DNA from: Candidatus Hodarchaeota archaeon
GTDB lineage: Archaea; Asgardarchaeota; Lokiarchaeia; Sigyniarchaeales; SOKP01
Direction: 5' to 3'
NCBI GenBank assembly: GCA_048887225.1
Contig: JBHLJY010000009.1
Location: 1-64,000, forward strand
Length of the DNA stretch: 64,000 nucleotides
Part shown: positions 1-64,000 of the stretch, piece after piece
Layout: each line of letters opens with the position of its first letter
Position numbering within the stretch: the stretch's first letter is position 1
Made by a program: the position numbers and the translations under genes
Notes under the pieces: model-generated
What the model was told of the DNA's origin: nothing
What the model saw: the letters and a program-made list of their open reading frames with translations, nothing else
Database searches by the model: none

Positions 1-1235
1 AATAATATGAGATTGATGCCTAAAGCAGCAAAATTTAAGCCAATAATAATCAAACCAGTTATATATATAATTAAATGGGTTATGAATGACCATTTCCAGA
101 AAATTCGCCCTTTTGCAATCGAATGTACATCGTCTTCAAGTATAAGAGTTAACTCTTGTTTAACTTCTTCTTTTGAAGGTTCTTCTTCTTCGATTTTTCT
201 ACCCAAAAATTCGCTCCAAATTCTTTCTATTCTCTCAGTTTTTGCCGCATCGTATTTTTTTCTTACTCTTATTTGTTCTTTTTCTATTAATTTATCCCAT
301 CTTATGGTTATAATTAGGTGAATGACAATACCAATAGCCCACAATGCCATGATATATATTGAAATTAACCATTCCTGAGAAACTTCATATGCTATGTTCT
401 CATAGATAAATAGTCCAATAATAATAACATAAAATAAAACATGTAGAATTAATCCTTTAACTACAGCTTTTATAATTTCTATGTGGTAAAATAGAATATA
501 TCCAAAGACGTGTAACACTAAAAATATTCCCCATCTAACAAAAATTTCTACAACGAGTAATTGTTCTACTTGTCCTAAACCGGTTCCTACAAATACGTAT
601 ACATTTACTATGATATATGCAACAATAAAATACGTTACATGAATTAAAATCAGCCAGAAATTGCCAATCTTTAGTATTATTTTATGTTTTAATTTATGTT
701 TCGAATATTCCTGAAACTTTGGGCGTAGCTTTTTCCATTGAGAATAAAAAATTTCATTCCAAGTAAAAAAACCAACAGCATGGTATCCGAAAGCAATACC
801 CCACATTCCTAGAGACCACGTAAACCATAGAAAGGTCAAATCAATGAGGTTCAATAAGAACAGAAATAGATTAACTGAGATATAGAAGAAAGCATGATAG
901 ACAAATGCCATTATGTAAGGAGATTGTTGCCTAATATAAGTGAGATATTCTGATTTATCATTATACATAATATATGACAATGCGTGAAAGCCCATCCCGA
1001 ATCCCCAACCAAATAGTGTATTAAATGGCCAGAAGTAAGTTAATCCTGTAAAACGAAGGCTTATTAACCATATCATGATTAAGAATCCGTTAACACTGCA
1101 ATAAGCGAACAAGTGTAAAACGAAAAAAGGTCTGTTGGTTAAAATCTTCACCAACCAATTCCTATGTTCCTCTTCGATTTCTTCTTCTCTTTTTTCTTCA
1201 AATTCTTTCCGAAATATATCCACATTTTTTTCCAA
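1..1235 (-). CDS. Polytopic membrane protein with tandem 2TM-domain-like repeats (3' end runs off the window; not in ORF track)
   Basis: Hand translation from TTG at 1235 (GAGGT just upstream): MEKNVDIFRKEFEE...HLFAYCSVN...FWPFNTLFGWGFGMGFH...HAFFYISVN...WFTWSLGMWGIAFGYH...; frame stays open to the window edge; repeated H-x3-Y-x2-VN...WG-x4-H hairpins. Confidence 0.8.
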   Translation of the reverse strand, partial: MEKNVDIFRKEFEEKREEEIEEEHRNWLVKILTNRPFFVLHLFAYCSVNGFLIMIWLISLRFTGLTYFWPFNTLFGWGFGMGFHALSYIMYNDKSEYLTYIRQQSPYIMAFVYHAFFYISVNLFLFLLNLIDLTFLWFTWSLGMWGIAFGYHAVGFFTWNEIFYSQWKKLRPKFQEYSKHKLKHKIILKIGNFWLILIHVTYFIVAYIIVNVYVFVGTGLGQVEQLLVVEIFVRWGIFLVLHVFGYILFYHIEIIKAVVKGLILHVLFYVIIIGLFIYENIAYEVSQEWLISIYIMALWAIGIVIHLIITIRWDKLIEKEQIRVRKKYDAAKTERIERIWSEFLGRKIEEEEPSKEEVKQELTLILEDDVHSIAKGRIFWKWSFITHLIIYITGLIIIGLNFAALGINLIL

Positions 1236-1256
1236 ATTTTTAAACCTCGAGTATAT

Positions 1257-1940
1257 TTAGTTCAATATTTCCCCATCTTCCATTTTAATGATCCTATCGG
1301 CACAAAATCTAAGTCTATCGTCATGAGTAGCAATTAAAATGGTAGTTCCTCTTTCGTCAGCAATTTTTCGGAAATATTCGCCGATAATCCTGCCATTTTC
1401 GGAATCTAAATTACCAGTTGGTTCATCAGCAAAGATTAACTGGGGCTCGTTTATTAATGCTCGCGCAATCGCAACACGCTGTCTTTCTCCACCGCTTAAC
1501 TCTTTTGGGTCATGCTTTAGACGATGTCCCATCTGCAACATATCTAATATTGATTTACATTTATCTTTATACCCTTTCTTTTCGAGTTTTCCAATTTTAT
1601 ACATAATTTCAACATTTTCCAAAACATTAAGCGATTGAACTAAATTAAATGCTTGAAATATGAATCCTATTGATCGCCTACGCGTTTCCGTCAACGTTTT
1701 TTGTCGTGTTTTCCGATCGTAAACCTTATCTCCAAAATAAATTCTACCGTATGTTGGACGAAGAAGAAGACCCATTACAGATAAAAGAGTGGTTTTTCCA
1801 GCTCCACTCGGTCCCATTAAAAGCGCAACCTCACCTTCTTGCATCATAAGATCGGCATCGTTTAACGCTTTAACTAAGGTTTCTTCACTTCCATAATGTT
1901 TAGACACATTTTCAAGCCTAATTATTTCGTTATTTTTCAT
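1257..1940 (-). CDS. ABC transporter ATP-binding protein, LolD/MacB family
   Basis: Walker A GPSGAGKTT, signature LSGGERQRVAIARAL, FADEPTGNLD, H-loop ATHD. Confidence 0.95.
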   Translation of the reverse strand: MKNNEIIRLENVSKHYGSEETLVKALNDADLMMQEGEVALLMGPSGAGKTTLLSVMGLLLRPTYGRIYFGDKVYDRKTRQKTLTETRRRSIGFIFQAFNLVQSLNVLENVEIMYKIGKLEKKGYKDKCKSILDMLQMGHRLKHDPKELSGGERQRVAIARALINEPQLIFADEPTGNLDSENGRIIGEYFRKIADERGTTILIATHDDRLRFCADRIIKMEDGEILN

Positions 1941-1982
1941 TTTTTTGTAAACTCCTTTTCTTTTCTATTCATTAATCTAATT

Positions 1983-3104
1983 CTATATTGTTTTAAATAC
2001 AATTGCGGGATCTATCTTATGAACTTTAAATATTATAATAGAAGAGGCACCAAGCCCCATACTTAAAAATACCAAATATAATATAATTGATGCCTGAAAA
2101 TCGACTAATATCGGCATCGCACCTCCCATAAAGCTGAAAAGCGCTGCTAATATCGAGCCAAATATAAAACTTAGTGTAATATAAACAAAAACTTGCCCAA
2201 ATAACATCTTATTTAAGAATCCCTTGCCTGCCCCGATTGCTTTAAGTGTTCCAAATACCGGAATTTTTTCCTGAATGGATTGATACATTGTCACCGTCAG
2301 AATTATTAATGCGACAAAAAATCCCATACCTACCAAAATATATATTGCCCCACCTAAGCCTCCCTCGTTAATTATGAATGAATGCGAATTCTCTCTGAGT
2401 TCTTCATAAGTGAGAACATTCAAATCTTCATCAATGTCATTTGCCACATCTTCTTTAAATTCCTCCATTGTATATTCATCTTCAAAATTCACGGCAATAG
2501 TTGCACTCCAGTTTCCTAACCATGGAGTTATCGCCTTTACAGTTTCTAAAGATGCCCAAATATACCCATTGAACATAAATCTCGAATTTTCACAAAAACC
2601 AACAACTCGCATCATCAATCCCTCAACTTCTAAATAATCACCAACTTTCAAATTGAAATATTTTTCAATTGATTCATCAACGATTATTGTTAGCCCTTCA
2701 TATAAATCCCCTTCACTCCCTTTTACAACATCCCAAGGACCAATTTCATGATTTGGATTATTAAAATCACATCCAAATATATATGCAAATGTTGTACGTT
2801 TCTCATCTTCTACTTCTGCACCTCGAAAAATCAATCTCTCAGTATTTTGAACTTTACTAAAATTTTGAAGTTTTTCATAAACTGAATCATCTAAAAAGCT
2901 CCCTTCAAAGAATTGATCACTATCTTCATCCCTGATCCAAGCATCAAATTCAAACTTATCAATAATTTCAGTAGATTGTGATAAAACGCCATTGAACATT
3001 CCTGCACTATATTGAACTAGAAAAATGCTAAGTGAAAGCCCTAAAATAATCAGTATGAACTTTCCTTTCTTATGAATTAATTCTTTATAGCCTACATTCA
3101 CCAC
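1983..3104 (-). CDS. ABC permease, FtsX/MacB type
   Basis: N-terminal TM, large extracytoplasmic domain, GTLKAIGA motif, 3 C-terminal TMs, IDPAIVF end. Confidence 0.9.
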   Translation of the reverse strand: MVNVGYKELIHKKGKFILIILGLSLSIFLVQYSAGMFNGVLSQSTEIIDKFEFDAWIRDEDSDQFFEGSFLDDSVYEKLQNFSKVQNTERLIFRGAEVEDEKRTTFAYIFGCDFNNPNHEIGPWDVVKGSEGDLYEGLTIIVDESIEKYFNLKVGDYLEVEGLMMRVVGFCENSRFMFNGYIWASLETVKAITPWLGNWSATIAVNFEDEYTMEEFKEDVANDIDEDLNVLTYEELRENSHSFIINEGGLGGAIYILVGMGFFVALIILTVTMYQSIQEKIPVFGTLKAIGAGKGFLNKMLFGQVFVYITLSFIFGSILAALFSFMGGAMPILVDFQASIILYLVFLSMGLGASSIIIFKVHKIDPAIVFKTI

Positions 3105-3111
3105 AGTTAAA

Positions 3112-4236
3112 TCACGCTCTAAATATAATTGCTGGATCGGTTTTATGTACTTTCCTTATTGGAATTAAAGAGCATAATGTTCCAAGAATTAAGGTTATGA
3201 GATAGACAGAAAGTGCCCAAAGCCAATTGACATTTACTGCTAATGCTGATTGGGCTGATAAATATGGCGCTAATAATAAAGCCAAAAGAGTAGCCAAAAC
3301 AAAGCCGACAGTTACTATTAAAAATGTCTGTCCAATTAAAATCTTGTTTATGAAACTCTTTTTAGCACCTAAAGCTTTTAATGAAACAAGTTCACGAAGT
3401 TTGTCGGTTACTGATTGATATAACGTTATAGAAATGACGATCATAGAAACAATGAACCCCATTACTGCTAATATTCCTATACTTTGAGCAATTCCATATT
3501 CCACTAACAGATATTCTTCTATTAATTCTTTCATTTCTTCTGATGAGATAACTTTAATCACATTTTCAAAAATTTCCAAATCATCTTTCAAATCAGAGAC
3601 AGAGTAATCACTTTTGAGTTTCACACCTAAATATGTACTCTCATTTCCTATATGTAAGAGATTTTTGGCGGTTTCCAGATTTGCCCATATCATTGGGCTG
3701 CCAAATCTCTGTGCATTTCGAGTCATTCCTTTTATCTTTAAATCTACTTCAGGCTCTCCTGATTTAAGCTCATCATCAATTTTAATTTCTGGAAAGAATT
3801 TTGTAATTAATCGATCAGCCATTATAACGTTATTATCCTTTAAATCATCTTTATCTCCATCTACGATTTCCCATGGTTCTAAATAATCGCTATCAATATC
3901 ATATCCTATGATTGCCACACCAGTATCCTCATCGCCAAATTCAACTGATATCCAATCATCTATAATCTTGTCAATACCTTCCACTCCTCTGAGGTTAAAT
4001 GCTAAATCGTAAACATTGTCTGAGACGCGCCCTCCTTCCATTATGTTGTCTCTGTTACGTTGTATGATAAAAGCATCGTACTCAGATTCCTCAACAATAC
4101 GCTTTGATTCATCTAAAGATCCTGTGATCATTCCAATACCGACAAGAACCATAAGTAATGAAACTGTAAGACCCATTACGACTAAAACTAATCTGACAGG
4201 TTCGTGGAAAAGATCCTTTATAGTTAAATTAACCGT
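3112..4236 (-). CDS. ABC permease, FtsX/MacB type (paralog); probable start at 4236 (ACG), first ATG at 4176
   Basis: SLKALGA and TDPAIIF motifs; a 20-codon in-frame extension (T)VNLTIKDLFHEPVRLVLVV aligns with the paralog N-terminus MVNVGYKELIHKKGKFILII. Confidence 0.85.
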   Translation of the reverse strand, partial: TVNLTIKDLFHEPVRLVLVVMGLTVSLLMVLVGIGMITGSLDESKRIVEESEYDAFIIQRNRDNIMEGGRVSDNVYDLAFNLRGVEGIDKIIDDWISVEFGDEDTGVAIIGYDIDSDYLEPWEIVDGDKDDLKDNNVIMADRLITKFFPEIKIDDELKSGEPEVDLKIKGMTRNAQRFGSPMIWANLETAKNLLHIGNESTYLGVKLKSDYSVSDLKDDLEIFENVIKVISSEEMKELIEEYLLVEYGIAQSIGILAVMGFIVSMIVISITLYQSVTDKLRELVSLKALGAKKSFINKILIGQTFLIVTVGFVLATLLALLLAPYLSAQSALAVNVNWLWALSVYLITLILGTLCSLIPIRKVHKTDPAIIFRA

Positions 4237-4488
4237 TTAAAATCGCCTTTAAAAAAATTATAAATCTATAATTGAAAGTATTAAATTCATTTAAAAATCT
4301 TAAGTTAATAAAAAATATGTAGCTCATCATTTAATATTATGACATGCGAGAAATGCCTATTTTTTTAATAAAAATGTATTTTAGGCTAAATATTTATTTT
4401 ATATAAACTTTTAAGTATTTTTCTATTTTCAATTATAATAGCATTTAGCTTTACATCAAAAATAATTAAAATAGTAAATTAGGAAGTT

Positions 4489-5079
4489 ATGGCAGATTTA
4501 AAAATAGAAACTACATATTTTGAAAAGACAGGACCAGAAAATACTGATAAAGCTCTAGAAATTGCGAAAAAATACGCCGATCAACTTAGTGTTAAAGATA
4601 TTGTTCTTGCTAGCACTACTGGAACTGTTGCTGAAAAAGCTGCTGAAGTATTTAATCTAGAAGATTATAACGTAGTTGTTATAACACACTCGTATTATTT
4701 TGTTGGTAGCAATATAAGGCAAGAATTTCCTGAAGATAAAATGGCTGCATTAAAAAATAAAGGTCTCAAATTCCACTGTGGTACGCATTCAATGAGCGGT
4801 ATTGAAAGAGGCGTAAGACTTAAAAAAGAAGCGTGGATCTTTGTAGATTTACTAGCAAAGATGTTAGGGTTTCATTTTAGTCAAGGGATAAAAGTATGTA
4901 TCGAAATCGCAAGTACCGTCTGCGATGCTGGCTTAATTCCAGACCTTGATCGAAATATCATTTGCGTTGGAGGTACAGGGAGGGGTGCTGATACGGTCTG
5001 TTTAATAAAACCTGCGCCTACTAGTGAATTTAAAAATCTAAGAGTAAAAGCGATTTTAGCAAAACCATTTAATTTTTAA
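4489..5079 (+). CDS. Pyruvate-kinase C-terminal alpha/beta-like protein (MTH1675/COG1751 type)
   Basis: YFEKTGPENT, VLASTTG, SQGIKVCIEI, DAGLI, GGTGRGADT motifs. Confidence 0.85.
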   Translation: MADLKIETTYFEKTGPENTDKALEIAKKYADQLSVKDIVLASTTGTVAEKAAEVFNLEDYNVVVITHSYYFVGSNIRQEFPEDKMAALKNKGLKFHCGTHSMSGIERGVRLKKEAWIFVDLLAKMLGFHFSQGIKVCIEIASTVCDAGLIPDLDRNIICVGGTGRGADTVCLIKPAPTSEFKNLRVKAILAKPFNF

Positions 5080-5121
5080 TTTAAATACTTTTTATATGAT
5101 GTTTTTATTTTCGGTATAATC

Positions 5122-6345
5122 ATGTCAAGCTCAAATCAAGAATATATAAAAGAGATAGAACAAATCAGAGAATCATTTTCGGATTTAATTCATTATACCC
5201 CTTTAGAATTAAATCATACTTTTTCAGTAATGTCTAATAATGATGTCTATTTAAAATTGGAAAATTTTCAACGAACTGGAGCTTTTAAAATCAGAGGAGC
5301 CTATAACAAAATCTTAAAATTATCTGAAAAAGAAAAAAGAGCTGGAGTTATTACGGCTTCAGCTGGTAATCATGGTCAAGCAGTGGCTTTAGCCGCAAAA
5401 TTATTTGATACTAAAGCTACAATAGTGGTTCCAGAAGGAACACCTATCGTAAAAATCGAGGCTATAAAAAATTACTTAGGTAATGTAATTGAATATGGCA
5501 GAACTTATGATGATGCTTTTCAAAAAGCTATAGAAATAAAAGAAAAGGAAAATATCCCTTTTATTCACGCTTTTAATGATCTTGATGTAATTAAAGGTCA
5601 AGCTACTATTGGACTTGAAATATTAGAACAATTACCTGATGTGGAATATATATTTTGTCCTATTGGAGGTGGTGGCCTAATAAGTGGGATTAGTTCCTAT
5701 TGTAAGGAAAAAAATAAGAAGGTTAAAATTATAGGTGTTCAATCTGATAATGCTCGGTCTATGTATGAATCTTTGAAAACAAAAAAGTTAACAATTTTGG
5801 AATCTCAGGAAACAATCTGTGATGGTATAGCTGTTGAAAGACCAGGAGATATAACTTATGGGATGGTTAAGAAATATGTGGATGAGATTGTACTTGTATC
5901 TGATGAAGAAGTAGCGAATGCGATATTATTATTATTAGAACGGGCTAAAATATTCGTGGAGGGAGCAGGGGCTACAGCATTAGCAGCAATTTTAAATAAT
6001 AAAGTTAAAATTGAAAATAAAAAAATCGTTGTTCTAATATCTGGCGGCAATTTAACCCCCAATCTATTAAATCGTATAATTATAAAAGGATTGATCAAAG
6101 AAGGGCGTTTAGTGAAGTTAAAAACAATAATACCAGATGTTCCAGGAGCATTGTTAAAATTATTAAATATTATTGCTCAAGAGCGGGGAAATATAGTTTC
6201 AATTATTCACGATAGAGAGCGATTAGAGGTATCTTATAAAAAAGCAGAGGTTATTCTTGAAATAGAAACTCGAAATCAAGAACATATCAATCAAATTGTA
6301 AAAAAATTAAAGAAACGCTATGAAATCGAAATTTTAAAATTTTAG
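5122..6345 (+). CDS. ilvA: Threonine ammonia-lyase with C-terminal ACT domain
   Basis: LKLENFQRTGAFKIRGA (PLP Lys), ASAGNHGQA, PIGGGGLISG, ISGGN, ACT PDVPGAL. Confidence 0.92.
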   Translation: MSSSNQEYIKEIEQIRESFSDLIHYTPLELNHTFSVMSNNDVYLKLENFQRTGAFKIRGAYNKILKLSEKEKRAGVITASAGNHGQAVALAAKLFDTKATIVVPEGTPIVKIEAIKNYLGNVIEYGRTYDDAFQKAIEIKEKENIPFIHAFNDLDVIKGQATIGLEILEQLPDVEYIFCPIGGGGLISGISSYCKEKNKKVKIIGVQSDNARSMYESLKTKKLTILESQETICDGIAVERPGDITYGMVKKYVDEIVLVSDEEVANAILLLLERAKIFVEGAGATALAAILNNKVKIENKKIVVLISGGNLTPNLLNRIIIKGLIKEGRLVKLKTIIPDVPGALLKLLNIIAQERGNIVSIIHDRERLEVSYKKAEVILEIETRNQEHINQIVKKLKKRYEIEILKF

Positions 6346-6449
6346 AGCAAAGTGATTCACTGTACTTAATTAATTAAAGCAAAACACATAAATAAAAATA
6401 AAATTAATAAATAAATAATTAAAAATGGATGTATAAGAAGGGAATATAA

Positions 6450-7328
6450 ATGTGTAGACACTGCGTTAAATATGGAGATGGGACAAAATGGTATTTAAAT
6501 CCAAAGAATTACAGCGACGAAATGCTTCACGGTGAATTAGCAAATGAAAATGTGGAAGATACTATCGCAGCTTCGCTTCTTGGTTTAAAAGGGACAATGC
6601 AAGAAATTATGATGACTGCGGATCGTTTTAAAATTGAAGTTGGAATGGGTGAAAATATAGATCTCATGTTTCAAGATTTGAACGATGATCTGGCGCGTAC
6701 GTTACGTGAAGGTATGCCAGATCTCCTGGATAAGCTCCACGCCGGTCAAGTGGTTCCTCTTGAGGACGCTGAAAAGATAATTGACCTCACTAAAGGAGAT
6801 ATCTATCTGGAACCTTGTATATGTCGAAAATACTACGGAGGAAAAGAAAGAATGACTTGTATGTTTTTTCCACCCGTTTCGGAAGGTATGCAGAAAAACC
6901 TCCCATGGTTTGGAGGAAAAATGATTTCTAAGGAAGAGGCAAAGAAAGTTTTAAGAGAATTGGATAAGGAAGGTATATTTCATGGAGTTTTTTGGTTACC
7001 TGCACCTGTTCCTGGTTGCATTTGTAATTGTGAGTATCCCTATTGTATAGCTCTTAGAGGTAGGTTACATTATAATATTATTGATGTTTATAGAAAGGGA
7101 GAGTATATCTCTCTTGTTGAACCAAATAAATGTAATGGGTGTGGTGGTAGACCTCTCTGTCAACCTAAATGTTCGTTTGGCGCCATTAAATATTCGCCTA
7201 CTGCTGACAGAGTACAAATAAATCAGATGCAGTGTTGGGGCTGTGGCGTTTGTCGACAAGCATGCCCAACTAGCGCTATACGACTTATATCACGTGACGA
7301 AATTTTCCAATTAAGAGGTGACTGGTGA
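6450..7328 (+). CDS. Multi-Fe-S protein with C-terminal 2x[4Fe-4S] ferredoxin domain
   Basis: N-terminal MCRHC..GTKWYLNPKNYS, CICR, CICNCEYPYC, CNGC..C...C, CWGCGVCRQACP. Confidence 0.85.
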   Translation: MCRHCVKYGDGTKWYLNPKNYSDEMLHGELANENVEDTIAASLLGLKGTMQEIMMTADRFKIEVGMGENIDLMFQDLNDDLARTLREGMPDLLDKLHAGQVVPLEDAEKIIDLTKGDIYLEPCICRKYYGGKERMTCMFFPPVSEGMQKNLPWFGGKMISKEEAKKVLRELDKEGIFHGVFWLPAPVPGCICNCEYPYCIALRGRLHYNIIDVYRKGEYISLVEPNKCNGCGGRPLCQPKCSFGAIKYSPTADRVQINQMQCWGCGVCRQACPTSAIRLISRDEIFQLRGDW

Positions 7329-7337
7329 GGTTAAAAA

Positions 7338-7592
7338 ATGGTAACAATAAGACCCGAAATATACTATAATAAAGAGAAATGTGGAGACCCAAGCGCTTGT
7401 CTTGAGTGTATAAAGAGTTGCCCTTATACGGTGCTAGCTTATAGACCCTCGGAAACTCCAGAGCCACCCAATCCACCTAAAGATTGGGTGATTGTCTCAA
7501 CATGTCGAGTCACATGTCCTTATCCTGCATGTAAATTATGTATTGAGGCTTGCCCTAAAGACGCACTCAATATTACAATTCCCGTTATGTAA
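7338..7592 (+). CDS. Small atypical ferredoxin
   Basis: C-x4-CLECIKSCP and C...CPYPACKLCIEACPKDAL; GGTGAGGT RBS overlaps the upstream stop. Confidence 0.8.
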   Translation: MVTIRPEIYYNKEKCGDPSACLECIKSCPYTVLAYRPSETPEPPNPPKDWVIVSTCRVTCPYPACKLCIEACPKDALNITIPVM

Positions 7593-7648
7593 GCTTTTCT
7601 GATTTTTTTTTATAAATTTACATGTTAAAAAATTATGAGTGAGGATAT

Positions 7649-8317
7649 TTGACTAGTGCAGTAAGCGTTAAAAGCCTATGTGCGGCCACAGCAACCTACT
7701 TTTCTACACAAGGTTATTTTGTTAGGCGGAACCTTGAGACACAAGGTCTAGAACCTGTAGATATAATTTGTATTATGCCTAGACTTTCCGATTTAAAGAA
7801 GAGGATTAAAAGTAAGTTTTTTGTTCCTTCAGGTATTTTACATACTCTAATAGATCAAGGCTGGAAGGCTGCTGAAGAGATAGCAATCGAAACGGACTCA
7901 GATATTTCGTTTGTTAGCTCCGCGCTGAATGAGATTTGTGAAGAAGGGTGGGTTGAAAAAAAAAATAAAAACGGCAAATTCCTCTGGACACTTAAAGATT
8001 ACAAAATTCCATCTAAGGATTGTGTAATGGCACATTGCAGATACCAAGAAAGCATGGAATTTTTTGAAAGACTAAGTGATTTTGATGGATGTTACAATAA
8101 GATGTATTTCATTTTTCCCTACCCAATTGATAAAGACTTCATAGATTTATGCCATGAAAAAGGAGTAGGTATTCTGATTTTTTATGAAAAAGTAGGATTA
8201 TTTAAAGAAATACTTCCAGCAGAGTTAAAAACAGTCACTAACTTAAAAATATATGCTAATTTATGCGAGGTTATCATCAAGGAAAATCTTCTCTATAGGT
8301 CAATAAATAGCATTTGA
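7649..8317 (+). CDS. Winged-HTH inserted into a degenerate restriction-endonuclease-like fold
   Basis: QGYFVRRN..VDII, HTH AEEIAIETDSDISFVSSALNEICEEGWVEK, then KMYFIFP and GVGILIF. Confidence 0.5.
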   Translation: MTSAVSVKSLCAATATYFSTQGYFVRRNLETQGLEPVDIICIMPRLSDLKKRIKSKFFVPSGILHTLIDQGWKAAEEIAIETDSDISFVSSALNEICEEGWVEKKNKNGKFLWTLKDYKIPSKDCVMAHCRYQESMEFFERLSDFDGCYNKMYFIFPYPIDKDFIDLCHEKGVGILIFYEKVGLFKEILPAELKTVTNLKIYANLCEVIIKENLLYRSINSI

Positions 8318-8341
8318 GGTCTTACAAAGAGAGGTTAAATT

Positions 8342-9112
8342 ATGGTTCTTAAAAAGAGTTTAACATTATCGGTTTCTGGAAAAGGGGGGTCAGGTAAAAC
8401 AACACTTACAGGATTGTTATTGAAAATCTTATTAGACTCTGGTAAACAGGATATTCTTATGATAGACGCAGATCCAGCTATGAATCTACCGAGCGTTCTT
8501 GGAATTGAATTAGAAGGAAAAACTACTTTAGGAATGATTTTAGATAAAAAAAAAGACGAGTTAGAGTCGAAAACTCATATCTACAGTAAGCTTTTAGAAG
8601 GTGAAATCTGGGAGAGTGTAATCAACCAAAATGGTTTTGATCTACTTATAATGGGATGGAAGAAAGGTGAAGGTTGTTATTGCGCGATTGACAGTTTTGC
8701 TGCGATAATAATTGAATCTTTATCTAAGATGTACGATTATATTATTATTGATTTTTACGCGGGATTTGAACATCTTAGCCGAAGAACGGACAGAGCTGCT
8801 GATATCCTTTTGATTGTAACAGATCCATCAAAAATGGGATTCGAAACATCACGTCGCATTAAAGAATTAGTCGAAGAGGTCAATATTTCATTTAAAGATA
8901 TTTTTATAGTGGGAAATAGATTTAGTGAAAAATTGGGACAAAAACTTTTCGAATTTTCAAAGGAAATTGGAGTTAAATATGCTGGTATTATTCAACATGA
9001 CCAAAACATCGTAGACTTTAATTTAACTGGTCAATCACTTATGAATATTCCTAATAATTCTCCAGCGGTGATTGCTGTAAAAAAAATCTTTGAGGGAATA
9101 TTTCACAACTAA
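8342..9112 (+). CDS. cooC: CooC-type Ni-insertion ATPase (MinD/ParA class)
   Basis: Deviant Walker A GKGGSGKTT, IDADP..NL, GEGCYC metal motif, AGFEHLSR. Confidence 0.85.
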   Translation: MVLKKSLTLSVSGKGGSGKTTLTGLLLKILLDSGKQDILMIDADPAMNLPSVLGIELEGKTTLGMILDKKKDELESKTHIYSKLLEGEIWESVINQNGFDLLIMGWKKGEGCYCAIDSFAAIIIESLSKMYDYIIIDFYAGFEHLSRRTDRAADILLIVTDPSKMGFETSRRIKELVEEVNISFKDIFIVGNRFSEKLGQKLFEFSKEIGVKYAGIIQHDQNIVDFNLTGQSLMNIPNNSPAVIAVKKIFEGIFHN

Positions 9113-9195
9113 TCAGATTGACATTCCCAAATAATTTAAAATATTATTTTTTCTATAATAACAAATTATAAGTTCATTAAAAAAATAAAAATTAC

Positions 9196-9549
9196 ATGGA
9201 ACATAATTTAGGAGAATTATTCAAAAAATGGCACGATCTAAACATGCAAGTCGCAGAGTCGTTTGGTCAATTTAACTTCGATTCCATTAAAGAAATCCGA
9301 ACTAAACAAAGAAAAATCGAAGATTCGGTTTTTTCAATTCTCGTTGAAAATGCACCAGAGGAGATTAAAAAGATTTTGCCTAATAATTGTGGTGAAATGG
9401 AAATTGGATATAATATTGAAAACAATCAATTCTATTTTGTAATGTTTGATCCTAATTATGAAGAGGGGGAAAATACAAAATTAATTGCTATTACCATTAA
9501 TTCACAAAAAAATGTGAGCCTTATTAAAGATTTCAAAGAAGATTTTTAA
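9196..9549 (+). CDS. Hypothetical protein
   Basis: 117-aa ORF with typical codon usage that fills the gap between genes. Confidence 0.7.
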   Translation: MEHNLGELFKKWHDLNMQVAESFGQFNFDSIKEIRTKQRKIEDSVFSILVENAPEEIKKILPNNCGEMEIGYNIENNQFYFVMFDPNYEEGENTKLIAITINSQKNVSLIKDFKEDF

Positions 9550-10479
9550 TTACAATTTTTTTCCACAGAAAATACAAAAATTATCCTCCTTCTCTCTTTT
9601 ATTACCGCAGTATGTACAGTACTTTTTAACATATTCTTTCTTTAAAATTGAAGTTTCAATAGGTTTTTGTACTGGTTCAGATATAATTACTTCATCATGG
9701 GGTATTTGTGGAAGTTCTCTCTCAGAACGAGCGCGTTTTTGATGTATATAAATTAAAACTACGATAGCTGCGACTATTACTGCAATTATCGCTGTTATTA
9801 CAACTATTAATAAAATTATTACAAAATAATTCTCAGAAGTTTTAACGCTTCTTAACTCTATTTCATATATTAGCATTCTTTCATAATATAATTCTAATCT
9901 ATCGAGAATTCCATCATCATTAAATCTGATTGTTATCCAATAAGGGAATCCAATAGCGGATCCATTCAATACTAAAGTAGTACATGTGGCATAAGCAGCT
10001 ATTTGAAATATCTGAGGTATATTTTCATTCAATTCTTTTAGATAATCTTTAGTATCAGTTAATATGAAAAGAATTGAGGTTTCAAATTCCTCTCCGTATA
10101 ACCAAGCTTCAATTAAATCTTCAGGATCTTTAGATATGGTTTGGCTATATATCCCCTTATTATCAGAATCGTCTAAATCTTTTCCCTCGAAAAATGTAAA
10201 ATAAACAATGTAATAGTCATCATATTCGGTTATAGATCGAATTTCAAATTTAATTTTATCTTCCTCTTCTATATCTAAATACTCGAAATCGTAATCATCA
10301 ACTATGGCATAAAACTGTTCAAGATAATATTCTTTAGCGGTCTCACATCTCCAAACTATAACTGTGTTTTCATCAAAACCAACATCATAATCATCATCTG
10401 CAAAGATTATAGGTAATATCGCAAAATTAAGCGTTATGATTAAAAACAGATGTAATAAAATAGTCTTCTTATTTCTCAT
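9550..10479 (-). CDS. Membrane-anchored protein: signal/TM, acidic ectodomain, TM, C-terminal zinc ribbon
   Basis: Hydrophobic N-terminus, D/E/Y-rich domain, long Ile/Val TM, CTYCG-x9-CIFCG. Confidence 0.75.
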   Translation of the reverse strand: MRNKKTILLHLFLIITLNFAILPIIFADDDYDVGFDENTVIVWRCETAKEYYLEQFYAIVDDYDFEYLDIEEEDKIKFEIRSITEYDDYYIVYFTFFEGKDLDDSDNKGIYSQTISKDPEDLIEAWLYGEEFETSILFILTDTKDYLKELNENIPQIFQIAAYATCTTLVLNGSAIGFPYWITIRFNDDGILDRLELYYERMLIYEIELRSVKTSENYFVIILLIVVITAIIAVIVAAIVVLIYIHQKRARSERELPQIPHDEVIISEPVQKPIETSILKKEYVKKYCTYCGNKREKEDNFCIFCGKKL

Positions 10480-10603
10480 CAGTGTTTCAATATAACTTAA
10501 TTATGCTAATAATTAAACTTTTCTTCATTTTTTACAAGATTTCTATGAATTTATTCATTCAAAAAATCAATAATTTATATATGAACTTTATATTTTTTTC
10601 ATT

Positions 10604-11383
10604 ATGAAAGTTGTTTTTCATGAGAAATATTATAATTCTGAGTATGCGTGGGATCCCGCTGCCTCGCCAGGACGATTAGATGGCATTATGAAAATAATAT
10701 TAGATAATAAAGATAAAGAACAATTTGAAATTATTACTCCAAAACCAGCGACAGAAGAAGAGATTTTAAGAGCCCATGGAAAAAGGCATTATCAGTACAT
10801 AAAAGATAGACCTTTATTATATGAATTAGCATCTTTAGCGGCAGGTGGCGCAATCTTAGCGGCCGAAGAGGCTTATAATGGTAATCCAACCTTCGCAGTT
10901 ATACGCCCTCCCGGTCACCATGCATCAGCAGATTCTTGTTGGGGATTTTGCTACTTCAATAATATGAGTATTAGCTTATTAAAACTATTTTCTGAAAAAA
11001 AAATTAGATCTGCTTTTATTTTAGATTTCGATTTGCATTTTGGAGATGGTAATGTAAATATATTAAAGAATAGAGATGATGGTTTTAAGGCTAAAATTCT
11101 TAATCCAGATTCCAGTAGTAGCGCTAATTATATAAAAGAAGTCAAAGAATATTTACAAAATTTAAAAGATATCGATATTTTTGCCGCCTCAGCAGGTTTC
11201 GACCAAGGAATTGAAGATTGGGGGCACATGCTTTATCCTGAAGACTATACCGAATTGGGGCGATTAATGAAGGAATATTCAGAGAAACTTTGTAAAGGTC
11301 GTCGATACGCTATCTTGGAGGGCGGTTACAATCACGATGTTATAGGGAAAAATGTTTACGCCTTTTGTAAAGGCTTTAAGTAA
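10604..11383 (+). CDS. Compact histone deacetylase-family (Zn) amidohydrolase
   Basis: RPPGHHA, GFCYFNN, DFDLHFGDG, SAGFD, LEGGY. Confidence 0.92.
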   Translation: MKVVFHEKYYNSEYAWDPAASPGRLDGIMKIILDNKDKEQFEIITPKPATEEEILRAHGKRHYQYIKDRPLLYELASLAAGGAILAAEEAYNGNPTFAVIRPPGHHASADSCWGFCYFNNMSISLLKLFSEKKIRSAFILDFDLHFGDGNVNILKNRDDGFKAKILNPDSSSSANYIKEVKEYLQNLKDIDIFAASAGFDQGIEDWGHMLYPEDYTELGRLMKEYSEKLCKGRRYAILEGGYNHDVIGKNVYAFCKGFK

Positions 11384-11399
11384 AAAGTGAATTCTGAAA

Positions 11400-12722
11400 T
11401 TATTTAACTTGAAAAAATGATTCATCATATTCAGGTTTACCCTTATATTTCTGCATTAACCATCCTGGAGCTTGATCTAATCCTTTAAAAAAACTTTTAG
11501 GTACTCGAATCCCCGCTTTTTGTAAAGCTTCTTGCACAATTTCTCTTGAGGGCGGACATCCATTGATTGGAATCAACTCCTTAATGTCTTGATGATTTCT
11601 ATTTAGGTTGCATTGGCATTGACCTAGAAGTATTGTTCTATTATTTCCTGGCGTTGGCTTCATGACTTTTCCTGTTAAGACTTCGATCTTATCATAAGGC
11701 TTACCTCTATAAGACATTTTAATGGCTGTCAAAATGAGTCCGTTCAATCCAGAGCAGTATGTGCACATAGTGGTGTCGTATTTATGATATTTTATTCCTT
11801 GTATCCCCGCATTCATAAAAGGGAGTGGTAGATCACCGACATCGTTATACTTAAAGTCCCATTCGTGATGAGACGCCAGATCTTCTATTTTTTCACCAAC
11901 AACTTCAACATCAGATAAATCTGTGGGTCTATTTCGATCTTTTGCTGCTTGAACTAAATGAGGTACTTTAGAAGGATTTATACCTAACAATTTTGATCCA
12001 ACTAAATCAGCAGATAATATATCTGTGGATGCAACCAATATATCTTTTTTATGGCTTTTTCCATCAATAGCAGGTCCTCGTTCAAGTGTATAAATCCCAT
12101 CTATTATTGTTAAGTTTGGAGGTATTTTATTTGCAAGTTGAGCAACATTATAGTTAAGATCTTTAACTAAATCAGCGCTATGAAATTTTTTTCGAGAAGC
12201 GATATTAATTAATCCCTTAAGATTTTTTATTCCTAGAGAAACGACAGCTTGAGCATGAGTTTTCAGAGTAGGAAGATCTATAAGAAAGTCTGCATTAAGA
12301 GCGTCAGAACTAAAATTAACATCAAACCCGGTATTTAAATCAATCTTCTCAAAAGATCTATCAAAGAGATTATAAACTTGTACACCATATTTCTCAATAA
12401 GTTTATTATATCCGAGTCGTTCCCAAGCGTCTAGAGCTGTTTCTTTATCTTTCGGATCTTCTGTAACAATACCTTCACCAATAGTTATATTTTCTATACC
12501 CTTTTCCTTAAGTAATGCTACGACATCTTCCACCACTCGTGATGTGGTTAGCACACCCCACTTTGGAATAGTACAATGTCTGTTCCAATAGACTATATTT
12601 GGTTTGATAAATACTTTGGTCTTGGATGATAAATTTTCAAGACCATTAGCAAGTTCAACAACCTTTTTGACAGATTTAAAGGGTTTTTCGTATTTAACAA
12701 TAGACACTACTGATTTACTCAT
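11400..12722 (-). CDS. DUF362-family protein with C-terminal Fe-S domain
   Basis: FIKPN, PTLKTH, SLGIKNLKG, IIDG..ERGP; C-terminal CTYC..GQC..GCPP. Confidence 0.85.
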   Translation of the reverse strand: MSKSVVSIVKYEKPFKSVKKVVELANGLENLSSKTKVFIKPNIVYWNRHCTIPKWGVLTTSRVVEDVVALLKEKGIENITIGEGIVTEDPKDKETALDAWERLGYNKLIEKYGVQVYNLFDRSFEKIDLNTGFDVNFSSDALNADFLIDLPTLKTHAQAVVSLGIKNLKGLINIASRKKFHSADLVKDLNYNVAQLANKIPPNLTIIDGIYTLERGPAIDGKSHKKDILVASTDILSADLVGSKLLGINPSKVPHLVQAAKDRNRPTDLSDVEVVGEKIEDLASHHEWDFKYNDVGDLPLPFMNAGIQGIKYHKYDTTMCTYCSGLNGLILTAIKMSYRGKPYDKIEVLTGKVMKPTPGNNRTILLGQCQCNLNRNHQDIKELIPINGCPPSREIVQEALQKAGIRVPKSFFKGLDQAPGWLMQKYKGKPEYDESFFQVK

Positions 12723-12890
12723 ATAACCACAGTTATTATTGATAACTTTTTCTTATATTGATATGAATACGAAATATTTTAAAAATTAATTTATTGAGGA
12801 AAATATTCCAAATAAAACATCTTTTTATTAAAAAAAGGTTAATTATTTTAAATTAAAAAATCCTATTACGAAAAGAATTAAAAGAGGAGC

Positions 12891-13946
12891 GTGATAAACA
12901 AGTTGAAATTCAGTTTTAGCATACCCGTACCAACCCCCAGATTTGAATTTATGATAAATGGTTCGAAAAAGGCCGAAGCATGTGGATTTCATTCCATTTT
13001 CTATGCTGATCATACAACAATGTTAAATTCACCTGGAACATGCTATGACGCTCTTTGTTTCTTAACAGCGCTCGCGATTGAAACAAACAAATTGAATTTA
13101 TGCACAGGAGTATCTGATTGTCATAGATTTCACCCTGCTCTCATGGCACATAAAGTTGCTACATTAGATATAATTTCTAAAGGAAGAGCAATGTTAGGGG
13201 TAGGCGCTGGAGAAGCGATGAATATTGATTTATATGGTCTTAATAGGGATAGATCTGTTTCAAAACTAAGAGAATATATAGAACTTATAAGAAGATTCTG
13301 GACCAAAAAAAGAATAAACACCAATAGCGATTTTTGGGGTATAATCAAAAATGCTTTTATTCAAATAAAGCCAATTCAAAAATTACCCCCTATTTATGTG
13401 GCGGCTAATAGCCCCAAAACTCGAAAATTAGCTGGTAAATTAGGTGATGGCTGGTATCCATTTATCGAGACTCCTTGGACTTATAAAGAGAATTGTAATG
13501 AAGTTGTAGATGCTGCTAAAGAAGTCGGGCGTGATCCTTCCGAGATTGATTATGTCTACGATTGCTTTATAGCTATTGATGATGAAGATCCTCAAAAAGC
13601 AATTGAAAGATGTGATTTCTTCAAAACAACGTATTTAGTAAATCCTACAAAAATTAATCAGGCATATCCCAATATTGGTTTGCCTGAAAATTTAACAATA
13701 CATAATATTCTATTGGATAGTGAGGGTGCTGCGGATTTATTGAAATGTATAGATCGGTTACCAAATACAATCCATGAAGATCATAATTGCTTAGGAACTA
13801 CAGATGATGTAATTGCGAGTATTGAAAAATTTAAAAATGCTGGAGCGACTCATTTGGCTCTAATGAATCGTGGTCCAGACGTAAATAAAGTGTACGAAAT
13901 TGTTAGAGATAAAATAATGCCTTATTTCAAAGAAATAGACAAATAA
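12891..13946 (+). CDS. LLM-class flavin/F420-dependent oxidoreductase
   Basis: AEACGFHSIFYADH, ATLDIISKGRAMLGVGAG, PPIYVAANSPK, GDGW. Confidence 0.9.
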   Translation: MINKLKFSFSIPVPTPRFEFMINGSKKAEACGFHSIFYADHTTMLNSPGTCYDALCFLTALAIETNKLNLCTGVSDCHRFHPALMAHKVATLDIISKGRAMLGVGAGEAMNIDLYGLNRDRSVSKLREYIELIRRFWTKKRINTNSDFWGIIKNAFIQIKPIQKLPPIYVAANSPKTRKLAGKLGDGWYPFIETPWTYKENCNEVVDAAKEVGRDPSEIDYVYDCFIAIDDEDPQKAIERCDFFKTTYLVNPTKINQAYPNIGLPENLTIHNILLDSEGAADLLKCIDRLPNTIHEDHNCLGTTDDVIASIEKFKNAGATHLALMNRGPDVNKVYEIVRDKIMPYFKEIDK

Positions 13947-13968
13947 AGATAAAATAAATAAATAGAAA

Positions 13969-16869
13969 TTAGAAGACTATTCCTCTTTTTCTTGCAATAA
14001 ATTTTGCAAGCTCAAAATTTAAAATACATATCAATGAAATCCCAAAACACACAATCCAGTCTAAAAGCGATAGATACATAAACATGAAGTTAATCCCATT
14101 CATTGCGAGCCAGACTTGAACTCCAGGTATGTACATTAGCGCTAAGAATAATCCGAATAATAAACCAATCAAATAAAGTATTCTATTGCTCCAATCTTCT
14201 TTAAGGCTTTTTCTTAACGATTTATTTGGTCTTCTGATTTGTAGAATTAAAAATGATTCACAGAAAAATAAAGTAACCATAAGCATAGTAAGAGCCTTAG
14301 CAATACGTAAATCTATACCAGGTGTCAATTCTTCTGTTGTCTCTGAGCTATAAAGATATCCCTCATTAAACGCACCAAAATGTGTATTGCTATAAGTTAT
14401 AGGATAAAGTCCAGAAATAACTGTAAAATATACTATAAGCATACATATAGCAAGTAATGCTCCAAAAACAAGCATTAGATATATTATATTCTTTGACAAA
14501 ATTTCCTCCGAATCGCGAGGTTTCTCATTCATTACATCGTTAGATATTGTATCGAAAGTGAGGAGCAAACCAGGAAATGTATGAAGCGTTATTGATAAAA
14601 AGATCCATTGCCAATAAAATTCTTCGTTTAAAAAGTATGGTAAATCAAAGATTACGGCCAAGATAAATTGAACAATTCCTTCAAATAAATTTATACAGAT
14701 ATAAAAGAAAACAACTGCTCGAATTTTAGCAAAGATTCCCCTTCCTTGATGGATTCCCTTGACAATCGAATTGAATGAATCGTCTGAAATTATCATGTCT
14801 GAAGCTTCTTTAGCAACATCCGTACCTTGTATGCCCATTGCCACTCCTGTATCTGCCATATTTAATGCAAGAGCATCGTTAACTCCATCGCCAGTCATCG
14901 CTACAACTCTTTTATTGCCTTGATATCTCTCTACGATTATTTGTTTATCCGCAGGTGCAACCCTAGCAAATACTTTTATATGACTAAAATCTTTATGATC
15001 AATATCTTTAATTTGGTATCCTTCAACAGTATAATCATTTTCATCCTGTACTATTGCTATTTGTGAAGCAATAGCTTTTGCAGTTATTGGAGAATCTCCT
15101 GTAATCATTACGACATCTACACCAGCATTTTGGCATTCCTCCACTGATTCCTTCACTCCTTCTCGTGGAGGGTCCAAAATCGTCACAAAACCAATATATA
15201 CTAAATCAGATTCACATAACTGCCTGTTCTCATCAATATCCATAGGAATTTCATCCATTTTTTTATAACATAAACTTAATATTCGGTAGCCCTTGTTCGC
15301 AAATTCATTTATTTTTAATTCTAATTTCTCTTTTAATTTTGGTGTAAATAATTCTTCTCGGTTATTAATAAGGATTCTTGAGCATAAATCAATCAAAATT
15401 TCGCTTGCCCCCTTAGTAAAAGCATAATACTCGGAATCTGTTCTGAAAACCTTAGTCATTCTTTTTATTGAGGAATCAAAAGGAAATTCTTTAATTTGTT
15501 CATAATCTTCAATAATGTAATCCCCCATACCTTTTTGAAATAACACCATTAAGGCTCCTTCTGTTGGAGAACCTATAACGCTCCATTTATTAATCATTTT
15601 ACCTGATGCTTTAACCTCGTTCTTAACAAGAGCAGAATTATTATTTAAAAAGCCAGAAATTAGCAATTGTTTTAATTCAGGAAAATCCTCAATGTGAGTT
15701 ACTATAACAAGATTCTTAGGATCGGTCATTAAAAAAATATCTCCATCTGGATCATATCCACGACCTGTTACCCTAAAGATCGAATCATTTACCCAAATAT
15801 ATTCAATGCTCATTTGATTTTTTGTTAAAGTTCCTGTTTTATCGCTACAAACTACGCTTACGCGCCCTAAACTATCAACTGATGCGAGATTTCGAACAAT
15901 TACACCATGGCGAGCCATAGCTAAAACACCAGTTAATAAGATAATGGTAACAAGGAGGGGAATATTTATAGGCATAATATCCATAGCGGAATTAAGGCTT
16001 TTGACTATCTCCAACTTTTTATAACCGCTTCCAATCCATATCAACATTAGAATTATGAACCAAAATACCATAACTAATAACCCTAACCATTTTCCAAAAT
16101 TATTCATTTTTTTTCTAATAGGAATTTCACTTGTTCCAGCTTCTTCTAAACCCCGTGAAATTTTTCCTATTTCCGTATTTCCACCTATGGCTGTTGTGAT
16201 TGCTGTTCCATTTCCAGTCGTAATATATGTTCCATAATAGATCATGTTTTTGCGGTCTCCTATCGGTATATTTGCTCTATCTAATGCATCACCTTCTTGA
16301 AATTTAATTACAGATTCGCTTTCACCAGTTAAAGCGGCCTCATTTACTTCTAAATTTGAAGATTGAATAATTCTTGCATCTGCCGGAATTTTATCTCCTT
16401 GGTTTAAAAATAATAAATCTCCAAGTACAATCTGTTTAGTGGGAATTTCTTTCGTCTCTCCTTCTCTAATTACTGTTGAGGTCGGAGCAGTGAGTTCTCG
16501 AAGAGCTTTCAGTTTTTTAGTTGCCCGGTACTGTTGGAATATAGCAATTAAACAATTAAAAAAAACTATACCTAATGTTAAAAAAATGAACGTCATATTG
16601 CCGCCTTCTCCAAAGAACCAAGCTAGAAATAGAATTAAAGCTCCTATGAGGTAAATAACAATCAACCAATTAAACAACGGCGCTAAATATATTTTGATGA
16701 ATCCTTTCGAAACCTTAGGAATTTCATTCGGACCATATAGTTGTAATCTTAATTCAGCTTCTTCTACGCTTAAACCGTTTTTTGGATCAGTTTTGAATTT
16801 TTTATAGATCTCCTCTAAATCTAAGGTATGAAAATTTTGTTCTATGAGGCTTTCATCCGTAACTGTCAT
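13969..16869 (-). CDS. P-type ATPase (P2A-like scaffold, atypical M4 PINI and M6 His)
   Basis: LTGES, CSDKTGTLT, KGASE, DPPR, MITGD, MTGDGVNDA; about 10 TMs. Confidence 0.95.
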   Translation of the reverse strand: MTVTDESLIEQNFHTLDLEEIYKKFKTDPKNGLSVEEAELRLQLYGPNEIPKVSKGFIKIYLAPLFNWLIVIYLIGALILFLAWFFGEGGNMTFIFLTLGIVFFNCLIAIFQQYRATKKLKALRELTAPTSTVIREGETKEIPTKQIVLGDLLFLNQGDKIPADARIIQSSNLEVNEAALTGESESVIKFQEGDALDRANIPIGDRKNMIYYGTYITTGNGTAITTAIGGNTEIGKISRGLEEAGTSEIPIRKKMNNFGKWLGLLVMVFWFIILMLIWIGSGYKKLEIVKSLNSAMDIMPINIPLLVTIILLTGVLAMARHGVIVRNLASVDSLGRVSVVCSDKTGTLTKNQMSIEYIWVNDSIFRVTGRGYDPDGDIFLMTDPKNLVIVTHIEDFPELKQLLISGFLNNNSALVKNEVKASGKMINKWSVIGSPTEGALMVLFQKGMGDYIIEDYEQIKEFPFDSSIKRMTKVFRTDSEYYAFTKGASEILIDLCSRILINNREELFTPKLKEKLELKINEFANKGYRILSLCYKKMDEIPMDIDENRQLCESDLVYIGFVTILDPPREGVKESVEECQNAGVDVVMITGDSPITAKAIASQIAIVQDENDYTVEGYQIKDIDHKDFSHIKVFARVAPADKQIIVERYQGNKRVVAMTGDGVNDALALNMADTGVAMGIQGTDVAKEASDMIISDDSFNSIVKGIHQGRGIFAKIRAVVFFYICINLFEGIVQFILAVIFDLPYFLNEEFYWQWIFLSITLHTFPGLLLTFDTISNDVMNEKPRDSEEILSKNIIYLMLVFGALLAICMLIVYFTVISGLYPITYSNTHFGAFNEGYLYSSETTEELTPGIDLRIAKALTMLMVTLFFCESFLILQIRRPNKSLRKSLKEDWSNRILYLIGLLFGLFLALMYIPGVQVWLAMNGINFMFMYLSLLDWIVCFGISLICILNFELAKFIARKRGIVF

Positions 16870-16976
16870 TACAAGACAAAATAATTATGTTAAAATTTTT
16901 GAAAAATATAATTTTTATAATAAGACAATAAGATTAATTGTTTTTAATTGTTCTTTTTCAATAAAATCTATTTATA

Positions 16977-19859
16977 TTAAAAAATTATTTCTCTTTTTCT
17001 GGCGTAATATTTAAATATTTCAATTCCAATTATTCCAGGAGTGGCAAATAAGATGCAGAGTAACCAATCTGTAGCGCTCAAAAATATAAAATTCAATTGA
17101 AAATTAAAGCGAATTGTATTATTTACAAAGTTATTAAACAGATAGGAGAAACATACAACTAAAATATGTAGAGATAATGTAATTATACAAATTATAAATA
17201 ATATTATACCAAAATCTTCTTCCTTGACACTCTTTATCGCTGACTGGTTAGGTCTTCTAAAAGTCCATATAAACATTGTTTCAACGATATATAGCGTAGT
17301 TATGAACATTGTCCTTGCTTTCATAGCCACTAGCTCATCATCTGAAGTGCCTTTTGGAATATAACTAAGTAAAAAATATTCGTTTGAATTCCATCCGTTT
17401 AATTGGATAACACCCCAAAGAGTAAATTGAATCGCCATAATTAATCCTATCCCCATTAAGAAAGCTTGCAATAATAACATTTTCCACATATTTTTGTTTA
17501 ATAATTCTTCTTCATCTCTTGGAGGTTCTTGCATAATATCTTTTGGATGCCTATCTATGACTAAAGCTAAAGATGGGAGGGAATGAACCACTCCAAAAAT
17601 ATAGATATGCTGCCATTCTGAACTGAATAACTCAAAAGTAGGTAAAAATTCATACCCAAAAAATATCACAGCTTCCATAATATTTAGACATATAAAAAAA
17701 TAAATTAAGGTTCTAATTTTAGAAAAGAGTCCTCTCCCTATTTTAACGCCTTGCTCGATTGAAGTGAAATTATCATCCGAGATTACCATGTCTGCCGTTT
17801 CTTTTGCTACATCCGTACCTGTTATACCCATAGCTACTCCTGCATTCGCCATTTTTAAGGCAAGAGAATCATTTATACCATCTCCCGTCATTGCTACAAC
17901 TCTATCTTGAGCTTGATATTTTTCAACAATTACTTCCTTATCGGCAGGAGCAACTCTTGCGAACACAGATACTTTATAAAACTCATCAGGGCTAATATTT
18001 TTAATTTCCCTCCCCTCAATTACTTTATCTCCTTCTTTGAAAATTCCCATTTCTGCAGCAATAGTTTTAGCTGTAGCAGGATGATCGCCTGTTATCATAA
18101 TAACTCTAATATCCGCAAATTGGCATTCATCAACAGCTTCTTTAACGCCTATTCGAGGTGGATCCATAATAGAGACAAAACCTAAGAATATTAGTTTCTT
18201 CTCAATTTTCTCTCTATTTGGCTTTTCAAATTCTTCTAATTTTCTATAACCAGTAGCCAATGTTCTAAATCCTTGATTAGCACGATCTTTTATTAGATTT
18301 GAAACTTCTCCTTTCAATTTGTCATTAAATGGCTCAATTTTGCCATTTATTTCAATTTCGGAGGATATCTTTAAAATTTTTTCGGGAGCTCCTTTCGTAA
18401 AAGAAAGGATTTCATATTTTTCTTCAAATACATTACATACTGTTGTCATTCTTTTTAATTCAGAGCTAAAAGAATATTCATGCATTATTTCATATTTATT
18501 TTTAATGTCTTGTGGGATATACCCTGCTTTTTCTGCTAGAACTAATAAAGCAGCCTCCGTTGGAGATCCTAATGCTCTTCTAACTGATTTTTCTCTTGTT
18601 TCTCCAACCTTAACTTTTACATCTTCAAATATAAGATTAGCGTTATTGTTTACTACAATAGATTTAATAAATATTTCAAAGGTAGGATTATTATTCAAAC
18701 TTATAGGATTCCTTTCTTTTAGGATCTCACCTTTAGCTTCGTATCCTGATCCAGTAACTTCAAACTCCTCATTACTGATCCAAAATTTTTCAACAGTCAT
18801 TTCATTTCTAGTGATGGTTCCCGTTTTATCTGAGCATATTACAGATACACGACCTAAGGATTCAATTGCAGATAAGTTTTTAATAATTACTCCATTTTGC
18901 GCCATATTTAGAACTCCTGTAACGAGAACGAGAGTTGTTAAAAGTGGTAAATTAATAGGCATGATGTTCATTGCTCTTAGGATTGAGCTTACTAAGGCCT
19001 CACTGATAAAGTCTCCATAAAATTGGTCACTTATGATTAAAATTGAGAATTTATATACGATGAGAATAATAAGGTTAATAATAACAACTGTTCCTAAGAT
19101 ATATCCTAATCTGTTTAATTTATGAGTTAAGGGGATATCCTCAATACTTCCCATCTCGTTTAGCTGGTTTGAAATTTTTCCTATTTCTGTGTTAATGCCT
19201 GTTCCTGTTATTAAAATTTTGGCTCTCCCAGTATAAACATACGTACCCATGAAAACCATATTGCTTTGATCTTGAATAGGAACATTTTGTTTTTCAATAA
19301 TCATGTTATTTTTTTCTTCTGGTTCACTTTCTCCCGTTAAAGGAGCTTCATCAACGGTTAGATTCATAGATTCTAGAATTCGTCCGTCTGCAGGAATTTT
19401 TGCCCCTTGATTTAAAATTACAATATCTCCAGGTACAAGATCTCTAGTGGGTATTTCTTGCCCAAACTTTTTTCCATCTCTTATTACAGTTGCTTTTAAC
19501 GCTGAGATTTGCCTTAGAGACTCTAATGCTTTTTGCGCTCTGAATTGTTGCACTATTGCGGTAAATGAGTTCATACCAACAACAGTAAAAGTGATTATTG
19601 TGCTTTCTGGACTTCCAAGAATGATAACAACGACTCCTGTGATTATCAAAATTACTATTAAGAAATTAAATATTGGAGCTAAATATACTCTCCATATAGA
19701 TTTTTTAATTTTTGGGAGTTCATTATATCCATATTCACTATAAAGACTTTCTAATTCTAAAGTTTGCAGTCCATTTTCGGAATCAGAATTAAATCTTGCT
19801 AATAATTCATCTATATGTTTATTATAATAATTTTGATTAGTAGTATTTGCTAGAGACAT
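16977..19859 (-). CDS. P-type ATPase paralog (atypical M4 PINL and M6 His)
   Basis: LTGES, CSDKTGTIT, KGAPE, DPPR, MITGDH, MTGDGINDS. Confidence 0.95.
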   Translation of the reverse strand: MSLANTTNQNYYNKHIDELLARFNSDSENGLQTLELESLYSEYGYNELPKIKKSIWRVYLAPIFNFLIVILIITGVVVIILGSPESTIITFTVVGMNSFTAIVQQFRAQKALESLRQISALKATVIRDGKKFGQEIPTRDLVPGDIVILNQGAKIPADGRILESMNLTVDEAPLTGESEPEEKNNMIIEKQNVPIQDQSNMVFMGTYVYTGRAKILITGTGINTEIGKISNQLNEMGSIEDIPLTHKLNRLGYILGTVVIINLIILIVYKFSILIISDQFYGDFISEALVSSILRAMNIMPINLPLLTTLVLVTGVLNMAQNGVIIKNLSAIESLGRVSVICSDKTGTITRNEMTVEKFWISNEEFEVTGSGYEAKGEILKERNPISLNNNPTFEIFIKSIVVNNNANLIFEDVKVKVGETREKSVRRALGSPTEAALLVLAEKAGYIPQDIKNKYEIMHEYSFSSELKRMTTVCNVFEEKYEILSFTKGAPEKILKISSEIEINGKIEPFNDKLKGEVSNLIKDRANQGFRTLATGYRKLEEFEKPNREKIEKKLIFLGFVSIMDPPRIGVKEAVDECQFADIRVIMITGDHPATAKTIAAEMGIFKEGDKVIEGREIKNISPDEFYKVSVFARVAPADKEVIVEKYQAQDRVVAMTGDGINDSLALKMANAGVAMGITGTDVAKETADMVISDDNFTSIEQGVKIGRGLFSKIRTLIYFFICLNIMEAVIFFGYEFLPTFELFSSEWQHIYIFGVVHSLPSLALVIDRHPKDIMQEPPRDEEELLNKNMWKMLLLQAFLMGIGLIMAIQFTLWGVIQLNGWNSNEYFLLSYIPKGTSDDELVAMKARTMFITTLYIVETMFIWTFRRPNQSAIKSVKEEDFGIILFIICIITLSLHILVVCFSYLFNNFVNNTIRFNFQLNFIFLSATDWLLCILFATPGIIGIEIFKYYARKREIIF

Positions 19860-19969
19860 AATGTTTTTTTAATATACTCAAAAAAACCTAATAATAATTA
19901 TTAAATGTATTAAATCTTAATAATGATTTATTTTCCAATTTAATCATTATATTTTATAAGAAATAAGAG

Positions 19970-20938
19970 TTAATTTATTACTAAATGATTTTGACTTTGT
20001 GGCACTCCTAAAATATCTTTTAAAATGTGAAATTTCTTTCGTATTGTTGTACTTGAAAAACTTGTTGACTCTTCAATAAGACTCTGCGTAAATATTTTCC
20101 GTTTATCTTTTTCTAAAGTTTGTCCTATGTAATAAATTAATCCAGCTGTAAATGCTTTATAATTAAAATTTTTTAATTCTTCGTAAGAGATCTTTTTAAG
20201 CAATTTATCAGCTAGTAATTGCATATCAATCTTTAATTTATCGTATTCAGCTTTATCAGGCATATAATATCTAACTTTGTCATAAGAAATGTTATTTAAA
20301 TTTTTTTGAAATAGGATTTTTATTTTTTCTTTTATTTCTTTTTCAATATCTGCTTTAGTCTTTAACTTTTTCCACATTTTCTCAGTCTTTTTTACTTTTA
20401 GCATCGCATTATTAAGCATCTTTTTATTAATTTTATGTCCTAACTCGTTGCAAACTTCTATATATTGTTCTATACGGACATTAGTAGTTTCTTTAATTTC
20501 CATCCATATAATTGCAAGAAAAATAATTACCATGTTTTGGTATGTTCTTCGGTGTTTTCTATTAAATTTGAGATATCTTTTTTTTATTGCTTGAAATTTT
20601 ACTTGATCAATATTAAATCCATAATTCTTCAATAATTCAATCGTTTTTCGTTGTTCTGTAAAACTTGTTTCGTAATCTCTATACCACTTTTCGAGCATCT
20701 GAATTTTATCGTATTTTTGCTTGATAATAGGATCTTGTATAGCTTTTGAATCTCTTATTCTTATGTTTCGCTCATAATCTAATTGTGACTCTTTATATTG
20801 ACTATTAATTGGCATATCAAATTCGTAATTATCATCTATAGTTAAACCACAATCTTGACAAACGAGAAATCCGCCCTCACTTTTAATATTTTTGTGAGGA
20901 CATTCATTATTTGAATTATTTTGTCTCAGTTTTTTCAA
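19970..20938 (-). CDS. Divergent TFB/TFIIB-like protein
   Basis: Zn ribbon CPH...CQDCG, two cyclin-like repeats (AFTAGLIYYI), terminal FTQSLIEESTSFSSTTIRKKF matching the TFB HTH. Confidence 0.7.
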   Translation of the reverse strand: MKKLRQNNSNNECPHKNIKSEGGFLVCQDCGLTIDDNYEFDMPINSQYKESQLDYERNIRIRDSKAIQDPIIKQKYDKIQMLEKWYRDYETSFTEQRKTIELLKNYGFNIDQVKFQAIKKRYLKFNRKHRRTYQNMVIIFLAIIWMEIKETTNVRIEQYIEVCNELGHKINKKMLNNAMLKVKKTEKMWKKLKTKADIEKEIKEKIKILFQKNLNNISYDKVRYYMPDKAEYDKLKIDMQLLADKLLKKISYEELKNFNYKAFTAGLIYYIGQTLEKDKRKIFTQSLIEESTSFSSTTIRKKFHILKDILGVPQSQNHLVIN

Positions 20939-21092
20939 AGAAATAGCCCATTTAAAAAAATTTTTTGATCTTAAATTATTATAATTTCAATTGCAATAAA
21001 AGTAAAATTTCTATAAGAATTTTTATAAGAAATCGATCAAATTATAATTATTAATTTGTTTTTAATTGAGAAAAAAAAAGTGGTAAAAAAAT

Positions 21093-21659
21093 ATGGTATG
21101 GTTAGAAGAAGGATATAGGAAAATTCTTGTAATTTTTGGTATTCTTTTTATAATTCTTTCAGCTATAGAGTTATTTAATATTTATTTGCTTATGAATACC
21201 ACAATAAATTTATATGGTAAAAACATGCTTTTTCAGGAATTTATTTTCAACTCAACTATCGTTCCATTATCGGGAACTCTATTATTTATTTTTATCATAA
21301 TATCTATCATTTTCTTTTTAATAGTTGGAATTCTTTTTTTGAAAATTTCTTCAAAAAAAATTGTAGATAATAAACTCAGAGCTAAAAATATGCTTATGCT
21401 AGGAGTTTTAATTTTAATTTTTTCTTATGTTAAATTGGGTTATATAACTTTTTTAAATCGAACTGAAATTAATATCGGCGGTAAATTAAGAACATTCCAA
21501 CATATTATTTTTAGTTCTAGCTTTGGTCCTTTTTACATTAGTGTTATTTGGTTCTTTTTTATTGGAGTGGTTTGCTTTTATTTGATGAGTGGCTTAGTTT
21601 TTGGAGGCCTAGGGCTACATTGGTCGTTGGAACTTCAAAAACAAGAAAAAGAAGGTTAG
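21093..21659 (+). CDS. 4-TM membrane protein
   Basis: Four hydrophobic segments. Confidence 0.75.
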   Translation: MVWLEEGYRKILVIFGILFIILSAIELFNIYLLMNTTINLYGKNMLFQEFIFNSTIVPLSGTLLFIFIIISIIFFLIVGILFLKISSKKIVDNKLRAKNMLMLGVLILIFSYVKLGYITFLNRTEINIGGKLRTFQHIIFSSSFGPFYISVIWFFFIGVVCFYLMSGLVFGGLGLHWSLELQKQEKEG

Positions 21660-21703
21660 CTAAGTATAAATAATTTTTAAAATAATAATAGAGAATAATT
21701 TTT

Positions 21704-22645
21704 TTAGGTTAGCTTATCTCTAATTTGTTTTGCTCTACTACGAAGTGTTACCTCTGTTATTTTTGCAATTTCCGCGACTCGTGATTGGGTTTTACGCACA
21801 GCCCCGTCTTTAGCTGCTATGTAAATACATGCCGCAGCCAAACCTTTTGGATCTTTTCCTGTTCTCTTTAAACCATTTTGAGATGCTTGCTTCAACATGG
21901 TAATGGCATTTTTTTGAATATTCATTGGTAATTCTAATTCATTCCCGAATCGAAAAATTAAACTTTCAGCAGTAATGGGTTGATACCTTAAATTTAATTC
22001 AGATAATACCTCTCGGATAATCATAGCAAGACTTCTATGAACAGTTCTTCTAGGTGTTAATGACGCTTCGCAAACTTCATCAAGTAGACGTGGGAAATCA
22101 TGAACTCTAATAGCAGCATAAAGAGCTCCAGCAATAAAACCATTAATTGACCTTCCCATTGTAAGTTTTTTCTTAGCTACAAGAGAATAAATCTTCCACG
22201 CACTATCAGAGATATATTCAGGGATATTTAATTTAGAACAAAGCATTTTTAATTTCGGTTTTGCTTCCCAAAAATTCCTTTCAATACTCGAGATTAACGA
22301 ATTTTGAATTTTTGATAACCGTGAAAAAAGAGCTTGTTCTTTTGCACCAATTGACTTGCCTTTTGAATCAGTTTTAGTGTTGGGTAGCATAGTACGGGGG
22401 CCGAAGTCTCTCCATCGAGGTTCGGTACGTTTTCTATTCTGGATTTCTTCTACTGTGTAAGCACGTCTTTCATTTCCAACAAATTCTTTTTGATAAATCA
22501 TACCACAATTTAAACAAAGACGATTTCCATCTCTTACTTGAATAGATGGTTTACTGCAACATCCTTCTGTCTTAAGTGAATCATGATCATCAAGATTATC
22601 TTTATTTCTATTATTTCTTAAAAATTCGCGTTGTTGATAATTCAT
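21704..22645 (-). CDS. tfb: Transcription initiation factor IIB (TFB)
   Basis: CC...CLNCG ribbon, ERRAY reader, GRSI..FIAGALYAAIR, GKDPKGLAAACIYIA, TQSRVAEIAKITEVTLRSR. Confidence 0.92.
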   Translation of the reverse strand: MNYQQREFLRNNRNKDNLDDHDSLKTEGCCSKPSIQVRDGNRLCLNCGMIYQKEFVGNERRAYTVEEIQNRKRTEPRWRDFGPRTMLPNTKTDSKGKSIGAKEQALFSRLSKIQNSLISSIERNFWEAKPKLKMLCSKLNIPEYISDSAWKIYSLVAKKKLTMGRSINGFIAGALYAAIRVHDFPRLLDEVCEASLTPRRTVHRSLAMIIREVLSELNLRYQPITAESLIFRFGNELELPMNIQKNAITMLKQASQNGLKRTGKDPKGLAAACIYIAAKDGAVRKTQSRVAEIAKITEVTLRSRAKQIRDKLT

Positions 22646-22728
22646 TTTAAATCACTAGAATTTTCGTGAAAAAGAATGTGAATTTCGATGTTCAATAAAT
22701 TTTCGCTTTGATCTTCTTTTGATAAGAT

Positions 22729-22755
22729 TATGTTACACGAGTTACATATTTAAAT
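22729..22755 (-). promoter_or_regulatory. Candidate tfb promoter: TTTAAATA box abutting a TATGT-N10-ACATA / GTTACA x2 motif
   Basis: + strand tatgttacacgagttacatatttaaat about 85-110 bp upstream of the tfb start. Confidence 0.35.
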
Positions 22756-22959
22756 TTATTTGTTAAAATGCGATTTGTTTGTAATTTGTTTATCTATTTA
22801 ATTAGAAGATCATTTGAGTTTTTTATATTTTTCAATTATATCTTAATTAATTTTCATTTTGTTCAAAATTTTTTAAAAAACAAATTTTTTGAAATAGAAA
22901 TTAATAATAAAAATTAATTAAAAGATATTAATATCAAAATAATTACGAGGCATTTTAAG

Positions 22960-23475
22960 ATGGATTTTTATGATGTAATTAAAAAGAGGAGGAGTTATCG
23001 ATTTTTTAAGCCTGATCTGCCTGAAAGCGAAAAAATCGAGAGGATTTTAGATGCAGCGAGATTAGCTCCAACATGGGCAAATAAGCAAGGAGTACATTAT
23101 ATCATTGTTAAAGAGCCAAATAAAGTAAAAGCAATATGGGAGGCTATTGGTCAGAAACAAAAATTCTCAACAGCACCACTGTTTATTATAGGAATTATTG
23201 CTGAAAATGGTTCTGGGGCTAACATTAACGGGTTGAAATATTTCACAGTAGATTTTGGAATTTGTTTTGAGCATTTAGTTTTAGCAGCTACAGCCGAAGG
23301 TTTAGCATCTTGCTGGATTGGGTGGTTTAAAGAGGATAAAATAAAGGAAATATTAGAAATCCCTAAAAAATTTCGAGTTTTAGGATTAACGCCTTTAGGG
23401 TATCCACTCAAATTGAAAGGTGAAATAACGGATCGAAAATCACTTGAGGAAATTATTCATTATGAAAAGTACTAA
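22960..23475 (+). CDS. Nitroreductase family protein
   Basis: KRRSYRFF, ARLAPTWANKQ, LAATAEGLASCWIG, LGYP. Confidence 0.9.
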   Translation: MDFYDVIKKRRSYRFFKPDLPESEKIERILDAARLAPTWANKQGVHYIIVKEPNKVKAIWEAIGQKQKFSTAPLFIIGIIAENGSGANINGLKYFTVDFGICFEHLVLAATAEGLASCWIGWFKEDKIKEILEIPKKFRVLGLTPLGYPLKLKGEITDRKSLEEIIHYEKY

Positions 23476-23524
23476 ATTAACTAAAAAGATTAACAAAAAT
23501 AAAATAAAATTTTAGTTTTTAATT

Positions 23525-25243
23525 ATGAGATTAACAAGAATTAATTTAAATACAGAATCAATTGAAGATGAAAATATTACAAGCGATTCGAAATATTTTC
23601 TTCTAGGGGGACGAGGTTTAAGTTCTCAAATAGTTCACGATGAGGTAGATCCATTATGTAATCCATTAGGAAACAAAAATAAACTTATTATTGCCAGTGG
23701 ATTATTAACTGGAAGTCCTTTTCCGAATTCTTCCCGTACTTCTGTTGGAGCTAAAAGCCCTTTGACAAATGGGATAAAAGAAGCTAATGTTGGAGGTAGA
23801 CCATCAATCATGTTAGCTGTTTCTGGGATTAGGGCTTTAGTATTAGACGGAATTGCCCAGAATTTAACACTTATCTTAATTGATCAAAATGAAGCTAAAT
23901 TTGAAAGTGCTAAAGGATATGATAGATTAGGGAATTATGAACTACATGAAAAATTAAGAAAAAAGTATGGCGAAAGGATTGGCATCTATTCGATAGGACC
24001 TGCTGGTGAAATGATGCTGAAGAATTCGACTGTGTGTGCGAATGACTTAGAAGGATACCCGAGTAGACACGCTGCTAGAGGTGGATTGGGAGCCGTAATG
24101 GGATCGAAGAAGATTAAAGCTATTGTTATAATTCCACCAAAAGGCTCAAAAGTAAAGTTTCATGATCTTAAAAGATTTAGGGAACTTACCAAACCTTTTG
24201 CTCAATATTTAGCAGAATCAAGAGAGGTATTTTCAACGTACGGAACACCATTGTTAATGAAAGCTGTGAGTGGATATGGAGCTATCCCAACAAAAAGTTT
24301 TAGAAAAGGTTCCTATGAAGACATTGAAAAAATTTCAGGAGAAAAATTACATGAGCTTGTATTAGCTAGAGGAGGTAAAAAGCGTATTGCTTGCTGTCCC
24401 ACCTGTGCTATAAAATGTTCAAATATAATAGTCGATGAGAATGGTAATCACATAACCTCAAGCTTGGAATATGAGACCATGGCATTAAATGGCTCAAATT
24501 GTTTGATAAACGACCTCGATAGTCTTGCAAAGATAGATCATTTATGTGATGACATTGGTATAGATACTATTGAATTCGGTGTAACAATAGGTGTTGCTAT
24601 GGATTCGGGTAGAATCCAATGGGGAGATGCTGAAAAAGTATTTAAGATTTTAGAAGAAATAAGAAAGGGAACCGAAATAGGAAAACTTTATGGAAATGGT
24701 GTATGTCATTTAGGCAGCGAAATTGGTTTTGAAAGAATCCCTCATGTAAAAGGTCAAGGGATATCTGGTTATGACGCAAGGGTCTTCAAAGGAATGAGTG
24801 TAACATACGCTACTTCTCCTATGGGAGCAGATCATACGGCAGGAGCCGTTATTGCAGGAAGGGTAGCGAGAGAAAATAGAGATTATGGAGAACTTACTGA
24901 AAATGACCATAAATTGGAACTATCCTATGAAATACAGATTTTCACGACAGTTTTAGATTCTATGGGAGTTTGTTATTTTATTGGTCCAAGCTATAGGAAT
25001 ATGGAGCTAGTATCAAAAGCAATCAACGCCATGTATGGAACAAATTTATCTGTTGACGAAATCATTGGCATCGGTAAAGCCATTATTAAGAACGAACTCG
25101 AATTTAATGAGAAGTCAGGAATTACTCAAGATATGAATGATCTTCCTGAATTTTTCAGAAAGGAACCATCAGAACCGATAAAAAAAACCGTTACTATTTC
25201 TAAAGAAGATTATAAAGAATTCTGGAAAAAATTAGATGAATAA
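23525..25243 (+). CDS. aor: Tungsten aldehyde:ferredoxin oxidoreductase family
   Basis: GGRG, KSPLTNGIKEAN.GG, ARGGLGAVMGSKKIKA, CPTCAIKC, EYET, CDDIGIDTI, GADH. Confidence 0.9.
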   Translation: MRLTRINLNTESIEDENITSDSKYFLLGGRGLSSQIVHDEVDPLCNPLGNKNKLIIASGLLTGSPFPNSSRTSVGAKSPLTNGIKEANVGGRPSIMLAVSGIRALVLDGIAQNLTLILIDQNEAKFESAKGYDRLGNYELHEKLRKKYGERIGIYSIGPAGEMMLKNSTVCANDLEGYPSRHAARGGLGAVMGSKKIKAIVIIPPKGSKVKFHDLKRFRELTKPFAQYLAESREVFSTYGTPLLMKAVSGYGAIPTKSFRKGSYEDIEKISGEKLHELVLARGGKKRIACCPTCAIKCSNIIVDENGNHITSSLEYETMALNGSNCLINDLDSLAKIDHLCDDIGIDTIEFGVTIGVAMDSGRIQWGDAEKVFKILEEIRKGTEIGKLYGNGVCHLGSEIGFERIPHVKGQGISGYDARVFKGMSVTYATSPMGADHTAGAVIAGRVARENRDYGELTENDHKLELSYEIQIFTTVLDSMGVCYFIGPSYRNMELVSKAINAMYGTNLSVDEIIGIGKAIIKNELEFNEKSGITQDMNDLPEFFRKEPSEPIKKTVTISKEDYKEFWKKLDE

Positions 25244-25278
25244 AACGAATAGAAGCTGAAAAAAATTCTATTCATCTA
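25233..25278. terminator. Inverted-repeat element between convergent genes
   Basis: TAGATGAATA(25233-42)/TATTCATCTA(25269-78) and GAATAGAA(25247-54)/TTCTATTC(25266-73), with an A7 run in the loop. Confidence 0.35.
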
Positions 25279-25279
25279 T

Positions 25280-25843
25280 TTATATATAGTTTAACAAGCC
25301 CTTTTTCTTCATTTTAAACTCAGCAAAAATTATCAATATTATTCCAAAAAGAACAAGTGTTATTGGAACATGATTGAGAAGCCAAGGCAAGTTAATCATA
25401 AGGGAACCAATTCGAAAGAATGGTGTTATTACGAGATATCCAATTCCACATAAAACAAAAAGTAATTTTTCTTTCTTGTAAATGGAAAGGGAGAAGTGCC
25501 AGCATATCAGTAGCATTATATCAGATATCACCAACATTATGATTAATAACGTTGTCGAATCATTCGGACTCAATGGGAATGTTTCGAGTATTATTATTAT
25601 AGTATAAACACATAATATACTAAAAAATATTATAGCATGGTCAACTATAAAATTCTTTTCGAGCTTCAGTAAAATAATTAATAAAAACCATGGAATGATG
25701 ATTAAGAGAATTATCAGATATAGCAAAAGATTTGTCATTACGAAAACATAATCAAATATTAGCGTTATTAGCAATCCAAAAAGGATTAATATCATTCCTA
25801 ATAGGCGCATTAAGCTTTCTTTCTTTGCTTGGATATTTTGCAT
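25280..25843 (-). CDS. 6-TM membrane protein
   Basis: Six hydrophobic segments. Confidence 0.75.
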   Translation of the reverse strand: MQNIQAKKESLMRLLGMILILFGLLITLIFDYVFVMTNLLLYLIILLIIIPWFLLIILLKLEKNFIVDHAIIFFSILCVYTIIIILETFPLSPNDSTTLLIIMLVISDIMLLICWHFSLSIYKKEKLLFVLCGIGYLVITPFFRIGSLMINLPWLLNHVPITLVLFGIILIIFAEFKMKKKGLLNYI

Positions 25844-25952
25844 GATATTTTTAATATATATTCTAAAATTTTTAACAATTAGTAATTTTTTTAAAGAAAT
25901 CTCAATGATATATTTATTATTCCGAAGTGTGATTGTTTTTGGTGTTTATTAA

Positions 25953-26822
25953 TTGAGAATTGGAGCTCATATGTCTGTCACTGGTGGAAAATACATGGCT
26001 TTCCTTCGTGGGAAAGAACTAGGATGTGAAGCAATACAATTATTCGTCAGAAACGTTCGTTCATGGTCATCTAAGCCTCTTGAAAAAAAGGATATTGATG
26101 ATTTTCTTAAAAAAAAAGAGGATTTCAAAAATAAGATTTGGCCAGTTATTTCGCATAATAGTTATTTAATAAACCTTGCTAGTTTTGAAGAAGAAAAACT
26201 AGAAAAATCTTATAATGCAATGTTGGATGAGCTTAAAAAAGTAGATCAATTAGGTATAGAATTTGAAAATATGCATCCAGGTGTTATTCCTGTCGCAGAG
26301 AAAGATAAAATCTCAAAAAAAGACGCTCTGGCTAAAATTGCTGATCAATTAAACAAATTAATAAATGATACAAAAGATTCAAAAGTAATCATATTACTCG
26401 AAACAACAGCAGGACAAGGTAAAAGTTTAGGCAACAAATTTCATCATTTTAAAACTATTATAGACAAAATACGAAACAAAAATAGAATTGGAATATGTTT
26501 TGATACAGCACATTCATTTGCGGCTGGTTATGATTATACTACTAAACAAAAATATAATGTAATGTGGGAGGAATTTGATGACATAATTGGATTGAAATAT
26601 TTGTTTGCATTCCATTTAAACGATACCGATAAAGAATGTGGTTCAAGAATTGATAGACATACTCATATCGGACAAGGAAAGATCGGAAAAGAAACTTTTG
26701 CCTTCTTTCTTAACGATGGAAGGTTTAAAGATCATCCCGGTATATTAGAGACTCCAAAAGGTAAAGATATGAAAGAAGATATTATGAATCTAGCAACACT
26801 CAGGTCTTTAAGAAAAAAGTAG
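25953..26822 (+). CDS. nfo: Endonuclease IV
   Basis: IGAHMS, HNSYLINLAS, LETTAGQG, CFDTAH, HLND, DRH.HIG, ILETP. Confidence 0.95.
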   Translation: MRIGAHMSVTGGKYMAFLRGKELGCEAIQLFVRNVRSWSSKPLEKKDIDDFLKKKEDFKNKIWPVISHNSYLINLASFEEEKLEKSYNAMLDELKKVDQLGIEFENMHPGVIPVAEKDKISKKDALAKIADQLNKLINDTKDSKVIILLETTAGQGKSLGNKFHHFKTIIDKIRNKNRIGICFDTAHSFAAGYDYTTKQKYNVMWEEFDDIIGLKYLFAFHLNDTDKECGSRIDRHTHIGQGKIGKETFAFFLNDGRFKDHPGILETPKGKDMKEDIMNLATLRSLRKK

Positions 26823-26834
26823 ACTGTCCAATTA

Positions 26835-27245
26835 TTATTCCACCTCAAACCAGACAGGACTCTGATCGCCTACAACTCCGTTGTAATTAACTGTTAATTC
26901 TTCACCTTTTTCTACATCACGTATAGTAATATATTTTATTGCGATATTCGAATAATCGTATTCATATCTTAGATTTGGTTTGAAAGAATGATTAATAAAT
27001 TGGCATATACTTAATGCGATAGCTGCTTGATATTCTCCATCATATTTTGGATCATCCCATTCGAAAAAATAATTCCATAGAATGGTATCTTGTATTAATT
27101 CATATTCTTTATTCGGAATTAATATAACATGGGCCATCTCTATGATTATATCTTCTTTAATTCTTTGTTTGGCAAATACTCCTTTCCCCTTTTTTGAAGG
27201 AGGAGGAATAATCTTAACTTCAATCAAATCATTCATATAAATCAC
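26835..27245 (-). CDS. Stand-alone SET-domain methyltransferase
   Basis: KGKGVFA, INHSFKPN, RDVEKGEELTVNY. Confidence 0.9.
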   Translation of the reverse strand: MIYMNDLIEVKIIPPPSKKGKGVFAKQRIKEDIIIEMAHVILIPNKEYELIQDTILWNYFFEWDDPKYDGEYQAAIALSICQFINHSFKPNLRYEYDYSNIAIKYITIRDVEKGEELTVNYNGVVGDQSPVWFEVE

Positions 27246-27391
27246 TAAAGCAAACGCAAGATTGTTAAAATTAAATTAAAATTACTATATCAAAATAATT
27301 TATTATCAAATACAAGATTAGATTAACTTTTTCTATTATTAAATATCGTTGATTTATAAGGGGGGAAAAAAAAATCATATGAATCTTTATC

Positions 27392-27589
27392 TTAAGCAGT
27401 TTTGATTAAAATTATCTTTTCTATAGGTACATATATTAAATTATCATGATCTTCATCTCTGAATATTATTATATGTTCCGTAATTGTCTCAATTTTCCCT
27501 AAATGGACACAGTGTGGATCTGCTAAATCTTTTATATATATTCTTATCTTTTGCCCTTTTAAATCTTCAAATGTAGACCTAGGAATCAT
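27392..27589 (-). CDS. Small Sm/LSm-fold-like protein
   Basis: 65 aa: helix, then LKGQKIRIYI..GKIETITEHIIIF..IYVPIEKIILI beta pattern. Confidence 0.55.
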   Translation of the reverse strand: MIPRSTFEDLKGQKIRIYIKDLADPHCVHLGKIETITEHIIIFRDEDHDNLIYVPIEKIILIKTA

Positions 27590-27683
27590 AATGAAATCAA
27601 TCCATAATTTTTATTCAAAATAGCTATGTTTTTTAGTTCTTAAATTTTTTTGCTTTTTTAAGGGATTACTGAATTCGAAGTTA

Positions 27684-28271
27684 TTATTCTATAGTAGCAT
27701 GTCTTTTATCAATATCTTCTTCTGTAACTCCTAATACATTCATTAAAGCACCACCAATTGAATCTAAAACTGATAATACTGAAATGTCAAACAAGCTCGT
27801 ATATGGTGCAAATGTAATTTTTGAAACTGCTAAGTCCTTGCTTTTACCTTCGATTTTAATCACACAATCGGATAATTTTCCAATCGAACTATTTATATTA
27901 GCGGTTAAAAGAGCAATTTTTCCACCGATTTCTCTAGCTTTTTGAGCAATTGCTGTTGAAGAAGTTGTTTCTCCACTTCCACTAATTAAAACAAGTAAAT
28001 CGTTCTTTGTATATTGATATGTAACAGCATCAGAAACAAAACAAGATTTAATTCCCAAATGCATTAATCTTTGGGCAAAACATCGCCCTATAAATCCTGA
28101 TCTACCTGCGCCATATACAAATATTTTATTTTTTTTGTTTCTAACTTGAAGGATTAAATCAATTAAATACACAATATCGTTTTTATTAATAACATTAGAA
28201 TTTTTTCTTATTTGACTAGCTATTTCGTTCATAGTTTCGTCAAAAATCTCTTTCATTTTTTCACTACTCAT
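27684..28271 (-). CDS. hxlB: SIS-domain 6-phospho-3-hexuloisomerase-like protein
   Basis: VYGAGRSG, RLMHLG, ISGSGET, C-terminal RHATIE. Confidence 0.8.
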   Translation of the reverse strand: MSSEKMKEIFDETMNEIASQIRKNSNVINKNDIVYLIDLILQVRNKKNKIFVYGAGRSGFIGRCFAQRLMHLGIKSCFVSDAVTYQYTKNDLLVLISGSGETTSSTAIAQKAREIGGKIALLTANINSSIGKLSDCVIKIEGKSKDLAVSKITFAPYTSLFDISVLSVLDSIGGALMNVLGVTEEDIDKRHATIE

Positions 28272-28293
28272 AATCTTTTTCCCAATTTAATTA

Positions 28294-29535
28294 TTAATCT
28301 CTAAATTTTTCTGGATGAACACATTTCCGCCATTGATCTACGGTTTCTTTTGGTCCCAAACCAATTAGTAAATCTCCTTTTTCGAACACAAAATCTGGTT
28401 TAAAACTGTATATCCATTTGTTTTCTCGCTTTAAAGCAATTATATGAAAACCACGTTTATAGCGACTTTCTTGTAGCTCATTATAAGTTTTCCCTCTAAA
28501 AAATGAATCTTCCGATAAAGATTCTCTTACAACTATTTCTTGTGTTTCATCAATTGCTAATTGAAATATCCTATGTGGTTCAAATCCTTTAACTATATTT
28601 TCCGCAATATTTGCCGCAGCATCAGCAATTAATTCACATGAAAAAGCAATTCTCATTATTCCTGTAAGATCTCTAGGATATTCAAACAATTGAGCTAGAT
28701 CCAATAAGTCTTTTTCAAAAGCAATATTTAATCCGTCCATAAATTCTTCTATTTCTAAAATATCTTCCGCAACTTCATAATTATTAAAAAATAATGCTGC
28801 AAATGCTAATTCAATCATTGTCTCAGAAATATCTGTTATTAAAACATAGTTCCTTTTGAATTCTTCGAGTTTTTCCATAATCTCTGGATTTTTAAATTCC
28901 TCAAATGACTTGATTTCTTCATCTCCAATTTCAAATGAAAAAGGTTCATCATCGCAACATAATTTTTTCACATCTTTAATAGGTTGAATTTCACCTTTAA
29001 TAATTAATATATCATTTTCAAGAACCTTTTCGTCCTTACTGAAAAGCCATTTGTTGCTTCTTTTTATTGCAATTAAATCTACTCCATGTTTTGACCTAAA
29101 ATGAATATCCTTTCGATTTTGCCCTATAAATTCACAGCTTTTATTCACAATGATTTTAACAATAGGTTCAGGGACGATATCCCAAAAGATTTGTGTAAAT
29201 TGAGATATATCTGCATTAACATAAACAACACGAGCAATATCAGAAAGAGCATCAGATATTTTATCAATTGAATATCCTAAGACAACAATTGGTTCCAATT
29301 TTTTAGCTCCTTCGAATCCTCTGGGTCGTGATTGAATAATCTGGGTATTTAGGATGAATGTAAGCTCATGGATTCGTTGTTCAATTTTATATGCTTCATC
29401 TGCAAGCTCTTTACTACCAAATTTAATCGCACTATAAGCTAAATCGATCATTAAATCGATATTTTGCTTCATTTCCCTTAAAATATCTTTTAAGGATAAA
29501 GGCCGATATTTAAATTTCTTTTTTTTTGCCGGCAT
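28294..29535 (-). CDS. PhoU/TrkA-C (RCK_C) tandem-repeat regulator
   Basis: Two repeats of MIDLAYSA/MIELAFAA PhoU helices plus IAIKR/IALKR RCK_C. Confidence 0.85.
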   Translation of the reverse strand: MPAKKKKFKYRPLSLKDILREMKQNIDLMIDLAYSAIKFGSKELADEAYKIEQRIHELTFILNTQIIQSRPRGFEGAKKLEPIVVLGYSIDKISDALSDIARVVYVNADISQFTQIFWDIVPEPIVKIIVNKSCEFIGQNRKDIHFRSKHGVDLIAIKRSNKWLFSKDEKVLENDILIIKGEIQPIKDVKKLCCDDEPFSFEIGDEEIKSFEEFKNPEIMEKLEEFKRNYVLITDISETMIELAFAALFFNNYEVAEDILEIEEFMDGLNIAFEKDLLDLAQLFEYPRDLTGIMRIAFSCELIADAAANIAENIVKGFEPHRIFQLAIDETQEIVVRESLSEDSFFRGKTYNELQESRYKRGFHIIALKRENKWIYSFKPDFVFEKGDLLIGLGPKETVDQWRKCVHPEKFRD

Positions 29536-29572
29536 CTACTTTAATTCACTCATATTTTTCTATTCTTTAATT

Positions 29573-30124
29573 TTATATAAATATTATGATAAAAATTATT
29601 AGGAAAAGGGGTGTAAGAAAGTCTGCTAATGAAGTTATAAATGGAATCAAGAAGTTGTTAGGATCCTTACCCCTTTTAAAAATATAAATTGAACTAATGA
29701 AAAGTAAAACAAACATAAATATAAAAAGCAATAACACAGTGATTATTAAAATAAAAACTATTAGGAATGGATTAAAAATCTTAACTCCCGTTGTAATTGC
29801 AATAATATAGCTTATAAAAATTAATATTATCAAGCTCAATAAAATGGTTATTAATAGTCCGAAAAAATCTTCCTTTAATCGATTAGATTTTTGAATTTTT
29901 GGTTTAATAATACCGAGATATAAACTTGATGTAAGTCGAGACACCAAAACTGTGGATATATCTCCTATTAAAGAATTTAAAGCAGGTAATATTAGAAGCA
30001 TAATTGGAAGAGCATATAAAATCTCTTGATTGGTTGATAGTAATGTTCCTGAAAACAAACCAAATAATGAAGAAATAATAACAATAATAATGGATTCTTT
30101 GATTATTTTCAGAAAATATTTCAT
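29573..30124 (-). CDS. MgtE/SLC41 integral membrane domain (half 2)
   Basis: PALNSLIGD and DPNNFLIPFITSLAD motifs. Confidence 0.85.
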   Translation of the reverse strand: MKYFLKIIKESIIIVIISSLFGLFSGTLLSTNQEILYALPIMLLILPALNSLIGDISTVLVSRLTSSLYLGIIKPKIQKSNRLKEDFFGLLITILLSLIILIFISYIIAITTGVKIFNPFLIVFILIITVLLLFIFMFVLLFISSIYIFKRGKDPNNFLIPFITSLADFLTPLFLIIFIIIFI

Positions 30125-30685
30125 TCATGGCACCCCCAAAATCAATAAAGTCATGTAAAAACAAACTATTGTAAAAAAGTCATCAATGGCAGTCATTATA
30201 GGATTGACCATATTATTTGGATCAAATCCATATCTAAAAGCAATATAGTTTAAGGTGGTTGAGCTTGGAATTGAAATAGAGATAGTAAATATGATAGAAA
30301 TGATAGGTATAAGAATAAATATCTCAATTGGAAAAATAAAAATCTTGATAATTAAAATATTTAATATTATACAAAACACACCTATTAAAAAACCTGTAAC
30401 TAAAGACAAGGCAAATGTGGCTAATGTATTTTCTAATAATGATTTTTTATTGAATTCTCCTATAATGAAATCTCTTGAAGTTCTTGCAATAAAAGGTCCA
30501 CTTAGATTTCCTCTAAGAGACAATAAGGCTGGAACGATTATTATTAAAAAAAGAAAACTTTTAAAGGGTAATATTAACATCAAAAGTATTATCCCAGCAA
30601 AGATATCTCCAATGATGGAGATAATCTCAGAGGTGAATGTTTCTTTGATGATCTTACTTTTCCCTTTAGATTCTTTTTGTTCCAT
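30125..30685 (-). CDS. MgtE/SLC41 integral membrane domain (half 1)
   Basis: PALLSLRGN and DPNNMVNPIMTAIDD motifs. Confidence 0.85.
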   Translation of the reverse strand: MEQKESKGKSKIIKETFTSEIISIIGDIFAGIILLMLILPFKSFLFLIIIVPALLSLRGNLSGPFIARTSRDFIIGEFNKKSLLENTLATFALSLVTGFLIGVFCIILNILIIKIFIFPIEIFILIPIISIIFTISISIPSSTTLNYIAFRYGFDPNNMVNPIMTAIDDFFTIVCFYMTLLILGVP

Positions 30686-30865
30686 TTTTTAACGCCATTT
30701 GAAAAAATAAAACGGTGTTCGGACATAATTTTATAATATTTCTAATAGTATAATTTATTAAAAATTTCCTAATGTTAAAATACATATAGTCTGTATTTTT
30801 TAATGAAACAGCTTTTATGACAAATATAATGTTAAAATTATCATTTATCCTTATTAATAATATAA

Positions 30866-31573
30866 ATGAAATTTGAAAGGTACGAATCTAGATTTAAAGC
30901 AGGAGAAATTTTAGCGAAGTTAATAAAAGAAAAAGATAAAGCGCTATTTAACTTATTGTTAGAATGCCCTAAAAAATTCTTTTGTTTCGCTATTCCTAAT
31001 GGAGGAATTCCAGTAACAGAAGGCTTTTGCTCTAAGTTTAATATAAAATATGATATGTTAATTGTCCGAAAAATTAAGATCCCTTGGAATACTGAAGCTG
31101 GATTTGGCTCAGTGACTACAGATGGATCCGTTTTAATTAATGAACCATTATTGAATCAATTATCTCTTTCTGAAATAGAAGTTAATGAGGCTATAAATCT
31201 AACTAAAACGGAAATCAAAGAACGCTTAAAATTTTATAATAAAGAAATAGATTTATCGAGAATATATGAAAAGAACATTCATGAGAAAAATATTTTCATG
31301 TTAGATGATGGATTAGCATCTGGATTTACAATGCTAGCAGCTATAAAAATGGTAAAGAAATACAATCCAAAAAAAATATTTATAGCCGTTCCAACAGCAC
31401 CATTACACACAGTTAAAAAAATAGAAAGCGAAGTTGAAATTGAAAATATTTTTTGTCCCAATATTAGAAATGTGTGGAGATTTGCCGTAGCCGATGCGTA
31501 TAAAAATTGGTATGACGTCCCCGAATCTGAAGTGCTGGAAATAATTAATAAATCGAATTTTTATATTAAATAA
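30866..31573 (+). CDS. Type I phosphoribosyltransferase-family protein
   Basis: AIPNGG, VRKI..P...EAGFG, MLDDGLASGFTM, IAVP. Confidence 0.88.
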   Translation: MKFERYESRFKAGEILAKLIKEKDKALFNLLLECPKKFFCFAIPNGGIPVTEGFCSKFNIKYDMLIVRKIKIPWNTEAGFGSVTTDGSVLINEPLLNQLSLSEIEVNEAINLTKTEIKERLKFYNKEIDLSRIYEKNIHEKNIFMLDDGLASGFTMLAAIKMVKKYNPKKIFIAVPTAPLHTVKKIESEVEIENIFCPNIRNVWRFAVADAYKNWYDVPESEVLEIINKSNFYIK

Positions 31574-31647
31574 GAAATTCATAGTATCAGTAAACTTATT
31601 TGATTTCCATTATTTTTAAGATATAAAATTATTATAGTTAAATTATT

Positions 31648-32112
31648 ATGGTTGAAGTTAAAAAAGAACTCCTATCCCCTTGTGGCTTGTATTGTGGCGT
31701 CTGTGCCATTTATATTGCTCACAGAGATAATAATTCAAAATTCAAACAAATACTATTGCCAGTTTATAAAGCCTTTGCAAAAACGGTTGATGATATAGCG
31801 TGTACTGGCTGTCTTTCAGATGGGATTGTATTTCCTGTATGTCGGGTATGTGCCATTAAAAAATGTACAAAACAAAAAGGAATTGATGGTTGTCATCAAT
31901 GTGATGAATGGCCATGTAAATTTATTAATAATTTTCCGATGGCGGTTGCTAAAAAAGTAATATTTAGAACGATTCCTACTTGGAGAGAAAAAGGCACTGA
32001 GAAGTTTGTAGAAGAAGAAGATAATAGATATCACTGTCCAGAGTGTGGCAATCCCTTATTTCGAGGAGCGAAAAGATGTAATAAATGTAAAATTACTGTT
32101 GATGTGGATTAA
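31648..32112 (+). CDS. DUF3795-type Cys-rich protein with zinc ribbon
   Basis: PCGLYCGVC, CTGC, C..C.IKKC, CHQCDEWPC, CPECG..CNKC. Confidence 0.8.
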   Translation: MVEVKKELLSPCGLYCGVCAIYIAHRDNNSKFKQILLPVYKAFAKTVDDIACTGCLSDGIVFPVCRVCAIKKCTKQKGIDGCHQCDEWPCKFINNFPMAVAKKVIFRTIPTWREKGTEKFVEEEDNRYHCPECGNPLFRGAKRCNKCKITVDVD

Positions 32113-33284
32113 TTGTTCAAATCTTCAGATATATCTTTTTTCTTTTTATTTTCCTCAATTTTTTTTCTAAAAATAAAGTATAAAATCAAACCTATAAGAA
32201 AACCTAATACTATATTTAGTACAAAACATATAATCGCTGAAATTAATATAATAGGAAAAGCTTTCAAATTAAAATCCTTAAAGGCTACTCTTCCTAATAA
32301 TAGTGAGACGTAAATTAACATTGCTCCCAAAATTGCCTTAGGAAATTGATTAAAAAGCAAAAAAAGCAACTCTGTAAAGAACAATCCTAGAATAATTTCT
32401 AGGATCCCTTCAAAAATCATTGATCCACCCGTTCGTGCTCCAAATGCATATTGTGCTGCTAATCCTCCAGATCCATGACATAAAGGCATTCCACCTATAA
32501 ATGGATTTATTAAATTCATAATACCCATATTTAACGCTAGAGAATTAGCATCAATTATCTTTTCTTTTTCAGGAAATAAATCTTTAACTAAAGCTAATGT
32601 AGCGATCATTACATTTGTTAACGTTAAAAATAATTGCGCAATTCCTGCAACAAGCATCCCTATTAATATATTATCTAATGTGGGAATTTGGAATTCAAAT
32701 TGGGGCAGTTTAACTGCAATATCAGATATATATACTATACCAGTATAAAATAAGATAAAAATTCCTATAAATGTAAGAATTATGGCAGAAGGAACTTTTC
32801 TTATTTTGATTGAAAGCAAAATAATTAAAATACAAATAAAGCCTAATATGAGATTGTCATTTATCATTATTATTGCTGCCCACCCTAATATTAATGCTAA
32901 TCCAAGTTGAATTCCTCGAACTGCAATGACTGGAATCCTTTTTACAATTTTATTTAGTTTCTTTGAAAATCCTAAAATTGCCCAAATTATCCCCGTACCA
33001 AATCCGGTTGATATAACTAAATTTGGTGACCATTTTTGAGAAATTGCAACTGTTCCAATTATTTTTTGCGGCTGAACAGGTAAAGGCAAATTATACTTTA
33101 TTCCTAGTATTATATTTGTAATTCCTAAGCAGATAAAAATTCCCGCAGGATTTAATCCTACAATCGCTATATAACCGATTACAAATGGAATTAGGACTCC
33201 CCAGTCCCCAAGAGATCCAGAGAATTCTCTTATAGAAAGCTTCTTATACTTTTCTATAGGTTGTTCTTTTTCATTCGGTTCCAA
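32109..33284 (-). CDS. Molybdate/sulfate transporter, MOT1-like
   Basis: GSLGDWG, PLPVQP.K, GGMPLCHGSGGLAAQYAFGARTG. Confidence 0.88.
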   Translation of the reverse strand: MEPNEKEQPIEKYKKLSIREFSGSLGDWGVLIPFVIGYIAIVGLNPAGIFICLGITNIILGIKYNLPLPVQPQKIIGTVAISQKWSPNLVISTGFGTGIIWAILGFSKKLNKIVKRIPVIAVRGIQLGLALILGWAAIIMINDNLILGFICILIILLSIKIRKVPSAIILTFIGIFILFYTGIVYISDIAVKLPQFEFQIPTLDNILIGMLVAGIAQLFLTLTNVMIATLALVKDLFPEKEKIIDANSLALNMGIMNLINPFIGGMPLCHGSGGLAAQYAFGARTGGSMIFEGILEIILGLFFTELLFLLFNQFPKAILGAMLIYVSLLLGRVAFKDFNLKAFPIILISAIICFVLNIVLGFLIGLILYFIFRKKIEENKKKKDISEDLNN

Positions 33285-33367
33285 AATAAATCATATAAAA
33301 AAATCTTGGACCTAAATTAAATTACTCTAAAATTTTAGAAAAAAAAGAAAAGTAAAAAAGTGTATAT

Positions 33368-33634
33368 TTATGTGCTCATCAATCTAAACAAAAGTGAACT
33401 ATGAGGAATAAAAAATTCATCTTTACGCTTGATAACGACTGTATGAAAATATTCAGCCAATCCAAGGAATCCACGGATTACGCTCTCATCCTCCTCAAAT
33501 TTGAAGATCACATTCGCAATCGATGAGCCTGCGTTAAAAGTAACCTTCTCATATACTCTCTCGTCAATTAATGGGATTTTCAATTCATTAACTATTTCAT
33601 ATACTCTTTTAATGAAAAGTTCTTTCTTTGCCAT
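33368..33634 (-). CDS. Small hypothetical protein, divergent from the actin locus
   Basis: 88-aa ORF with GGTG RBS upstream and globular composition. Confidence 0.7.
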   Translation of the reverse strand: MAKKELFIKRVYEIVNELKIPLIDERVYEKVTFNAGSSIANVIFKFEEDESVIRGFLGLAEYFHTVVIKRKDEFFIPHSSLLFRLMST

Positions 33635-33945
33635 AAGTTTTTAACACCATTTAAATACAAATATTAACGATTATCTAATTTTGATAAATTAATAAATAAC
33701 CGATTTTATAAGAATTATTATAAACTATTTATTTAATAATTTATAATATTATGTATTTTTAATCTTTTTCTTCAGATTTGAGAAACACTTGAAATAGAGA
33801 AATTTTGGTAAAAATATGAATATGAATAAAAATATATATACATGTTAATATAATAAAAATATAAGGAAAATATACTAGTATATGAATTAATCTATTCTTT
33901 GTAAAAAAATATATTTTATAAAACATTAGTCGATTTGATCGAACA

Positions 33946-34611
33946 GTGGTGTCAGAGAAGAAGAAAATAAATCGTGTCATTAGTTTCTTGAAAAAAGGTT
34001 TATCAGGATTAGCTGATGAATTAGAAGGAACTGTTGAAGGAATCAACGAATTTATAAAATCCTTATCAAAAGCTCAGAAAGATCTTAAAGAAATACCCGC
34101 AGAAGGCGAAGTTCAAACAGTGAGTACATCATCTAAGAAAGTTGCTGCTACTCCTGGCGCGGCAAAAACTGCAGCCGCTAGTACTTTATTTACTTTATTA
34201 AGTGGTCCTTCTGAAGGTGAACAAGTAAGTCCAACTCCCACAGCTGCAGTTGCAGCTCCTAGTGATATGGCTAAACCATCAGGTGGTGGACCTCCAAAAG
34301 CTCCTTCAATTGGTGGACCTCCAAAGGCTCCAGCGAAAGCTAGTCCTCCTTCTCGCGGGAGTGATCTACCTCCTGCTCCTAAACTTCCTCCAGGTGCAGG
34401 AGGAGGTACTGGTCCGCCTAAAGCCCCTGCTGCATTTGGTGCTTATGCAAAAAGAGCTCCAGCCCCTGCGGGTGGTGGACCTCCAAGTGCCACTGGGATG
34501 CCATCAGCTCCGACTGCAACAACAGCTCAAGTAGGTGGGGGATTAGGTTCACTAAGGGATGAGATGTTAGAGGAACTAACTCGTTTAAAAAAGATAATGA
34601 GAGGAGAATAA
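33946..34611 (+). CDS. Coiled-coil / Pro-Gly-rich / WH2-like protein (candidate actin regulator)
   Basis: N-terminal heptad helix, GPPKAP x3 plus GGGPPSA and LPPAPKLPPG, C-terminal LRDEMLEELTRLKKI. Confidence 0.75.
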   Translation: MVSEKKKINRVISFLKKGLSGLADELEGTVEGINEFIKSLSKAQKDLKEIPAEGEVQTVSTSSKKVAATPGAAKTAAASTLFTLLSGPSEGEQVSPTPTAAVAAPSDMAKPSGGGPPKAPSIGGPPKAPAKASPPSRGSDLPPAPKLPPGAGGGTGPPKAPAAFGAYAKRAPAPAGGGPPSATGMPSAPTATTAQVGGGLGSLRDEMLEELTRLKKIMRGE

Positions 34612-34801
34612 AAACCATAAGATTATTATGATTTCTTTTTCTATATATTACCTCTAAATCAATAGAGTTATCGGTTTTCTCTTTTGATTTTTTTAAGTTA
34701 TAAGCAAATATATTAGGATAAAAAATTGTTTGTATAACATTAAAAAATAAAATTTAAGATATTTATAGAATTAATCAAACTGAATCATTTGATCTGATCA
34801 T

Positions 34802-35917
34802 ATGGGTAATCCTACTATTGTTTTGGACATTGGTCAATTTTCCACGAAAGGTGGTTTTGCAGGGGAAGATTATCCAAGTCAAGTGTTTTTTACTATAGTT
34901 GGGAAACCAAAATATCACGATCTTGAAGGACAGTACGGTGATCGTGAGCAAGAATTGTACGTTGGTGACGAGATTCAGTCTCTTGGATTATATAAAATAC
35001 ATTCACCTATTCAAAATGGAGCTATTGTTGATTGGAACTATTTTTCTAAAATTTTAGATTATATATTTTATAGTTTAAGAGTCGATCCCACTCTTGTTAA
35101 TGTGCTATTTGCCGTCCATCCATTGTTCCCTAAAAAAGATTTAAATAGGATTTTTGAACTATTCTTGGAACATTATCAATGTATGGCTTTTTATCCTGTA
35201 ATGGATTGTATGTTAACGCTATATTCAGGTGGATTTCAAACTGGTTTAGTTGTTGAAATTGGAGATAGTAGTACTAGAATTGTTCCTATTTATGAAGGAT
35301 TCAAATTAGATCACCCAATTAAAATTTTAGATATTGGAGGTAATGTTTTAACTCGACATTTGGAAATGCTAGTCGCATCAATAGGTTTTCCAGTTGATAC
35401 GTCGATAAGAAAGGATTTGGTAAGAGTATTAAAAGAAAAGGCGTGTTTTGTATCTTTAGATTATAATGAAGATCTTAAGAGAGCTGAACACTATTCGAAG
35501 CAATATTCTTTACCAGATGGATCAACAATTTCTCTTTCTAAGGAAAGATTCATGATTCCGGAAGTTTTATTTAAACCATCCTTAATAAACTTAGAGTTTT
35601 CTTCGCTACCAAGGGCCATCATGGAAGTCATCGATTTATGTGATTTAGATATCCGTTCTGATTTATTAAATAACATTTTTTTAACAGGAGGTTCTTCAAT
35701 GTTTCCTAATCTCAAATCTCGGATTTATAGCGAGCTAGAATTAGAATTAGCAAGACAGAAGAAAAAAAGTCAAGGGATAAGAATCATCGCGCCGAGGGAA
35801 AGAACTTTTTCAGTTTGGGTAGGAGGTTCAATTTTAGCAATGATTCCAGAATTTACTAAAAATTGGATAACGCGTTCGAAATATTTTAAAGAAGGAATCC
35901 CTGATAATCTATTATAA
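34802..35917 (+). CDS. Divergent Asgard actin / actin-related protein
   Basis: LDIG..TKGGFAGEDYP, YVGDE, IVDW, TGLVVEIGD, VPIYEG, LDIGG..LT, LKEKACFVSLD, YSLPDG, ERF..PEVLFKP, LTGGSSMFP, IAPRERTFSVWVGGSILA. Confidence 0.95.
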   Translation: MGNPTIVLDIGQFSTKGGFAGEDYPSQVFFTIVGKPKYHDLEGQYGDREQELYVGDEIQSLGLYKIHSPIQNGAIVDWNYFSKILDYIFYSLRVDPTLVNVLFAVHPLFPKKDLNRIFELFLEHYQCMAFYPVMDCMLTLYSGGFQTGLVVEIGDSSTRIVPIYEGFKLDHPIKILDIGGNVLTRHLEMLVASIGFPVDTSIRKDLVRVLKEKACFVSLDYNEDLKRAEHYSKQYSLPDGSTISLSKERFMIPEVLFKPSLINLEFSSLPRAIMEVIDLCDLDIRSDLLNNIFLTGGSSMFPNLKSRIYSELELELARQKKKSQGIRIIAPRERTFSVWVGGSILAMIPEFTKNWITRSKYFKEGIPDNLL

Positions 35918-35936
35918 TATTTCTTGCATGTCATTT

Positions 35937-35955
35937 AGATATCATTGAGATATCA
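35937..35955. promoter_or_regulatory. AGATATCA direct repeat (11-bp period) upstream of the wHTH pair
   Basis: AGATATCA at 35937-44 and 35948-55, each containing the palindrome GATATC. Confidence 0.35.
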
Positions 35956-36030
35956 CATTGCATTAAATAATAGAATTTTATACATTTTCTTATCTATTAA
36001 ATAAAGCTTTAATTTTTTAGGTGTATAAAT

Positions 36031-36402
36031 TTGGAAAAACTTCCTGAAAATAATATTAATAAATCACCTCTCATGAAGAAATATTACAAGCCGAGTTATG
36101 CCTCAATGTTTAATAGAATCAAAAGTATAGACGCACCAGTAAAAAATGATTTAATTATTGCGTTATTGGATGGTAAATGGCATAGCGAAAAGGATTTAAT
36201 TAGATTAGCAAAAAAACAACAACATAATTATATAGGTCCTGTTTTACTCGGAACTATGATTAATTCATTAAATCATATGATTAAAAATAATTACGTCGAA
36301 AAACAGATTATAGATGGCGAAATGTATTATAAAATTTCTGATAATTACGTAGGTCTTACGAGAGCAGCTTATACTAAATACAACTTCAATGTAGAATTTT
36401 AA
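36031..36402 (+). CDS. Winged-helix-like protein, paralog A
   Basis: APVKNDLIIALLDGKWHSEKDL...YVEK..MYYKISDNYVGLTRAAYTK. Confidence 0.75.
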   Translation: MEKLPENNINKSPLMKKYYKPSYASMFNRIKSIDAPVKNDLIIALLDGKWHSEKDLIRLAKKQQHNYIGPVLLGTMINSLNHMIKNNYVEKQIIDGEMYYKISDNYVGLTRAAYTKYNFNVEF

Positions 36403-36438
36403 TCAATTTGTTGATTTTCCAATGTAAGGTGTGATAAT

Positions 36439-36804
36439 ATGGAACCCTTTGATGAAAAAAGATTTAATATGTCAACATTGATTAAAATTCAATTTAAACC
36501 TGAATATGCTAATATGTTTAAAAAAGTTAGGGATATAAGGGCTCCTATTAAAAATGAGATAGTTATGGCTCTCCTTGACGGTAAATGGCATTCTGAAAGA
36601 GAATTAATAACTTTCGCTAAAAAAAAATATAATTTTATTGGCCCTCTTACGTTGGATAGTATGGTTAATTCTTTAAATACAAACATAAATAATAATTTTT
36701 TAGAAAAGCGAATAGACAACGAAAGGACTTTTTATAAACTTTCTGATAATTATATCGGATTAACGAGGGCAGCATATACAAAATTTAGGTACATTATTAA
36801 GTAG
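36439..36804 (+). CDS. Winged-helix-like protein, paralog B
   Basis: APIKNEIVMALLDGKWHSEREL...FLEK..FYKLSDNYIGLTRAAYTK; AAGGTGTG RBS. Confidence 0.75.
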   Translation: MEPFDEKRFNMSTLIKIQFKPEYANMFKKVRDIRAPIKNEIVMALLDGKWHSERELITFAKKKYNFIGPLTLDSMVNSLNTNINNNFLEKRIDNERTFYKLSDNYIGLTRAAYTKFRYIIK

Positions 36805-36809
36805 TTATC

Positions 36810-38984
36810 TTATTTTTCAACGCATTCATCCTTCACTATTTTATAATCAACACAGTTAGAACAAAATCCTTTACCGTCAATTTTTTCTTTTAATCCATCA
36901 GTCCAGCATTTGGGACATAAATGATATATATATGTCTTATTAACTTTTCGTGTAATAATTTTGAATACATTAAATCCACAATTAGAACAAAAAGATGTTA
37001 ATATGTTTATTTTACCTGTTTTTGGAACTGAGAGATATGATTTATTATTTTTAATACAATCATCGTTCATACAAGCAAGAAATCTTTTTTTTTTATATGG
37101 AGCAACCAATTTCATTGGATGGGTTTTACAATAAGGACACATAGATGAGGTCTGAGGATAGGGTATCAAATCCTTGCGAGCCTCCTTTTCAAAATCAATT
37201 ACTTTTGAATTTAACTTTTCCTTATTTTCTAAAAGTTTATCAAATAAATCTAAAAATAAATTTTTGACTTCGTTGATTACCTCATCCATATTTTTCCTCT
37301 GTTCTTTTATATCTTCAAGTTTTTCTTCAATTAATCCTGTGAAATTTGGTTCTAAGAAGGGTAACCAAATGTCTTTCAAATTTCCAATTAAAAATTCTCC
37401 TAAATCACTGATAAAAAATTGACGATTACGGCGATAAAGTAATTTACGATCTTGCAAAATCTGAATAATGACAGGACGAGTTGCTTTTGTTCCTAAATTA
37501 TTTCTTTCCATTAATTTTAATAAGGCAGTATCTGTATATCTTGGTGGAGGTTTAGTCTTTTTGCTATTATACATAATTTTTTCAATGGGAAGGGAATTAC
37601 CTGTAATAATTATATCCGAATCATATTTAATTTTGAGAAATGGAGCAATTTTTAGAAAACCTTCAGAAAATAATGATACAAATTGTGCTGTAAATGGTTC
37701 CTCTTTTATTTCAATTTCTAATTTTGTATTTGATTCCGTTGCTTCTCTACCAAAAAGAGCGAGATAATGCCTTGCTAAAAGATCATACACTTTTCTTTGA
37801 TAATCATTTTCAAATCGAGAATTTTTAAGTTCTAAACTTTCTAATGGAGTTATAGGAGGATGATCTCCAGCATCTTTTTTTCCTTTTGTTGGTGTTATTC
37901 GATTTTCTTTCAATAAATTATTAACATACATTCCATAGAGAGAATGTGAGGGAAATTTTTTTAAATATTGAAGATGGTCAAAATCCGGTTTGTATGCGTC
38001 GCTATCCGTTCTCGGATATGATATTATTTTATTTAAATACAATTCATTCATAGTATTAAGCGCTTGATTGGCACTAATTCTAAGATTTTTAGTTAATAAT
38101 ATCAGCGCTTTAGATGTGTTTAGTGGAGTAGGCGGCTTTCTAGCTTTTTTCTTTTTTATATTATTAACAATTATCGCAATTTTTTCGTCTTTGATTTTTT
38201 GATAGATATTATTTGCTTTTCTCTCATCTTCTTTTTTAAAAGGATTCAAACGATGATTAGCCTTAATTGTAAGACTATCATTGATTAAAATTGCGTCAAT
38301 TGTAAAGAATGGTTCAGGAATAAAATCTTTAATACTCTGTTCGTTTAAATAGATTAAATATAATAAAGAAGTTTGAACTCGTCCAATTGAAGTAAATTGA
38401 ATATTAAATTTTTTTAAAAGTGGTCTTAGAGCGTTAGTGATTTCTCTTGTTGCGGAAAATCCAATAATCGCATCGATTATCGCCCTTGCTTCACCTGATT
38501 CACCCCAACTAAATTTTGGAGCTATTAGATCATTCATTTTGTGTAAAATTTCTTTTTTTTGGAGTGAACTAAGCCATAACTGTGATAATTTAATATTGGG
38601 TTTTACTTTCTTAACAAATGGAAGCGCATCAAATAAGCCGATATTACATCCCTCTATATCTGCATCTGTTCCGATTATACAGTTATCACACATATTAGAG
38701 ACCTCTTTTAGCACATTAATATAAGGCCCTGCGTAATCTATCGGAACCTTCCCTATAGCACGAGGATTCGTTATAATCTCACGAGGGATTGATTTAGTCC
38801 AGCTCTTAAATTCATCGGTATTTTTATATCCAAGTATATGACCTCTCAATGGAATAACATAAATATCTTTAGAAGGAACATGATATATATTTACTTTTGA
38901 TTTTTTTATAGTTTGAACTGTTCCAAGTGCCTCTGCGATTGCGGAAGCTGCTTTATTCTTTTCAGCTATTATTAATGTTGACAT
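36810..38984 (-). CDS. topA: Type IA DNA topoisomerase (TopoIII-like) with C-terminal Zn ribbons
   Basis: IIAEK, GHI, TDADIEG (TOPRIM), SIGRVQT, ISYPRTDS, HPPITP, GTKATR; CxxC clusters. Confidence 0.93.
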   Translation of the reverse strand: MSTLIIAEKNKAASAIAEALGTVQTIKKSKVNIYHVPSKDIYVIPLRGHILGYKNTDEFKSWTKSIPREIITNPRAIGKVPIDYAGPYINVLKEVSNMCDNCIIGTDADIEGCNIGLFDALPFVKKVKPNIKLSQLWLSSLQKKEILHKMNDLIAPKFSWGESGEARAIIDAIIGFSATREITNALRPLLKKFNIQFTSIGRVQTSLLYLIYLNEQSIKDFIPEPFFTIDAILINDSLTIKANHRLNPFKKEDERKANNIYQKIKDEKIAIIVNNIKKKKARKPPTPLNTSKALILLTKNLRISANQALNTMNELYLNKIISYPRTDSDAYKPDFDHLQYLKKFPSHSLYGMYVNNLLKENRITPTKGKKDAGDHPPITPLESLELKNSRFENDYQRKVYDLLARHYLALFGREATESNTKLEIEIKEEPFTAQFVSLFSEGFLKIAPFLKIKYDSDIIITGNSLPIEKIMYNSKKTKPPPRYTDTALLKLMERNNLGTKATRPVIIQILQDRKLLYRRNRQFFISDLGEFLIGNLKDIWLPFLEPNFTGLIEEKLEDIKEQRKNMDEVINEVKNLFLDLFDKLLENKEKLNSKVIDFEKEARKDLIPYPQTSSMCPYCKTHPMKLVAPYKKKRFLACMNDDCIKNNKSYLSVPKTGKINILTSFCSNCGFNVFKIITRKVNKTYIYHLCPKCWTDGLKEKIDGKGFCSNCVDYKIVKDECVEK

Positions 38985-39132
38985 TTATTAATTTTTAATT
39001 AAGGGATTTTTACTTTTTATTTTAATAATCAATCATTTAATATATAAATTAAGAACTAAGAGATGGCTAATTTATAATTAAATTATAATAAGCTAAATTT
39101 TAATGTTTTTAAAAAGTTTTAAAAAATATAAT

Positions 39133-41085
39133 TTATGTAGGAATTGTAAAGTGAATCGTCATACCTTTATTTAAGCCTTCTGAAGTCGCCCATATTTGAC
39201 CTCCATGAGCTTCTACAAATCCTTTAGATATGTATAATCCGAGTCCACTTCCCGTTTGAAAACTTTCATCATCATTCTTAACTCTTTCAAATTTTTTAAA
39301 TATACGGTCAAGATCTTCTTCAGGTAAGCCAATACCATTATCCTTAACCTCAAATAAGTAATGCATTACATCTTTTTTGGCAGAGATTTCAATCTTTCCA
39401 CCTTTAGGAGTAAATTTAGTGGAATTGGATATTAAATTGGAAAATACTTGAAAAATTCGATTAGGATCAATGTTTATGAATATCTCATTATCTATATTCA
39501 AAACCATTTCGTGATCTTTTTCTTTAAAAAGATAATTTAATTCATGTAAACACCTATAGATGATATTACTAACATTGGTTAATTCCAAATTTAACTTTAT
39601 TTTATGGGATTCGATTTTCATAACATCTAATAGTTGATTCATTAAAGTCTGTAAACGATCAATGTTTCTTTGAACGATCAATAAATCATTTTTAACATCA
39701 ACACTCAATTCGTCTATATATTTAGTTAAAATATAGTCTGTATACCCAGCAACAGAAATTAGAGGTGTTTTTAATTCGTGAGCCGCCATCGTAATAAAAT
39801 CATCCTTCGCTTGATCTAATTTCTTTAATTCAATATTTTTTTCTTCTAACTCTTTAGTCCTGTCCCTAACTTTTTCTTCTAATTCTATATTTAAATTTCT
39901 TAATTCTTCTTCAGATTGTTTTATTCTTAATTCTGCTTCTTTTCTTTCTGAAATATCATATGTTGTGCCGTAAAAACCAATTTTTTTGCCATTAGAATCG
40001 CGTTTTAAATAGATTGAGGCCTCAAATATGTGCCGTACTCCATCAGGTCTTACTGTTTCAAGTTCAATAATACCTTTTGGAAGATTTTTTCTATAAATTT
40101 CATTATAAGTTTTAAATATTCTTTTTCCTGTTTCCTCATCAAAAAAATTTCTATAGTTTTTTCCAATAAATTCATCTTTTGAATATCCGAAATAATTAGC
40201 ATGGAATTTATTTACGAAGGTATAATTTCCTTTAAGATCTACCTCATAATACCCTTGTTCAAGTTTATCAAGAATTCCTCGATGCTTTTCTTCAGATTCT
40301 TTAAGTTTTTGCTCGGCTTCTTTTTTGTCCGTCACATCTCTTACTAAAATAATGAATCCTATTACAGTTCCATCCTCATCATAGTAATTTTTCGCCGAAC
40401 ATGAAAACCAAATATAATGCCCATCATGATGTAGCGCTCGAAATTCAAAATCTCCAAAAGCACCAACGTCCCTATTTTTAATAGCATAAGACAAAATATC
40501 TTTTAAGTAGTCTATATCATCTGGATTAACATCGGTCAATAATTGAGTTTCAACATTATATTCTTTCCCTACCATTTTGGATAATTGAGGAGAAATATAT
40601 TTAAATTTTGCGTCAAGTCCTATTATAACAATTGCATCTTTAGAATTTTCAATAATATTTCTATATTTTTGCTCGGATTCTTTTAATTTTTGCTCCAAAA
40701 CGAATTTTTCAGTAACATCAAATACTGTACCTTCAACTTCAAGTCTATTTTTTTCCTTATTTTTATATATATGTGAATGCGCTTGTAAAAAAATTGTCTC
40801 GCCATTTTTGTTTCTAGCACTGTGGATGAAACTCCTTAGTCTTCCCTTTTTAGTCATTTCTTTTTGGAATTTATTGTATTCTTTAATGCTTCCGAAGAAA
40901 TCTTTCGCTGATAAGCCTACTAAACTTTCATCAAGTTCGAAACCTAATATTTTATTCACTGCTGGATTATGTTCTAATATTATTCCATTTATATCAGTCT
41001 TGAAATAACCAAGATCTAAATGTTTTATTATTTGACGATATTTTTCCTCTGATCCCTTAATTTTTTGTTCTGTCATTATTTTCAC
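39133..41085 (-). CDS. Soluble PAS x3 sensor histidine kinase
   Basis: Three SE.KYR..PAS..D(V/I)(T/S) repeats, AHELKTPL, NLISNSTKF, DNGIG, GSGLGL. Confidence 0.92.
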   Translation of the reverse strand: MKIMTEQKIKGSEEKYRQIIKHLDLGYFKTDINGIILEHNPAVNKILGFELDESLVGLSAKDFFGSIKEYNKFQKEMTKKGRLRSFIHSARNKNGETIFLQAHSHIYKNKEKNRLEVEGTVFDVTEKFVLEQKLKESEQKYRNIIENSKDAIVIIGLDAKFKYISPQLSKMVGKEYNVETQLLTDVNPDDIDYLKDILSYAIKNRDVGAFGDFEFRALHHDGHYIWFSCSAKNYYDEDGTVIGFIILVRDVTDKKEAEQKLKESEEKHRGILDKLEQGYYEVDLKGNYTFVNKFHANYFGYSKDEFIGKNYRNFFDEETGKRIFKTYNEIYRKNLPKGIIELETVRPDGVRHIFEASIYLKRDSNGKKIGFYGTTYDISERKEAELRIKQSEEELRNLNIELEEKVRDRTKELEEKNIELKKLDQAKDDFITMAAHELKTPLISVAGYTDYILTKYIDELSVDVKNDLLIVQRNIDRLQTLMNQLLDVMKIESHKIKLNLELTNVSNIIYRCLHELNYLFKEKDHEMVLNIDNEIFINIDPNRIFQVFSNLISNSTKFTPKGGKIEISAKKDVMHYLFEVKDNGIGLPEEDLDRIFKKFERVKNDDESFQTGSGLGLYISKGFVEAHGGQIWATSEGLNKGMTIHFTIPT

Positions 41086-41324
41086 TTAATTAAAATTTTT
41101 TAAATTTATTTTATCATTATTAGAAAACTGCAGAATTAATTTTAAAATTGAGCGATATTCAAAAATTAATATTTGATTCAACTAATTTCATCATATCATT
41201 AAAAATAAAAAAATCTATGTATAGACGATATTACTGAAAAAGAAATAATAATATTAAAAAAAAAGAAGATTTTAAAAAAACCTAAAAAAAATAAATGATT
41301 TTTATTGGTTATTCCATAATAGGA

Positions 41325-41753
41325 TTATTGCTCATCAAGCTCTTGTAAAGTCTCTGCTACAAATTGCAAATATTCGCCGTATGCCATTGTATCTTGAAGA
41401 TTTCCTTCAATTTTAAGGTCACCAGACATATAAGCGCTGGTACCATCAATTTCACCTGACATGAGGCCACTCATTGTATCCCAATTTGCTGACATTGTGA
41501 ATGATGGGTCTGCACCTTCACCCTCACCATAATCAAAGACACCATCTCCAATTTTAGCCCACCATTTAAAATCTTTGTCATCTATTACCATTTGCCCAAC
41601 AAATTGATCAATATCTTCTAATTCTTCCTTTAAATCATCAATTTCAGCAGATGCCTGCTTCATGAGCTCAAAAATTTTCAACAGGTCCTTAGGCTCACCC
41701 AATCCTTCATCTCGCAATTTTCTTACTTCATTGGCTAATGCTTCATCAACCAT
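41325..41753 (-). CDS. SCP2 sterol/lipid-carrier domain protein
   Basis: GEIDGTSAYMSGDLKIEGNL. Confidence 0.88.
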   Translation of the reverse strand: MVDEALANEVRKLRDEGLGEPKDLLKIFELMKQASAEIDDLKEELEDIDQFVGQMVIDDKDFKWWAKIGDGVFDYGEGEGADPSFTMSANWDTMSGLMSGEIDGTSAYMSGDLKIEGNLQDTMAYGEYLQFVAETLQELDEQ

Positions 41754-41928
41754 AAAATTTCAACTTTTTTTCTCTTATCTTTATTTTTTTAATCATTTGA
41801 ATTAAATGATAATTAAAAATAACATTTTAGAATATTAAAAGGTTTTATTTTATTTGAAAAGTTAATTCAAATGATTATTTTAATATATTCAGAGTCAAGT
41901 TAATCATAAAGAAAAAAAGGTAATTTAT

Positions 41929-43149
41929 TTGGAAGATATAGAAAAAAAGATTTTAAATAAAATTGACAATATGAAGGATGAGATTGTAAAGTTTCACCAA
42001 CAAATTGTACAGATTCCTTCCGAGAATCCTCCAAGAAAATATAAGGAGATTTCTAAATTTACAGAGAAAGCGTTTAAAGAATTAGGATTAAAAACTCAAG
42101 TTAAAAGAGATAATGTGATAGGGGAAATAGGAAATGGAGACGATAAATCTCTAATATTATACGGTCATCTCGATACGATTGAGGCTTTTAAGGGATGGTC
42201 AAACGATCCATTTGGAGGTAAAATAATTAATGGAAAAATCTATGGTCGTGGTTCATCTGATGATAAATCCAGTGTAACAGCAGAGATCTTTGCTACTAAA
42301 GCATTACTTGAAGCAGGCGTTAAACTTAATGGAGAATTAATCCTTACTGCTGTTATTGATGAGGAAACTGGTGGATTAAGAGGGGCTGATTTTTTATTAA
42401 GTAAGGGAATTCTAAAAGGGGACGCATGCTTATTAGGTGATGCACCATGTAATTATCCTTTTGGATATTGTGGTGGGGCAATGTATATAACATTTATAAC
42501 TTATGGAAAACAAGCTCATGGATTGGGATTTCCAGACTTGCCAGCTCCTTATCGTAGTAACTATTCAGGAATAAATGCCATCGAAAAAATGATTAAAATT
42601 ATAAACTTCTTATTGAAATTAAAGGAGACTTTTTTGAGAAAAGAGACTAAATATGCTCTACCAAAAGGCTGGAATGCTAAGGTTAGTAGTGTAAATTTAG
42701 CGGTAATTGATGGAGGTACGAAAATAACTACAGTTCCCAATAGTTGTTTATTACATTGTAGTATTAATACAATTCCCGAACAGGATATTGAAAGTATTAA
42801 AACAAGAATTTTGAATTATGTGGAAGATTTGAAAAAACAAGACCCAGATTTAGATATTACAGTCCAAATTCCTATTTCATTTGAACCACAAATTATTGAT
42901 GAGAATTCCGATTTTGCCCTAGCTGTAAAAAAATCAACAGAAGTGGTATTTAATGAAGAGAGAGAATTTAAATTATTTTTGCCCTCAACAGATGCTCATT
43001 GGTTTCAGGAAAGAGGAATTGAAACTATTTTAATAGGCGCTTCTCGACAGGATAATAACGTTCATGCTGAAAATGAATTTGTATATATTGAAGATTTAAT
43101 AAACACAACTAAAATATTTGCCCTTACAGCGCTAAATTATCTAAAATAA
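41929..43149 (+). CDS. M20 metallopeptidase, ArgE/DapE family
   Basis: GHLDT, GRGSSDDK, DEETGG, GKQAHG, NAI, HAENE. Confidence 0.9.
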   Translation: MEDIEKKILNKIDNMKDEIVKFHQQIVQIPSENPPRKYKEISKFTEKAFKELGLKTQVKRDNVIGEIGNGDDKSLILYGHLDTIEAFKGWSNDPFGGKIINGKIYGRGSSDDKSSVTAEIFATKALLEAGVKLNGELILTAVIDEETGGLRGADFLLSKGILKGDACLLGDAPCNYPFGYCGGAMYITFITYGKQAHGLGFPDLPAPYRSNYSGINAIEKMIKIINFLLKLKETFLRKETKYALPKGWNAKVSSVNLAVIDGGTKITTVPNSCLLHCSINTIPEQDIESIKTRILNYVEDLKKQDPDLDITVQIPISFEPQIIDENSDFALAVKKSTEVVFNEEREFKLFLPSTDAHWFQERGIETILIGASRQDNNVHAENEFVYIEDLINTTKIFALTALNYLK

Positions 43150-43176
43150 ACTAATCTCTTAATTTTATATTCTAAA

Positions 43177-43791
43177 ATGGAAAATGTAGAACCTTCATTT
43201 GAGATTGATGATAAAGGTCGAGTAATTTGTAAGAAACATTCAAAATACGAATATTTCATTGAACCTAAAGACCATTTTCAAGAGTTGTATTTAGATTTTG
43301 AATTAACTTGTAAGACATGTTCTTATTATAAAAATGACAACTGTTATTTTTCCAGATCAAGAATAGACGATATTGAATATAAAAGGCAAAAGAAAAAAAA
43401 ATTGTTTTTATGTAAATTATGCGGCAGAAAAATTGATCGAATGTTAACAGTCATCCATAAAATATTTTATAAAGAAATTTACGATGTAGATTTACCTTTA
43501 ATTTGCTGCGATTGCTATGAAAAAATAAATAATAATGAGTTTCTATCATATAGTAAGAAGATGACAGAGTTTTACATTCTTAATATAATCCTCTCAATAT
43601 ATTTTATCTGTTTATTTGCTTTTTTCTTATCAATATTAGAAGTTCAACCCATATTATATTACACATTAATTGTACCATTATTTTCATTTGTAAGTTTCAT
43701 TTTCATTTTTATAATTGTTAAATGTATAAAGAAATTGCGATATTTCATTTTTGGAATAAAATATTTCAAGAAGCATTTTAATTTCAAATGA
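43177..43791 (+). CDS. Cys-rich zinc-binding protein with two C-terminal TMs
   Basis: CKKH, CKTC-x6-C, CKLCG, CCDC, then two hydrophobic helices. Confidence 0.7.
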   Translation: MENVEPSFEIDDKGRVICKKHSKYEYFIEPKDHFQELYLDFELTCKTCSYYKNDNCYFSRSRIDDIEYKRQKKKKLFLCKLCGRKIDRMLTVIHKIFYKEIYDVDLPLICCDCYEKINNNEFLSYSKKMTEFYILNIILSIYFICLFAFFLSILEVQPILYYTLIVPLFSFVSFIFIFIIVKCIKKLRYFIFGIKYFKKHFNFK

Positions 43792-43804
43792 AAAACTTAT
43801 ATAT

Positions 43805-44914
43805 CTAACCTAGAGTACCAGCCCAACCTCTTACAAGTTTGCGCATTTTTTCTTGTCTAGAGATTATTTCTCCTAATTGCTTTTTGGATTTATTGGTCAA
43901 GTTGACAATTTCAGGTACGAAATTATAATGAATTAAATAATCTTTGCACTGTTTTGAAATTAATCCATTTGAAATTTTTTGAGGATTATTTTTAAAATTG
44001 GAGTATTCCGCTTCCCAACTTTCTAAAAAATGTTCAATATCGCTCTTTGATTCGAAAACAGGTAAAACACCTAGGTTATTTGGTGTAGTTACTGCTACAT
44101 TAGCGCGTTCAGCACTAAATCTATTTCCGTTGAATGAAACCGCAATCCCTCCCTCATCATTTAATCTTTGAAGCATATTAATATCTGTAATCGAATCACC
44201 TAAAGCAATCATATCTGATATAGGTACATTTGTTCTTTTTGTTATATCCTCTATTGCTAATTCTTTTCTTTTACCTCCTCTTACCCTTACATGATTCATT
44301 ACTTTAATATAATCAGTTTCTCCTCCTTTCCAAAAGAAATTATTTAGATCCTCTATAACTACTTCTAGCTTTTTTTTATTATTAAGATATTTTTTAAAAA
44401 TTTTTTTTACTAGGATATTTACTGAATCTTCTATATTTGATACACCTGCTTTTAATTGTTCAATGTCTAAATCAGTACAGTATACGTGATCTTGAGGTAT
44501 ATTTAAAGAACCTGTAACTACATGAGCAAAATGTGTGTAACTAGTTGAAATGACATAAATATCCCAATTCTTTTTTAATTTTACCATCAAATCTTTACTG
44601 CCTGGGAGAAAACCGAGATTATTTTTAGCTATATTAATTAATTCTTTATCAGAAAAACAAGCAACATATAACGGGGCCATAATTCTTAGAGTGTCCCCAG
44701 GTTGATATTCTGGTATATTTAATGTGTCTTTAACACCAGGAGTATCGATTAAATAATCATCATAATTTGAAATCATAATAAAAAATTCGCCCATATTATA
44801 ATTTTGGAGATGCAATTCAGGCTTTTCATTTAACAATCGCCCAATCTCGGCTGCAAAATCTATGACTGATATTGGTCCTTCTAAATCCCAACAACAAACA
44901 TTTTTTTTGCTCAT
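43805..44914 (-). CDS. HAD-superfamily protein (COG4030/EhaR-like)
   Basis: WDLEGPIS..DFA, PGDTLR, ISTSY, GDSITD, SFNGN. Confidence 0.8.
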   Translation of the reverse strand: MSKKNVCCWDLEGPISVIDFAAEIGRLLNEKPELHLQNYNMGEFFIMISNYDDYLIDTPGVKDTLNIPEYQPGDTLRIMAPLYVACFSDKELINIAKNNLGFLPGSKDLMVKLKKNWDIYVISTSYTHFAHVVTGSLNIPQDHVYCTDLDIEQLKAGVSNIEDSVNILVKKIFKKYLNNKKKLEVVIEDLNNFFWKGGETDYIKVMNHVRVRGGKRKELAIEDITKRTNVPISDMIALGDSITDINMLQRLNDEGGIAVSFNGNRFSAERANVAVTTPNNLGVLPVFESKSDIEHFLESWEAEYSNFKNNPQKISNGLISKQCKDYLIHYNFVPEIVNLTNKSKKQLGEIISRQEKMRKLVRGWAGTLG

Positions 44915-44983
44915 AAAATTAAAAGGGAAAAGAAATCTTAATTAATTTACTTATTAAGAGTTTATTACAGGTTAACGTATAGA

Positions 44984-45469
44984 TTAACTTTTAAAGATCT
45001 CTTCGATTGTTTTTTCTTTTCTTTCTTTATCAATAATATAGCGCCAATTTGGTTCTATAGCATCAAAAGCTTCTTCCGCTAATTTTTTCACTTCTTCATC
45101 ATCACTGCTAAGAAATTGCCCTATATATGATAATGCCCTCCTATCTTTTATTCTTATTAGAGACTCTATAATGTAAATTATTCGATATTTATCAAGGCTT
45201 CCTTGTTTTTTATCTTCTTCAAGTTTCTCAATAATCCGCATTGTCGCTCTGCCATCTCCAATTCTGCCCATTGCCTCAATTATCCGATTTTGTACCATCT
45301 TATCTTTTTCAGATCTTAGCGCACGACAAAGTAAATTGACCGCTCTTCCATCCTTCATTAAACCTAGTTCACGCGCAGCATCTGATCTTTTTTGCCAATC
45401 TTCACTATGAAATAATTGTTTTATTAATGCATTGAATTCTCTGTTCTTTTCATGCCAAGATTCGGACAT
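44984..45469 (-). CDS. HEAT/PBS-lyase repeat protein
   Basis: RSDAARELG..D.RAV, EAMGRIGDGRA, ESLIRIKDRRA repeats. Confidence 0.85.
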   Translation of the reverse strand: MSESWHEKNREFNALIKQLFHSEDWQKRSDAARELGLMKDGRAVNLLCRALRSEKDKMVQNRIIEAMGRIGDGRATMRIIEKLEEDKKQGSLDKYRIIYIIESLIRIKDRRALSYIGQFLSSDDEEVKKLAEEAFDAIEPNWRYIIDKERKEKTIEEIFKS

Positions 45470-45560
45470 AATTCAAGCTAAATATAGGTTTAATCTATTA
45501 TAAATTAAGGAATATAAAATATAAAATCTATTAGATAAAAAGAGAAAAATACTTTTATTC

Positions 45561-46883
45561 TTATTTATTAAAAATCGAATTCATGTGATCTATTCTTTTT
45601 TGTAGTAATTTTAAAGTACCTATATCCTTTCTATGAAATAATTTGCCTTCGATGCATCCAACTCCTGATTCTGCTATTCGTTCCGCATCTTCTAAAGAAC
45701 TAGCAATTCCTAATACACCCATAGCTCTTGAGGTTGTAGTATACACATTTTCACCTTCTCGGTAAACAGAAGCATAGTAGTATTTAGCTCCCGTTTTTTT
45801 TAATTTCTCTCTGTTTATCTTTACTAATTCGTCCTTTTTCGGCGATATTGGATATCCCTCTGGTGCGAGGTATTTACAAACTGTAGCCTTTTTTTCGTAT
45901 TCTACTTCGATATTTAGATTGCTATTAATAATAGCCCAACATATTTCAACAAAATTAGTTTTTAAAAGTGGAAGGACGTTCATGGCTTCAGGATCGCCCA
46001 TTCGAGCGTTAAATTCAATTAACTTTATACCATTAGTAGTTTTCATATATTGCCCATATAGAAATCCTTTATATTCAACGCCTGTTTCAGATTTTACCGC
46101 AGCAACAACTTTTTCCATGTCTTTAATCGCTTCATCAACATCTTTTTCATCAATAAAGGGTAATACGTGATCCTCCATAGAATAAGATCCCATTCCACCA
46201 GTATTTGGTCCTTCGTCATTTTCATAAGCTCTTTTATGATCTTGGACTAATGGTGAGCCGATTACCTTCTTTCCATCTACAAATGTTTGTAAGGTAAATT
46301 CCTCACCATTACATCTTTCTTCTAGTAAAAATCTATCTTTTTTTCTCACAAGCTCTTGGCAATAATCTATAATATCTTTCTTTGAAAACAGATGATCACC
46401 GTAAACTTTTACCCCTTTTCCACCCGTTAATCCCTCAGGTTTTACGACTATATTTTCTTCTCCCATATCTTTAATATAACTTTCTACCCCGTCCATTGAA
46501 TCAAACCTTTTGCTTTTTACATTTGAGGGGATCTTATATTTTTCAAGTAAATTTCTTGTAAATATTTTAGATCCTTCTAATTGGGCCGCCTCTATTTTTG
46601 GACCAATACAAGGTATATTACTTTTTTCTAGAGCATCTACAATTCCTACGCATAAAGGTGCTTCTGGGCCGATAACTGTAAAGTCAATTTTTTTAGCTTT
46701 AGCAAATTCGATTATTTCTTTAAAATCAGTTTCAGAATGAATTTTTATTTTCCCTTCGCTTAAATCTTCTAATCCTGCATTCTTAAAACTCATAAAAGCA
46801 AATAAATTAGCGCCACTCTGAACTAGAGATTCTCCAATTACGTGTTCTCTTGCTCCATGACCAACAATTAAGCAATTTACCAT
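45561..46883 (-). CDS. purD: Phosphoribosylamine--glycine ligase
   Basis: VGHGAREH, GPEAPL, LEGSK, GGKGV, QDHKRAY..D.GPNTGGMG, EFNARMGDPE. Confidence 0.97.
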   Translation of the reverse strand: MVNCLIVGHGAREHVIGESLVQSGANLFAFMSFKNAGLEDLSEGKIKIHSETDFKEIIEFAKAKKIDFTVIGPEAPLCVGIVDALEKSNIPCIGPKIEAAQLEGSKIFTRNLLEKYKIPSNVKSKRFDSMDGVESYIKDMGEENIVVKPEGLTGGKGVKVYGDHLFSKKDIIDYCQELVRKKDRFLLEERCNGEEFTLQTFVDGKKVIGSPLVQDHKRAYENDEGPNTGGMGSYSMEDHVLPFIDEKDVDEAIKDMEKVVAAVKSETGVEYKGFLYGQYMKTTNGIKLIEFNARMGDPEAMNVLPLLKTNFVEICWAIINSNLNIEVEYEKKATVCKYLAPEGYPISPKKDELVKINREKLKKTGAKYYYASVYREGENVYTTTSRAMGVLGIASSLEDAERIAESGVGCIEGKLFHRKDIGTLKLLQKRIDHMNSIFNK

Positions 46884-47042
46884 AAATTATCAACTTTGAA
46901 AAATTATAAATCTCAAATCTTCTAATTTAACTATTTTATTAAATAATTAAACACTAATTATTAACCAAGTAATTAATAGGAGGGTAAAGTCTTAGATTTA
47001 ATCATTTTATTTAAGATAAGAATTCCGAAATCTTACATATTT

Positions 47043-47705
47043 TTATATGAAATAATATCTCTTTTTTAACCAATAAGGAAATAGATATAAGATAAGAATA
47101 TCTGGATATCTTGTATCTCGATCACCAAAATTTTTATCTAAGTATAAAACAACAGAGTGAGGTTCATTATTGTTTTTACTTTTATGAACATAAGTAATGG
47201 GAGTTTTTGGTAATGTGGAATCTTCAATTATTTTTTTTGGAACTGGTATATGAATAATTTCATTACATTTTTCACATTTAATTAAGACATATCTAATAGC
47301 TGAGGATTTTTTTGCCTCATCATTTTTTTCTTTTTTTGTTGAAATAATGACGTCGATTGTCTTTGGTAATATTATATTAAAATCGTGATCGACTTCAAAT
47401 ATTAGGCAATGTATATTATTGTCTTTTTTATTTTCATGAATATAATTAATAAGCACTTCTCTCTTTTTCAATTCTAAAACTGGTTTTATAGGAATCGAAA
47501 TTAATACTTTTTTATTGCATCTTTTACAATCTATAATTACGGTCTTAAATTCTTTAGAATCAACTTTTTTTATCTTATCTAATAATACTTCTGACAAGGT
47601 TGGTGAATCTAATGAAATTGAGGCTTCCTTACGAGGCGGTGGTACGGGAGGAGCATGAAACTCGTCAAATTCATTTAATTCTTCTCTTCTTTTTTTTTCA
47701 TTCAT
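47043..47705 (-). CDS. Protein with two copies of a CxxC...H...H domain
   Basis: CKRC..ISIP..YIH..HCLIFEVDHDF and CEKC..IPVP..YVH..HSVVLYLDKNF. Confidence 0.75.
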   Translation of the reverse strand: MNEKKRREELNEFDEFHAPPVPPPRKEASISLDSPTLSEVLLDKIKKVDSKEFKTVIIDCKRCNKKVLISIPIKPVLELKKREVLINYIHENKKDNNIHCLIFEVDHDFNIILPKTIDVIISTKKEKNDEAKKSSAIRYVLIKCEKCNEIIHIPVPKKIIEDSTLPKTPITYVHKSKNNNEPHSVVLYLDKNFGDRDTRYPDILILYLFPYWLKKRYYFI

Positions 47706-47918
47706 AATTAAAACTCGCCTCTTTAATTGTATTCAATATATTTAGGAATGAATCTATTTTAAAATTTAAATATTTTTTCTAATAAACAATACAATATTTA
47801 CAATGAATAAAGAAATTAGCATTTTAAGGTTTATTTTATATTGAGTAAATTATAAATTATCTTTACAATTATCTTTCACGCACAAATGTATCAATAATAT
47901 ATTAGTTGTTGTATAAAA

Positions 47919-49061
47919 ATGTCAGAAGTAAAATATAAAAAAGCTGCTCAAGTAATTGTAAAAGCGGGATTATTACCTTTTCCCATTAATGACACACTCT
48001 TAGAAATCTTAAAGCTTTTAATCGAGGAGGATGAATTAGATTTTATTATGGCTTTTAAAAGAAAACGTTCCCAAACTATAGAAGAATTAAAAAAGAGTAG
48101 TAAAATGTCAGAAGAAGATATCTTAAAAAATGTAAAATCGTTAGCTAAAAAAGGAGTTATTTTTAATCAGCCTAGTTCTTCAGGCATTATGGTTTATAGG
48201 TTATTACCTTTAATGATGGTCGGGCCTTTTGAATATATCTTCATGCAAAAACTCAGCTATTCCGAAAGAGAAAAGAAGTTTGCTACTCTCTTTAAGAAAT
48301 TATTTAATGAGGTTAAAGACTTTATTCAAGATCATTTAGATATGTTCACACCCATTTTTGAAAAGTTACCCCCTATTGATCGGACTGTAGCTCTCTTAGA
48401 TAAAAACGTATCTGGAAATGAAATTCAGCTCTCTGTCAATGAGGAAGTTGAGGCCCCAATTGAACAAATAATCACTGCTCAGAAAATAGAAACATTAATA
48501 GAAAAGTTTGATGACATTGCCGTCGGGCATTGTTTCTGCCGGCATCATAAAGATCTTTTGGGTCTTGGATGTAAAACAACTGATCTTAGAGAAAATTGTT
48601 TTGTTATGGGAAAATCTGCTCGATATATTTCTGAACAAGGATTTGGACGAATTATATCAAAAGAGGAAGCATTAAAAATATTAAAAGATTCTGAGGAAGC
48701 AGGTTTAGTTCATAAAGCATTCCACACTCATGAAGATTTATCTAAAGATGAGACAAGTATTTGCAATTGTTGTGAGGACTGCTGTGCGACATTCGAGTTA
48801 TGGAGAGAGGGAGTACTACCTCTTATTAATGCAACAAATTATTTAGCAGGAGTAAATGAAGAATTGTGCATCGGATGCACAACATGTGTAGAAAAATGCC
48901 CAGTAAAAGCCATAGAATTAAATGATGAGAATAAAGCAGATGTAAACAAAGCTTACTGCATTGGATGTGGTATTTGCGCCCATTTTTGTCCTGAAGGAGC
49001 TATATCATTACTAGAGGGGATGAGAAAGGTTTATATTCCACCGCCAAAATTAAGAAGCTAA
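47919..49061 (+). CDS. wHTH + Fe-S + 2x[4Fe-4S] protein
   Basis: N-terminal HTH, HCFCRHH..C..C, ICNCCEDCC, CIGCTTCVEKCP, CIGCGICAHFCP. Confidence 0.88.
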   Translation: MSEVKYKKAAQVIVKAGLLPFPINDTLLEILKLLIEEDELDFIMAFKRKRSQTIEELKKSSKMSEEDILKNVKSLAKKGVIFNQPSSSGIMVYRLLPLMMVGPFEYIFMQKLSYSEREKKFATLFKKLFNEVKDFIQDHLDMFTPIFEKLPPIDRTVALLDKNVSGNEIQLSVNEEVEAPIEQIITAQKIETLIEKFDDIAVGHCFCRHHKDLLGLGCKTTDLRENCFVMGKSARYISEQGFGRIISKEEALKILKDSEEAGLVHKAFHTHEDLSKDETSICNCCEDCCATFELWREGVLPLINATNYLAGVNEELCIGCTTCVEKCPVKAIELNDENKADVNKAYCIGCGICAHFCPEGAISLLEGMRKVYIPPPKLRS

Positions 49062-49097
49062 TTTTATATAAATCTTTTTTATTTTTTCTTTTAAATA

Positions 49098-49478
49098 TTA
49101 AAAATCTTTATTCTTTTCTATTCTTACAAAACATTCTGCCGCATATTCAAGATCTTCAAATTTTAATGGTTTTTCGAAAGAACGTAGTATTTCAGATATA
49201 AATTTCTCGCATAAACCTGAATTTAAAGTGCTTCCTCTTTTTTCAATTAATTGTTGTAGCTCATTAATAAAATTAAATTCTTTATTTACCTCGATTTCAT
49301 CCGTAAGATTTGTTTCATGTTCCGCAATTTTAATAGGTTTAATCAGAGCTTCTTCTTTTTCCATTGATACCTCCTCACTTGTTTTAGGAAGTGATTTTAC
49401 TGAAATTTTTTTTGTGAACTTTATTTGGCTTGGAGATATGAATCTTTTCTTTTTTTCAGAATTGTTTTTTTCATCCAT
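49098..49478 (-). CDS. Hypothetical protein
   Basis: 126-aa ORF with a charged N-terminus and helical C-terminus. Confidence 0.65.
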   Translation of the reverse strand: MDEKNNSEKKKRFISPSQIKFTKKISVKSLPKTSEEVSMEKEEALIKPIKIAEHETNLTDEIEVNKEFNFINELQQLIEKRGSTLNSGLCEKFISEILRSFEKPLKFEDLEYAAECFVRIEKNKDF

Positions 49479-49712
49479 TTTTCAGAGAGACCTATATTCT
49501 TTCTAATGATCGATGTTCACATACTCAATAGAAATGTAAATTGATTTTAAATTTATTAGACAAAAATAAAATAATTACTTTCCTTAATAATCTTTTACAC
49601 ATGGATACATTTAATAACTTATTAAAAAATAATAAAAAATATTTAAGTTTGTTATTATAATATTTTTAAGAACCTTTATCAGTAAATATCTGATCTTTGC
49701 GATTTCAAGAAT

Positions 49713-50678
49713 ATGCCTTTAGATCCGAACCATTTAATAAAATTTTTTGAAAACATCTCAAATGATAAGTTTAGTTCAGAAATGTTATTTTTACTGATAA
49801 ACAGAATCGATAAATTATGTTTTGAAGAATGTCAAATCGATAGAATTGCGTGTACGTTGACACCGATGTGTACCAGACGTTTTCTACTTAAATTAAGAAT
49901 TAAGAACAATTTAACCATAGATGATCTTCCTCAATTTTGCTATAGTGTTCAAAAAAACACATTATATAGGGATTTCTATGGTAAGACCGTTGTTTACAAA
50001 CCTTTTGATGCTTATTTATATTTAATAGATTTTCTAGACGTTTTTTTCCATGGGGATTATAGGAAATTAAATAAATTCATATCATTTAAAAATTGGGATG
50101 AAACATTCAAAATATTTGATGATAGAATTGATAGAGGGGAGGACTTTCGTTATCAATTAACAGGCAGTTATTTGATTTTCAAATACAGCGAAAGAATCCA
50201 CATTATTTTTATTAACGAAAATTATGCACTTTGTAATGCAAACAAGGAAAATATTGTCAATTTAGAGATATTGTATGGTTTATGTGAACTTCACAGAAAA
50301 CTTTTCTTTCCTGAATTTAAGGTTAAATATAATCCTTCTAAGTTTGTAGAAATCTCAGCAATTGTGCCTAGGGATGTGATATTTAATATTTCTAGTAATC
50401 CTAATCCTGAAGGGGATTTGTCAAAATTAGACGATTATTTCTGGAATTTATTTCCAAAAGATCTTGATGCATTAATAGAAATTTGTAAAGAAATAGATAT
50501 ACATATTGACGAGTATACACGTAATTTAGTTATTAAATTAAATCTAAATTTAGAAACGAATAAATATATTGGTGTAAGAAAACAACATTCGCTAAGATAT
50601 AGAGATTTAAGGTTTTTATTTAATTTTATTTATCGATTACATTTTGATTTTTACGAGTTGCATATATCAGATTTTTAA
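49713..50678 (+). CDS. Hypothetical protein with N-terminal Cys cluster
   Basis: CFEEC-x6-C-x5-C...FCY. Confidence 0.75.
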   Translation: MPLDPNHLIKFFENISNDKFSSEMLFLLINRIDKLCFEECQIDRIACTLTPMCTRRFLLKLRIKNNLTIDDLPQFCYSVQKNTLYRDFYGKTVVYKPFDAYLYLIDFLDVFFHGDYRKLNKFISFKNWDETFKIFDDRIDRGEDFRYQLTGSYLIFKYSERIHIIFINENYALCNANKENIVNLEILYGLCELHRKLFFPEFKVKYNPSKFVEISAIVPRDVIFNISSNPNPEGDLSKLDDYFWNLFPKDLDALIEICKEIDIHIDEYTRNLVIKLNLNLETNKYIGVRKQHSLRYRDLRFLFNFIYRLHFDFYELHISDF

Positions 50679-50697
50679 AAAAAAATTGAGTGATAAA

Positions 50698-51873
50698 ATG
50701 ACAGAAACCGAAAATGATCAACAAAAAATGGAAAAAATTAAACAAATGATTGGAGAAGGAAGAATTGACGATACCGTAGATAAAATCTCGTTTTATTTAG
50801 GTCAGTCTACAGAAGAAAATTATATAGATCGATTAGAAAATGTTATTGAAACAATTTCACCTCTCCATGGAGGAAAGACTGTAATCAGGTTCTTAATAGA
50901 GCACAATATTATCGATGTTCCTGGTTTATTAGAACATCTCTCTAAAAGGGATCCACTACTACGTTATTCGTTCTTGCTGTTATTGAAAGATATTTGCGAG
51001 AACGAGGGAGATTTATTTCTTCCATATAGTGAAAATTTGTTAAATTCCGACGACCCTAATGTACGAGAAGCCAATTTGCAATTGTTAATATTTATGCTGG
51101 GGGGAGAGAAAATAAGTATTGATCAAGAATCTCTCATTGAAGCGATAGCATCAAAACTAAAGGATGAAAAGGATTTTGTAGCAGAAAAAGCGATTCAAGT
51201 TTTAAAAACGATAGGTAAAAAGTCTCCATCAATTATAACTCGCATTCTTACTGATTATACCAAGGAATGCCCTGAAAACGAAGCTTTAAAGAATAGGATA
51301 GATGATGTTCTAAAATCGATTGTTACAATAGAAAAAATTGAAGAAATTGTAGAGGAAGAAGAAGGAAAAATTCTCGAGAGAGAGAGAGAACTCAAAAAGA
51401 AAGAAATGGAACTAAAAAAAGAAAAATTAGATTTGGAAGAAAAGGTAACAGAACTGGAAGAAAAAGCTATAGTAGAAAAAGAAAAAGCATTAAAAATAAA
51501 AAAGGAATTACTGAAAGGAGAAGAAATAGAATTAATTGAAAAAGCCCGAAAAGAAATTATACCCGAAGGTTTAAAAAGATCGGAGATAAGCATTCTTGAT
51601 AAGGAATTAGAACTGAAGAAAAAAGATTTAGAAATTAAAAAGAAGAAGTTAAAATTGGAAGAGAAAGAAAAAGAACTCGAAAAAAAAGCTATTCAAGAAA
51701 GAGAGAAAGCTCTTAAATTGAAAGAAGAATTAATTGAAAAAGAGAAACAATTATCCCAAGTTGAATTAGAATTAAAACGGAAGGAGATAAAGGAAAAAGA
51801 ACGGGAAATTTTAGAAAAAGAAGCTCAAAAAGTCGATAAAAAATCGGGCGAGAATGATTCAAAATCTGATTAA
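50698..51873 (+). CDS. HEAT/ARM-repeat head plus E/K coiled-coil tail (start re-called to ATG 50698)
   Basis: DPLLRY, DDPNVRE, DEKDFVAE repeats; long E/K heptads with an internal duplication; GAGTGA RBS. Confidence 0.8.
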   Translation: MTETENDQQKMEKIKQMIGEGRIDDTVDKISFYLGQSTEENYIDRLENVIETISPLHGGKTVIRFLIEHNIIDVPGLLEHLSKRDPLLRYSFLLLLKDICENEGDLFLPYSENLLNSDDPNVREANLQLLIFMLGGEKISIDQESLIEAIASKLKDEKDFVAEKAIQVLKTIGKKSPSIITRILTDYTKECPENEALKNRIDDVLKSIVTIEKIEEIVEEEEGKILERERELKKKEMELKKEKLDLEEKVTELEEKAIVEKEKALKIKKELLKGEEIELIEKARKEIIPEGLKRSEISILDKELELKKKDLEIKKKKLKLEEKEKELEKKAIQEREKALKLKEELIEKEKQLSQVELELKRKEIKEKEREILEKEAQKVDKKSGENDSKSD

Positions 51874-51875
51874 GA

Positions 51876-52880
51876 TTATCTTTTATCTTTTTGCTCTGTT
51901 ATTGGTGTAGAATGTAATCTATTTACTATTTTTCGAATCTCCTCAATTCTTACACTATTTGGAGGTAAACTTGTTTGAATATCTTTGGCAAGTTTGTAAG
52001 CCAATTCAATGTAATTTAAGTCTTCTAGAAATTCGACAATTTGAATCTGATAATCAACATCTTTGGCCCTCTCTCCATATTCAAGTAATTTCTCTTTGAG
52101 TAATCGATCTATTTTTTCAGTTCTTTCTACCCATTTAACTTTTTTCACTAATTGTTTGAAGCTGTTTATTATATTATACATTTCAGATTTCGGATAGTCA
52201 TCTATGTTCTTTAACACATAAAAAATATAAATTTCAGCTTTTTCCCAGCGTTTAAATTTTAAACATGTTTCTACTAAATCTAAGATTGCTAATTCATATA
52301 AGAACTTAGATTCTATTTGTGGTATTATTTTTTCAAAAATCCAATCAATTAAATTAGGCTGATTAAATCTGTCGATTATATCGAGTAAGAATTTGAGTAC
52401 TGCGTAGTAAATTTTTGCATTTTCTGTTTTAGTTGATGTTAGAAAAGAAATTAAACAATATTTTACTCTTCCCATAGCGTCTTCAAGATTAGGAGGTTTT
52501 TCAGCAAATTTGTAAAAAGCAGATTCTAAAATTGGTTTCATTTTGTCTTTGGCTTCAAAATCATAAATAAAATATTCACCCCAATTCGGGCTCAAACTAG
52601 CGGATTCCTTTTGCATGCTACTTATTTTCTGTCGCTGTGGTCTTTTTATTTTTGGTTTTTGTGTTTTTAATTTTTCTGAAAGCAGTTTAGCTTGCTCTTC
52701 TGATATGATTTCAAGTATAATTTTGTCTTTTTCTTGAGGAACAATCATTTTGAAAAAGACTTCCTGATTTTCTTCAAATAATTCATCTCGTAAGCTTTTA
52801 GGAAAAGTAATTCCTGTTTTAGCTTTCTTTATAATATCCTCAAAAAAAAATTCTTCTTTAGATTTCTTTTCTTCCGACAT
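51876..52880 (-). CDS. AbrB-like N-terminal domain plus alpha-helical repeat region
   Basis: KTGITFPKSLRDEL...KIILEI (SpoVT/AbrB pattern), TPR-like helices. Confidence 0.6.
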   Translation of the reverse strand: MSEEKKSKEEFFFEDIIKKAKTGITFPKSLRDELFEENQEVFFKMIVPQEKDKIILEIISEEQAKLLSEKLKTQKPKIKRPQRQKISSMQKESASLSPNWGEYFIYDFEAKDKMKPILESAFYKFAEKPPNLEDAMGRVKYCLISFLTSTKTENAKIYYAVLKFLLDIIDRFNQPNLIDWIFEKIIPQIESKFLYELAILDLVETCLKFKRWEKAEIYIFYVLKNIDDYPKSEMYNIINSFKQLVKKVKWVERTEKIDRLLKEKLLEYGERAKDVDYQIQIVEFLEDLNYIELAYKLAKDIQTSLPPNSVRIEEIRKIVNRLHSTPITEQKDKR

Positions 52881-52919
52881 TTTATTTTATTCTCATAAAA
52901 AAATTAAGAGTAAAAATGT

Positions 52920-53501
52920 TTAGCCCGTGATATTTACGAGCTCCACCCCTCTAACCACAAAATTCTGATCCACATAAGTTACTATCGCATGACCTTTATG
53001 TTGATAGACAAGGGGAACAGGAAAAGATGTTGCGCTCTTAATCATACTTTTCTTAACATATAACGGGAGAGTTTTTTTACAGACTCTACAAAATACGTCA
53101 ACTTTTTCAATCAAATCATCCAAATTTTCTATAATTTCATTCACGTGGCTCGTAAAATCTTTGAACACATTAGCAGAAACATTTCCATAGCTTAAAATAA
53201 CATCAATGTCCCAGATTTCGTGAAATTTTCTATCTACATCTTCTAATATAGCTTCTAAAAGTTGAAATTGTGTCTCTTGATTACTGCCAATAGTATATAA
53301 TAGATTACCTTTTCTAATATATACAATTTTCATATTTCCTTTATTTAAATGAAAATAAATATCTTTAGTCGTATTTTCTTTAACGATGTTCAAATCTAAA
53401 ATATAGCTTCTAAAAGATTGAGGAGATTTCCATTCAAATAATGTCATTCCTTCGTTAGATATGTTAATAAAATTCAGATTATTTTGGATATTTTGAGCCA
53501 T
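52920..53501 (-). CDS. Longin-like domain plus CxxC...HxxH domain
   Basis: FINISNEGMTLFE..KIVYIRKGNLLYTIGS..LLEAILEDVDRKF..FKDFTSHVNEII; CRVC..YQHKGHAIVTYVDQNF. Confidence 0.65.
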   Translation of the reverse strand: MAQNIQNNLNFINISNEGMTLFEWKSPQSFRSYILDLNIVKENTTKDIYFHLNKGNMKIVYIRKGNLLYTIGSNQETQFQLLEAILEDVDRKFHEIWDIDVILSYGNVSANVFKDFTSHVNEIIENLDDLIEKVDVFCRVCKKTLPLYVKKSMIKSATSFPVPLVYQHKGHAIVTYVDQNFVVRGVELVNITG

Positions 53502-53708
53502 TTTAATTTTAGTATGTATCTTTTAGCATCCTATATATTATTTCTTTAAGGGTTTAAATTATTTATATATTTTTATATTTATGGTCTAACGACTAAAATA
53601 TAGATATTTTACGATATTTTAAAAATAGTTATGCTGGACAAAAATTTTTAAGTTTTTTTTATTTTGGTTATTACAAATTATAAAAAATGAAATAAATCTG
53701 AAGCTGAA

Positions 53709-54551
53709 ATGAATAAAAAAAAAATTTATAGAGACCTCAGTTATTTTCAAGAAACATATTTAGATGAAGATTATAAAAATATATCATTTAAAATAATTTT
53801 AATCCAACCCGAACACGCTGGAAATATAGGTTCTATAGCGCGTGTAATGAAAAATTTCAATTTTAAACATTTGGTAATATTTAATCCTATAGAAGCTGTT
53901 GAACGCATTTTAAGTTATGAGACCCAAGGTTTCGCAATGGCGGCAAAAGAGATTCTATTAAATTCTGAAATAATTACGATTGATAAATATAAAAATCATA
54001 TAACCGAGCTCACAGAATATCTTAAAAAATTCGATTTAGTTTTAGCAACAACAGCAAAAGGAAAGAGATATACAAATATTGAAAGACTAGCGATTTTTCC
54101 TGAAGATTTGTCAATTCCAAAATCCAAGATGCCTTTAAATATTGCAGTTTTGTTTGGGAAGGAATCACGAGGCTTAACAAATGAGGAAATAAGCTGTGCA
54201 GATATTATTTTAAGAATCCCGACGAGTAATAAATATTCAGCTTTAAATTTATCTCATGCTTGCGGAATAATTCTATACGAGATTTTCAAGAAAATCCATA
54301 TGCTAAATATTGGAAGAGGTGAGCATCCTGTTTTACTTGCGGGTAAAGAAGGTCGCAATTTACTCTATTCATTCGTAAATAATCTAATTGAAAAATTGAA
54401 AATAAGAAATTATAAAGAACAAAATGTATATTTTGCTTTTAAAAATATATTTGAGAGAGCAATAATATCTAAAAAAGAATTAGGTCTTATTATCGGTCTT
54501 TTTTCCAAATTGGACTCTGTTTTAAAAGATATAAGGCTTTATGAAAAATAG
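53709..54551 (+). CDS. trmJ: SPOUT tRNA methyltransferase, TrmJ type
   Basis: PEHAGNIGSIARVMKNF, FGKESRGLTNEEI, IPTS.KY.ALNLSHA. Confidence 0.85.
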   Translation: MNKKKIYRDLSYFQETYLDEDYKNISFKIILIQPEHAGNIGSIARVMKNFNFKHLVIFNPIEAVERILSYETQGFAMAAKEILLNSEIITIDKYKNHITELTEYLKKFDLVLATTAKGKRYTNIERLAIFPEDLSIPKSKMPLNIAVLFGKESRGLTNEEISCADIILRIPTSNKYSALNLSHACGIILYEIFKKIHMLNIGRGEHPVLLAGKEGRNLLYSFVNNLIEKLKIRNYKEQNVYFAFKNIFERAIISKKELGLIIGLFSKLDSVLKDIRLYEK

Positions 54552-54554
54552 ATT

Positions 54555-56228
54555 TCATTTTTGAATAGGATATTTTCCCACAGTTTTTGTAGCCCTTATT
54601 ATAGTTCTGATATGTTCAGGGGGTAAATCTCTAGGAATCTCACAACCAAAAGCTAGCCAATAGCCTCCTCCCTCAGCAGCAATTTTTATATGATCAGAAC
54701 AATCATCATAAACTTGTTTTGGACTTGCTGTCATAAGTTGATTGTAATCCAAGTTACCCATGATGGTTACTTCATTTCCAATTAATTTTTTAGCCCATGC
54801 CAAATCTACTTGATAATCAAATTGAATAGCGCCTCCTGGGTTAGTTTCTCTTGCAAAGTGAATGCATTGGGGGACATAACCACAGCAATGAATTAAAACT
54901 TTTAATCCTAATTTATTAATTTTATTACAAGCTTTTTTTTCTGGTTCAAGGCAAAATCTTTTGAAGAATTCTGGCGACATAAAATAAGCTGCTGTCTCAC
55001 CCATTCCTACTATATCAGCACCAGCCTCATACATAGAACGAGCAATTTCGACCCCCCAATCCGCATACCAATTTAGGATTTCATCAAATTCGTCTGGATG
55101 ATCTAAAATATAGAAGAATTGCATAGGATCTGCTCCTGCTAAAAGTGTAACCCCTTGGAAAGGTCCTTCAAGCCATCCAATGATAGGCACATCATCTCCG
55201 ACTTTCTTTTTCGCTATTTCTATTCCGTTTATAGTGGCAGTTAATCGACCAGAATTCATAGGATCAGGCATATCAAGATTTTTGAAATCGTTATACAGAT
55301 TTCCGTGCCTCAGTACTGGTTCTACAATACGGGGTACATCGTCTTCGGGAAAATCAATCTTGGCTCCACATGCTTCAGCATAGATTCCTACATCTGAAGA
55401 AAAACAAAGAGCATCCCATCCAAAATCATTATAAGCTTTTAATTGTCCTCTTGAAATTGCTTCGGCCTCACTTACATAGATTGAGAACGGAATTCCTATA
55501 TATTTTGCGGAAAAAGTTTGAGCAAAAGGCATAAAAGGCACTCTATCAGGCTCTTTATGTTTAAGAGAGGTCATAACACGGTCGTAAGGTGTCATTTCTG
55601 CTTTAAGATCATCTGAAAATTCCTTAACTTTTAAAACTAATTCGTTGACATCTTTTACATAAGCATCAACATTTAATTTATTCGCTATAGCTTGAGATCC
55701 AGCAGGACCACTGAGTATTGTTCTTATTTTATGCCTAGCCCCTCGCTTCCATAGTTCATTCTCCAACTTAGCAACATCATCTTGAGTTTGCATTAAATAA
55801 ATAGCTGACGCTACAATTCTAGCATTTGATTCGACAGCAGTCTGTGCGATTTTCTCTGGAGATATATCTGAACCAGCATCAATGACTTCAAAACCATGCG
55901 CCTTCAAATTGGCAGCTACAATCGCAGTGCCAATAGTCCATGGACCCCCCATAACACCCAATACAATCTTTTCTTCAGGTGGCTTTGATTGATCTGATAA
56001 CCCGAGCGATTGTACTCCTACTTCAAAAGCTGCAGCAGACATAATTATATTGTCAAGATACATTCCTTTTGTATTGTATTTTTCAGAAACTTCAGTTAAA
56101 CCAGAAGATAAGGCTTGAATAATTTCTTGAGAAGAAATATTTCTTTTTGCTTTCCTTACTAATCTACCTAAAGTCTTATATTCGCCCCTAATCGTTGCCT
56201 CCGTAATTTGTTCAAGAATACTAGACAT
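54555..56228 (-). CDS. Fusion of corrinoid-binding (cap + Rossmann) domain and MtaA/CmuA/URO-D-family methyltransferase
   Basis: Cap helices, HGFEVIDAG, PDRVP, EACGA, LIHCCG, MGNLD, GCEIP. Confidence 0.88.
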   Translation of the reverse strand: MSSILEQITEATIRGEYKTLGRLVRKAKRNISSQEIIQALSSGLTEVSEKYNTKGMYLDNIIMSAAAFEVGVQSLGLSDQSKPPEEKIVLGVMGGPWTIGTAIVAANLKAHGFEVIDAGSDISPEKIAQTAVESNARIVASAIYLMQTQDDVAKLENELWKRGARHKIRTILSGPAGSQAIANKLNVDAYVKDVNELVLKVKEFSDDLKAEMTPYDRVMTSLKHKEPDRVPFMPFAQTFSAKYIGIPFSIYVSEAEAISRGQLKAYNDFGWDALCFSSDVGIYAEACGAKIDFPEDDVPRIVEPVLRHGNLYNDFKNLDMPDPMNSGRLTATINGIEIAKKKVGDDVPIIGWLEGPFQGVTLLAGADPMQFFYILDHPDEFDEILNWYADWGVEIARSMYEAGADIVGMGETAAYFMSPEFFKRFCLEPEKKACNKINKLGLKVLIHCCGYVPQCIHFARETNPGGAIQFDYQVDLAWAKKLIGNEVTIMGNLDYNQLMTASPKQVYDDCSDHIKIAAEGGGYWLAFGCEIPRDLPPEHIRTIIRATKTVGKYPIQK

Positions 56229-56242
56229 TTATAGACATCTTT

Positions 56243-56290
56243 TTCAATCAATCAAATATATTAATTATTTACAAGTAAGTATTGATTGAA
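56243..56290. promoter_or_regulatory. 10-bp perfect inverted repeat in a divergent promoter
   Basis: TTCAATCAAT (56243-52) N28 ATTGATTGAA (56281-90). Confidence 0.4.
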
Positions 56291-56377
56291 TTTCTATAAA
56301 AATTTTTAAGAATTAATTATTTATAAGTATAAATATTTTTGAGTTTCAGTTTAATAGGTTTTTCTTTGAGGTCCAAT

Positions 56378-57529
56378 ATGGTAAACATTAATTATCGCCA
56401 TTATCAGGAAGGAGATGATCCGCAACTTGCTGATTTATTTAATAGAGCCTTTCAAATGAATGGTTTAAGTGTAGTTAGAACACCTAAAAGTTGGAATTGG
56501 CGTTATATTCAATCTCCTAGTTTTGAGCCTGAAATGTGTCAAATTGCTGAAGAAATTGAAAATAAAAAGATTGTTGGTGCGGTTTGTGTTAATCTAATTG
56601 AAAAAATATCCTTTAATGGAAATGAATACTTAGTAGGTGAAATTAACGATGTATCTTGTCATCCGGACTTTACAAGAAGAGGAATAGCAACTAATTTAAT
56701 GAAAATGGCGATTAATTATATGGAAAAAAAGGGGTGTGATATTTCAATCCTTGGTGCCGACTATGATGGCCATGCGAGAAAAAAGATTTATTTAAAATTA
56801 GGATATTTTGATGTTGATGGGGGATATACTTTTTTACAATTCCCAAATCTCTTCAAATTAACAAAGGACATCATAGCCTTTGCAATTTTTTTTCCTGTAT
56901 TTTTCACTATTTCGTATATTCCTCGATTTTTGAGTAGATTAAGAATAAAATATAATAATTTCTTTAGAAATTTTTCTTGGGAAATAAACGACAATAAGAA
57001 ACATACTGAATTTATGGAAGCTGTTAACGAGATAATTCCAAAATATTACACAGGTTTTCCATTATATAATAAAAAAAAATTTGAATGGGCGCGCATGAAA
57101 GTTCCCGCTAAACGGCACAGACCTACTTATGTTATAATAAAAAAAAGAAGTAAAATCATAGGAGGCGCCGTAATTACTCATCAAAATATTTATGCATTTA
57201 AATATGGCATAAAATTCAGAATTGGAATAATACATGATATTTTCCTAGATAAAACTCAGTTTACCAATAAAAAGAACTTGCATTTAGGATACATATATCT
57301 GATAGATAAAATAATTAAAGCTGCTACACGAAGGAATATAGGAATTTTAATGTATATGGCTACTTCTAAAGATTTTGATATACATAAAGCTCTGAAGGGC
57401 ATGAATTATCTTAAATTAAAAGGTGAAACCACTATGATAAAGCCTATAAAAAAAGATATTAAGATTACTAATCTTTTTTTCAAAAAGCCTTTATTTTTAC
57501 CTACTTATGTATCTTCAGGCGTTCCATAG
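56378..57529 (+). CDS. GNAT acetyltransferase, probably tandem GNAT (start re-called to ATG 56378)
   Basis: DVSCHPDFTRRGIATNLM, IYLKLGY; GAGGT RBS. Confidence 0.85.
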   Translation: MVNINYRHYQEGDDPQLADLFNRAFQMNGLSVVRTPKSWNWRYIQSPSFEPEMCQIAEEIENKKIVGAVCVNLIEKISFNGNEYLVGEINDVSCHPDFTRRGIATNLMKMAINYMEKKGCDISILGADYDGHARKKIYLKLGYFDVDGGYTFLQFPNLFKLTKDIIAFAIFFPVFFTISYIPRFLSRLRIKYNNFFRNFSWEINDNKKHTEFMEAVNEIIPKYYTGFPLYNKKKFEWARMKVPAKRHRPTYVIIKKRSKIIGGAVITHQNIYAFKYGIKFRIGIIHDIFLDKTQFTNKKNLHLGYIYLIDKIIKAATRRNIGILMYMATSKDFDIHKALKGMNYLKLKGETTMIKPIKKDIKITNLFFKKPLFLPTYVSSGVP

Positions 57530-57637
57530 TTATTCCTTTCAATCGAAATAAGATATTTCTATGAATCTTTATATAGAAAAAGACCAAATCTCTATATGAA
57601 CTTTATAAATTTTTGAATCTAGGATAAATGATTAAAT

Positions 57638-59044
57638 ATGAGAAATCGAACAGAAAAAAAAGCTAAAGCATTATCAACAAAAAAAGCTTTAGGATTTGGG
57701 ATTGGTCAATTTTCAGATGCAATTGCGCTTCAAATGTTTACAATTTATATTTTTACGTTTTACTACGCAGTTGTTGGATTAAATGTTAATCTTATTACGA
57801 TTGGTTTTATAATCTGGTCTTTATGGAATGCGTTTAACGATCCATTACTAGGAGCATTATCAGATCGAACAAAAACAAAATGGGGAAGAAGGACACCATT
57901 TATTATTGGAAGTATTGGTCCGTTATGTATCATAATAATATTATTATATACGCCTCCTTCTGATATTGTTGTTATATCGTTTATCTATTTTATCATTGTA
58001 ATGATGTTATTTGATACTTTTTACACAATGTATGATTTGAATTATTGCGCCTTATTTCCTGAAATGTTCCAAAATTTAGAAGATAGAGCTAAGGCAAGTG
58101 CTTTTAAACAAATATTTACTGTAATTGGTTTAATTTTTGCCTTTTTAGTGCCAACACTTATTATTCCTGATTTAACAAATAAAAAATATATTACCAATTA
58201 TATGTATGCGGGGATTGTCATGAGCATTATAATATTCATTGGTGCAATAGTGATGATAAAATTCGGAATAAGAGAAAGAGCAGAATTTTCTGAAGATTAT
58301 AAAACAGCCCCTCCATTATTTACTTCCTTAAAATTTTCTATGAAGAATAAAAGTTTTAGAATTTTTATTATCATGAATCTAACATATTGGTATGTCGTGG
58401 GAATGCTTCCAATCATTGTGCCACTTTACGGCAAATTTGTCTTAGGAATTGGGGAAGGAGAAGCATATTTATTAGGGCTTCTATTAGGTATCGCATTTAT
58501 TTCAGCGGCAGGGTGTATGTCGCTATGGCGTTTTATAGCTATTAGAGTAGGGATGAAAAAAGGTGTAATGATATCAATGGCAACATTTATAATTACATTA
58601 ATTCCATTTATGTTTATATCTGACACATCAACTGCGTTTTTAGCATTCCTTTTTGTTGGATTGGGTCTTTCAGGAGCCTTTTATTTTGGAGATATTCTTC
58701 TTGCTGCAATTATAGATGATGATGAGTTAAATATAGGGACTCGACGTGATGGAGGCTATTATGGTATTAACGCTTTAATTACTAAATTATCTACGATAAT
58801 TGTAATAATTACGATTAATATAGTATTTAATACCGTTGGTTGGGCCGTTTTTGACCCAAAAGGAGCTGATGAGCAGACTATTTTCGGCCTTCGAAGTTTG
58901 ATAGTTATTTTTCCAGCGATTGCCCTAGGAATTGGATTATTAGTAATTAGTCGATTTCCAATTACTAAAGAAAGATATGAACAGATTAAGATTGATATCG
59001 AAAAATTACATACAGAGAAAAAGAAAAGACGAGCAATGCTTTAA
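57638..59044 (+). CDS. MFS transporter, GPH/MelB family
   Basis: NAFNDPLLGALSDRTKTKWGRRTPF, ALFPEM, IIDDDEL..G.RRDGGYYG. Confidence 0.92.
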   Translation: MRNRTEKKAKALSTKKALGFGIGQFSDAIALQMFTIYIFTFYYAVVGLNVNLITIGFIIWSLWNAFNDPLLGALSDRTKTKWGRRTPFIIGSIGPLCIIIILLYTPPSDIVVISFIYFIIVMMLFDTFYTMYDLNYCALFPEMFQNLEDRAKASAFKQIFTVIGLIFAFLVPTLIIPDLTNKKYITNYMYAGIVMSIIIFIGAIVMIKFGIRERAEFSEDYKTAPPLFTSLKFSMKNKSFRIFIIMNLTYWYVVGMLPIIVPLYGKFVLGIGEGEAYLLGLLLGIAFISAAGCMSLWRFIAIRVGMKKGVMISMATFIITLIPFMFISDTSTAFLAFLFVGLGLSGAFYFGDILLAAIIDDDELNIGTRRDGGYYGINALITKLSTIIVIITINIVFNTVGWAVFDPKGADEQTIFGLRSLIVIFPAIALGIGLLVISRFPITKERYEQIKIDIEKLHTEKKKRRAML

Positions 59045-59051
59045 ATATTTT

Positions 59052-59702
59052 TTAAATAAAAAATTTTTGTTGTAGTTGAATATACTCGTAATAATCATGA
59101 AGTGAATCCTCGACTAAATCAGACACTATTTCGTAAAATTGTCTAAAAAGTTCTTCAGGAAAGATTTCCATTTCAAAGATGATTTTTGTTATTAAATCTT
59201 CAGCCAGTATCTGAGAATTTATTGATTGATGATATAGCAAAAAATTCATCATTCTTCGTTCAACTTCAACTTTGACGATATTTTTACAAAGTTTAAATCC
59301 AATATCCGTTTTTAAATCGAGGAAATACGGATAATTCTTCTCATCTAATATTTTTTTGATATGTAATACACCTATAATTTTTTCTACGCTATAATCTAAA
59401 GAACTAGGTTGAATTCCAAACTTTCGGCAAAATTTTTTTTTTGATTCGTGGGCAGGAAACGCTTTAGGATGTCTCGAAACAATGTAATAAGCTGCTATAA
59501 AGAACTTAAATAAGTTATGAGGAATTTTACCATTTAATTTCAATAACCTATATATAATAGAGATTGTATCTAATGTTAAATTTCGATTTATATCAAATTG
59601 TTCTAAAAATTCCTGTCCATCTTTTAAAAGATTTATTGTTATTCGATCTTTTGTATTTAAAACTTCTTGGTTTATATTAATTAATTCTAACATTTGACAC
59701 AC
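59052..59702 (-). CDS. Hypothetical protein with one cyclin/TFB-repeat-like segment
   Basis: FFIAAYYIVSR...SKKKFCRKFGIQPSSLDYSVEKI resembles a TFB repeat plus HTH. Confidence 0.5.
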   Translation of the reverse strand: MCQMLELININQEVLNTKDRITINLLKDGQEFLEQFDINRNLTLDTISIIYRLLKLNGKIPHNLFKFFIAAYYIVSRHPKAFPAHESKKKFCRKFGIQPSSLDYSVEKIIGVLHIKKILDEKNYPYFLDLKTDIGFKLCKNIVKVEVERRMMNFLLYHQSINSQILAEDLITKIIFEMEIFPEELFRQFYEIVSDLVEDSLHDYYEYIQLQQKFFI

Positions 59703-59814
59703 ACAACCCGTATTTTAAGCCTAATACTAGTTCAATTAATATATAAAAGAAATTTTTTCGATATTATTTTGATAATATTTATATAATATACTTATAACAT
59801 TACTTATATTTAAA

Positions 59815-59832
59815 TGTTGCATTATTGCAACA
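59815..59832. promoter_or_regulatory. Palindromic operator TGTTGCA-N4-TGCAACA
   Basis: Perfect 7-bp arms next to TTTAAAT; additional half-site TTGCAAACA near 59847. Confidence 0.55.
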
Positions 59833-59916
59833 ATATAGTATCACAATTGCAAACATTTATATACTTGATAGGATATGTGTTAATTAACTAATTTTGTCGC
59901 AGGGTTTAATTATAAG

Positions 59917-60366
59917 ATGCCTGAAAACGAAGAAGAAATAAAAAGGAAGTCACGCATCACAATAGGATTAGACGATTTTGACTATAGGGTAGTCAACAAA
60001 ATGTCTATGAATAGAAACTTGCCTCTTTCAGAAGTTATCAGAATTGTAGTACATCAATGGATTGAGTTTAATCCTGAAATTTTAAAACGAAATTATGGCA
60101 TTGAGTTACAAGATATAACAGAGGAAATTCAAAGCGAATCCTTAGAAATTTCTATTGATAAAACTCTAAAACCATATGAAAAAGCTATGATTAAAGAATT
60201 ACCAGAATTTTTTGAATTAGTAAATGATGTAGGTATAGAAGATCTTGCAGAACATTTCAATCTCAATCCTAAAGCAATAAAAAATATTATTTTTACTCAT
60301 GGTAAAGAAATCAAAAATGTTGGATTAAATTTAAAATTAAAAGAAGGAAGAATATATAAAAACTAG
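59917..60366 (+). CDS. Ribbon-helix-helix protein with C-terminal HTH-like domain
   Basis: RITIGLDDFDYRVVNKMS...LPLSEVIRIVV; VGIEDLAEHFNL. Confidence 0.7.
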   Translation: MPENEEEIKRKSRITIGLDDFDYRVVNKMSMNRNLPLSEVIRIVVHQWIEFNPEILKRNYGIELQDITEEIQSESLEISIDKTLKPYEKAMIKELPEFFELVNDVGIEDLAEHFNLNPKAIKNIIFTHGKEIKNVGLNLKLKEGRIYKN

Positions 60367-60369
60367 TAT

Positions 60370-60969
60370 TTAGTCGCTAAGTTCCAATTCTTCTTCACTT
60401 TCTTTGATAGCATTTACAAATATTTCAGTAACCATTCTAAACGCTTTTTCTACATTTTCTCCTGTTTTTGCCGATGTCTCAATATAAGGGATCTCCATGT
60501 TCTTGTATCCTGGATATTTTATATACAAGGATTTTATAAATCTGACAACTTCTTTATTATCTATTGACCTTTCTTCTTCTAAATCGACTTTATTTCCAAT
60601 TAAAATAGTGGGAATTGCGGGCTCTTCTAATCCCATATACATGTCATTAAACCAATGTTCTAGATTCATTAAGCTACTAAAACGAGTTAAATCAAAGACA
60701 GCTAAACAAATCATAGTCCCTAAATAAAATAGAGATCTAACTTCCTTAAAATGTGGTTGCCCCGCCAAATCCCAAATTAATACTTTAACTTTTTCACCAT
60801 TTTTGCCGATTTGAATTATTTCTGAATAGAAATTGGCACCAACTGTCATTAGATAAGCAGTTGAGAAAAATCCATGGCAGAAATTCTCAGCTAGACTTGT
60901 TTTTCCTGTAGCACCGTCACCAATCAAGACAGCTTTTGCAAGGTAAGCATAATCTTTAGAGATGCTCAT
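60370..60969 (-). CDS. Rab-like small GTPase
   Basis: GDGATGKTS, YLMTVGANF, IWDLAGQ, GNKVDL, ETSAKTGENV. Confidence 0.95.
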   Translation of the reverse strand: MSISKDYAYLAKAVLIGDGATGKTSLAENFCHGFFSTAYLMTVGANFYSEIIQIGKNGEKVKVLIWDLAGQPHFKEVRSLFYLGTMICLAVFDLTRFSSLMNLEHWFNDMYMGLEEPAIPTILIGNKVDLEEERSIDNKEVVRFIKSLYIKYPGYKNMEIPYIETSAKTGENVEKAFRMVTEIFVNAIKESEEELELSD

Positions 60970-61026
60970 AAAGCAATTTGAGAAATATGTATAAAACTAT
61001 ATTATGAATATAAAGATAATAAGTTT

Positions 61027-61815
61027 TCATTTATATTTTTTAATGAATCCTTTTAAAGGAGTAAAATATTCCTCTTTATAGGAAAAAATATCATTATGCC
61101 CAGCACCCTCTATTAAAACTAATTTTTTATCAATTCCCTCTTTAATAGAATTAAATATAGCTTTTCCCTCTTCGCATGGAATAATCCAATCCATTGTTCC
61201 ATGAATTATTAAGGTTGGTTTTTGAAATTTTTTAATTCTCGTATCGTTTGAATATTCACTCAAGTTTGCTGGAGTAATATCTGGACTTCGCACTCCAAAC
61301 AATCTTGTCATCATATTATAAATACTAGCAAATCCACTTTCAAAGATAACACCATTAAGCTCTTTTGGATTATGCGAACCTATTTCGGATGCGCAAACGC
61401 TTCCAAGTGATCGTCCTTGAACAAATAATGAATTTTTCAGATTATTATTAATCATCCATTCTTTAAATTGTATATAAATTGGCATAGCATCTGTAATTAA
61501 ACCAGAATATATTGGCTGCCCGGTACTGTGACCGTATCCACGAAAATCTGCTACAGCTAAATTTATATCACACTCAAAAAATAGTTCATAAAAATATCTA
61601 TAATCAAGCGCAATTTCGCCGTTCCCGTGAAAAAATAAAATGGTTGGCAAGTTTGAATCCTTTATATAACAATAACCTCCAATTAAAATATCTTCACTTA
61701 TTTGAAAATTTAAAGCTTTAATCTCATGAGGTAAATCATTAGGAATTGATGTTTTTCTTGGATAAAAGACAACCGATGAGATTCGTGGATCATCTATTAA
61801 TTGTTTAATCGCCAT
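61027..61815 (-). CDS. Alpha/beta hydrolase, ABHD13/ABHD17/BEM46-like
   Basis: FFHGNGE, DFRGYGHSTG.P, GRSLGS, IIHGTMD.IIP, GAGHND. Confidence 0.88.
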   Translation of the reverse strand: MAIKQLIDDPRISSVVFYPRKTSIPNDLPHEIKALNFQISEDILIGGYCYIKDSNLPTILFFHGNGEIALDYRYFYELFFECDINLAVADFRGYGHSTGQPIYSGLITDAMPIYIQFKEWMINNNLKNSLFVQGRSLGSVCASEIGSHNPKELNGVIFESGFASIYNMMTRLFGVRSPDITPANLSEYSNDTRIKKFQKPTLIIHGTMDWIIPCEEGKAIFNSIKEGIDKKLVLIEGAGHNDIFSYKEEYFTPLKGFIKKYK

Positions 61816-61862
61816 TTTTAAATATTAAATTATAAACGATAAATTATAAAAAAAAGGAATAA

Positions 61863-62585
61863 TTATGCTTTTAGACCTAAATACATCCATACTGCGAATG
61901 TCATCATAGCTCCTCTCCAAATTCCTAAATATAATCCAGGGGCAAATAACGAATCAGCTAATCCGCAAATAAAGAAAATTAAGAAACCTATGAATAAATA
62001 AGTAAATTTCTTTCTTAGTTCGCCATTTGCTTGCTTTGCTTTTATAGCAAATCCTATTACTAAAAACACAAGAACAGATACTAAAAAGATGGCAACTAAA
62101 TAAAATGCTAGATTATTTCTGCTAAAAGAAGAATCAATTAAATCACCTTCGGCATATGGATTAAATTCAAAGGCTCCTGTTGGTCCAATTGGATTTGTAA
62201 ATATCAGGATCTCAAAGATTATGCCTAATACTGTATAAATACCTATTATTACTTTTTTCCACTCAGGTATCATGAGTTCGGAACCAAGATAAAAAGCGCC
62301 TACAACTCCTGGAGCAACCCATACATAAGACAACCATCCATAGAGATGTTCGGGAGAGATATTTCTTCCTGTTAACATTACCATAAAAAAGTCTGTTGCT
62401 GGCCCCAACCAAAACAACCCTATGTTAATCATCACTAAACCTGCTACACCAAGGAGTTTAGCTTCTAATTTTCTAGCGTGATAAAAGGATATTATTCCAA
62501 AGATTACTGAAAATAAAATTATGCCTGTAGCCGTTATTCCGTCAATAAATCCTAAAAGGGAAAGATTTCCTATTTCTCGAGCCAT
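61863..62585 (-). CDS. 7-TM membrane protein
   Basis: Seven hydrophobic segments; no soluble domain. Confidence 0.75.
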   Translation of the reverse strand: MAREIGNLSLLGFIDGITATGIILFSVIFGIISFYHARKLEAKLLGVAGLVMINIGLFWLGPATDFFMVMLTGRNISPEHLYGWLSYVWVAPGVVGAFYLGSELMIPEWKKVIIGIYTVLGIIFEILIFTNPIGPTGAFEFNPYAEGDLIDSSFSRNNLAFYLVAIFLVSVLVFLVIGFAIKAKQANGELRKKFTYLFIGFLIFFICGLADSLFAPGLYLGIWRGAMMTFAVWMYLGLKA

Positions 62586-62727
62586 ATAATTTTTACACCT
62601 ATTTTAAATAATTATTATTATTTAACTCCACAATTATTTAAATTTTTAACTAATTTGAAAAAAAAATTTTAATTGCTTATATAATAAGTTAGTTATCTAT
62701 TTTTATCTTTTTAGATAAATTTCTTTT

Positions 62728-63627
62728 CTATTTTTTATATTTTAATCCATGTTTCTTTTCTCTTCTAATAAATTTCTCCACATCGTAGGGGATTTTTTCG
62801 CCTGTATCTACGATTCTTCTTAATGTAACTTTTTTACTTTCTTCTACCATCATTTGGGTAGGTTGATATTTTCTAGCAGGATTTCCAATATATATCCAAT
62901 CAGGTTCTAAAATTTGTCCGATGTGTGTTGTTGCCCATACACCTAACGTTGTACCTTTTCCAATAACAGTACCAGGTGCGACAATTGCATTTCCTCCAAT
63001 AATAACATGATCTCCAATTATAACTTTTTTTATTAAAAGATGATCTGCAATAATCATACTTGATAGTACCACAGCTCCTTGCCCCAACATTATACTCTCC
63101 CCATAATCAATAAATTCAACATCACTCCATCCGTCGAACATCGTACTTTTAAAGTCTGCTCTCATGTCACACATTTTAAAAGCTAAATTAGAGGCCCAAG
63201 GAAAGGCAAAATTATTCCAAGTCCAAAAAATAAATTTTTTAATGGCTATTCTAAGACAATAAAAATAATAATCCTTATCTTTTTTATCTATTCTAAAAAG
63301 GCCTTCTCGTGGTTTATGAATTAATTGTAAAATTAATAAGAAAAGTTTACCAAAAAGCAAACTAGAGAGAATATAAATTCCCCACCAAGCCATTACATCA
63401 ACAATTATAATTAAAATTCTCCACCAATTTGAAAAAGTCCCATCCATCGCAGAGGTATAAAATGTTAAAATTAAAACAGATGGCATCATAAATGATAATA
63501 TATGCAATAGACTATAGAGAAATATTGCTGTTGGCGTCCAGGTAAATGCATTTGTAGTTATTGGATATTGTTCTATGTCGATGGATTCAAAATCTTCAAT
63601 ATTAACATTTTTACCCTCATTCTCCAT
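62728..63627 (-). CDS. Membrane-anchored left-handed beta-helix (hexapeptide) protein
   Basis: Two N-terminal TMs; IIGDHVIIGGNAIVAPGTVIGKGTTLG; YIGNPAR. Confidence 0.85.
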   Translation of the reverse strand: MENEGKNVNIEDFESIDIEQYPITTNAFTWTPTAIFLYSLLHILSFMMPSVLILTFYTSAMDGTFSNWWRILIIIVDVMAWWGIYILSSLLFGKLFLLILQLIHKPREGLFRIDKKDKDYYFYCLRIAIKKFIFWTWNNFAFPWASNLAFKMCDMRADFKSTMFDGWSDVEFIDYGESIMLGQGAVVLSSMIIADHLLIKKVIIGDHVIIGGNAIVAPGTVIGKGTTLGVWATTHIGQILEPDWIYIGNPARKYQPTQMMVEESKKVTLRRIVDTGEKIPYDVEKFIRREKKHGLKYKK

Positions 63628-64000
63628 TATATTCCCCCCCTGTGAATCTTAAAATTTCTTCTTTTTTGAGTCTTCTGATTGGAAAGCCTGAATATATTCC
63701 ATTATCTCCAATTTTATCGTATTTTATTGTTGTAGCACTTGGTAGAAACGTTGCGTGATTTCCTATTTCCAAGCCTGGCATCCCACCAGTTAAAGAATTA
63801 AAAACACAATTATTGCCAATTTCTACTCCGAAGAAAGTTAGATTCTCCTCGCCATAGACACCATCTACAAGGTGATTAGATAGGTGAGCAAAGGTTCCTA
63901 AATAACAATTCTTTCCAAAATTAATATGGCTATGAATATAAGATTCTTCTAGAACTGTACCTTTTCCAATTTTGTTAGAACCGATAAATCTTAACTCCCA
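63617..64000 (-). CDS. C-terminus of a second hexapeptide-repeat protein (5' truncated; not in ORF track)
   Basis: Hand translation WELRFIGSNKIGKGTVLEESYIHSHINFGKNCYLG...VEIGNNCVF...LEIGNHA...IYSGFPIRRL...EYNGE*; overlaps the next gene by 11 bp. Confidence 0.8.
   Translation of the reverse strand, partial: WELRFIGSNKIGKGTVLEESYIHSHINFGKNCYLGTFAHLSNHLVDGVYGEENLTFFGVEIGNNCVFNSLTGGMPGLEIGNHATFLPSATTIKYDKIGDNGIYSGFPIRRLKKEEILRFTGGEYNGE

Follow-up and report, generated by a model that had tools for sequence, protein, structure and literature searches.

P-type ATPase subfamilies are defined by the ligands that M4, M5, and M6 contribute, and two neighboring genes in the window analyzed here raise the question of what is transported when those ligands are changed. 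The window is the whole 64,000-nucleotide stretch (positions 1 to 64,000 of contig JBHLJY010000009.1) from a Candidatus Hodarchaeota archaeon, a member of the Asgard archaea, the archaeal group known to stand nearest to eukaryotes.

Two tandem ATPase genes and their transport site

Genes A and B are tandem neighbors that are 41% identical over their full length (BLASTP). TIGR01494 (P-type ATPase superfamily, HAD-IC) matches them with 278 and 271 bits against a cut-off of 62.3, and the Pfam domains Cation_ATPase_N, E1-E2_ATPase, Cation_ATPase, Hydrolase, and Cation_ATPase_C were detected in gene A. The sequence-only reading had taken both paralogs to be catalytically complete, which is borne out by the presence in each of the TGES, DKTGT, KGA, DPPR, TGD, and GDGxND motifs. 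The genes, the spacer between them, and three of these motifs are located as follows; each quoted motif occurs once in its gene.

13969-16869, minus strand: gene A (P0001), 966 aa, an open full-length reading frame for a P2-like P-type ATPase, the "A" paralog of the PxNxP/His-M6 clade
16870-16976, minus strand: spacer between genes B and A, 107 nt, AT-rich with a TATA-like run on reading the sequence
16977-19859, minus strand: gene B (P0002), 960 aa, an open full-length reading frame of the same clade, "B" subclade
16318-16329, minus strand: gene A TGES, the A-domain dephosphorylation motif (not the P4-type DGET)
15829-15843, minus strand: gene A DKTGT, the phosphorylation motif, with D343
14875-14892, minus strand: gene A GDGVND
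19326-19337, minus strand: gene B TGES
18816-18830, minus strand: gene B DKTGT
17868-17885, minus strand: gene B GDGIND

The spacer may hold a promoter of its own for gene A. When the protein sequences were read, no metal-binding, Cys-rich, or His-rich stretches were found at the termini of either protein.

The transport site was mapped by a HMMER alignment with the Listeria Ca2+-ATPase of known structure, which places PINI under PEAL and S..LH under N..ND, and by a MAFFT alignment of 130 sequences, which agrees with it. The quoted motifs lie at the coordinates given for them before, exactly or to within 1 to 2 nt.

15958-15984, minus strand: gene A M4 MDIMPINIP, with I301 at the SERCA E309 position and N302 at the G310 position (alignments)
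14680-14694, minus strand: gene A M5 INLFE, with N727 and E730 equivalent to SERCA N768 and E771, both retained (alignments)
14569-14595, minus strand: gene A M6 SITLHTFPG, with S759, L762, and H763 at the N796, T799, and D800 positions (alignments)
14254-14268, minus strand: gene A M8 FFCES, with E871 equivalent to SERCA E908 (alignment)
18945-18971, minus strand: gene B M4 MNIMPINLP
17673-17687, minus strand: gene B M5 LNIME, with Asn and Glu retained
17571-17597, minus strand: gene B M6 FGVVHSLPS, with His at the D800 position
17277-17291, minus strand: gene B M8 YIVET, with Glu retained

The E309/N796/D800 triad forms one site that is common to SERCA site II, PMCA, SPCA, and LMCA1, and mutating this site abolishes Ca2+ transport. 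At the level of aligned residues, Ca2+ site II (M4 Glu, M6 Asn, and M6 Asp) is shown to be eliminated and filled by hydrophobic or aromatic side chains, and the site-I region to be rebuilt from a conserved M4 Asn one residue after the lost Glu, the M5 Asn and Glu, the M6 His, and the M8 Glu. Homology to SERCA would bring these five residues together in space. Hydrophobic side chains in site II alter the normal entry path from the cytoplasm to site I. In the AlphaFold (AF2) model of the pump (pLDDT 79, pTM 0.74), the M4 helix of gene A is predicted to be broken or unwound at the Pro (residues 298-301).

Clade-wide conservation, distribution, and scaffold

The remodeled-site pattern is kept in 120/120 of the closest homologs. 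Across 32 clade representatives selected at 50% identity, which share only ~35 to 45% overall identity, the MAFFT alignment has a hydrophobic residue (I/F/V/W/L) at the E309 position in all 32 and Asn at the G310 position in 29, giving an M4 consensus of P[ILVFW]N[ILF]P versus the canonical PEGL. The N796 ligand is lost throughout the set and replaced by Y/F/V/I/S, and the D800 position is His in 31/32, compared with Asp in 89/96 canonical sequences. Three further positions are maintained, namely, E771 (gene A E730; Glu in 32/32), N768 (Asn in 28/32), and E908 (Glu in 30/32; in canonical sequences, Gln in 55/96 and Glu in 38/96). Since the pattern persists in the 120 closest homologs and in representatives of such low identity, it is, judged on these alignments, far beyond chance, and the earlier proposal that the shared substitutions are under selection stands for the deep clade as a whole.

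The 32 members are monophyletic (FastTree support 100, IQ-TREE SH-aLRT 100), in trees that retain the columns of the M4 motif by which the clade was delimited (~10 of 890 columns). In both trees, which used P3A and P3B sequences as the outgroup, the clade branches separately, outside the sampled PEGL-type pumps; placement relative to eukaryotic P2B/C/D, P4, and P5 comes from HMM scores and fold matches. Monophyly, the hydrophobic-Asn pair in M4, the His in M6, and the Glu residues in M5 and M8 were all found, and on this evidence the motif characterizes a complete subfamily of single origin and is no local oddity. The sequence-only reading had spoken of two diverged copies; the copies are indeed only 41% identical, but the phrase understated the case, as the motif marks an entire subfamily. 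Gene A groups with P0123 and gene B with P0136/P0138/P0139, and the A/B pair is an old duplication inside the subfamily. Orthologs of gene A in Asgard metagenome-assembled genomes are 67 to 96% identical to it.

In total, gene A has matches at an E value of ≤1e-100 in 277/301 sampled Asgard genomes, a cut-off loose enough to let PEGL-type pumps through as well; in one family (f1), 67/68 genomes have such a match. The majority of the matching Asgard genomes contain a full-length match with ~45% identity or above. The clade is present in most of the sampled Asgard genomes, usually as a tandem pair, which was found in 44/58 syntenic loci. Related loci were retrieved with an M4-centered 55-aa query; the whole-clade alignment, used as a query, had settled on generic DKTGT/GDGxND patterns and brought up ordinary P2 pumps of every phylum. 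Mapping the taxonomy of the motif, which the earlier reading had proposed, gave a clade centered on the Asgard archaea, with one member labeled Korarchaeota. Outside Asgard, the sampling covered 301 genomes of the phylum of G301, which yielded PEGL-type matches only. The Asgard families without the clade are G001, G038, G029, G238, and G006.

The gene neighborhood offered no conserved operon partner. Synteny is limited to close relatives, among which a TFB-like gene, a 188-aa membrane protein, and DUF362, GNAT, and luciferase-like genes recur; the neighbors vary between Asgard families, where subtilase, panB, Lon, and M29/M1 peptidase genes are found.

The scaffold is that of a P2 pump, not of a P4, P5, or P3 ATPase, as judged from HMM scores, the predicted structure, and Foldseek matches. 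The five best NCBIfam models for genes A and B are all type II, with the P2 models scoring 350 to 476 bits, far under the equivalog cut-offs. For genes A/B, the P2A models gave 413/451 bits versus a cut-off of 703 (TIGR01116) and 476/435 versus 798 (TIGR01522), followed by P2B (TIGR01517, 383/401 versus 507), P2C (TIGR01106, 401/351 versus 946), and P2D (TIGR01523, 410/385 versus 645). The P2A ligand set, comprising the M4 PEGL Glu and M6 Asn...Thr-Asp, is absent from both genes and from the 32 clade representatives. The best sequence matches in the PDB (phmmer) are LMCA1 (E value of 1e-115), followed by SPCA1 and SERCA2, in a ranking made up entirely of P2 pumps. The best 50 Foldseek matches are all P2 pumps (SERCA/SPCA/H,K/Na,K/LMCA1), with TM-scores of up to 0.78 to SERCA E2 states and no P4 structure among them; look-alikes in the ESM Atlas belong to generic P-type clusters only. 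With SERCA, SPCA, and the prokaryotic P2A enzyme LMCA1, the clade shares domain order, 10-TM architecture, and fold, together with the M5 Asn/Glu and the M8 Glu; it differs from them in its M4 consensus, in the missing M6 Asn, and in the replacement of the M6 Asp by His.

The scores lie below the model cut-offs for P3A, P4, and P5 as well. For P3A H+-ATPases, TIGR01647 gives 333/315 bits versus 615.5 (a genuine archaeal P3A reaches 920 bits), and the M6 Asp kept in P3A (LLDDIP) is His in the clade. There are likenesses, including a hydrophobic residue directly behind the M4 Pro and another Pro four positions later (as in the PVAQP of a P3A from Methanobacterium), a single ionizable M6 residue as a candidate proton carrier, and the stand-alone pump without a beta subunit. 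For P5 ATPases, TIGR01657 gives 236/252 bits versus 618, and M4 reads MPINIP/MPINLP, not PP(E/A)LP. The P4 flippase model is the weakest among the type II to V families (TIGR01652, 107 bits versus 431). P6 (CtpE-like), a P2-like prokaryotic family without the M6 Asp, is the only P-type family added since 1998; it is defined by a retained PEGL with Asp replaced by Ile, whereas here PEGL is gone and M6 carries His (PMC10654040). No description of the PxNxP/His-M6 clade was found in the literature on P-type ATPases and flippases of Asgard, Loki-, and Heimdallarchaea, and its ligand set marks a deep, conserved lineage for which we found no describing paper.

The sequence-only reading had further suggested a bearing on how flippase chemistry might arise from a P2 scaffold. 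Genes A and B do share with P4 enzymes an Ile at the M4 Glu position (PISL versus PINI/PINL). A hydrophobic residue after the M4 Pro is not diagnostic of P4, since P3A has the same feature, and by its motif M4 of the clade resembles that of archaeal P3A at least as much as PISL. The suggestion is countered by TGES in place of DGET, by the model scores, by the uniformly P2 fold matches, and by the retention of the charged M5/M6/M8 cluster (a buried Glu/His/Glu/Asn arrangement of the kind expected of an ion site). With the scaffold placed in P2, what links the clade to flippases is therefore a single residue that has come to look alike by convergence.

Candidate substrates

The genome, which is 98% complete, encodes a separate canonical pump (PEGL and NIATDGIP), three ZIP transporters, FeoB, two CDF transporters, two P1B ATPases, CorA, and two MgtE-like proteins. 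No CPA, NhaA, or NhaC antiporters, no Mrp-type subunits, and no TrkH, KUP, KdpB, or K+ channel were found in it. A monovalent cation or proton is favored: the genome has transporters for transition metals, Mg2+, and Ca2+, while neither Na+/H+ antiporters nor systems for K+ uptake turned up in it. The reading we prefer, with a probability of roughly 45%, is that the genes encode active stand-alone pumps on a P2 scaffold, belonging to a single-origin, Asgard-centered subfamily, for which a monovalent substrate is the most likely.

Such a pump would run the ordinary E1/E2 phosphoenzyme cycle and bind one small cation at the single rebuilt site. The M6 His would either accept and donate the proton or compensate charge from within the site, and the two Glu residues would serve as ligands and counter-proton carriers, like SERCA E771 and E908. 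Lys or Arg is the charge-compensating residue in the H+,K+-ATPase and in P3A pumps, and among P2C pumps a positive charge is built into the gastric H+,K+-ATPase (Lys791) and the brine-shrimp Na+,K+-ATPase alpha2KK. Pumps of the H+,K+- and Na+,K+-ATPase types occur among the sequence and fold matches. The likeness is one of concept only, an ionizable or positive side chain in the site leading to one-site stoichiometry: PEGL and the M6 Asp/Glu are still present in the P2C pumps, which also require a beta subunit, whereas in the clade the basic residue is the M6 His, and site II rather than site I is eliminated. The substrate would be H+, Na+, and/or K+, with NH4+ also possible. The tandem pair would be the primary pumps with which the organism balances its monovalent ions or energizes its membrane, and the two paralogs may differ in ion or direction. 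If the clade handles H+, Na+, or K+, it would bear on membrane energization and ion balance in the archaeal ancestor of eukaryotes.

Across a broader sample, TrkH, KdpA, and KUP were found in 0/101 Asgard genomes and Ion_trans_2 (recognizable K+ channels) in 10/101. It is possible, though we advance it tentatively, that the clade is the long-missing Asgard primary monovalent pump, a beta-subunit-free, single-site, His-based enzyme that exports H+/Na+ and/or imports K+. This would explain the absence of Trk/Kdp/Kup and the scarcity of K+ channels, and would give the clade a plasma-membrane role like that of the eukaryotic Na+,K+-ATPase and PMA1-type pumps. Alternatively, the substrate could belong to a class for which no P2 pump has been seen so far. 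The Asgard families without the clade are likewise devoid of Trk/Kdp/Kup and must therefore have another route for K+, which makes the gap-filling argument weak and the K+ counts a weak pointer only. CPA Na+/H+ exchangers occur in clade-bearing families (25/28 genomes in f7, 62/76 in f9, and 11/11 in f16), and a complementary phyletic pattern of clade and exchangers was rejected as not clean. Against a monovalent substrate, it can be noted that many clade-bearing families have CPA exchangers, that no operon partner conserved between Asgard families points to any ion, that the entry path to site I is altered, and that a site of His, two Glu, and two Asn is at least as typical of Zn2+, Mn2+, or Fe2+.

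The last point leads to a transition-metal pump on a P2 scaffold, exchanging Mn2+, Fe2+, Zn2+, Co2+, or Ni2+ against two protons, which we consider rather unlikely. The M6 His, the M5 and M8 Glu, and two Asn would form the site, with the D800-to-His change shifting selectivity away from hard Ca2+. Sites of His/Glu/Asn/Asp are typical of the ZIP, CDF, and P1B-4 (M6 HEGxT) metal transporters, and both the composition of the conserved His/Glu/Asn cluster and the retention of both SERCA counter-proton Glu residues are in keeping with a metal site. In one structure of a P1B-4 enzyme, a His has been noted to play the part of an internal counter-ion (PMC10654040). However, the genome is already supplied with ZIP, FeoB, CDF, and P1B proteins, the pumps have neither metal-binding domains nor Cys/His-rich tails, the M4 motif is without Cys or Met, and no metalloregulator or chaperone genes were seen among the neighbors. 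Ortholog identity of ~68% in many metagenome-assembled genomes, together with near-ubiquity, fits a core housekeeping pump better than one for metal resistance or supply.

By analogy with P4 and P5 ATPases, the substrate could be large or amphipathic (a lipid, a polyamine, or another organic cation), which we regard as improbable. The Ile/Phe/Trp at the E309 position parallels the hydrophobic replacement of the M4 Glu in P4 and P5, and aromatic or hydrophobic residues have been gained in M5, M6, and M8 (723 Y/F, 734 F/Y, 759 Y/F, and 868 F/Y). A VTT/DedA-domain gene lies between the two ATPase genes in 5/58 loci, but this association concerns a minority of closely related genomes and a weak match (35.7 bits versus a cut-off of 33.9). 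TGES, the P4 and P5 scores, and the 50/50 P2 ion pumps among the best fold matches also speak against a large substrate, as does the strict conservation of the buried Glu/His/Glu cluster; no CDC50-like or other conserved partner was found among the neighbors of the clade genes.

A Ca2+ (or Mg2+) pump with a noncanonical single site is distinctly improbable, even though N768, E771, and E908 of SERCA site I are still in place, the public annotation of the family is "Ca2+-transporting ATPase," and Asgard P2 pumps have been assigned by similarity to TC 3.A.3.2.21 (PMC7997004). The E309/N796/D800 triad is absent in 32/32 representatives, the scores fall far under every Ca2+-ATPase equivalog cut-off, and the genome has its canonical Ca2+-type pump as well as CorA and MgtE-like proteins for Mg2+. 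The proposal of a non-Ca2+ substrate was therefore a sensible one given the missing triad, and it is strengthened by the third, PEGL/NIATDGIP pump in the same genome. The annotation of the clade is very probably wrong; it feeds statements on Asgard Ca2+ signaling (PMC7997004).

That the proteins are nontransporting ATPases (sensors or regulators) with a lost substrate site is scarcely credible despite the loss of three canonical ligands, as all catalytic and coupling motifs are conserved and the persistence of N302, H763, E730, and E871 among sequences of ~35 to 45% identity indicates a functional site, not decay. The cultured Lokiarchaeum ossiferum carries a member of the clade (locus L144, CP104013.1), which makes the question of the substrate directly testable.

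A tandem P2-type pair with an altered transport site

Genes A (P0001) and B (P0002) are arranged head-to-tail and separated by an AT-rich spacer of 107 nt:

13969-16869, minus strand, gene A, ORF of 966 aa
16977-19859, minus strand, gene B, ORF of 960 aa

The A and B proteins share 41% identity along their whole length, and each carries the complete P2-type domain set (Cation_ATPase_N, E1-E2_ATPase, Cation_ATPase, HAD hydrolase, and Cation_ATPase_C) with one copy of each catalytic motif (TGES, DKTGT, KGA, DPPR, TGD, and GDGxND). The motifs quoted in the sequence-only reading all lie where it places them, and its claim that both paralogs keep the catalytic machinery holds for the full motif set. 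The top NCBIfam models were of the PMR1, SERCA, ENA, Na/K, and PMCA types (350-476 bits, all far below their cut-offs), followed by P3A/P3B (273-333 bits) and P5 (236-252 bits), with P4 last among types II-V (107 bits). The comparison with known structures proposed in that reading, made with an AlphaFold2 model (pLDDT 79, pTM 0.74; M4 helix broken at Pro), returned a P2 fold: the 50 best PDB neighbors were all P2 pumps, the closest being SERCA E2 states (TM-score up to 0.78). Kinship with P4 flippases, which have DGET in the A domain where genes A and B have TGES, was rejected on this difference, the P4 model score, and the fold neighbors. The Ile following the M4 Pro is common to P3A and P4 pumps and is therefore not diagnostic; a genuine archaeal P3A pump (920 bits) has PVAQP as its M4 motif and retains the M6 Asp-Asp. 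The flippase likeness is limited to one residue, where it reads as convergence, and the suggested bearing on how a flippase-like M4 arose from a P2 scaffold is not supported.

In HMMER alignments with the solved Listeria Ca2+-ATPase, PINI aligns with PEAL in M4 and S-I-T-L-H with N-L-V-N-D in M6. Transport-site residues were tabulated from a 130-sequence alignment, clustered at 50% identity, that includes 32 altered-site representatives (PxNxP in M4, His in M6; the clade) and 96 ordinary P2 pumps (PEGL-type), a kind represented in the window's genome by a third P2 pump whose PEGL and NIATDGIP motifs are textbook.

Transport-site residues by SERCA1a position: gene A; clade (n=32); PEGL-type (n=96)
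E309: I301; I23/F3/V3/W2/L1; E94
G310: N302; N29; G82
N768: N727; N28; N89
E771: E730; E32; E92
N796: S759; Y10/F8/V/I/S; N90
T799: L762; mixed; T86
D800: H763; H31, Q1; D89
E908: E871; E30; Q55/E38

These residues show that site II, the only one that every characterised Ca2+ pump shares, is lost in the clade. The site-I region is retained in rebuilt form, with Asn and Glu from M5, His from M6, Glu from M8, and a new Asn from M4. Added hydroxyls adjoin the M6 His and M8 Glu in the alignment, and several nearby positions have turned aromatic. N302, E730, H763, and E871 are strictly conserved across sequences only 35-45% identical, and the catalytic motifs are intact, a combination that favors a functional site.

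Phylogeny and distribution of the clade

P[IL]N[IL]P and a His in M6 are present in every one of the best 120 database matches (67-96% identity), which are labeled Loki-, Thor-, Heimdall-, Hod-, Odin-, or Promethearchaeota. When 1.84 billion cluster representatives were searched exhaustively, the scores fell in a sharp step: ∼35-40 clusters with the altered site, including a deeper "IP[FVW]NFP + His" branch, match over the full length, and below ∼500-550 bits lie ordinary PEGLP/NxxTD pumps that match only up to residue ∼815. FastTree (130 rows) and IQ-TREE (64 rows) phylogenies, rooted on MgtA of Escherichia coli and a P3A pump of Methanobacterium, both group the 32 altered-site sequences as a single clade (support 100), which joins the sampled prokaryotic P2 radiation at an unresolved base, outside any known subgroup. 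The placement among P2, P3, P4, and P5 pumps called for in the sequence-only reading is thus covered for prokaryotic P2, MgtA, and P3A comparators. In the IQ-TREE phylogeny, gene B groups with P0136, P0138, and P0139 as sister to an 18-member set containing gene A, which makes the A/B duplication old. The altered site is a family-wide trait rather than a local oddity, and its carriers make up a real, strongly conserved P2-type subfamily with a new ligand set. No description of the motif or clade was found in the literature searched. Asgard P2 pumps have been reported as orthologues of the putative Ca2+-ATPase TC 3.A.3.2.21 at 39-47% identity (PMC7997004). The subfamily is very probably mis-annotated in public records.

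Gene A is matched at E ≤ 1e-100, a threshold that also admits PEGL-type pumps and is not clade-specific, in 277/301 sampled genomes of the window's phylum and 67/68 of its own family, the majority with full-length matches at 45-70% identity. The tandem pair is present in 44/58 syntenic loci, and tandem pairs recur in, e.g., genomes G121, G071, G030, G216, and G025. The taxonomic mapping proposed earlier was carried out by scanning 185,579 species genomes with an M4-specific query; all but one of the 57 loci, among them cultured Lokiarchaeum ossiferum, are labeled Promethearchaeota, Hod, or Hermod. The exception, a Candidatus Aerophobetes bacterium contig (L142; NJBP01000013.1), carries the tandem pair and more genes shared with Asgard loci and, given this synteny, probably belongs to an Asgard genome and was mis-binned with a bacterial MAG. 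Clade member P0137 (M4 PINIV; 156 kb contig) is labeled Candidatus Korarchaeota in four NCBI records; as it is nested among Asgard members, the label reflects either gene transfer or taxonomic mislabeling. Five Asgard family representatives (G001, G038, G029, G238, and G006) have PEGL-type pumps and no clade member, and the clade is therefore not universal in Asgard archaea. Only PEGL-type matches were found in 301 genomes of another archaeal phylum.

Candidate substrates

The ion transporters of the window's genome (98% complete) were inventoried in search of an ion without a transporter. It encodes three ZIP, FeoB, two CDF, two P1B metal pumps, CorA, two MgtE-like genes, and the canonical Ca2+-type (PEGL) pump; CPA, NhaA, or NhaC antiporters, Mrp-type antiporter subunits, TrkH, KUP, KdpB, and K+ channels were not found in it. 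Among 101 Asgard genomes from 24 families, TrkH, KdpA, and KUP had no match (control genomes matched normally), and two-TM K+ channels (Ion_trans_2) were present in 10. By this inventory, monovalent ions would be the orphan function, and for that reason we favor genes A and B as putative single-site H+/Na+/K+ pumps, in which the M6 His would carry the proton or serve as a built-in counter-charge. The case is no more than suggestive, since families lacking the clade have the same K+ gap and CPA exchangers are present in many families bearing it. A borderline divalent metal would suit the His/Glu/Glu/Asn site equally well, and the pumps may carry a large substrate.

One of the P1B pumps and the MgtE-domain genes have features of their own:

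L004:769-3813 (contig C10 of the window's genome), plus strand, 1014-aa CPC-type P1B ATPase with an HMA domain at the N terminus and, at the C terminus, a long extension of repeated Cys-rich "CGM...YYFC" modules
29594-29986 and 30152-30535, minus strand, tandem ∼185-aa ORFs with the MgtE membrane domain alone, the pair occurring in 10/10 genomes of the genus

Neighboring genes

The pair is accompanied by a TFB-like gene, a 188-aa membrane protein, TFIIB, DUF362, a luciferase-like oxidoreductase, and HDAC, which are conserved in close relatives only; in distant Asgard families, unrelated genes flank the pump genes.

19970-20938, minus strand, 322-aa ORF directly upstream of the pair with a CxxC...CxxC zinc ribbon
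21093-21659, plus strand, 188-aa multi-pass membrane protein without a Pfam family
21704-22645, canonical TFIIB gene

The 322-aa ORF weakly matches the TFIIB zinc ribbon (E 0.005), is kept in place in 35/58 syntenic loci, and is possibly a divergent TFB paralogue. The membrane protein is kept in 32/58 but not in more distant Asgard families. In 5/58 loci (L143:2629-3435, plus strand; L119, L127, L133, and L145), the two ATPase genes are separated by a VTT/DedA-domain gene (35.7 bits; cut-off, 33.9), a weak hint of membrane lipid biology. In 5/9 loci of one Asgard family, a ∼655-aa ORF that weakly matches E3 UFM1-protein ligase 1 (25.7 bits; cut-off, 23.2) adjoins the pump gene (L179:6083-8050, minus strand; cluster also in L178, L180, L192, and L193).

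Follow-up and report, generated by a model that had tools for sequence, protein, structure and literature searches.

FAM221, a member of an undescribed Asgard protein family with a putative C-terminal docking helix, encoded here upstream of an actin paralog

The FAM221 gene and its neighbours

The window, by which we mean the whole stretch of 64,000 nucleotides that was analyzed, carries a gene, labeled FAM221 here, that had been described in an earlier note as a 221-aa open reading frame followed 190 bp downstream by an actin-family gene on the same strand. The ORF coordinates and the match of the second gene to Pfam Actin agree with this description: the FAM221 stop codon occupies positions 34609-34611 and the actin ATG lies at 34802, leaving a gap of 190 bp. 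The features of the locus are as follows.

33368..33634, minus strand: UP88 (a label used here), an 88-aa companion, divergent from FAM221 (adjacency and co-occurrence)
33946..34611, plus strand: FAM221 gene, with head helix, Pro-rich arm and end helix (ORF, 221 aa)
33949..34089, plus strand: N-terminal long amphipathic helix, residues 2-48 (AF2 pLDDT ~75-87; many invariant positions in the homolog alignment)
34165..34203, plus strand: short conserved hydrophobic motif KTAAASTLFTLLSG, residues 74-86 (T80, L81, F82, L84, L85 and S86 invariant among homologs)
34204..34542, plus strand: disordered Pro/Ala/Gly arm (pLDDT <60; GPPKAP repeats, LPPAPKLPP)
34543..34608, plus strand: C-terminal putative docking helix LGSLRDEMLEELTRLKKIMRGE, residues 200-221, a portable module (conservation and profile matches)
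34802..35917, plus strand: actin paralog, 371 aa (Pfam Actin, 1.2e-86)

The 221-aa frame starts with GTG, while gene callers elsewhere place the start one codon later, yielding 220 aa; the first GTG fits the homologs, which begin with MVS. FAM221 is not a chance ORF, given 189 homologs at E<=0.01 (the best 120 of these score 1e-45 to 1e-127) and matches in 160 of 400 Asgard genomes. No Pfam family could be assigned to the whole protein, its head, its tail or 24 members, and the sub-threshold Pfam matches of FAM221 and its members were to coiled-coil families only (DUF948, TMP_N and similar). An Atlas search with FAM221 returned an unnamed Asgard cluster of its own kind as the best match, followed by two other unnamed Asgard clusters with scores <0.8. 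Judged by these searches, FAM221 is a member of a large, Asgard-only, strongly conserved and undescribed family. The whole-protein search retrieved no longer or fused relatives, which is weak evidence; fused and TM forms emerged with a short profile of the end helix.

AF2, run with the alignment, predicts a helix at residues 2-48, a weak helix at 74-85, disorder from 86 to 199 and a final helix at 200-218 (pLDDT 86-94). The N-terminal amphipathic helix proposed earlier is thus recovered, with conserved positions along it, and is probably an assembly or partner-binding coiled coil. The region of KTAAASTLFTLLSG, which coincides with the low-confidence helix 74-85, is kept in deep lineages as LLFNMLSGG, DLWSLLTGK or DSLFDFLEGD. 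The Ala/Pro/Gly-rich arm, likewise proposed to be disordered, has low pLDDT and contains GPPKAP three times (nt 34288, 34315 and 34411), GGGPPSA, and LPPAPKLPP at 34366-34392. LPPxPKLPP recurs in 115 of the best 120 of 189 homologs, and YAKRAP in the FAM221 arm aligns with a FAKRP motif of the homologs.

Is the adjacent actin the partner of FAM221? The paralog is 40% identical to the Lokiactin of the same genome, which is encoded on contig C5 at 137638-138780, minus strand; orthologs of the paralog occur only in families f1 and f3. Throughout f1, the paralog follows FAM221 on the same strand at a distance of ~0.2-2 kb, with a PIG-L gene between the two in one large f1 genus. Outside f1, no actin gene was found beside FAM221 or its TM-form relatives at the loci inspected; closed f3 genomes carry the UP88 gene and the paralog within ~10-20 kb of each other. 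UP88, in turn, adjoins FAM221-type genes in at least eight families (f1, f5, f6, f7, f19, f21, f26 and f27), in divergent, convergent and tandem orientations, and the distributions of the two across genomes closely match. Family f3 has the UP88 and FAM221 genes 3 to about 260 kb apart. TM-form lineages are without UP88, except genus g76, where UP88 occurs together with a TM-form relative. By gene order and co-occurrence, UP88, rather than actin, is the constant companion of FAM221. The actin paralog is probably a recent, family-level neighbour and not its defining partner. The suggested pairing of FAM221 with its own actin is seen at the present locus as adjacency of the genes and does not extend to the family as a whole: the pairing is lineage-specific, gene order is not conserved across Asgard (the adjacency is confined to f1 and sometimes interrupted by PIG-L), and FAM221 and UP88 are far more widespread.

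The UP88 AF2 model is a confident fold (pLDDT 92). Foldseek found nothing in the PDB at E<=0.001, a VIA wide search gave a best and not convincing Z of 4.5, and a feature search returned UP88's own cluster only. The best TM values in the ESM Atlas, 0.63-0.66 by query, come from proteins, unnamed or DUF5305/UPF0182, of which the model corresponds to a small portion only. Its relatives comprise 27 cluster representatives among 1.84 billion proteins, all of 33-115 aa, and none of the 27 is a fusion. A second UP88 copy, on contig C1, lies by eye between trp genes and a peroxiredoxin-like ORF, a context that is uninformative.

The terminal helix and its scaffolds

FAM221 closes with the helix SLRDEMLEELTRLKKI, of which SLRDEMLEELTRLKKIMRGE occupies 34549-34608, and ends three residues past it (RGE, then stop). 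The C-terminal motif singled out in the earlier note proved extremely conserved: among the best 120 of 189 homologs, all 120 end in LRDEML.EL.RLKKIMRG, 3-4 residues before the stop. Across deep lineages L203, E206, M207, E210, R213 and K215 are invariant. On a helical wheel, hand-drawn from the deep-lineage alignment, these six positions share one face, with variable residues at the back; the second Lys of LKK belongs to this variable back face. LKKI itself is present in 120 of these best 120 homologs, and the corresponding residues read RIKEIF in f19, RLKSIM in f5, f6 and f7, and RLKRLI in f9, so that LKK gives way to IKE or LKS in deep lineages. Such extreme conservation of the terminal motif fits a docking peptide. 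The label 'docking helix' derives solely from the conservation pattern and the modular distribution.

Of 201 Asgard genomes, 168 have a match to the end-helix profile, in most cases a single one, and the matches place the helix on at least four scaffolds. At all eight inspected loci from lineages that lack FAM221, the match forms the C-terminus of a protein with a TM segment, a coiled coil and a Pro-rich arm, as it does at three loci of genus g76. The helix is internal in a family that combines a Ras/Roc GTPase, poly-Pro and a Zn domain (genome-scale E of 3e-5, 2e-4 and 1.6e-3), and again C-terminal in a globular family of ~300 aa; several unrelated scaffolds can bear it inside one genome. By these profile matches, the end helix is a portable module spread across the Asgard phylum, mostly on membrane-anchored relatives, a distribution that is new here. 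What has been traced of a common origin of the soluble and TM forms is the end helix and the overall architecture only. Helices of this charged, amphipathic type easily resemble one another. The gene neighbours in deep lineages and at TM-form loci are housekeeping genes (PhoU, S25e, SAICAR synthase, LysRS, ribose-5-P isomerase, V-ATPase D) and offer no clue to function.

Candidate partners of the terminal helix

Could the end helix be a WH2 motif? The earlier note had read it in this way, as a helix followed by LKK, and had likened FAM221 to nucleation factors. On such a reading FAM221 would carry a true WH2 motif and, like WASP, WAVE or VASP, promote nucleation by activating the actin encoded next to it or an Arp. 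WH2 proteins (WASP, WAVE, WIP, thymosin beta-4; PF02205) share with FAM221 a short amphipathic helix that closes with L-K-K-[I/V/T], and they too are modular on many scaffolds, often beside Pro-rich segments. There is a superficial likeness between RDEMLEEL..LKKI and the RDALLDQIRQGIQLK type, and the layout of FAM221, in which a coiled coil and a Pro-rich arm precede the C-terminal motif, recalls WAVE or VASP. However, every testable defining feature fails. In WH2 domains, a short helix of ~3 turns is followed by a spacer of ~4-6 residues before LKK, with 4-5 residues in thymosin beta-4, WASP and WIP; in FAM221 two residues separate L211 from L214, and AF2 predicts one continuous helix of ~5 turns from 200 to 218. 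The WH2 profile finds no match at E<=10 in the whole of FAM221, its last 37 residues or 24 members, although HMMER filters may drop very weak ones, and Pfam EVH1 and VASP_tetra have no match in FAM221 even at E<=10. Searched against PDB sequences (chains of at least 20 residues), the end-helix profile retrieves coiled coils only, with no WH2 or MIM entries. No central/acidic (C/A), Trp-containing region follows the helix, the stop being reached 3-4 residues on in 120 of the best 120 homologs (of 189), and profilin-type polyproline of the Ena/VASP kind (at least five Pro) is absent, the longest Pro run being two in 115 of the same 120. Moreover, Loki and Odin profilins do not bind a VASP polyproline peptide (PMC8410842), and the actin paralog is confined to two families.

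Profiles, loss of LKK, the two-residue spacer, the missing C/A tail and PP-only runs all argue against membership of FAM221 in the WH2, WASP, WAVE or Ena-VASP families. What survives of the nucleation-factor proposal is the architecture of head helix, Pro-rich arm and terminal helix; the WH2 motif is not supported, given the missing profile match, the spacer and the loss of LKK in deep lineages. The caveats attached to it from the start (a short spacer, PP-only runs, no acidic Trp tail) were justified. We consider a true WH2 factor very improbable. The picture of a WH2 protein next to its own actin is a caution: it was composed of one family's gene order and a generic heptad pattern.

A second route to actin would have the end helix occupy the hydrophobic subdomain 1/3 groove of Lokiactin or the paralog, as WH2, arcadin-2 and ParR do, which would make FAM221 a regulator of actin or a linker between actin and membrane. 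Speaking for this are the gene order in f1, the proximity of UP88 and paralog in closed f3 genomes, and the precedent of arcadin-2, whose conserved C-terminal helix, behind an unstructured linker and encoded beside crenactin, binds the crenactin groove with a Kd of 31 nM (PMC5173319). With 69-91% identity across the phylum, Asgard actins are a very conserved target that a near-invariant helix would fit. The known Asgard actin regulators are essentially profilins and gelsolins, and the literature describes no free-standing groove-binding regulator in Asgard. Against it, the paralog has a far narrower distribution than the FAM221 family and its helix, no actin gene adjoins outside f1, the features of WH2 fail, and the groove of the paralog differs from that of canonical actin (R147F, T148Q, T351E and M355N, read by eye). 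In a Lokiactin co-immunoprecipitation from L. ossiferum, the proteins named as enriched are limited to profilin, gelsolins and an Arf GTPase (bioRxiv 10.1101/2025.11.30.690169), with the FAM221 homolog of that species, encoded at L075:1210-2022 on the minus strand, not matched to the GNAMCCOK_ tags of its table. Groove docking is, in our estimate, unlikely. Somewhat more doubtful still is its broadest version, in which the end helix would serve as a general Asgard actin-docking peptide, with TM relatives tethering Lokiactin filaments to the membrane and the soluble form, together with UP88 and the GTPase/Zn-finger carriers, regulating actin or the paralog. Were this true, small GTPases would be coupled to a groove-binding system that predates eukaryotes and resembles WH2 but was built independently.

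Alternatively, the end helix may be an MIT-interacting motif that brings FAM221 and its TM relatives to Vps4 or another MIT-domain protein, as a link to ESCRT-type remodelling. The pattern [ML]xxE[LI]xR[LI]K, made of family invariants only, occurs six times in the 8589 six-frame ORFs of the genome, and its only two C-terminal matches are FAM221 and the ESCRT-III encoded next to Vps4 (contig C14). ESCRT-III C-termini of 10 Asgard lineages read [DE]LExE[IL]x[KR]L[KR], with the spacing of E-M-L-x-E-L-x-R-L-K, and MIM1-like Leu-rich C-terminal helices and MIM2-like Pro motifs have been reported in Asgard ESCRT-III (PMC7240154). Several MIT-domain ORFs are present in the genome, one TM-form coiled coil shows a weak, sub-threshold match to the CdvA-like coiled coil of Pfam (E 5.8e-4), and in one genome (G117) the FAM221/UP88 gene pair lies ~10 kb from ESCRT-III genes. 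Like the MIM1 helices of ESCRT-III proteins (Vps2/24/46 class, IST1), the FAM221 helix is amphipathic, sits at the extreme C-terminus and follows a flexible, Pro-containing linker; the shared spacing runs acidic-hydrophobic-x-x-E-hydrophobic-x-basic-L-basic. Set against the MIM1 consensus (D/E)xxLxxRLxxL(K/R), the spacing M207-L211-L214-K215 fits, with Glu in place of the consensus Arg as in Asgard ESCRT-III tails, at an insignificant profile score. Yet the helix profile scores only 5.1 bits (E 9.6) against the ESCRT-III tail, and FAM221 has no ESCRT-III core fold. ESCRT-III tails have neither the invariant Met nor the initial SLR and final K[IF]M that are specific to the FAM221 module, and FAM221 helices do not co-vary with ESCRT-III tails lineage by lineage. 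Any charged helix of heptad type would moreover show this spacing, GCN4 and M-protein coiled coils being the best matches in the PDB, and neither the window nor the eight TM-form loci offer ESCRT gene context. We regard a MIM1-type role as possible but less likely than not.

The coiled-coil matches raise a further option, namely that the end helix is itself a short coiled-coil element, similar to a VASP tetramerisation domain or a leucine zipper, which self-oligomerises or pairs helix-bearing proteins such as the GTPase/Zn-finger family. The nearest PDB sequences are coiled coils, for example the end of the GCN4 zipper (EVARLKKLM, E 0.13), one genome can carry the helix on several unrelated scaffolds, and the hydrophobic stripe of the helix is flanked by acidic and basic residues. 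But the helix is only ~19 residues long, and its hydrophobic spacing of 4-4-3-4 departs from a regular 3-4 heptad. Most genomes have a single helix-bearing gene, which leaves only homo-oligomerisation there, and that role could already be filled by the long N-terminal helix or coiled coil. That the Met and the charge pattern are invariant points instead to a specific pocket. Pairing is distinctly unlikely. As partners of the end helix, we place an MIT-type domain first, an actin-family groove second and helix-helix pairing third, none of them likely on its own, and leave the rest to other partners.

A proposed tether and its relation to known systems

Taken together, we favor, with a probability of about 0.6, a reading in which FAM221 is the soluble branch of a phylum-wide, undescribed Asgard tether or adaptor family. 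The family would be defined by the portable end helix (L-R-x-E-M-L-x-E-L-x-R-L-K) on a long, flexible, Pro-rich arm. At the opposite end of the protein, most Asgard lineages would have a TM segment and a coiled coil, and the Loki-type and several other lineages, including the present genome, a 47-residue amphipathic helix, with the gene paired with UP88. The head helix, probably with UP88, would fix or oligomerise FAM221 at one site, the arm would provide flexible reach, and the end helix would dock onto a conserved cytoplasmic partner through its conserved hydrophobic and charged face. A protein of this type, nearly universal in Asgard, usually single-copy and undescribed, with a membrane or assembly head, Pro-rich reach and an almost invariant putative docking helix, is a testable candidate link from membrane to a conserved cytoplasmic machine (actin or ESCRT/Vps4).

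Which known systems are built on a similar plan? In ZipA, in FtsZ with its C-terminal linker and peptide, and in ParR, whose C-terminal helix engages ParM, a domain for anchoring or assembly is joined through a long linker, Pro-rich or disordered, to a short conserved end that contacts a cytoskeletal or hub protein. This plan also suits the TM-form relatives of FAM221, in the sense of architecture and not of homology. Arcadin-2 of Pyrobaculum, compared by architecture as well, resembles FAM221 in that an N-terminal part, structured or coiled, is followed by an unstructured, non-conserved linker and then by a small helix that is conserved at the C-terminus, and the arcadin-2 gene lies beside an actin homolog. 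In contrast to FAM221, arcadin-2 has a helix that uses Trp and belongs to the arcade cluster of Thermoproteales; FAM221, for its part, adjoins an actin gene in one family only, has a Pro-rich arm and shares its helix with TM-anchored and other scaffolds. By this analogy, arcadin-2 is the best precedent for how the end helix of FAM221 could work.

A conserved Asgard family apart from WH2, WASP and VASP proteins

Does the 221-residue protein FAM221 belong with the WASP-type actin regulators, as an earlier note on this AT-rich DNA (GC about 0.28-0.35) had proposed? Its locus is laid out as follows.

33368-33634, minus strand: 88-aa protein gene, divergent from FAM221 and its constant neighbour
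33946-34611, plus strand: FAM221, ORF of 221 residues
34802-35917, plus strand: actin paralog
36031-36402 and 36439-36804, plus strand: two tandem paralogs of about 122 aa each, downstream of the actin paralog, without a Pfam match

The repeats and motifs quoted in that note are found in the ORF where it placed them. FAM221 is a conserved, unnamed protein family: 189 homologs emerged from 5.8 billion proteins searched, which among the matches listed measure 176-252 aa, are all annotated 'hypothetical' and come from Asgard MAGs. Modelling with AF2 on a 24-sequence alignment placed helices at 2-48 (long), 74-85 (weak) and 200-218 (the end helix, confident at pLDDT 86-94), with disorder at 86-199 and no compact fold (pTM 0.19). 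The family alignment contains four conserved elements.

Element 1: the invariant end, GGGL.SLRDEML.EL.RLKKIMRG
Element 2: the head helix
Element 3: the short motif AKTAAASTLF.LLSG
Element 4: LPPAPKLPP and FAKRP, inside a Pro-rich arm that is variable elsewhere

Among the 120 listed homologs (of 189), the end helix lies 3-4 residues before the stop in 120, and proline runs reach 2 at most in 115. Profile searching detected FAM221 in 160/400 Asgard genomes, namely 118/134 of family f1, to which the window belongs, 14/14 of f3 (which includes closed genomes of 4.3-6 Mb), and also in f4, f5, f19 and f27. At the threshold of this full-length search it is absent from f13, f15, f16 and most of f31. 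No second gene with FAM221 motifs exists in G000, the genome of the window.

Membership in the WH2, WASP and VASP groups was rejected, since profile, motif, spacer and tail all fail. No WH2, EVH1 or VASP_tetra profile matches FAM221 at E<=10. Across deep lineages the end helix reads L[RK]xEM[LM]xE[LI]xR[LI]K[KESR][IL][MF], and IKE or LKS takes the place of 'LKK'. As the note had itself remarked, the spacer is short, with 2 residues between the last hydrophobic residue of the helix and the Leu of LKK, and a central/acidic tail is absent. The corresponding spacer in thymosin beta-4, WASP and WIP has four to five residues. Searched against all PDB sequences, the end-helix profile found coiled coils only, among them EVARLKKLM at the end of the GCN4 zipper (E 0.13). 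According to published work the VASP polyproline peptide is not bound by Loki or Odin profilins (PMC8410842), and the reported Asgard WH2-like elements are only LKKT-like strands within gelsolins (PMC9433394; bioRxiv 2025.11.30.690169). What stands of the note's interpretation is the architecture and the conserved, putative docking helix; what falls is the identity as a WH2 nucleation-promoting factor and the idea of a dedicated pair with the adjacent actin.

Two neighbours: a local actin paralog and a constant 88-aa protein

The actin gene does follow FAM221 on its strand after a gap of 190 bp (Pfam Actin, 1.2e-86). It is one of four actin-family genes in G000, scoring 285 bits against 440 bits for the canonical actin on contig C5, to which it is 40% identical. 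Its orthologs (48-96% identity) occur in f1 and f3 only; other families match it at about 43-45% only, through their canonical actin. The order 88-aa gene (minus strand), FAM221, actin paralog is that of f1, and in genus g12 a deacetylase gene separates the latter two, with a gap of up to about 2 kb.

L011:2303-3049, plus strand: PIG-L family deacetylase gene, genus g12 (Pfam 5.9e-24)

In closed f3 genomes FAM221, the 88-aa gene and the actin paralog are 10-270 kb apart, and the genes on either side of the FAM221 homolog are adenylosuccinate synthase and a large uncharacterised ORF; no actin gene lies near the homolog in the f5, f19 and f27 loci. Adjacency to an actin gene is thus confined to part of the family's range. 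A single homolog of the ~122-aa gene follows the actin paralog in loci L001 and L049, so this gene goes with the paralog and not with FAM221.

In pairwise alignment the groove residues of the paralog differ from canonical actin, whereas the Lokiactin of G000 keeps the canonical ones (LYSGGFQTG vs LYASGRTTG; SILAMIPEFTKNW vs SILSSLKTFHRMW). The changes are, in actin numbering, R147F, T148Q, T351E and M355N.

The distribution of the 88-aa protein across genomes mirrors that of FAM221: it is present in 122/134 genomes of f1, 13/14 of f3, 3/4 of f4, 16/19 of f19 and 4/4 of f27, and in none of f13, f15 and f16. Identity is 75-90% inside f1 and 33-67% across classes. In f6, f7, f21 and f26, which the full-length FAM221 profile missed, a gene with head helix, Pro-rich arm and end helix directly adjoins the 88-aa gene; this brings the number of families with an adjacent pair to at least eight, with the two genes arranged divergently, convergently or in tandem. 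The 88-aa fold is confidently predicted (pLDDT 92), fold searches gave no convincing match to a known fold, and the protein forms a tiny stand-alone family with 27 representatives in 1.84 billion proteins.

The window's 88-aa gene has a clean ATG (MAKKELF). Many relatives (L007, L010-L015, L017 and others) have a conserved start without ATG, GTG or TTG, the frame opening with ATT-encoded IPKRELF; in others (L016, L021, L026) a single TAG stands in the frame or the first ~8 residues deviate, and start oddities also involve genomes G176, G183, G198 and G204. G000 has a second copy, with trpB/A/E/G-like genes on one side and a peroxiredoxin-like gene on the other (both by eye) and no Pro-rich partner beside it.

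C1:382997-383251 (L057:4992-5258), plus strand: second 88-aa gene copy, 143.7 bits against the 88-aa profile

In the closed f21 genome G117 (C1:2271493-2286876) two ESCRT-III genes are situated about 10 kb from an 88-aa-like/Pro-rich pair, a single case that may be due to chance.

The end helix as a portable module

The end helix is, to judge from profile matches, a portable, phylum-wide module, described here as new. Its 26-position profile (per-genome E<=1e-4) matches 168 of the 201 Asgard genomes that are at least 85% complete, usually once per genome, and reaches families without FAM221: f13 (20/21), f16 (15/15), f18 (5/5), f31 (43/55) and f9 (3/3). At all 8 loci inspected in such families, and at 3 loci of genus g76, the gene encodes a membrane-anchored relative of 288-570 aa that has at least one N-terminal transmembrane segment, a coiled coil and a Pro-rich arm and ends in ...FAKSTSIAALRKEMLKELDRLKKFMSE or a close variant; the surrounding genes are housekeeping. 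The helix recurs in three other contexts: at an internal position in proteins whose C-terminus is a CPxC...GIPCCxC domain, in GTPase-bearing relatives of these, and terminally in globular proteins, the fourth scaffold.

C20:6873-7475 (L093:1874-2476), plus strand: 201-aa protein of G000, internal end helix NIGSLREAMLVELERLRRLMNG directly before the CPxC...GIPCCxC Zn-type domain
L112:1471-2541 and L113:1498-2439, minus strand: two globular paralogs of about 300 aa in G279 (f4), without a Pfam match, ending ...SSLRDEMVRELNRLKEAL and ...SSMRDEMVRELTRLKQLL

Relatives in the CPxC family have a Ras/Roc GTPase at the N-terminus and also a PPPPP linker (L095; by eye L102 and L105), with helix matches at genome-scale E of 3e-5, 2e-4 and 1.6e-3. 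The Zn-type domain is multi-copy in f1. The strand opposite the C20 gene carries first an HhH-domain gene, then an unnamed 230-aa ORF, then a Gtr1/RagA-type GTPase gene.

Soluble-form lineages have the soluble form only, plus the 88-aa protein; membrane-form lineages lack that protein, g76 excepted. This distribution suggests that head helix and 88-aa protein replaced membrane anchor and coiled coil in their role.

Candidate partners of the end helix

On the best reading, FAM221 is a modular tether whose end helix would dock onto a conserved cytoplasmic partner and which would act together with its 88-aa neighbour. L203, E206, M207, E210, R213 and K215 are invariant over all lineages, and on a hand-drawn helical wheel a hydrophobic stripe is acidic on one side and basic on the other, with a variable back: a predicted one-sided docking surface.

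What might this surface bind? One candidate is an MIT domain, contacted in MIM1-like fashion. The pattern [ML]xxE[LI]xR[LI]K, built from invariant end-helix residues only, occurs 6 times in 8589 six-frame ORFs of G000 and is C-terminal in only two, FAM221 and the ESCRT-III encoded beside Vps4. The spacing [DE]LExE[IL]x[KR]L[KR] is common to the ESCRT-III tails of ten Asgard lineages, and such tails have been described as MIM1-like (PMC7240154). However, the helix profile scores the ESCRT-III tail insignificantly (5.1 bits), neither the invariant Met nor the flanking SLR and K[IF]M is present in the tails, no lineage co-variation between helix and tails was seen, and the spacing is generic among charged heptad helices. 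Besides Vps4, several long G000 ORFs (601-854 aa) contain between one and four MIT-like repeats; they are possible partners for MIM-like helices, and some may be TPR-like false positives.

C14:16767-16949, C1:403310-403822, C2:241832-242818 and C1:44853-45011: Pfam MIT matches in G000, some above cut-off

The other candidate is the actin groove, which the end helix might occupy by analogy: in f1 FAM221 lies upstream of the actin paralog, and arcadin-2 provides a precedent (PMC5173319).

Follow-up and report, generated by a model that had tools for sequence, protein, structure and literature searches.

The window analysed here, a 64,000-nucleotide stretch of Candidatus Hodarchaeota archaeon DNA, encodes a stand-alone protein with the actin fold, in a gene that is intact and maintained by selection (P0001; 34,802-35,917, + strand; 371 amino acids, stop codon counted in the coordinates). 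This protein is a member of a separate clade of paralogues that exists alongside canonical Lokiactin and was found, across the 301 Asgard genomes sampled, in only one order of Lokiarchaeia-type Asgard archaea, which is also the order of Ca. Lokiarchaeum ossiferum. Members of the clade have exchanged the residues with which actin activates water for ATP hydrolysis, while the residues anchoring the nucleotide are kept. We tentatively favor, at somewhat less than an even chance, a role as an ATP-binding accessory actin-related protein that would dock on Lokiactin in a seed-like or cap-like manner and would not form bulk filaments.

A paralogue clade additional to canonical Lokiactin

The open reading frame starts with ATG, and its product matched the Pfam Actin profile (PF00022) over its full length (residues 4-365, 1.2e-86), scoring 291 bits (gathering threshold, 27), with phosphate-1, phosphate-2, and adenosine motifs aligned colinearly with those of actin. 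More than 120 homologues were found at 70-97% identity, and a dN/dS of 0.08-0.09 points to strong purifying selection on the gene. Because of this profile match, these homologues, and this dN/dS, the motif changes described below represent more than chance. The reading frame is intact in ~60 genomes, and within the family 157 of the 371 positions show a conservation of 95% or more, D135, H106, E152, D155, and R159 among them. When the same pairs of genomes were compared, the paralogue showed ~1.4 to 9 times more amino-acid differences than Lokiactin. A search for longer or fused forms returned only eukaryotic actin fusions (at most 39% identity) and none from the clade. The paralogue is single-copy.

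The genome encodes four actin-family genes, one of which, on another contig (C5), is a canonical Lokiactin of 381 amino acids ending in HRCF and sharing 40% identity with the paralogue. In our tree, which carried quick SH-aLRT supports and was built without named eukaryotic Arp sequences (Arp1-10), the paralogue clade (16 rows) received a support of 100 on a stem of 1.1 substitutions per site, and 20 Lokiactins from 17 families were monophyletic at 97 with the paralogue clade outside. The earlier note on this DNA, made from the letters alone, had read the protein as an Arp-like paralogue distinct from Lokiactin and had proposed a phylogeny with Lokiactins as a check; both the canonical Lokiactin elsewhere in the genome and the position of the clade in the tree agree with that reading. 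An AU test did not reject descent of the clade from a duplicated Lokiactin of the same order (p = 0.31), and Lokiactin is possibly the ancestor of the paralogue by duplication.

Copies of the gene were present in ~60 of the 68 genomes of the window's own family (f1) at 62-97% identity, and matches of at least 62% were found nowhere else in the sample. All seven genomes of a sister family (f2) encode copies at 49-56% identity, and the best matches outside these two families, at 41-45%, are at the level of Lokiactin. The paralogue displays all the hallmarks of the clade, namely a G-Q/E-F-S phosphate-1 loop, an Arg at the position of actin H161, an insertion in subdomain 3, and a tail other than HRCF. 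Lokiactin has the same fold, length, and colinear motifs and, clade members aside, is the closest match in sequence, but its Q137, H161, DNGTG, DxGDG, and HRCF are all replaced in the paralogue, and it occurs in nearly all Asgard families sampled whereas the paralogue occurs in one order only. Structural comparison likewise placed actins first: an AF2 model (pLDDT 74.7) matched these best (Foldseek E 1e-36, Z 26), with 35-38% identity to actins vs. 17-29% to solved Arp3, Arp4, Arp8, Arp11, and crenactin. The solved HC1 actin 9wc4 matched the paralogue at 5.8e-87, and Lokiactins were 40-45% identical to it.

A counterpart of the gene is already listed for a cultured organism. UYP44126.1 is one of three L. 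ossiferum "ARPs" (Rodrigues-Oliveira et al. 2023, Nature 613:332; PMC9834061), and both published RT-qPCR primers fall in a single reading frame (L056 ORF 393-1514), which locates its gene. It was monophyletic with the window's paralogue (SH-aLRT 100) and is its orthologue: the two proteins are 51% identical over their full length and share the GQFS phosphate-1 loop, the Arg at H161, the subdomain-3 insertion, and a tail ending in L/ML in place of HRCF. They differ in that Q137 is replaced by G, D157 by A/S, and A108 by N in L. ossiferum and its close relatives, where family f1 invariantly has D, D, and, in all members but one, H, and in that the neighbor is a Ras-family GTPase in L. ossiferum vs. 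a Pro-rich protein at the window's locus. No function is reported for either protein. In L. ossiferum, the UYP44126.1 gene is transcribed several-fold less than Lokiactin, whose filament is the only one identified there (PMC9834061), the expression figure being that of an orthologue at 51% identity, from another family and with a different catalytic center.

An exchanged catalytic center on retained nucleotide anchors

Alignment with the Lokiactin of the same genome and with conventional actin verified each of the substitutions listed in the earlier note, i.e. those in the phosphate-1, sensor, AVHPLFP, and phosphate-2 loops and at Q137 and H161, together with the missing terminal RKCF. All features below lie on the + strand, and family counts refer to 121 members. 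The phosphate-1 loop, DIGQFSTK (residues 9-16; 34,826-34,849), replaces actin DNGSGxxK, with Q-F at S14-G15 and both D11 and K18 retained; its D, G, and K were found in all 121 sequences, its Q in 120, and its F in 118. The Pro-rich loop AVHPLFP (residues 104-110; 35,111-35,131) replaces actin TEAPLNP and places H106 (120 of 121) at A108, a position that outside family f1 is occupied by H in the sister genus g11 and by N in g10 and L. ossiferum. In actin, the loop of residues 108-109 touches H161 (PMC10062479).

Q137 itself is replaced by D135 within VMDCMLT (residues 133-139; 35,198-35,218), where VMDCML (133-138) takes the place of [AS][IM]QAVL; the Asp is present in every family member, and g10 and L. 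ossiferum have G there. The phosphate-2 loop EIGDSSTR (residues 152-159; 35,255-35,278) replaces D[SI]GDGV[TS]H, with D154 changed to E, G158 to S, and H161 to R159, and with D157 retained. Its E was found in 119 family members and its G, D, S, and R in all 121, and R159 is invariant across the whole order. The nucleotide anchors D11, K18, G156, K213/E214, and G301/G302 (actin numbering) are likewise kept, invariant order-wide. The sensor loop reads PIQNG (residues 69-73) in the window's protein vs. P[IV]EHG in actin; since the commonest form in the clade is PIEKG (the largest share at each of two variable positions), PIQNG is a variant of the window's sequence.

The few exceptions at H106 and E152 aside, the center of family f1 (D135, H106, E152, D155, and R159) is invariant across the 121 sequences. 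Degeneration, with Q137 changed to G and D157 to A/S, was seen only in the sister family, L. ossiferum included; there D157 is lost and the Asp at 137 is lost in part. Bacterial actins have an acidic, catalytic residue in place of actin Q137. Because of this, and because the center is invariant, a remodeled working ATP site appears to be as likely as a dead one in family f1. For family f1, the poor hydrolysis proposed in the earlier note is only one of the possibilities. ParM and MreB, which have an acidic residue at the Q137-equivalent position, resemble the paralogue in this respect but are far more distant overall (11-15% identity, Z 10-15). The invariant acidic/basic center resembles a working site, and hydrolysis may be normal, even fast, which would count against an accessory role.

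Variable loops, a conserved cleft, and unstable neighbors

The D-loop region KYHDLEGQYGDREQE (residues 37-51; 34,910-34,954) varies in both sequence and length within the clade, and in the sister family it lacks 3-6 residues. Its entropy is 1.98 times the clade mean, vs. 1.06 times in Lokiactin, whose D-loop is conserved and whose sequence has up to ~9 times fewer amino-acid differences than that of the paralogue, and it is the least constrained surface of the protein. The charge of this loop, remarked on in the earlier note, was confirmed, but the loop is not fully non-hydrophobic, as residue 41 is L/I/V/F in the family and residue 45 is Y/F in 104 of 121 members.

The barbed-face cleft is conserved. 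In its wall LYSGGFQTG (residues 140-148; 35,219-35,245), Y141, G143, G144, F145, and G148 are invariant in the order-level clade, and the entropy of residues 139-148 is 0.37 times the mean. In the second cleft wall, GGSILAMIPEFTKNW (residues 341-355; 35,822-35,866), the order-level clade alignment showed G341, G342, S343, L345, P349, F351, and W355 to be invariant. The overall difference in entropy between pointed and barbed contacts was borderline (permutation p ~0.05), with contact sets defined from general background on F-actin. Two further features are clade-specific. The subdomain-3 loop ELELELARQKKKSQG (residues 311-325; 35,732-35,776) has a basic patch and a four-residue insertion relative to Lokiactin and actin, which every member of the clade has, with varying sequence. 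The C-terminal tail GIPDNLL (35,894-35,914) stands in place of actin HR(K)CF, with G in 121, I in 111, P in 119, and the two L in 104 and 105 of 121 family members, and reads [IV][PS]E[ED][LMV]L in the sister family.

Upstream of the paralogue lies a gene for a Pro-rich protein of 221 amino acids (33,946-34,611), which has a helix at its N-terminus, GGPPKAP repeats, and a second helix at its C-terminus that is invariant (LRDEMLxELxRLKKIMRGE). The two genes are syntenic at all family-f1 loci examined. Members of the Pro-rich family are also encoded in f4, f5, and f14, three families without the paralogue, and in the two f2 genomes with both genes on one contig (G162 and G210) they are 44-70 kb apart. 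Since this family is wider among Asgard archaea than the paralogue, the Pro-rich protein is not a dedicated partner, and we dropped it as a WH2-like partner. A Pfam scan of its N- and C-terminus matched neither WH2 (E up to 5) nor any other family. A predicted complex between the paralogue and Pro-rich residues 160-221, run without controls, scored 0.00, which counts neither for nor against binding, and, judged by eye, the leucine spacing of the end helix is not an exact fit to the ESCRT-III MIM1 consensus. Across the order, the neighbor may be a PIG-L deacetylase, a Ras-like GTPase, or the Pro-rich protein, and this instability leaves no consistent pointer to function. Profilin and gelsolin-domain proteins are encoded in the same genome.

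Candidate roles and significance

With its anchors in place, the paralogue would still bind ATP-Mg. Its water-activating set is exchanged (Q137 to D, H161 to R, nearby A108 to H, and S14-G15 of the phosphate-1 loop to Q-F), and we infer that the Q137/H161 hydrolysis switch, which polymerization triggers in actin, would be unavailable to it. Lacking this switch, its nucleotide cycle would be either very slow or driven by other, Asp-based chemistry, and in both cases uncoupled from F-actin-type assembly. Mutation of Q137 or H161 in Arp2/3 ends hydrolysis, and Q137A and H161A complexes nucleate nonetheless (PMC3587832). Since the cleft is conserved, the D-loop and subdomain-3 loop vary or contain an insertion, and transcription of the orthologue is low, the protein may most plausibly act in sub-stoichiometric amounts, as an accessory subunit docking onto Lokiactin, seed-like or cap-like. 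The earlier suggestion that this is not the main filament actin is in line with both the several-fold lower transcript in L. ossiferum (PMC9834061) and the weak constraint on the D-loop.

A less likely, though still sizeable, possibility is that the protein forms its own homopolymer, a second and minor actin-like filament with Asp-driven ATP hydrolysis as in ParM/MreB and a specialized task in the order. High conservation and two hydrophobic D-loop positions would suit a self-polymerizing protein: the 157 conserved positions and a dN/dS of 0.08 are what polymer-forming proteins typically show, the cleft of the barbed face is preserved, and invariant D135, E152, D155, R159, and H106 hint at a site capable of catalysis. 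In ParM, mutation of the residue that corresponds to Q137 removed ATPase activity while polymerization was kept (cited in PMC3587832). Against such a filament stand the variation of the D-loop in length and sequence across the clade, the insertion in a subdomain-3 contact loop, and the loss of D157 and partly D137 in the sister family, which is hard to square with a clade-wide hydrolysis-driven polymer. The single identified filament of L. ossiferum, formed by Lokiactin, and the several-fold lower orthologue transcript (PMC9834061) point the same way.

The accessory role could also be framed more boldly, in a form that we regard as rather unlikely: the order may have invented its own "Arp" independently, as a Lokiactin duplicate whose nucleotide state became uncoupled from polymerization and which would seed or cap the pointed end of Lokiactin filaments. 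The catalytic histidine would then have been relocated (H161 to R with A108 to H) and Q137 swapped for Asp, yielding a prokaryotic counterpart in function to Arp2/3 or Arp11, of separate origin from eukaryotic Arps. By analogy, the arrangement resembles that of eukaryotic Arps (Arp2/3, dynactin Arp11, and nuclear Arp4/Arp8), with a divergent actin-fold paralogue beside a filament-forming actin, and these Arps match the paralogue structurally at Z 20-27. Their identity to it is nonetheless 18-24%, compared to 35% for actin; Arp3, for instance, matched with Z 26.6 at 24% identity and actin with Z 26.4 at 35%. Profiles for ARPC4 and ARPC2 (PF05856 and PF04045) were silent in the paralogue's own genome and equally silent in control genomes. 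Being order-specific, the clade cannot be the direct ancestor of an Arp of LECA unless it was lost widely.

Improbable, in our view, is an ATP-locked subunit of some other, non-filament complex, in which the fold would be a scaffold only, as for nuclear Arp4/Arp8 in chromatin remodelers. Replaced catalytic residues on kept nucleotide anchors would agree with this, as would the good structural matches to solved Arp4, Arp8, and Arp6 (Z 19-23) and the genes downstream in family f1, which encode small winged-helix-like proteins and, in convergent orientation, a type IA topoisomerase. However, neither the sister family nor L. ossiferum shares these DNA-related neighbors, identity to nuclear Arps is 18-24% vs. 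35% to actin, and no partner complex was identified. A plain Lokiactin isoform or decaying duplicate without distinct function is very hard to credit, since the AU result (p = 0.31) and the closest database matches outside the clade, Lokiactins and actins, would allow it but 40% identity to the genome's own Lokiactin, the separate clade and long stem, and purifying selection (dN/dS 0.08, frame intact in ~60 genomes) with fixed clade-specific substitutions contradict it.

To our knowledge, the only Asgard cytoskeletal proteins studied so far are Lokiactin, profilins, and gelsolins. The functions of Asgard actin-related proteins have been stated to be unknown (PMC7444086), and the window's gene is the counterpart of an uncharacterized "ARP" already listed for L. 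ossiferum. As a single-copy, stand-alone, and strongly constrained protein with a family-invariant rewiring of the ATP site and an orthologue in cultured L. ossiferum, the paralogue offers a clean test case. Should it prove to be an end-binding or nucleating factor, it would reveal a division of labor among Asgard actin paralogues, possibly independent of that in eukaryotes; should it form a second filament, a new cytoskeletal system would be added. Given its restriction to one order, the clade alone is not readable as the direct ancestor of eukaryotic Arps. Either outcome would bear on how complex the cytoskeleton was in the archaeal ancestor of eukaryotes.

An additional actin found in one order

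The actin-family gene at 34802-35917 (+) is an uninterrupted open reading frame in an AT-rich window (G+C ~30%) and encodes 371 aa, covered over its whole length by Pfam Actin (E=1.2e-86). Among proteins of solved structure, its product comes closest to the Lokiactin-type "HC1 actin" 9wc4 (5.8e-87) and to eukaryotic actins, and all of its best 60 PDB sequence matches are actins. The assembly (3.27 Mb, 49 contigs, 98% complete) holds four actin-family genes, among them a canonical 381-aa Lokiactin (DNGTG, Q137, H161, HRCF end) on a separate contig. The paralogue shares 40% identity with this Lokiactin and is an additional actin, distinct from the genome's main one. The genome also encodes a distant 382-aa form and a third paralogue of 508 aa (contig C3, L003 1477-3003), in which a Cys-rich insertion of ~130 residues in the subdomain-3 region carries four CxxC pairs and is zinc-ribbon-like.

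When the paralogue was aligned with the Lokiactin of its genome and with a conventional actin, every motif change listed in the earlier note lay where that note had put it. DNGSGxxK of actin is DIGQFSTK in the paralogue, PxEHG is PIQNG, TEAPLNP is AVHPLFP, [IM]QAVL is MDCML (Q137 to D135), and DxGDGVxH is EIGDSSTR (H161 to R159), while the D-loop is charged and the tail reads GIPDNLL in place of HR(K)CF. A word-indexed search recovered >120 clusters of the same length at 70-97% identity, and in a 50%-identity library the whole group forms one representative, beyond which the next match falls from 632 to 339 bits. Over 121 members of the family to which the window belongs (f1), conservation reaches at least 95% at 157 of 371 positions. 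The unusual residues are near-invariant (Q12 in 120, F13 in 118, H106 in 120, D135 in 121), the phosphate-2 residues are found in 119 (E152) or all 121 members (D155, S156, R159), and the tail G-I-P-x-N-L-L is among the invariant features.

In a scan of 301 genomes spread across the phylum, copies with at least 62% identity were limited to f1 (~60 of the 68 sampled, with the eight that lack one 71-92% complete), and copies 49-56% identical occurred in all seven genomes of f2, the sister family in the same order. Outside f1 and f2 no clade copy was detected in these 301 genomes, the best matches (41-45%) being at Lokiactin level. Several close homologues (72-75% identical; P0036, P0045, P0048, P0066, P0117, and others) bear Thor-, Odin-, Hod- or Hermodarchaeota source labels, which are at odds with the taxonomy-coded scan placing the clade in one order only, and which probably reflect bin mislabelling.

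We built a 78-row tree from 16 clade members (including the L. ossiferum orthologue UYP44126.1), 20 Lokiactins of 17 families, and 42 others, namely the genome's two remaining paralogues plus 40 unnamed representatives clustered at 50% identity, with named eukaryotic Arps absent. The clade was recovered as monophyletic (SH-aLRT 100), its stem measuring 1.1 substitutions per site. So were the Lokiactins (97), whose branches are very short and which exclude it. The paralogue thus does not group within conserved Lokiactin, in line with its separate status in the earlier note. The tree does not resolve deeper relations, and an AU test does not reject a topology that unites the clade with the Lokiactins of its own order (delta lnL 11, p=0.31). 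The order-restricted distribution makes a lineage-specific Lokiactin duplication followed by a burst of change a live possibility. As a stand-in for Arp rows in the tree, an AF2 model (pLDDT 74.7) was compared with one chain per PDB cluster, yielding Z 26.4 and 35% identity for actin, Z 26.6 and 24% for Arp3, and identities of 22% for Arp4, 23% for Arp11, 18-24% for Arp8, and 17% for crenactin. The best 50 Foldseek matches of the model were all actins, and neither these nor the structural comparison gave any sign of orthology to a particular eukaryotic Arp.

A rewired ATP site

Nucleotide anchors are invariant order-wide (D9, G11, K16, G154, K211, E212, G296, and G297, or D11, G13, K18, G156, K213, E214, G301, and G302 in actin numbering), which suggests that adenine-nucleotide binding is likely retained. 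The water-activating residues of actin, Q137 (which places the attacking water) and H161 (the base), have been exchanged. Q137A or H161A in Arp2 and Arp3 abolishes hydrolysis with little effect on nucleation, and a ParM Q137-equivalent mutant lacks ATPase activity and polymerises normally (PMC3587832). In actin, loop 108-109 packs on H161 and controls whether it can flip (PMC10062479).

Two features are constant across the clade, the GQFS loop and Arg at position 161. Positions 108, 137, and 157 (Ala, Gln, and Asp in actin) are His, Asp, and Asp in f1, His, Asp, and Ala in the f2 genus g11, and Asn, Gly, and Ala or Ser in the f2 genus g10 and L. ossiferum, i.e. frozen in f1 and degenerating stepwise in f2. 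The natural reading is that L. ossiferum-type members have lost hydrolysis. The invariant Asp, His, and Arg centre of the paralogue could be a remodelled active site, and because of this the earlier note's proposal that it hydrolyses poorly is not established. In bacterial actins the Q137 position is taken by an acidic residue. A conceivable, if doubtful, alternative is that the paralogue assembles into a minor homopolymer of its own, with catalysis based on Asp. Judged by its residues, actin's polymerisation-triggered H161 flip cannot operate in the paralogue.

Gene neighbourhood

The upstream gene on the same strand (33946-34611, +) encodes a Pro-rich protein of 220-260 aa across all f1 loci examined, with a conserved N-terminal helix, GGPPKAP repeats in variable number, LPPAPKLPP and FAKRP motifs, an almost invariant C-terminal helix in f1 (LRDEMLxELxRLKKIMRGE), and no Pfam WH2 match. 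In the genus of the window it directly adjoins the paralogue. Most other f1 genera have a PIG-L/LmbE-family deacetylase gene (Pfam PF02585, 2e-23), absent from the window's locus, between the two, immediately upstream of the paralogue; in g11 it overlaps the paralogue start by one base, which suggests co-translation. Loci with this deacetylase gene include L039 (5210-5959, paralogue 5959-7092), L038 (7117-7869, paralogue 5998-7101), and L043 (5161-5907). The Pro-rich family also occurs in f2 and in f4, f5, and f14, the last three without the paralogue, and this wider distribution rules it out as a dedicated partner. In G162 and G210, the f2 genomes with both genes on one contig, they lie 44-70 kb apart. 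The Pro-rich protein, which extends well beyond the order, has an N-terminal helix, a hydrophobic LLSG motif, a Pro-rich arm, and an end helix (..L[RK][DEN]EM[LM]xE[LI]xR[LI]K..). A conserved ~90-aa gene (..IKRVYEIVNE.KIPLIDERV..) lies nearby in five of six distant loci (L070-L075, all except L070), and the window's counterpart to the Pro-rich gene in this pairing is at 33368-33634 (-); together they look like a gene pair spread across the phylum.

The conserved upstream neighbour in g10 and L. ossiferum encodes a small GTPase of the Ras family (Pfam Ras 6e-42; L056 1725-2294 in L. ossiferum, L040 7267-7860, L041 5066-5656). Past it lies a divergently transcribed gene for ~450-460 aa (L. ossiferum 452, L040 459, L041 464), whose product ends in a CxxC...CxxC that is zinc-ribbon-like by motif. 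Downstream of the paralogue, the window encodes two tandem paralogous ~120-aa proteins (36031-36402 and 36439-36804, both +; ..LLDGKWHSE.. / ..SDNY[VI]GLTRAAY..), the first without a Pfam match, and in other f1 genera this place holds just one copy (L043 7236-7580, L036 4942-5304). The stretch that separates the paralogue from the Pro-rich gene has oligo-T runs and TTTATA ~35 nt before the ATG, a weak hint, in AT-rich DNA, that the paralogue may have its own promoter. Overall, the neighbouring genes do not point consistently to any one function.

Filament-contact surfaces and possible role

Weighted column entropy was compared between the clade (33 sequences) and Lokiactins (20 sequences) over F-actin contact sets described in the structural literature. 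The D-loop, 3-6 residues shorter in f2 and with two hydrophobic positions kept in f1, is the clade's most variable contact element (1.98x the clade mean vs. 1.06x in Lokiactin), and residues 191-198 are relaxed too (1.84x vs. 0.73x). The barbed-face cleft walls are well conserved (0.37x and 0.74x), with F145, P349, and F351 as clade-specific invariant residues. The subdomain-3 loop, which makes the other longitudinal contact, has a clade-wide 4-residue insertion. With these assumed sets, the pointed-vs-barbed difference is borderline (permutation p ~0.05). The overall pattern fits a barbed face that would bind something, e.g. the Lokiactin pointed end or a regulator, and a pointed face left free. 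A scaffold role outside filaments, like that of nuclear Arps, seems unlikely.

Comparison with three congeners gave a dN/dS of 0.08-0.09, and the paralogue is thus under strong purifying selection, which contradicts the scarcely credible reading that it is no more than an isoform of Lokiactin or a copy in decay. Its evolution is faster than that of Lokiactin: for the same genome pairs, identity is 62.5% and 50.7% vs. 95.8% and 90.6% in Lokiactin, and the paralogue/Lokiactin ratio of amino-acid differences ranges from ~1.4 to ~9.

Candidatus L. ossiferum has four actin homologues, Lokiactin and three more described as homologues that "cluster with other ARPs", each transcribed several-fold below Lokiactin (Rodrigues-Oliveira et al. 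2023, PMC9834061). In a search of the genome collection, primer 82F for UYP44126.1 (PMC9834061) matched L. ossiferum chromosome CP104013.1, and the reverse primer falls inside the same 373-aa reading frame. Its product is 51% identical to the paralogue over the full length, and the clade is therefore already on the published tree, as an uncharacterised ARP. Our literature search found no paper characterising the clade or describing its residue rewiring, and Asgard ARP functions are stated to be unknown (PMC7444086). The paralogue belongs to a known, functionally uncharacterised kind of gene. New here are its link to UYP44126.1 through the primers, the AU test, the figures for rate and selection, the per-family states of the catalytic centre, among them A108H as a co-substitution, and the asymmetry in surface conservation. 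Our best reading, held tentatively, is an accessory actin-related protein that would bind ATP, with a nucleotide cycle uncoupled from F-actin-type assembly, and that may act at sub-stoichiometric level on the Lokiactin cytoskeleton, in a seed-like or cap-like manner, via its conserved barbed face.
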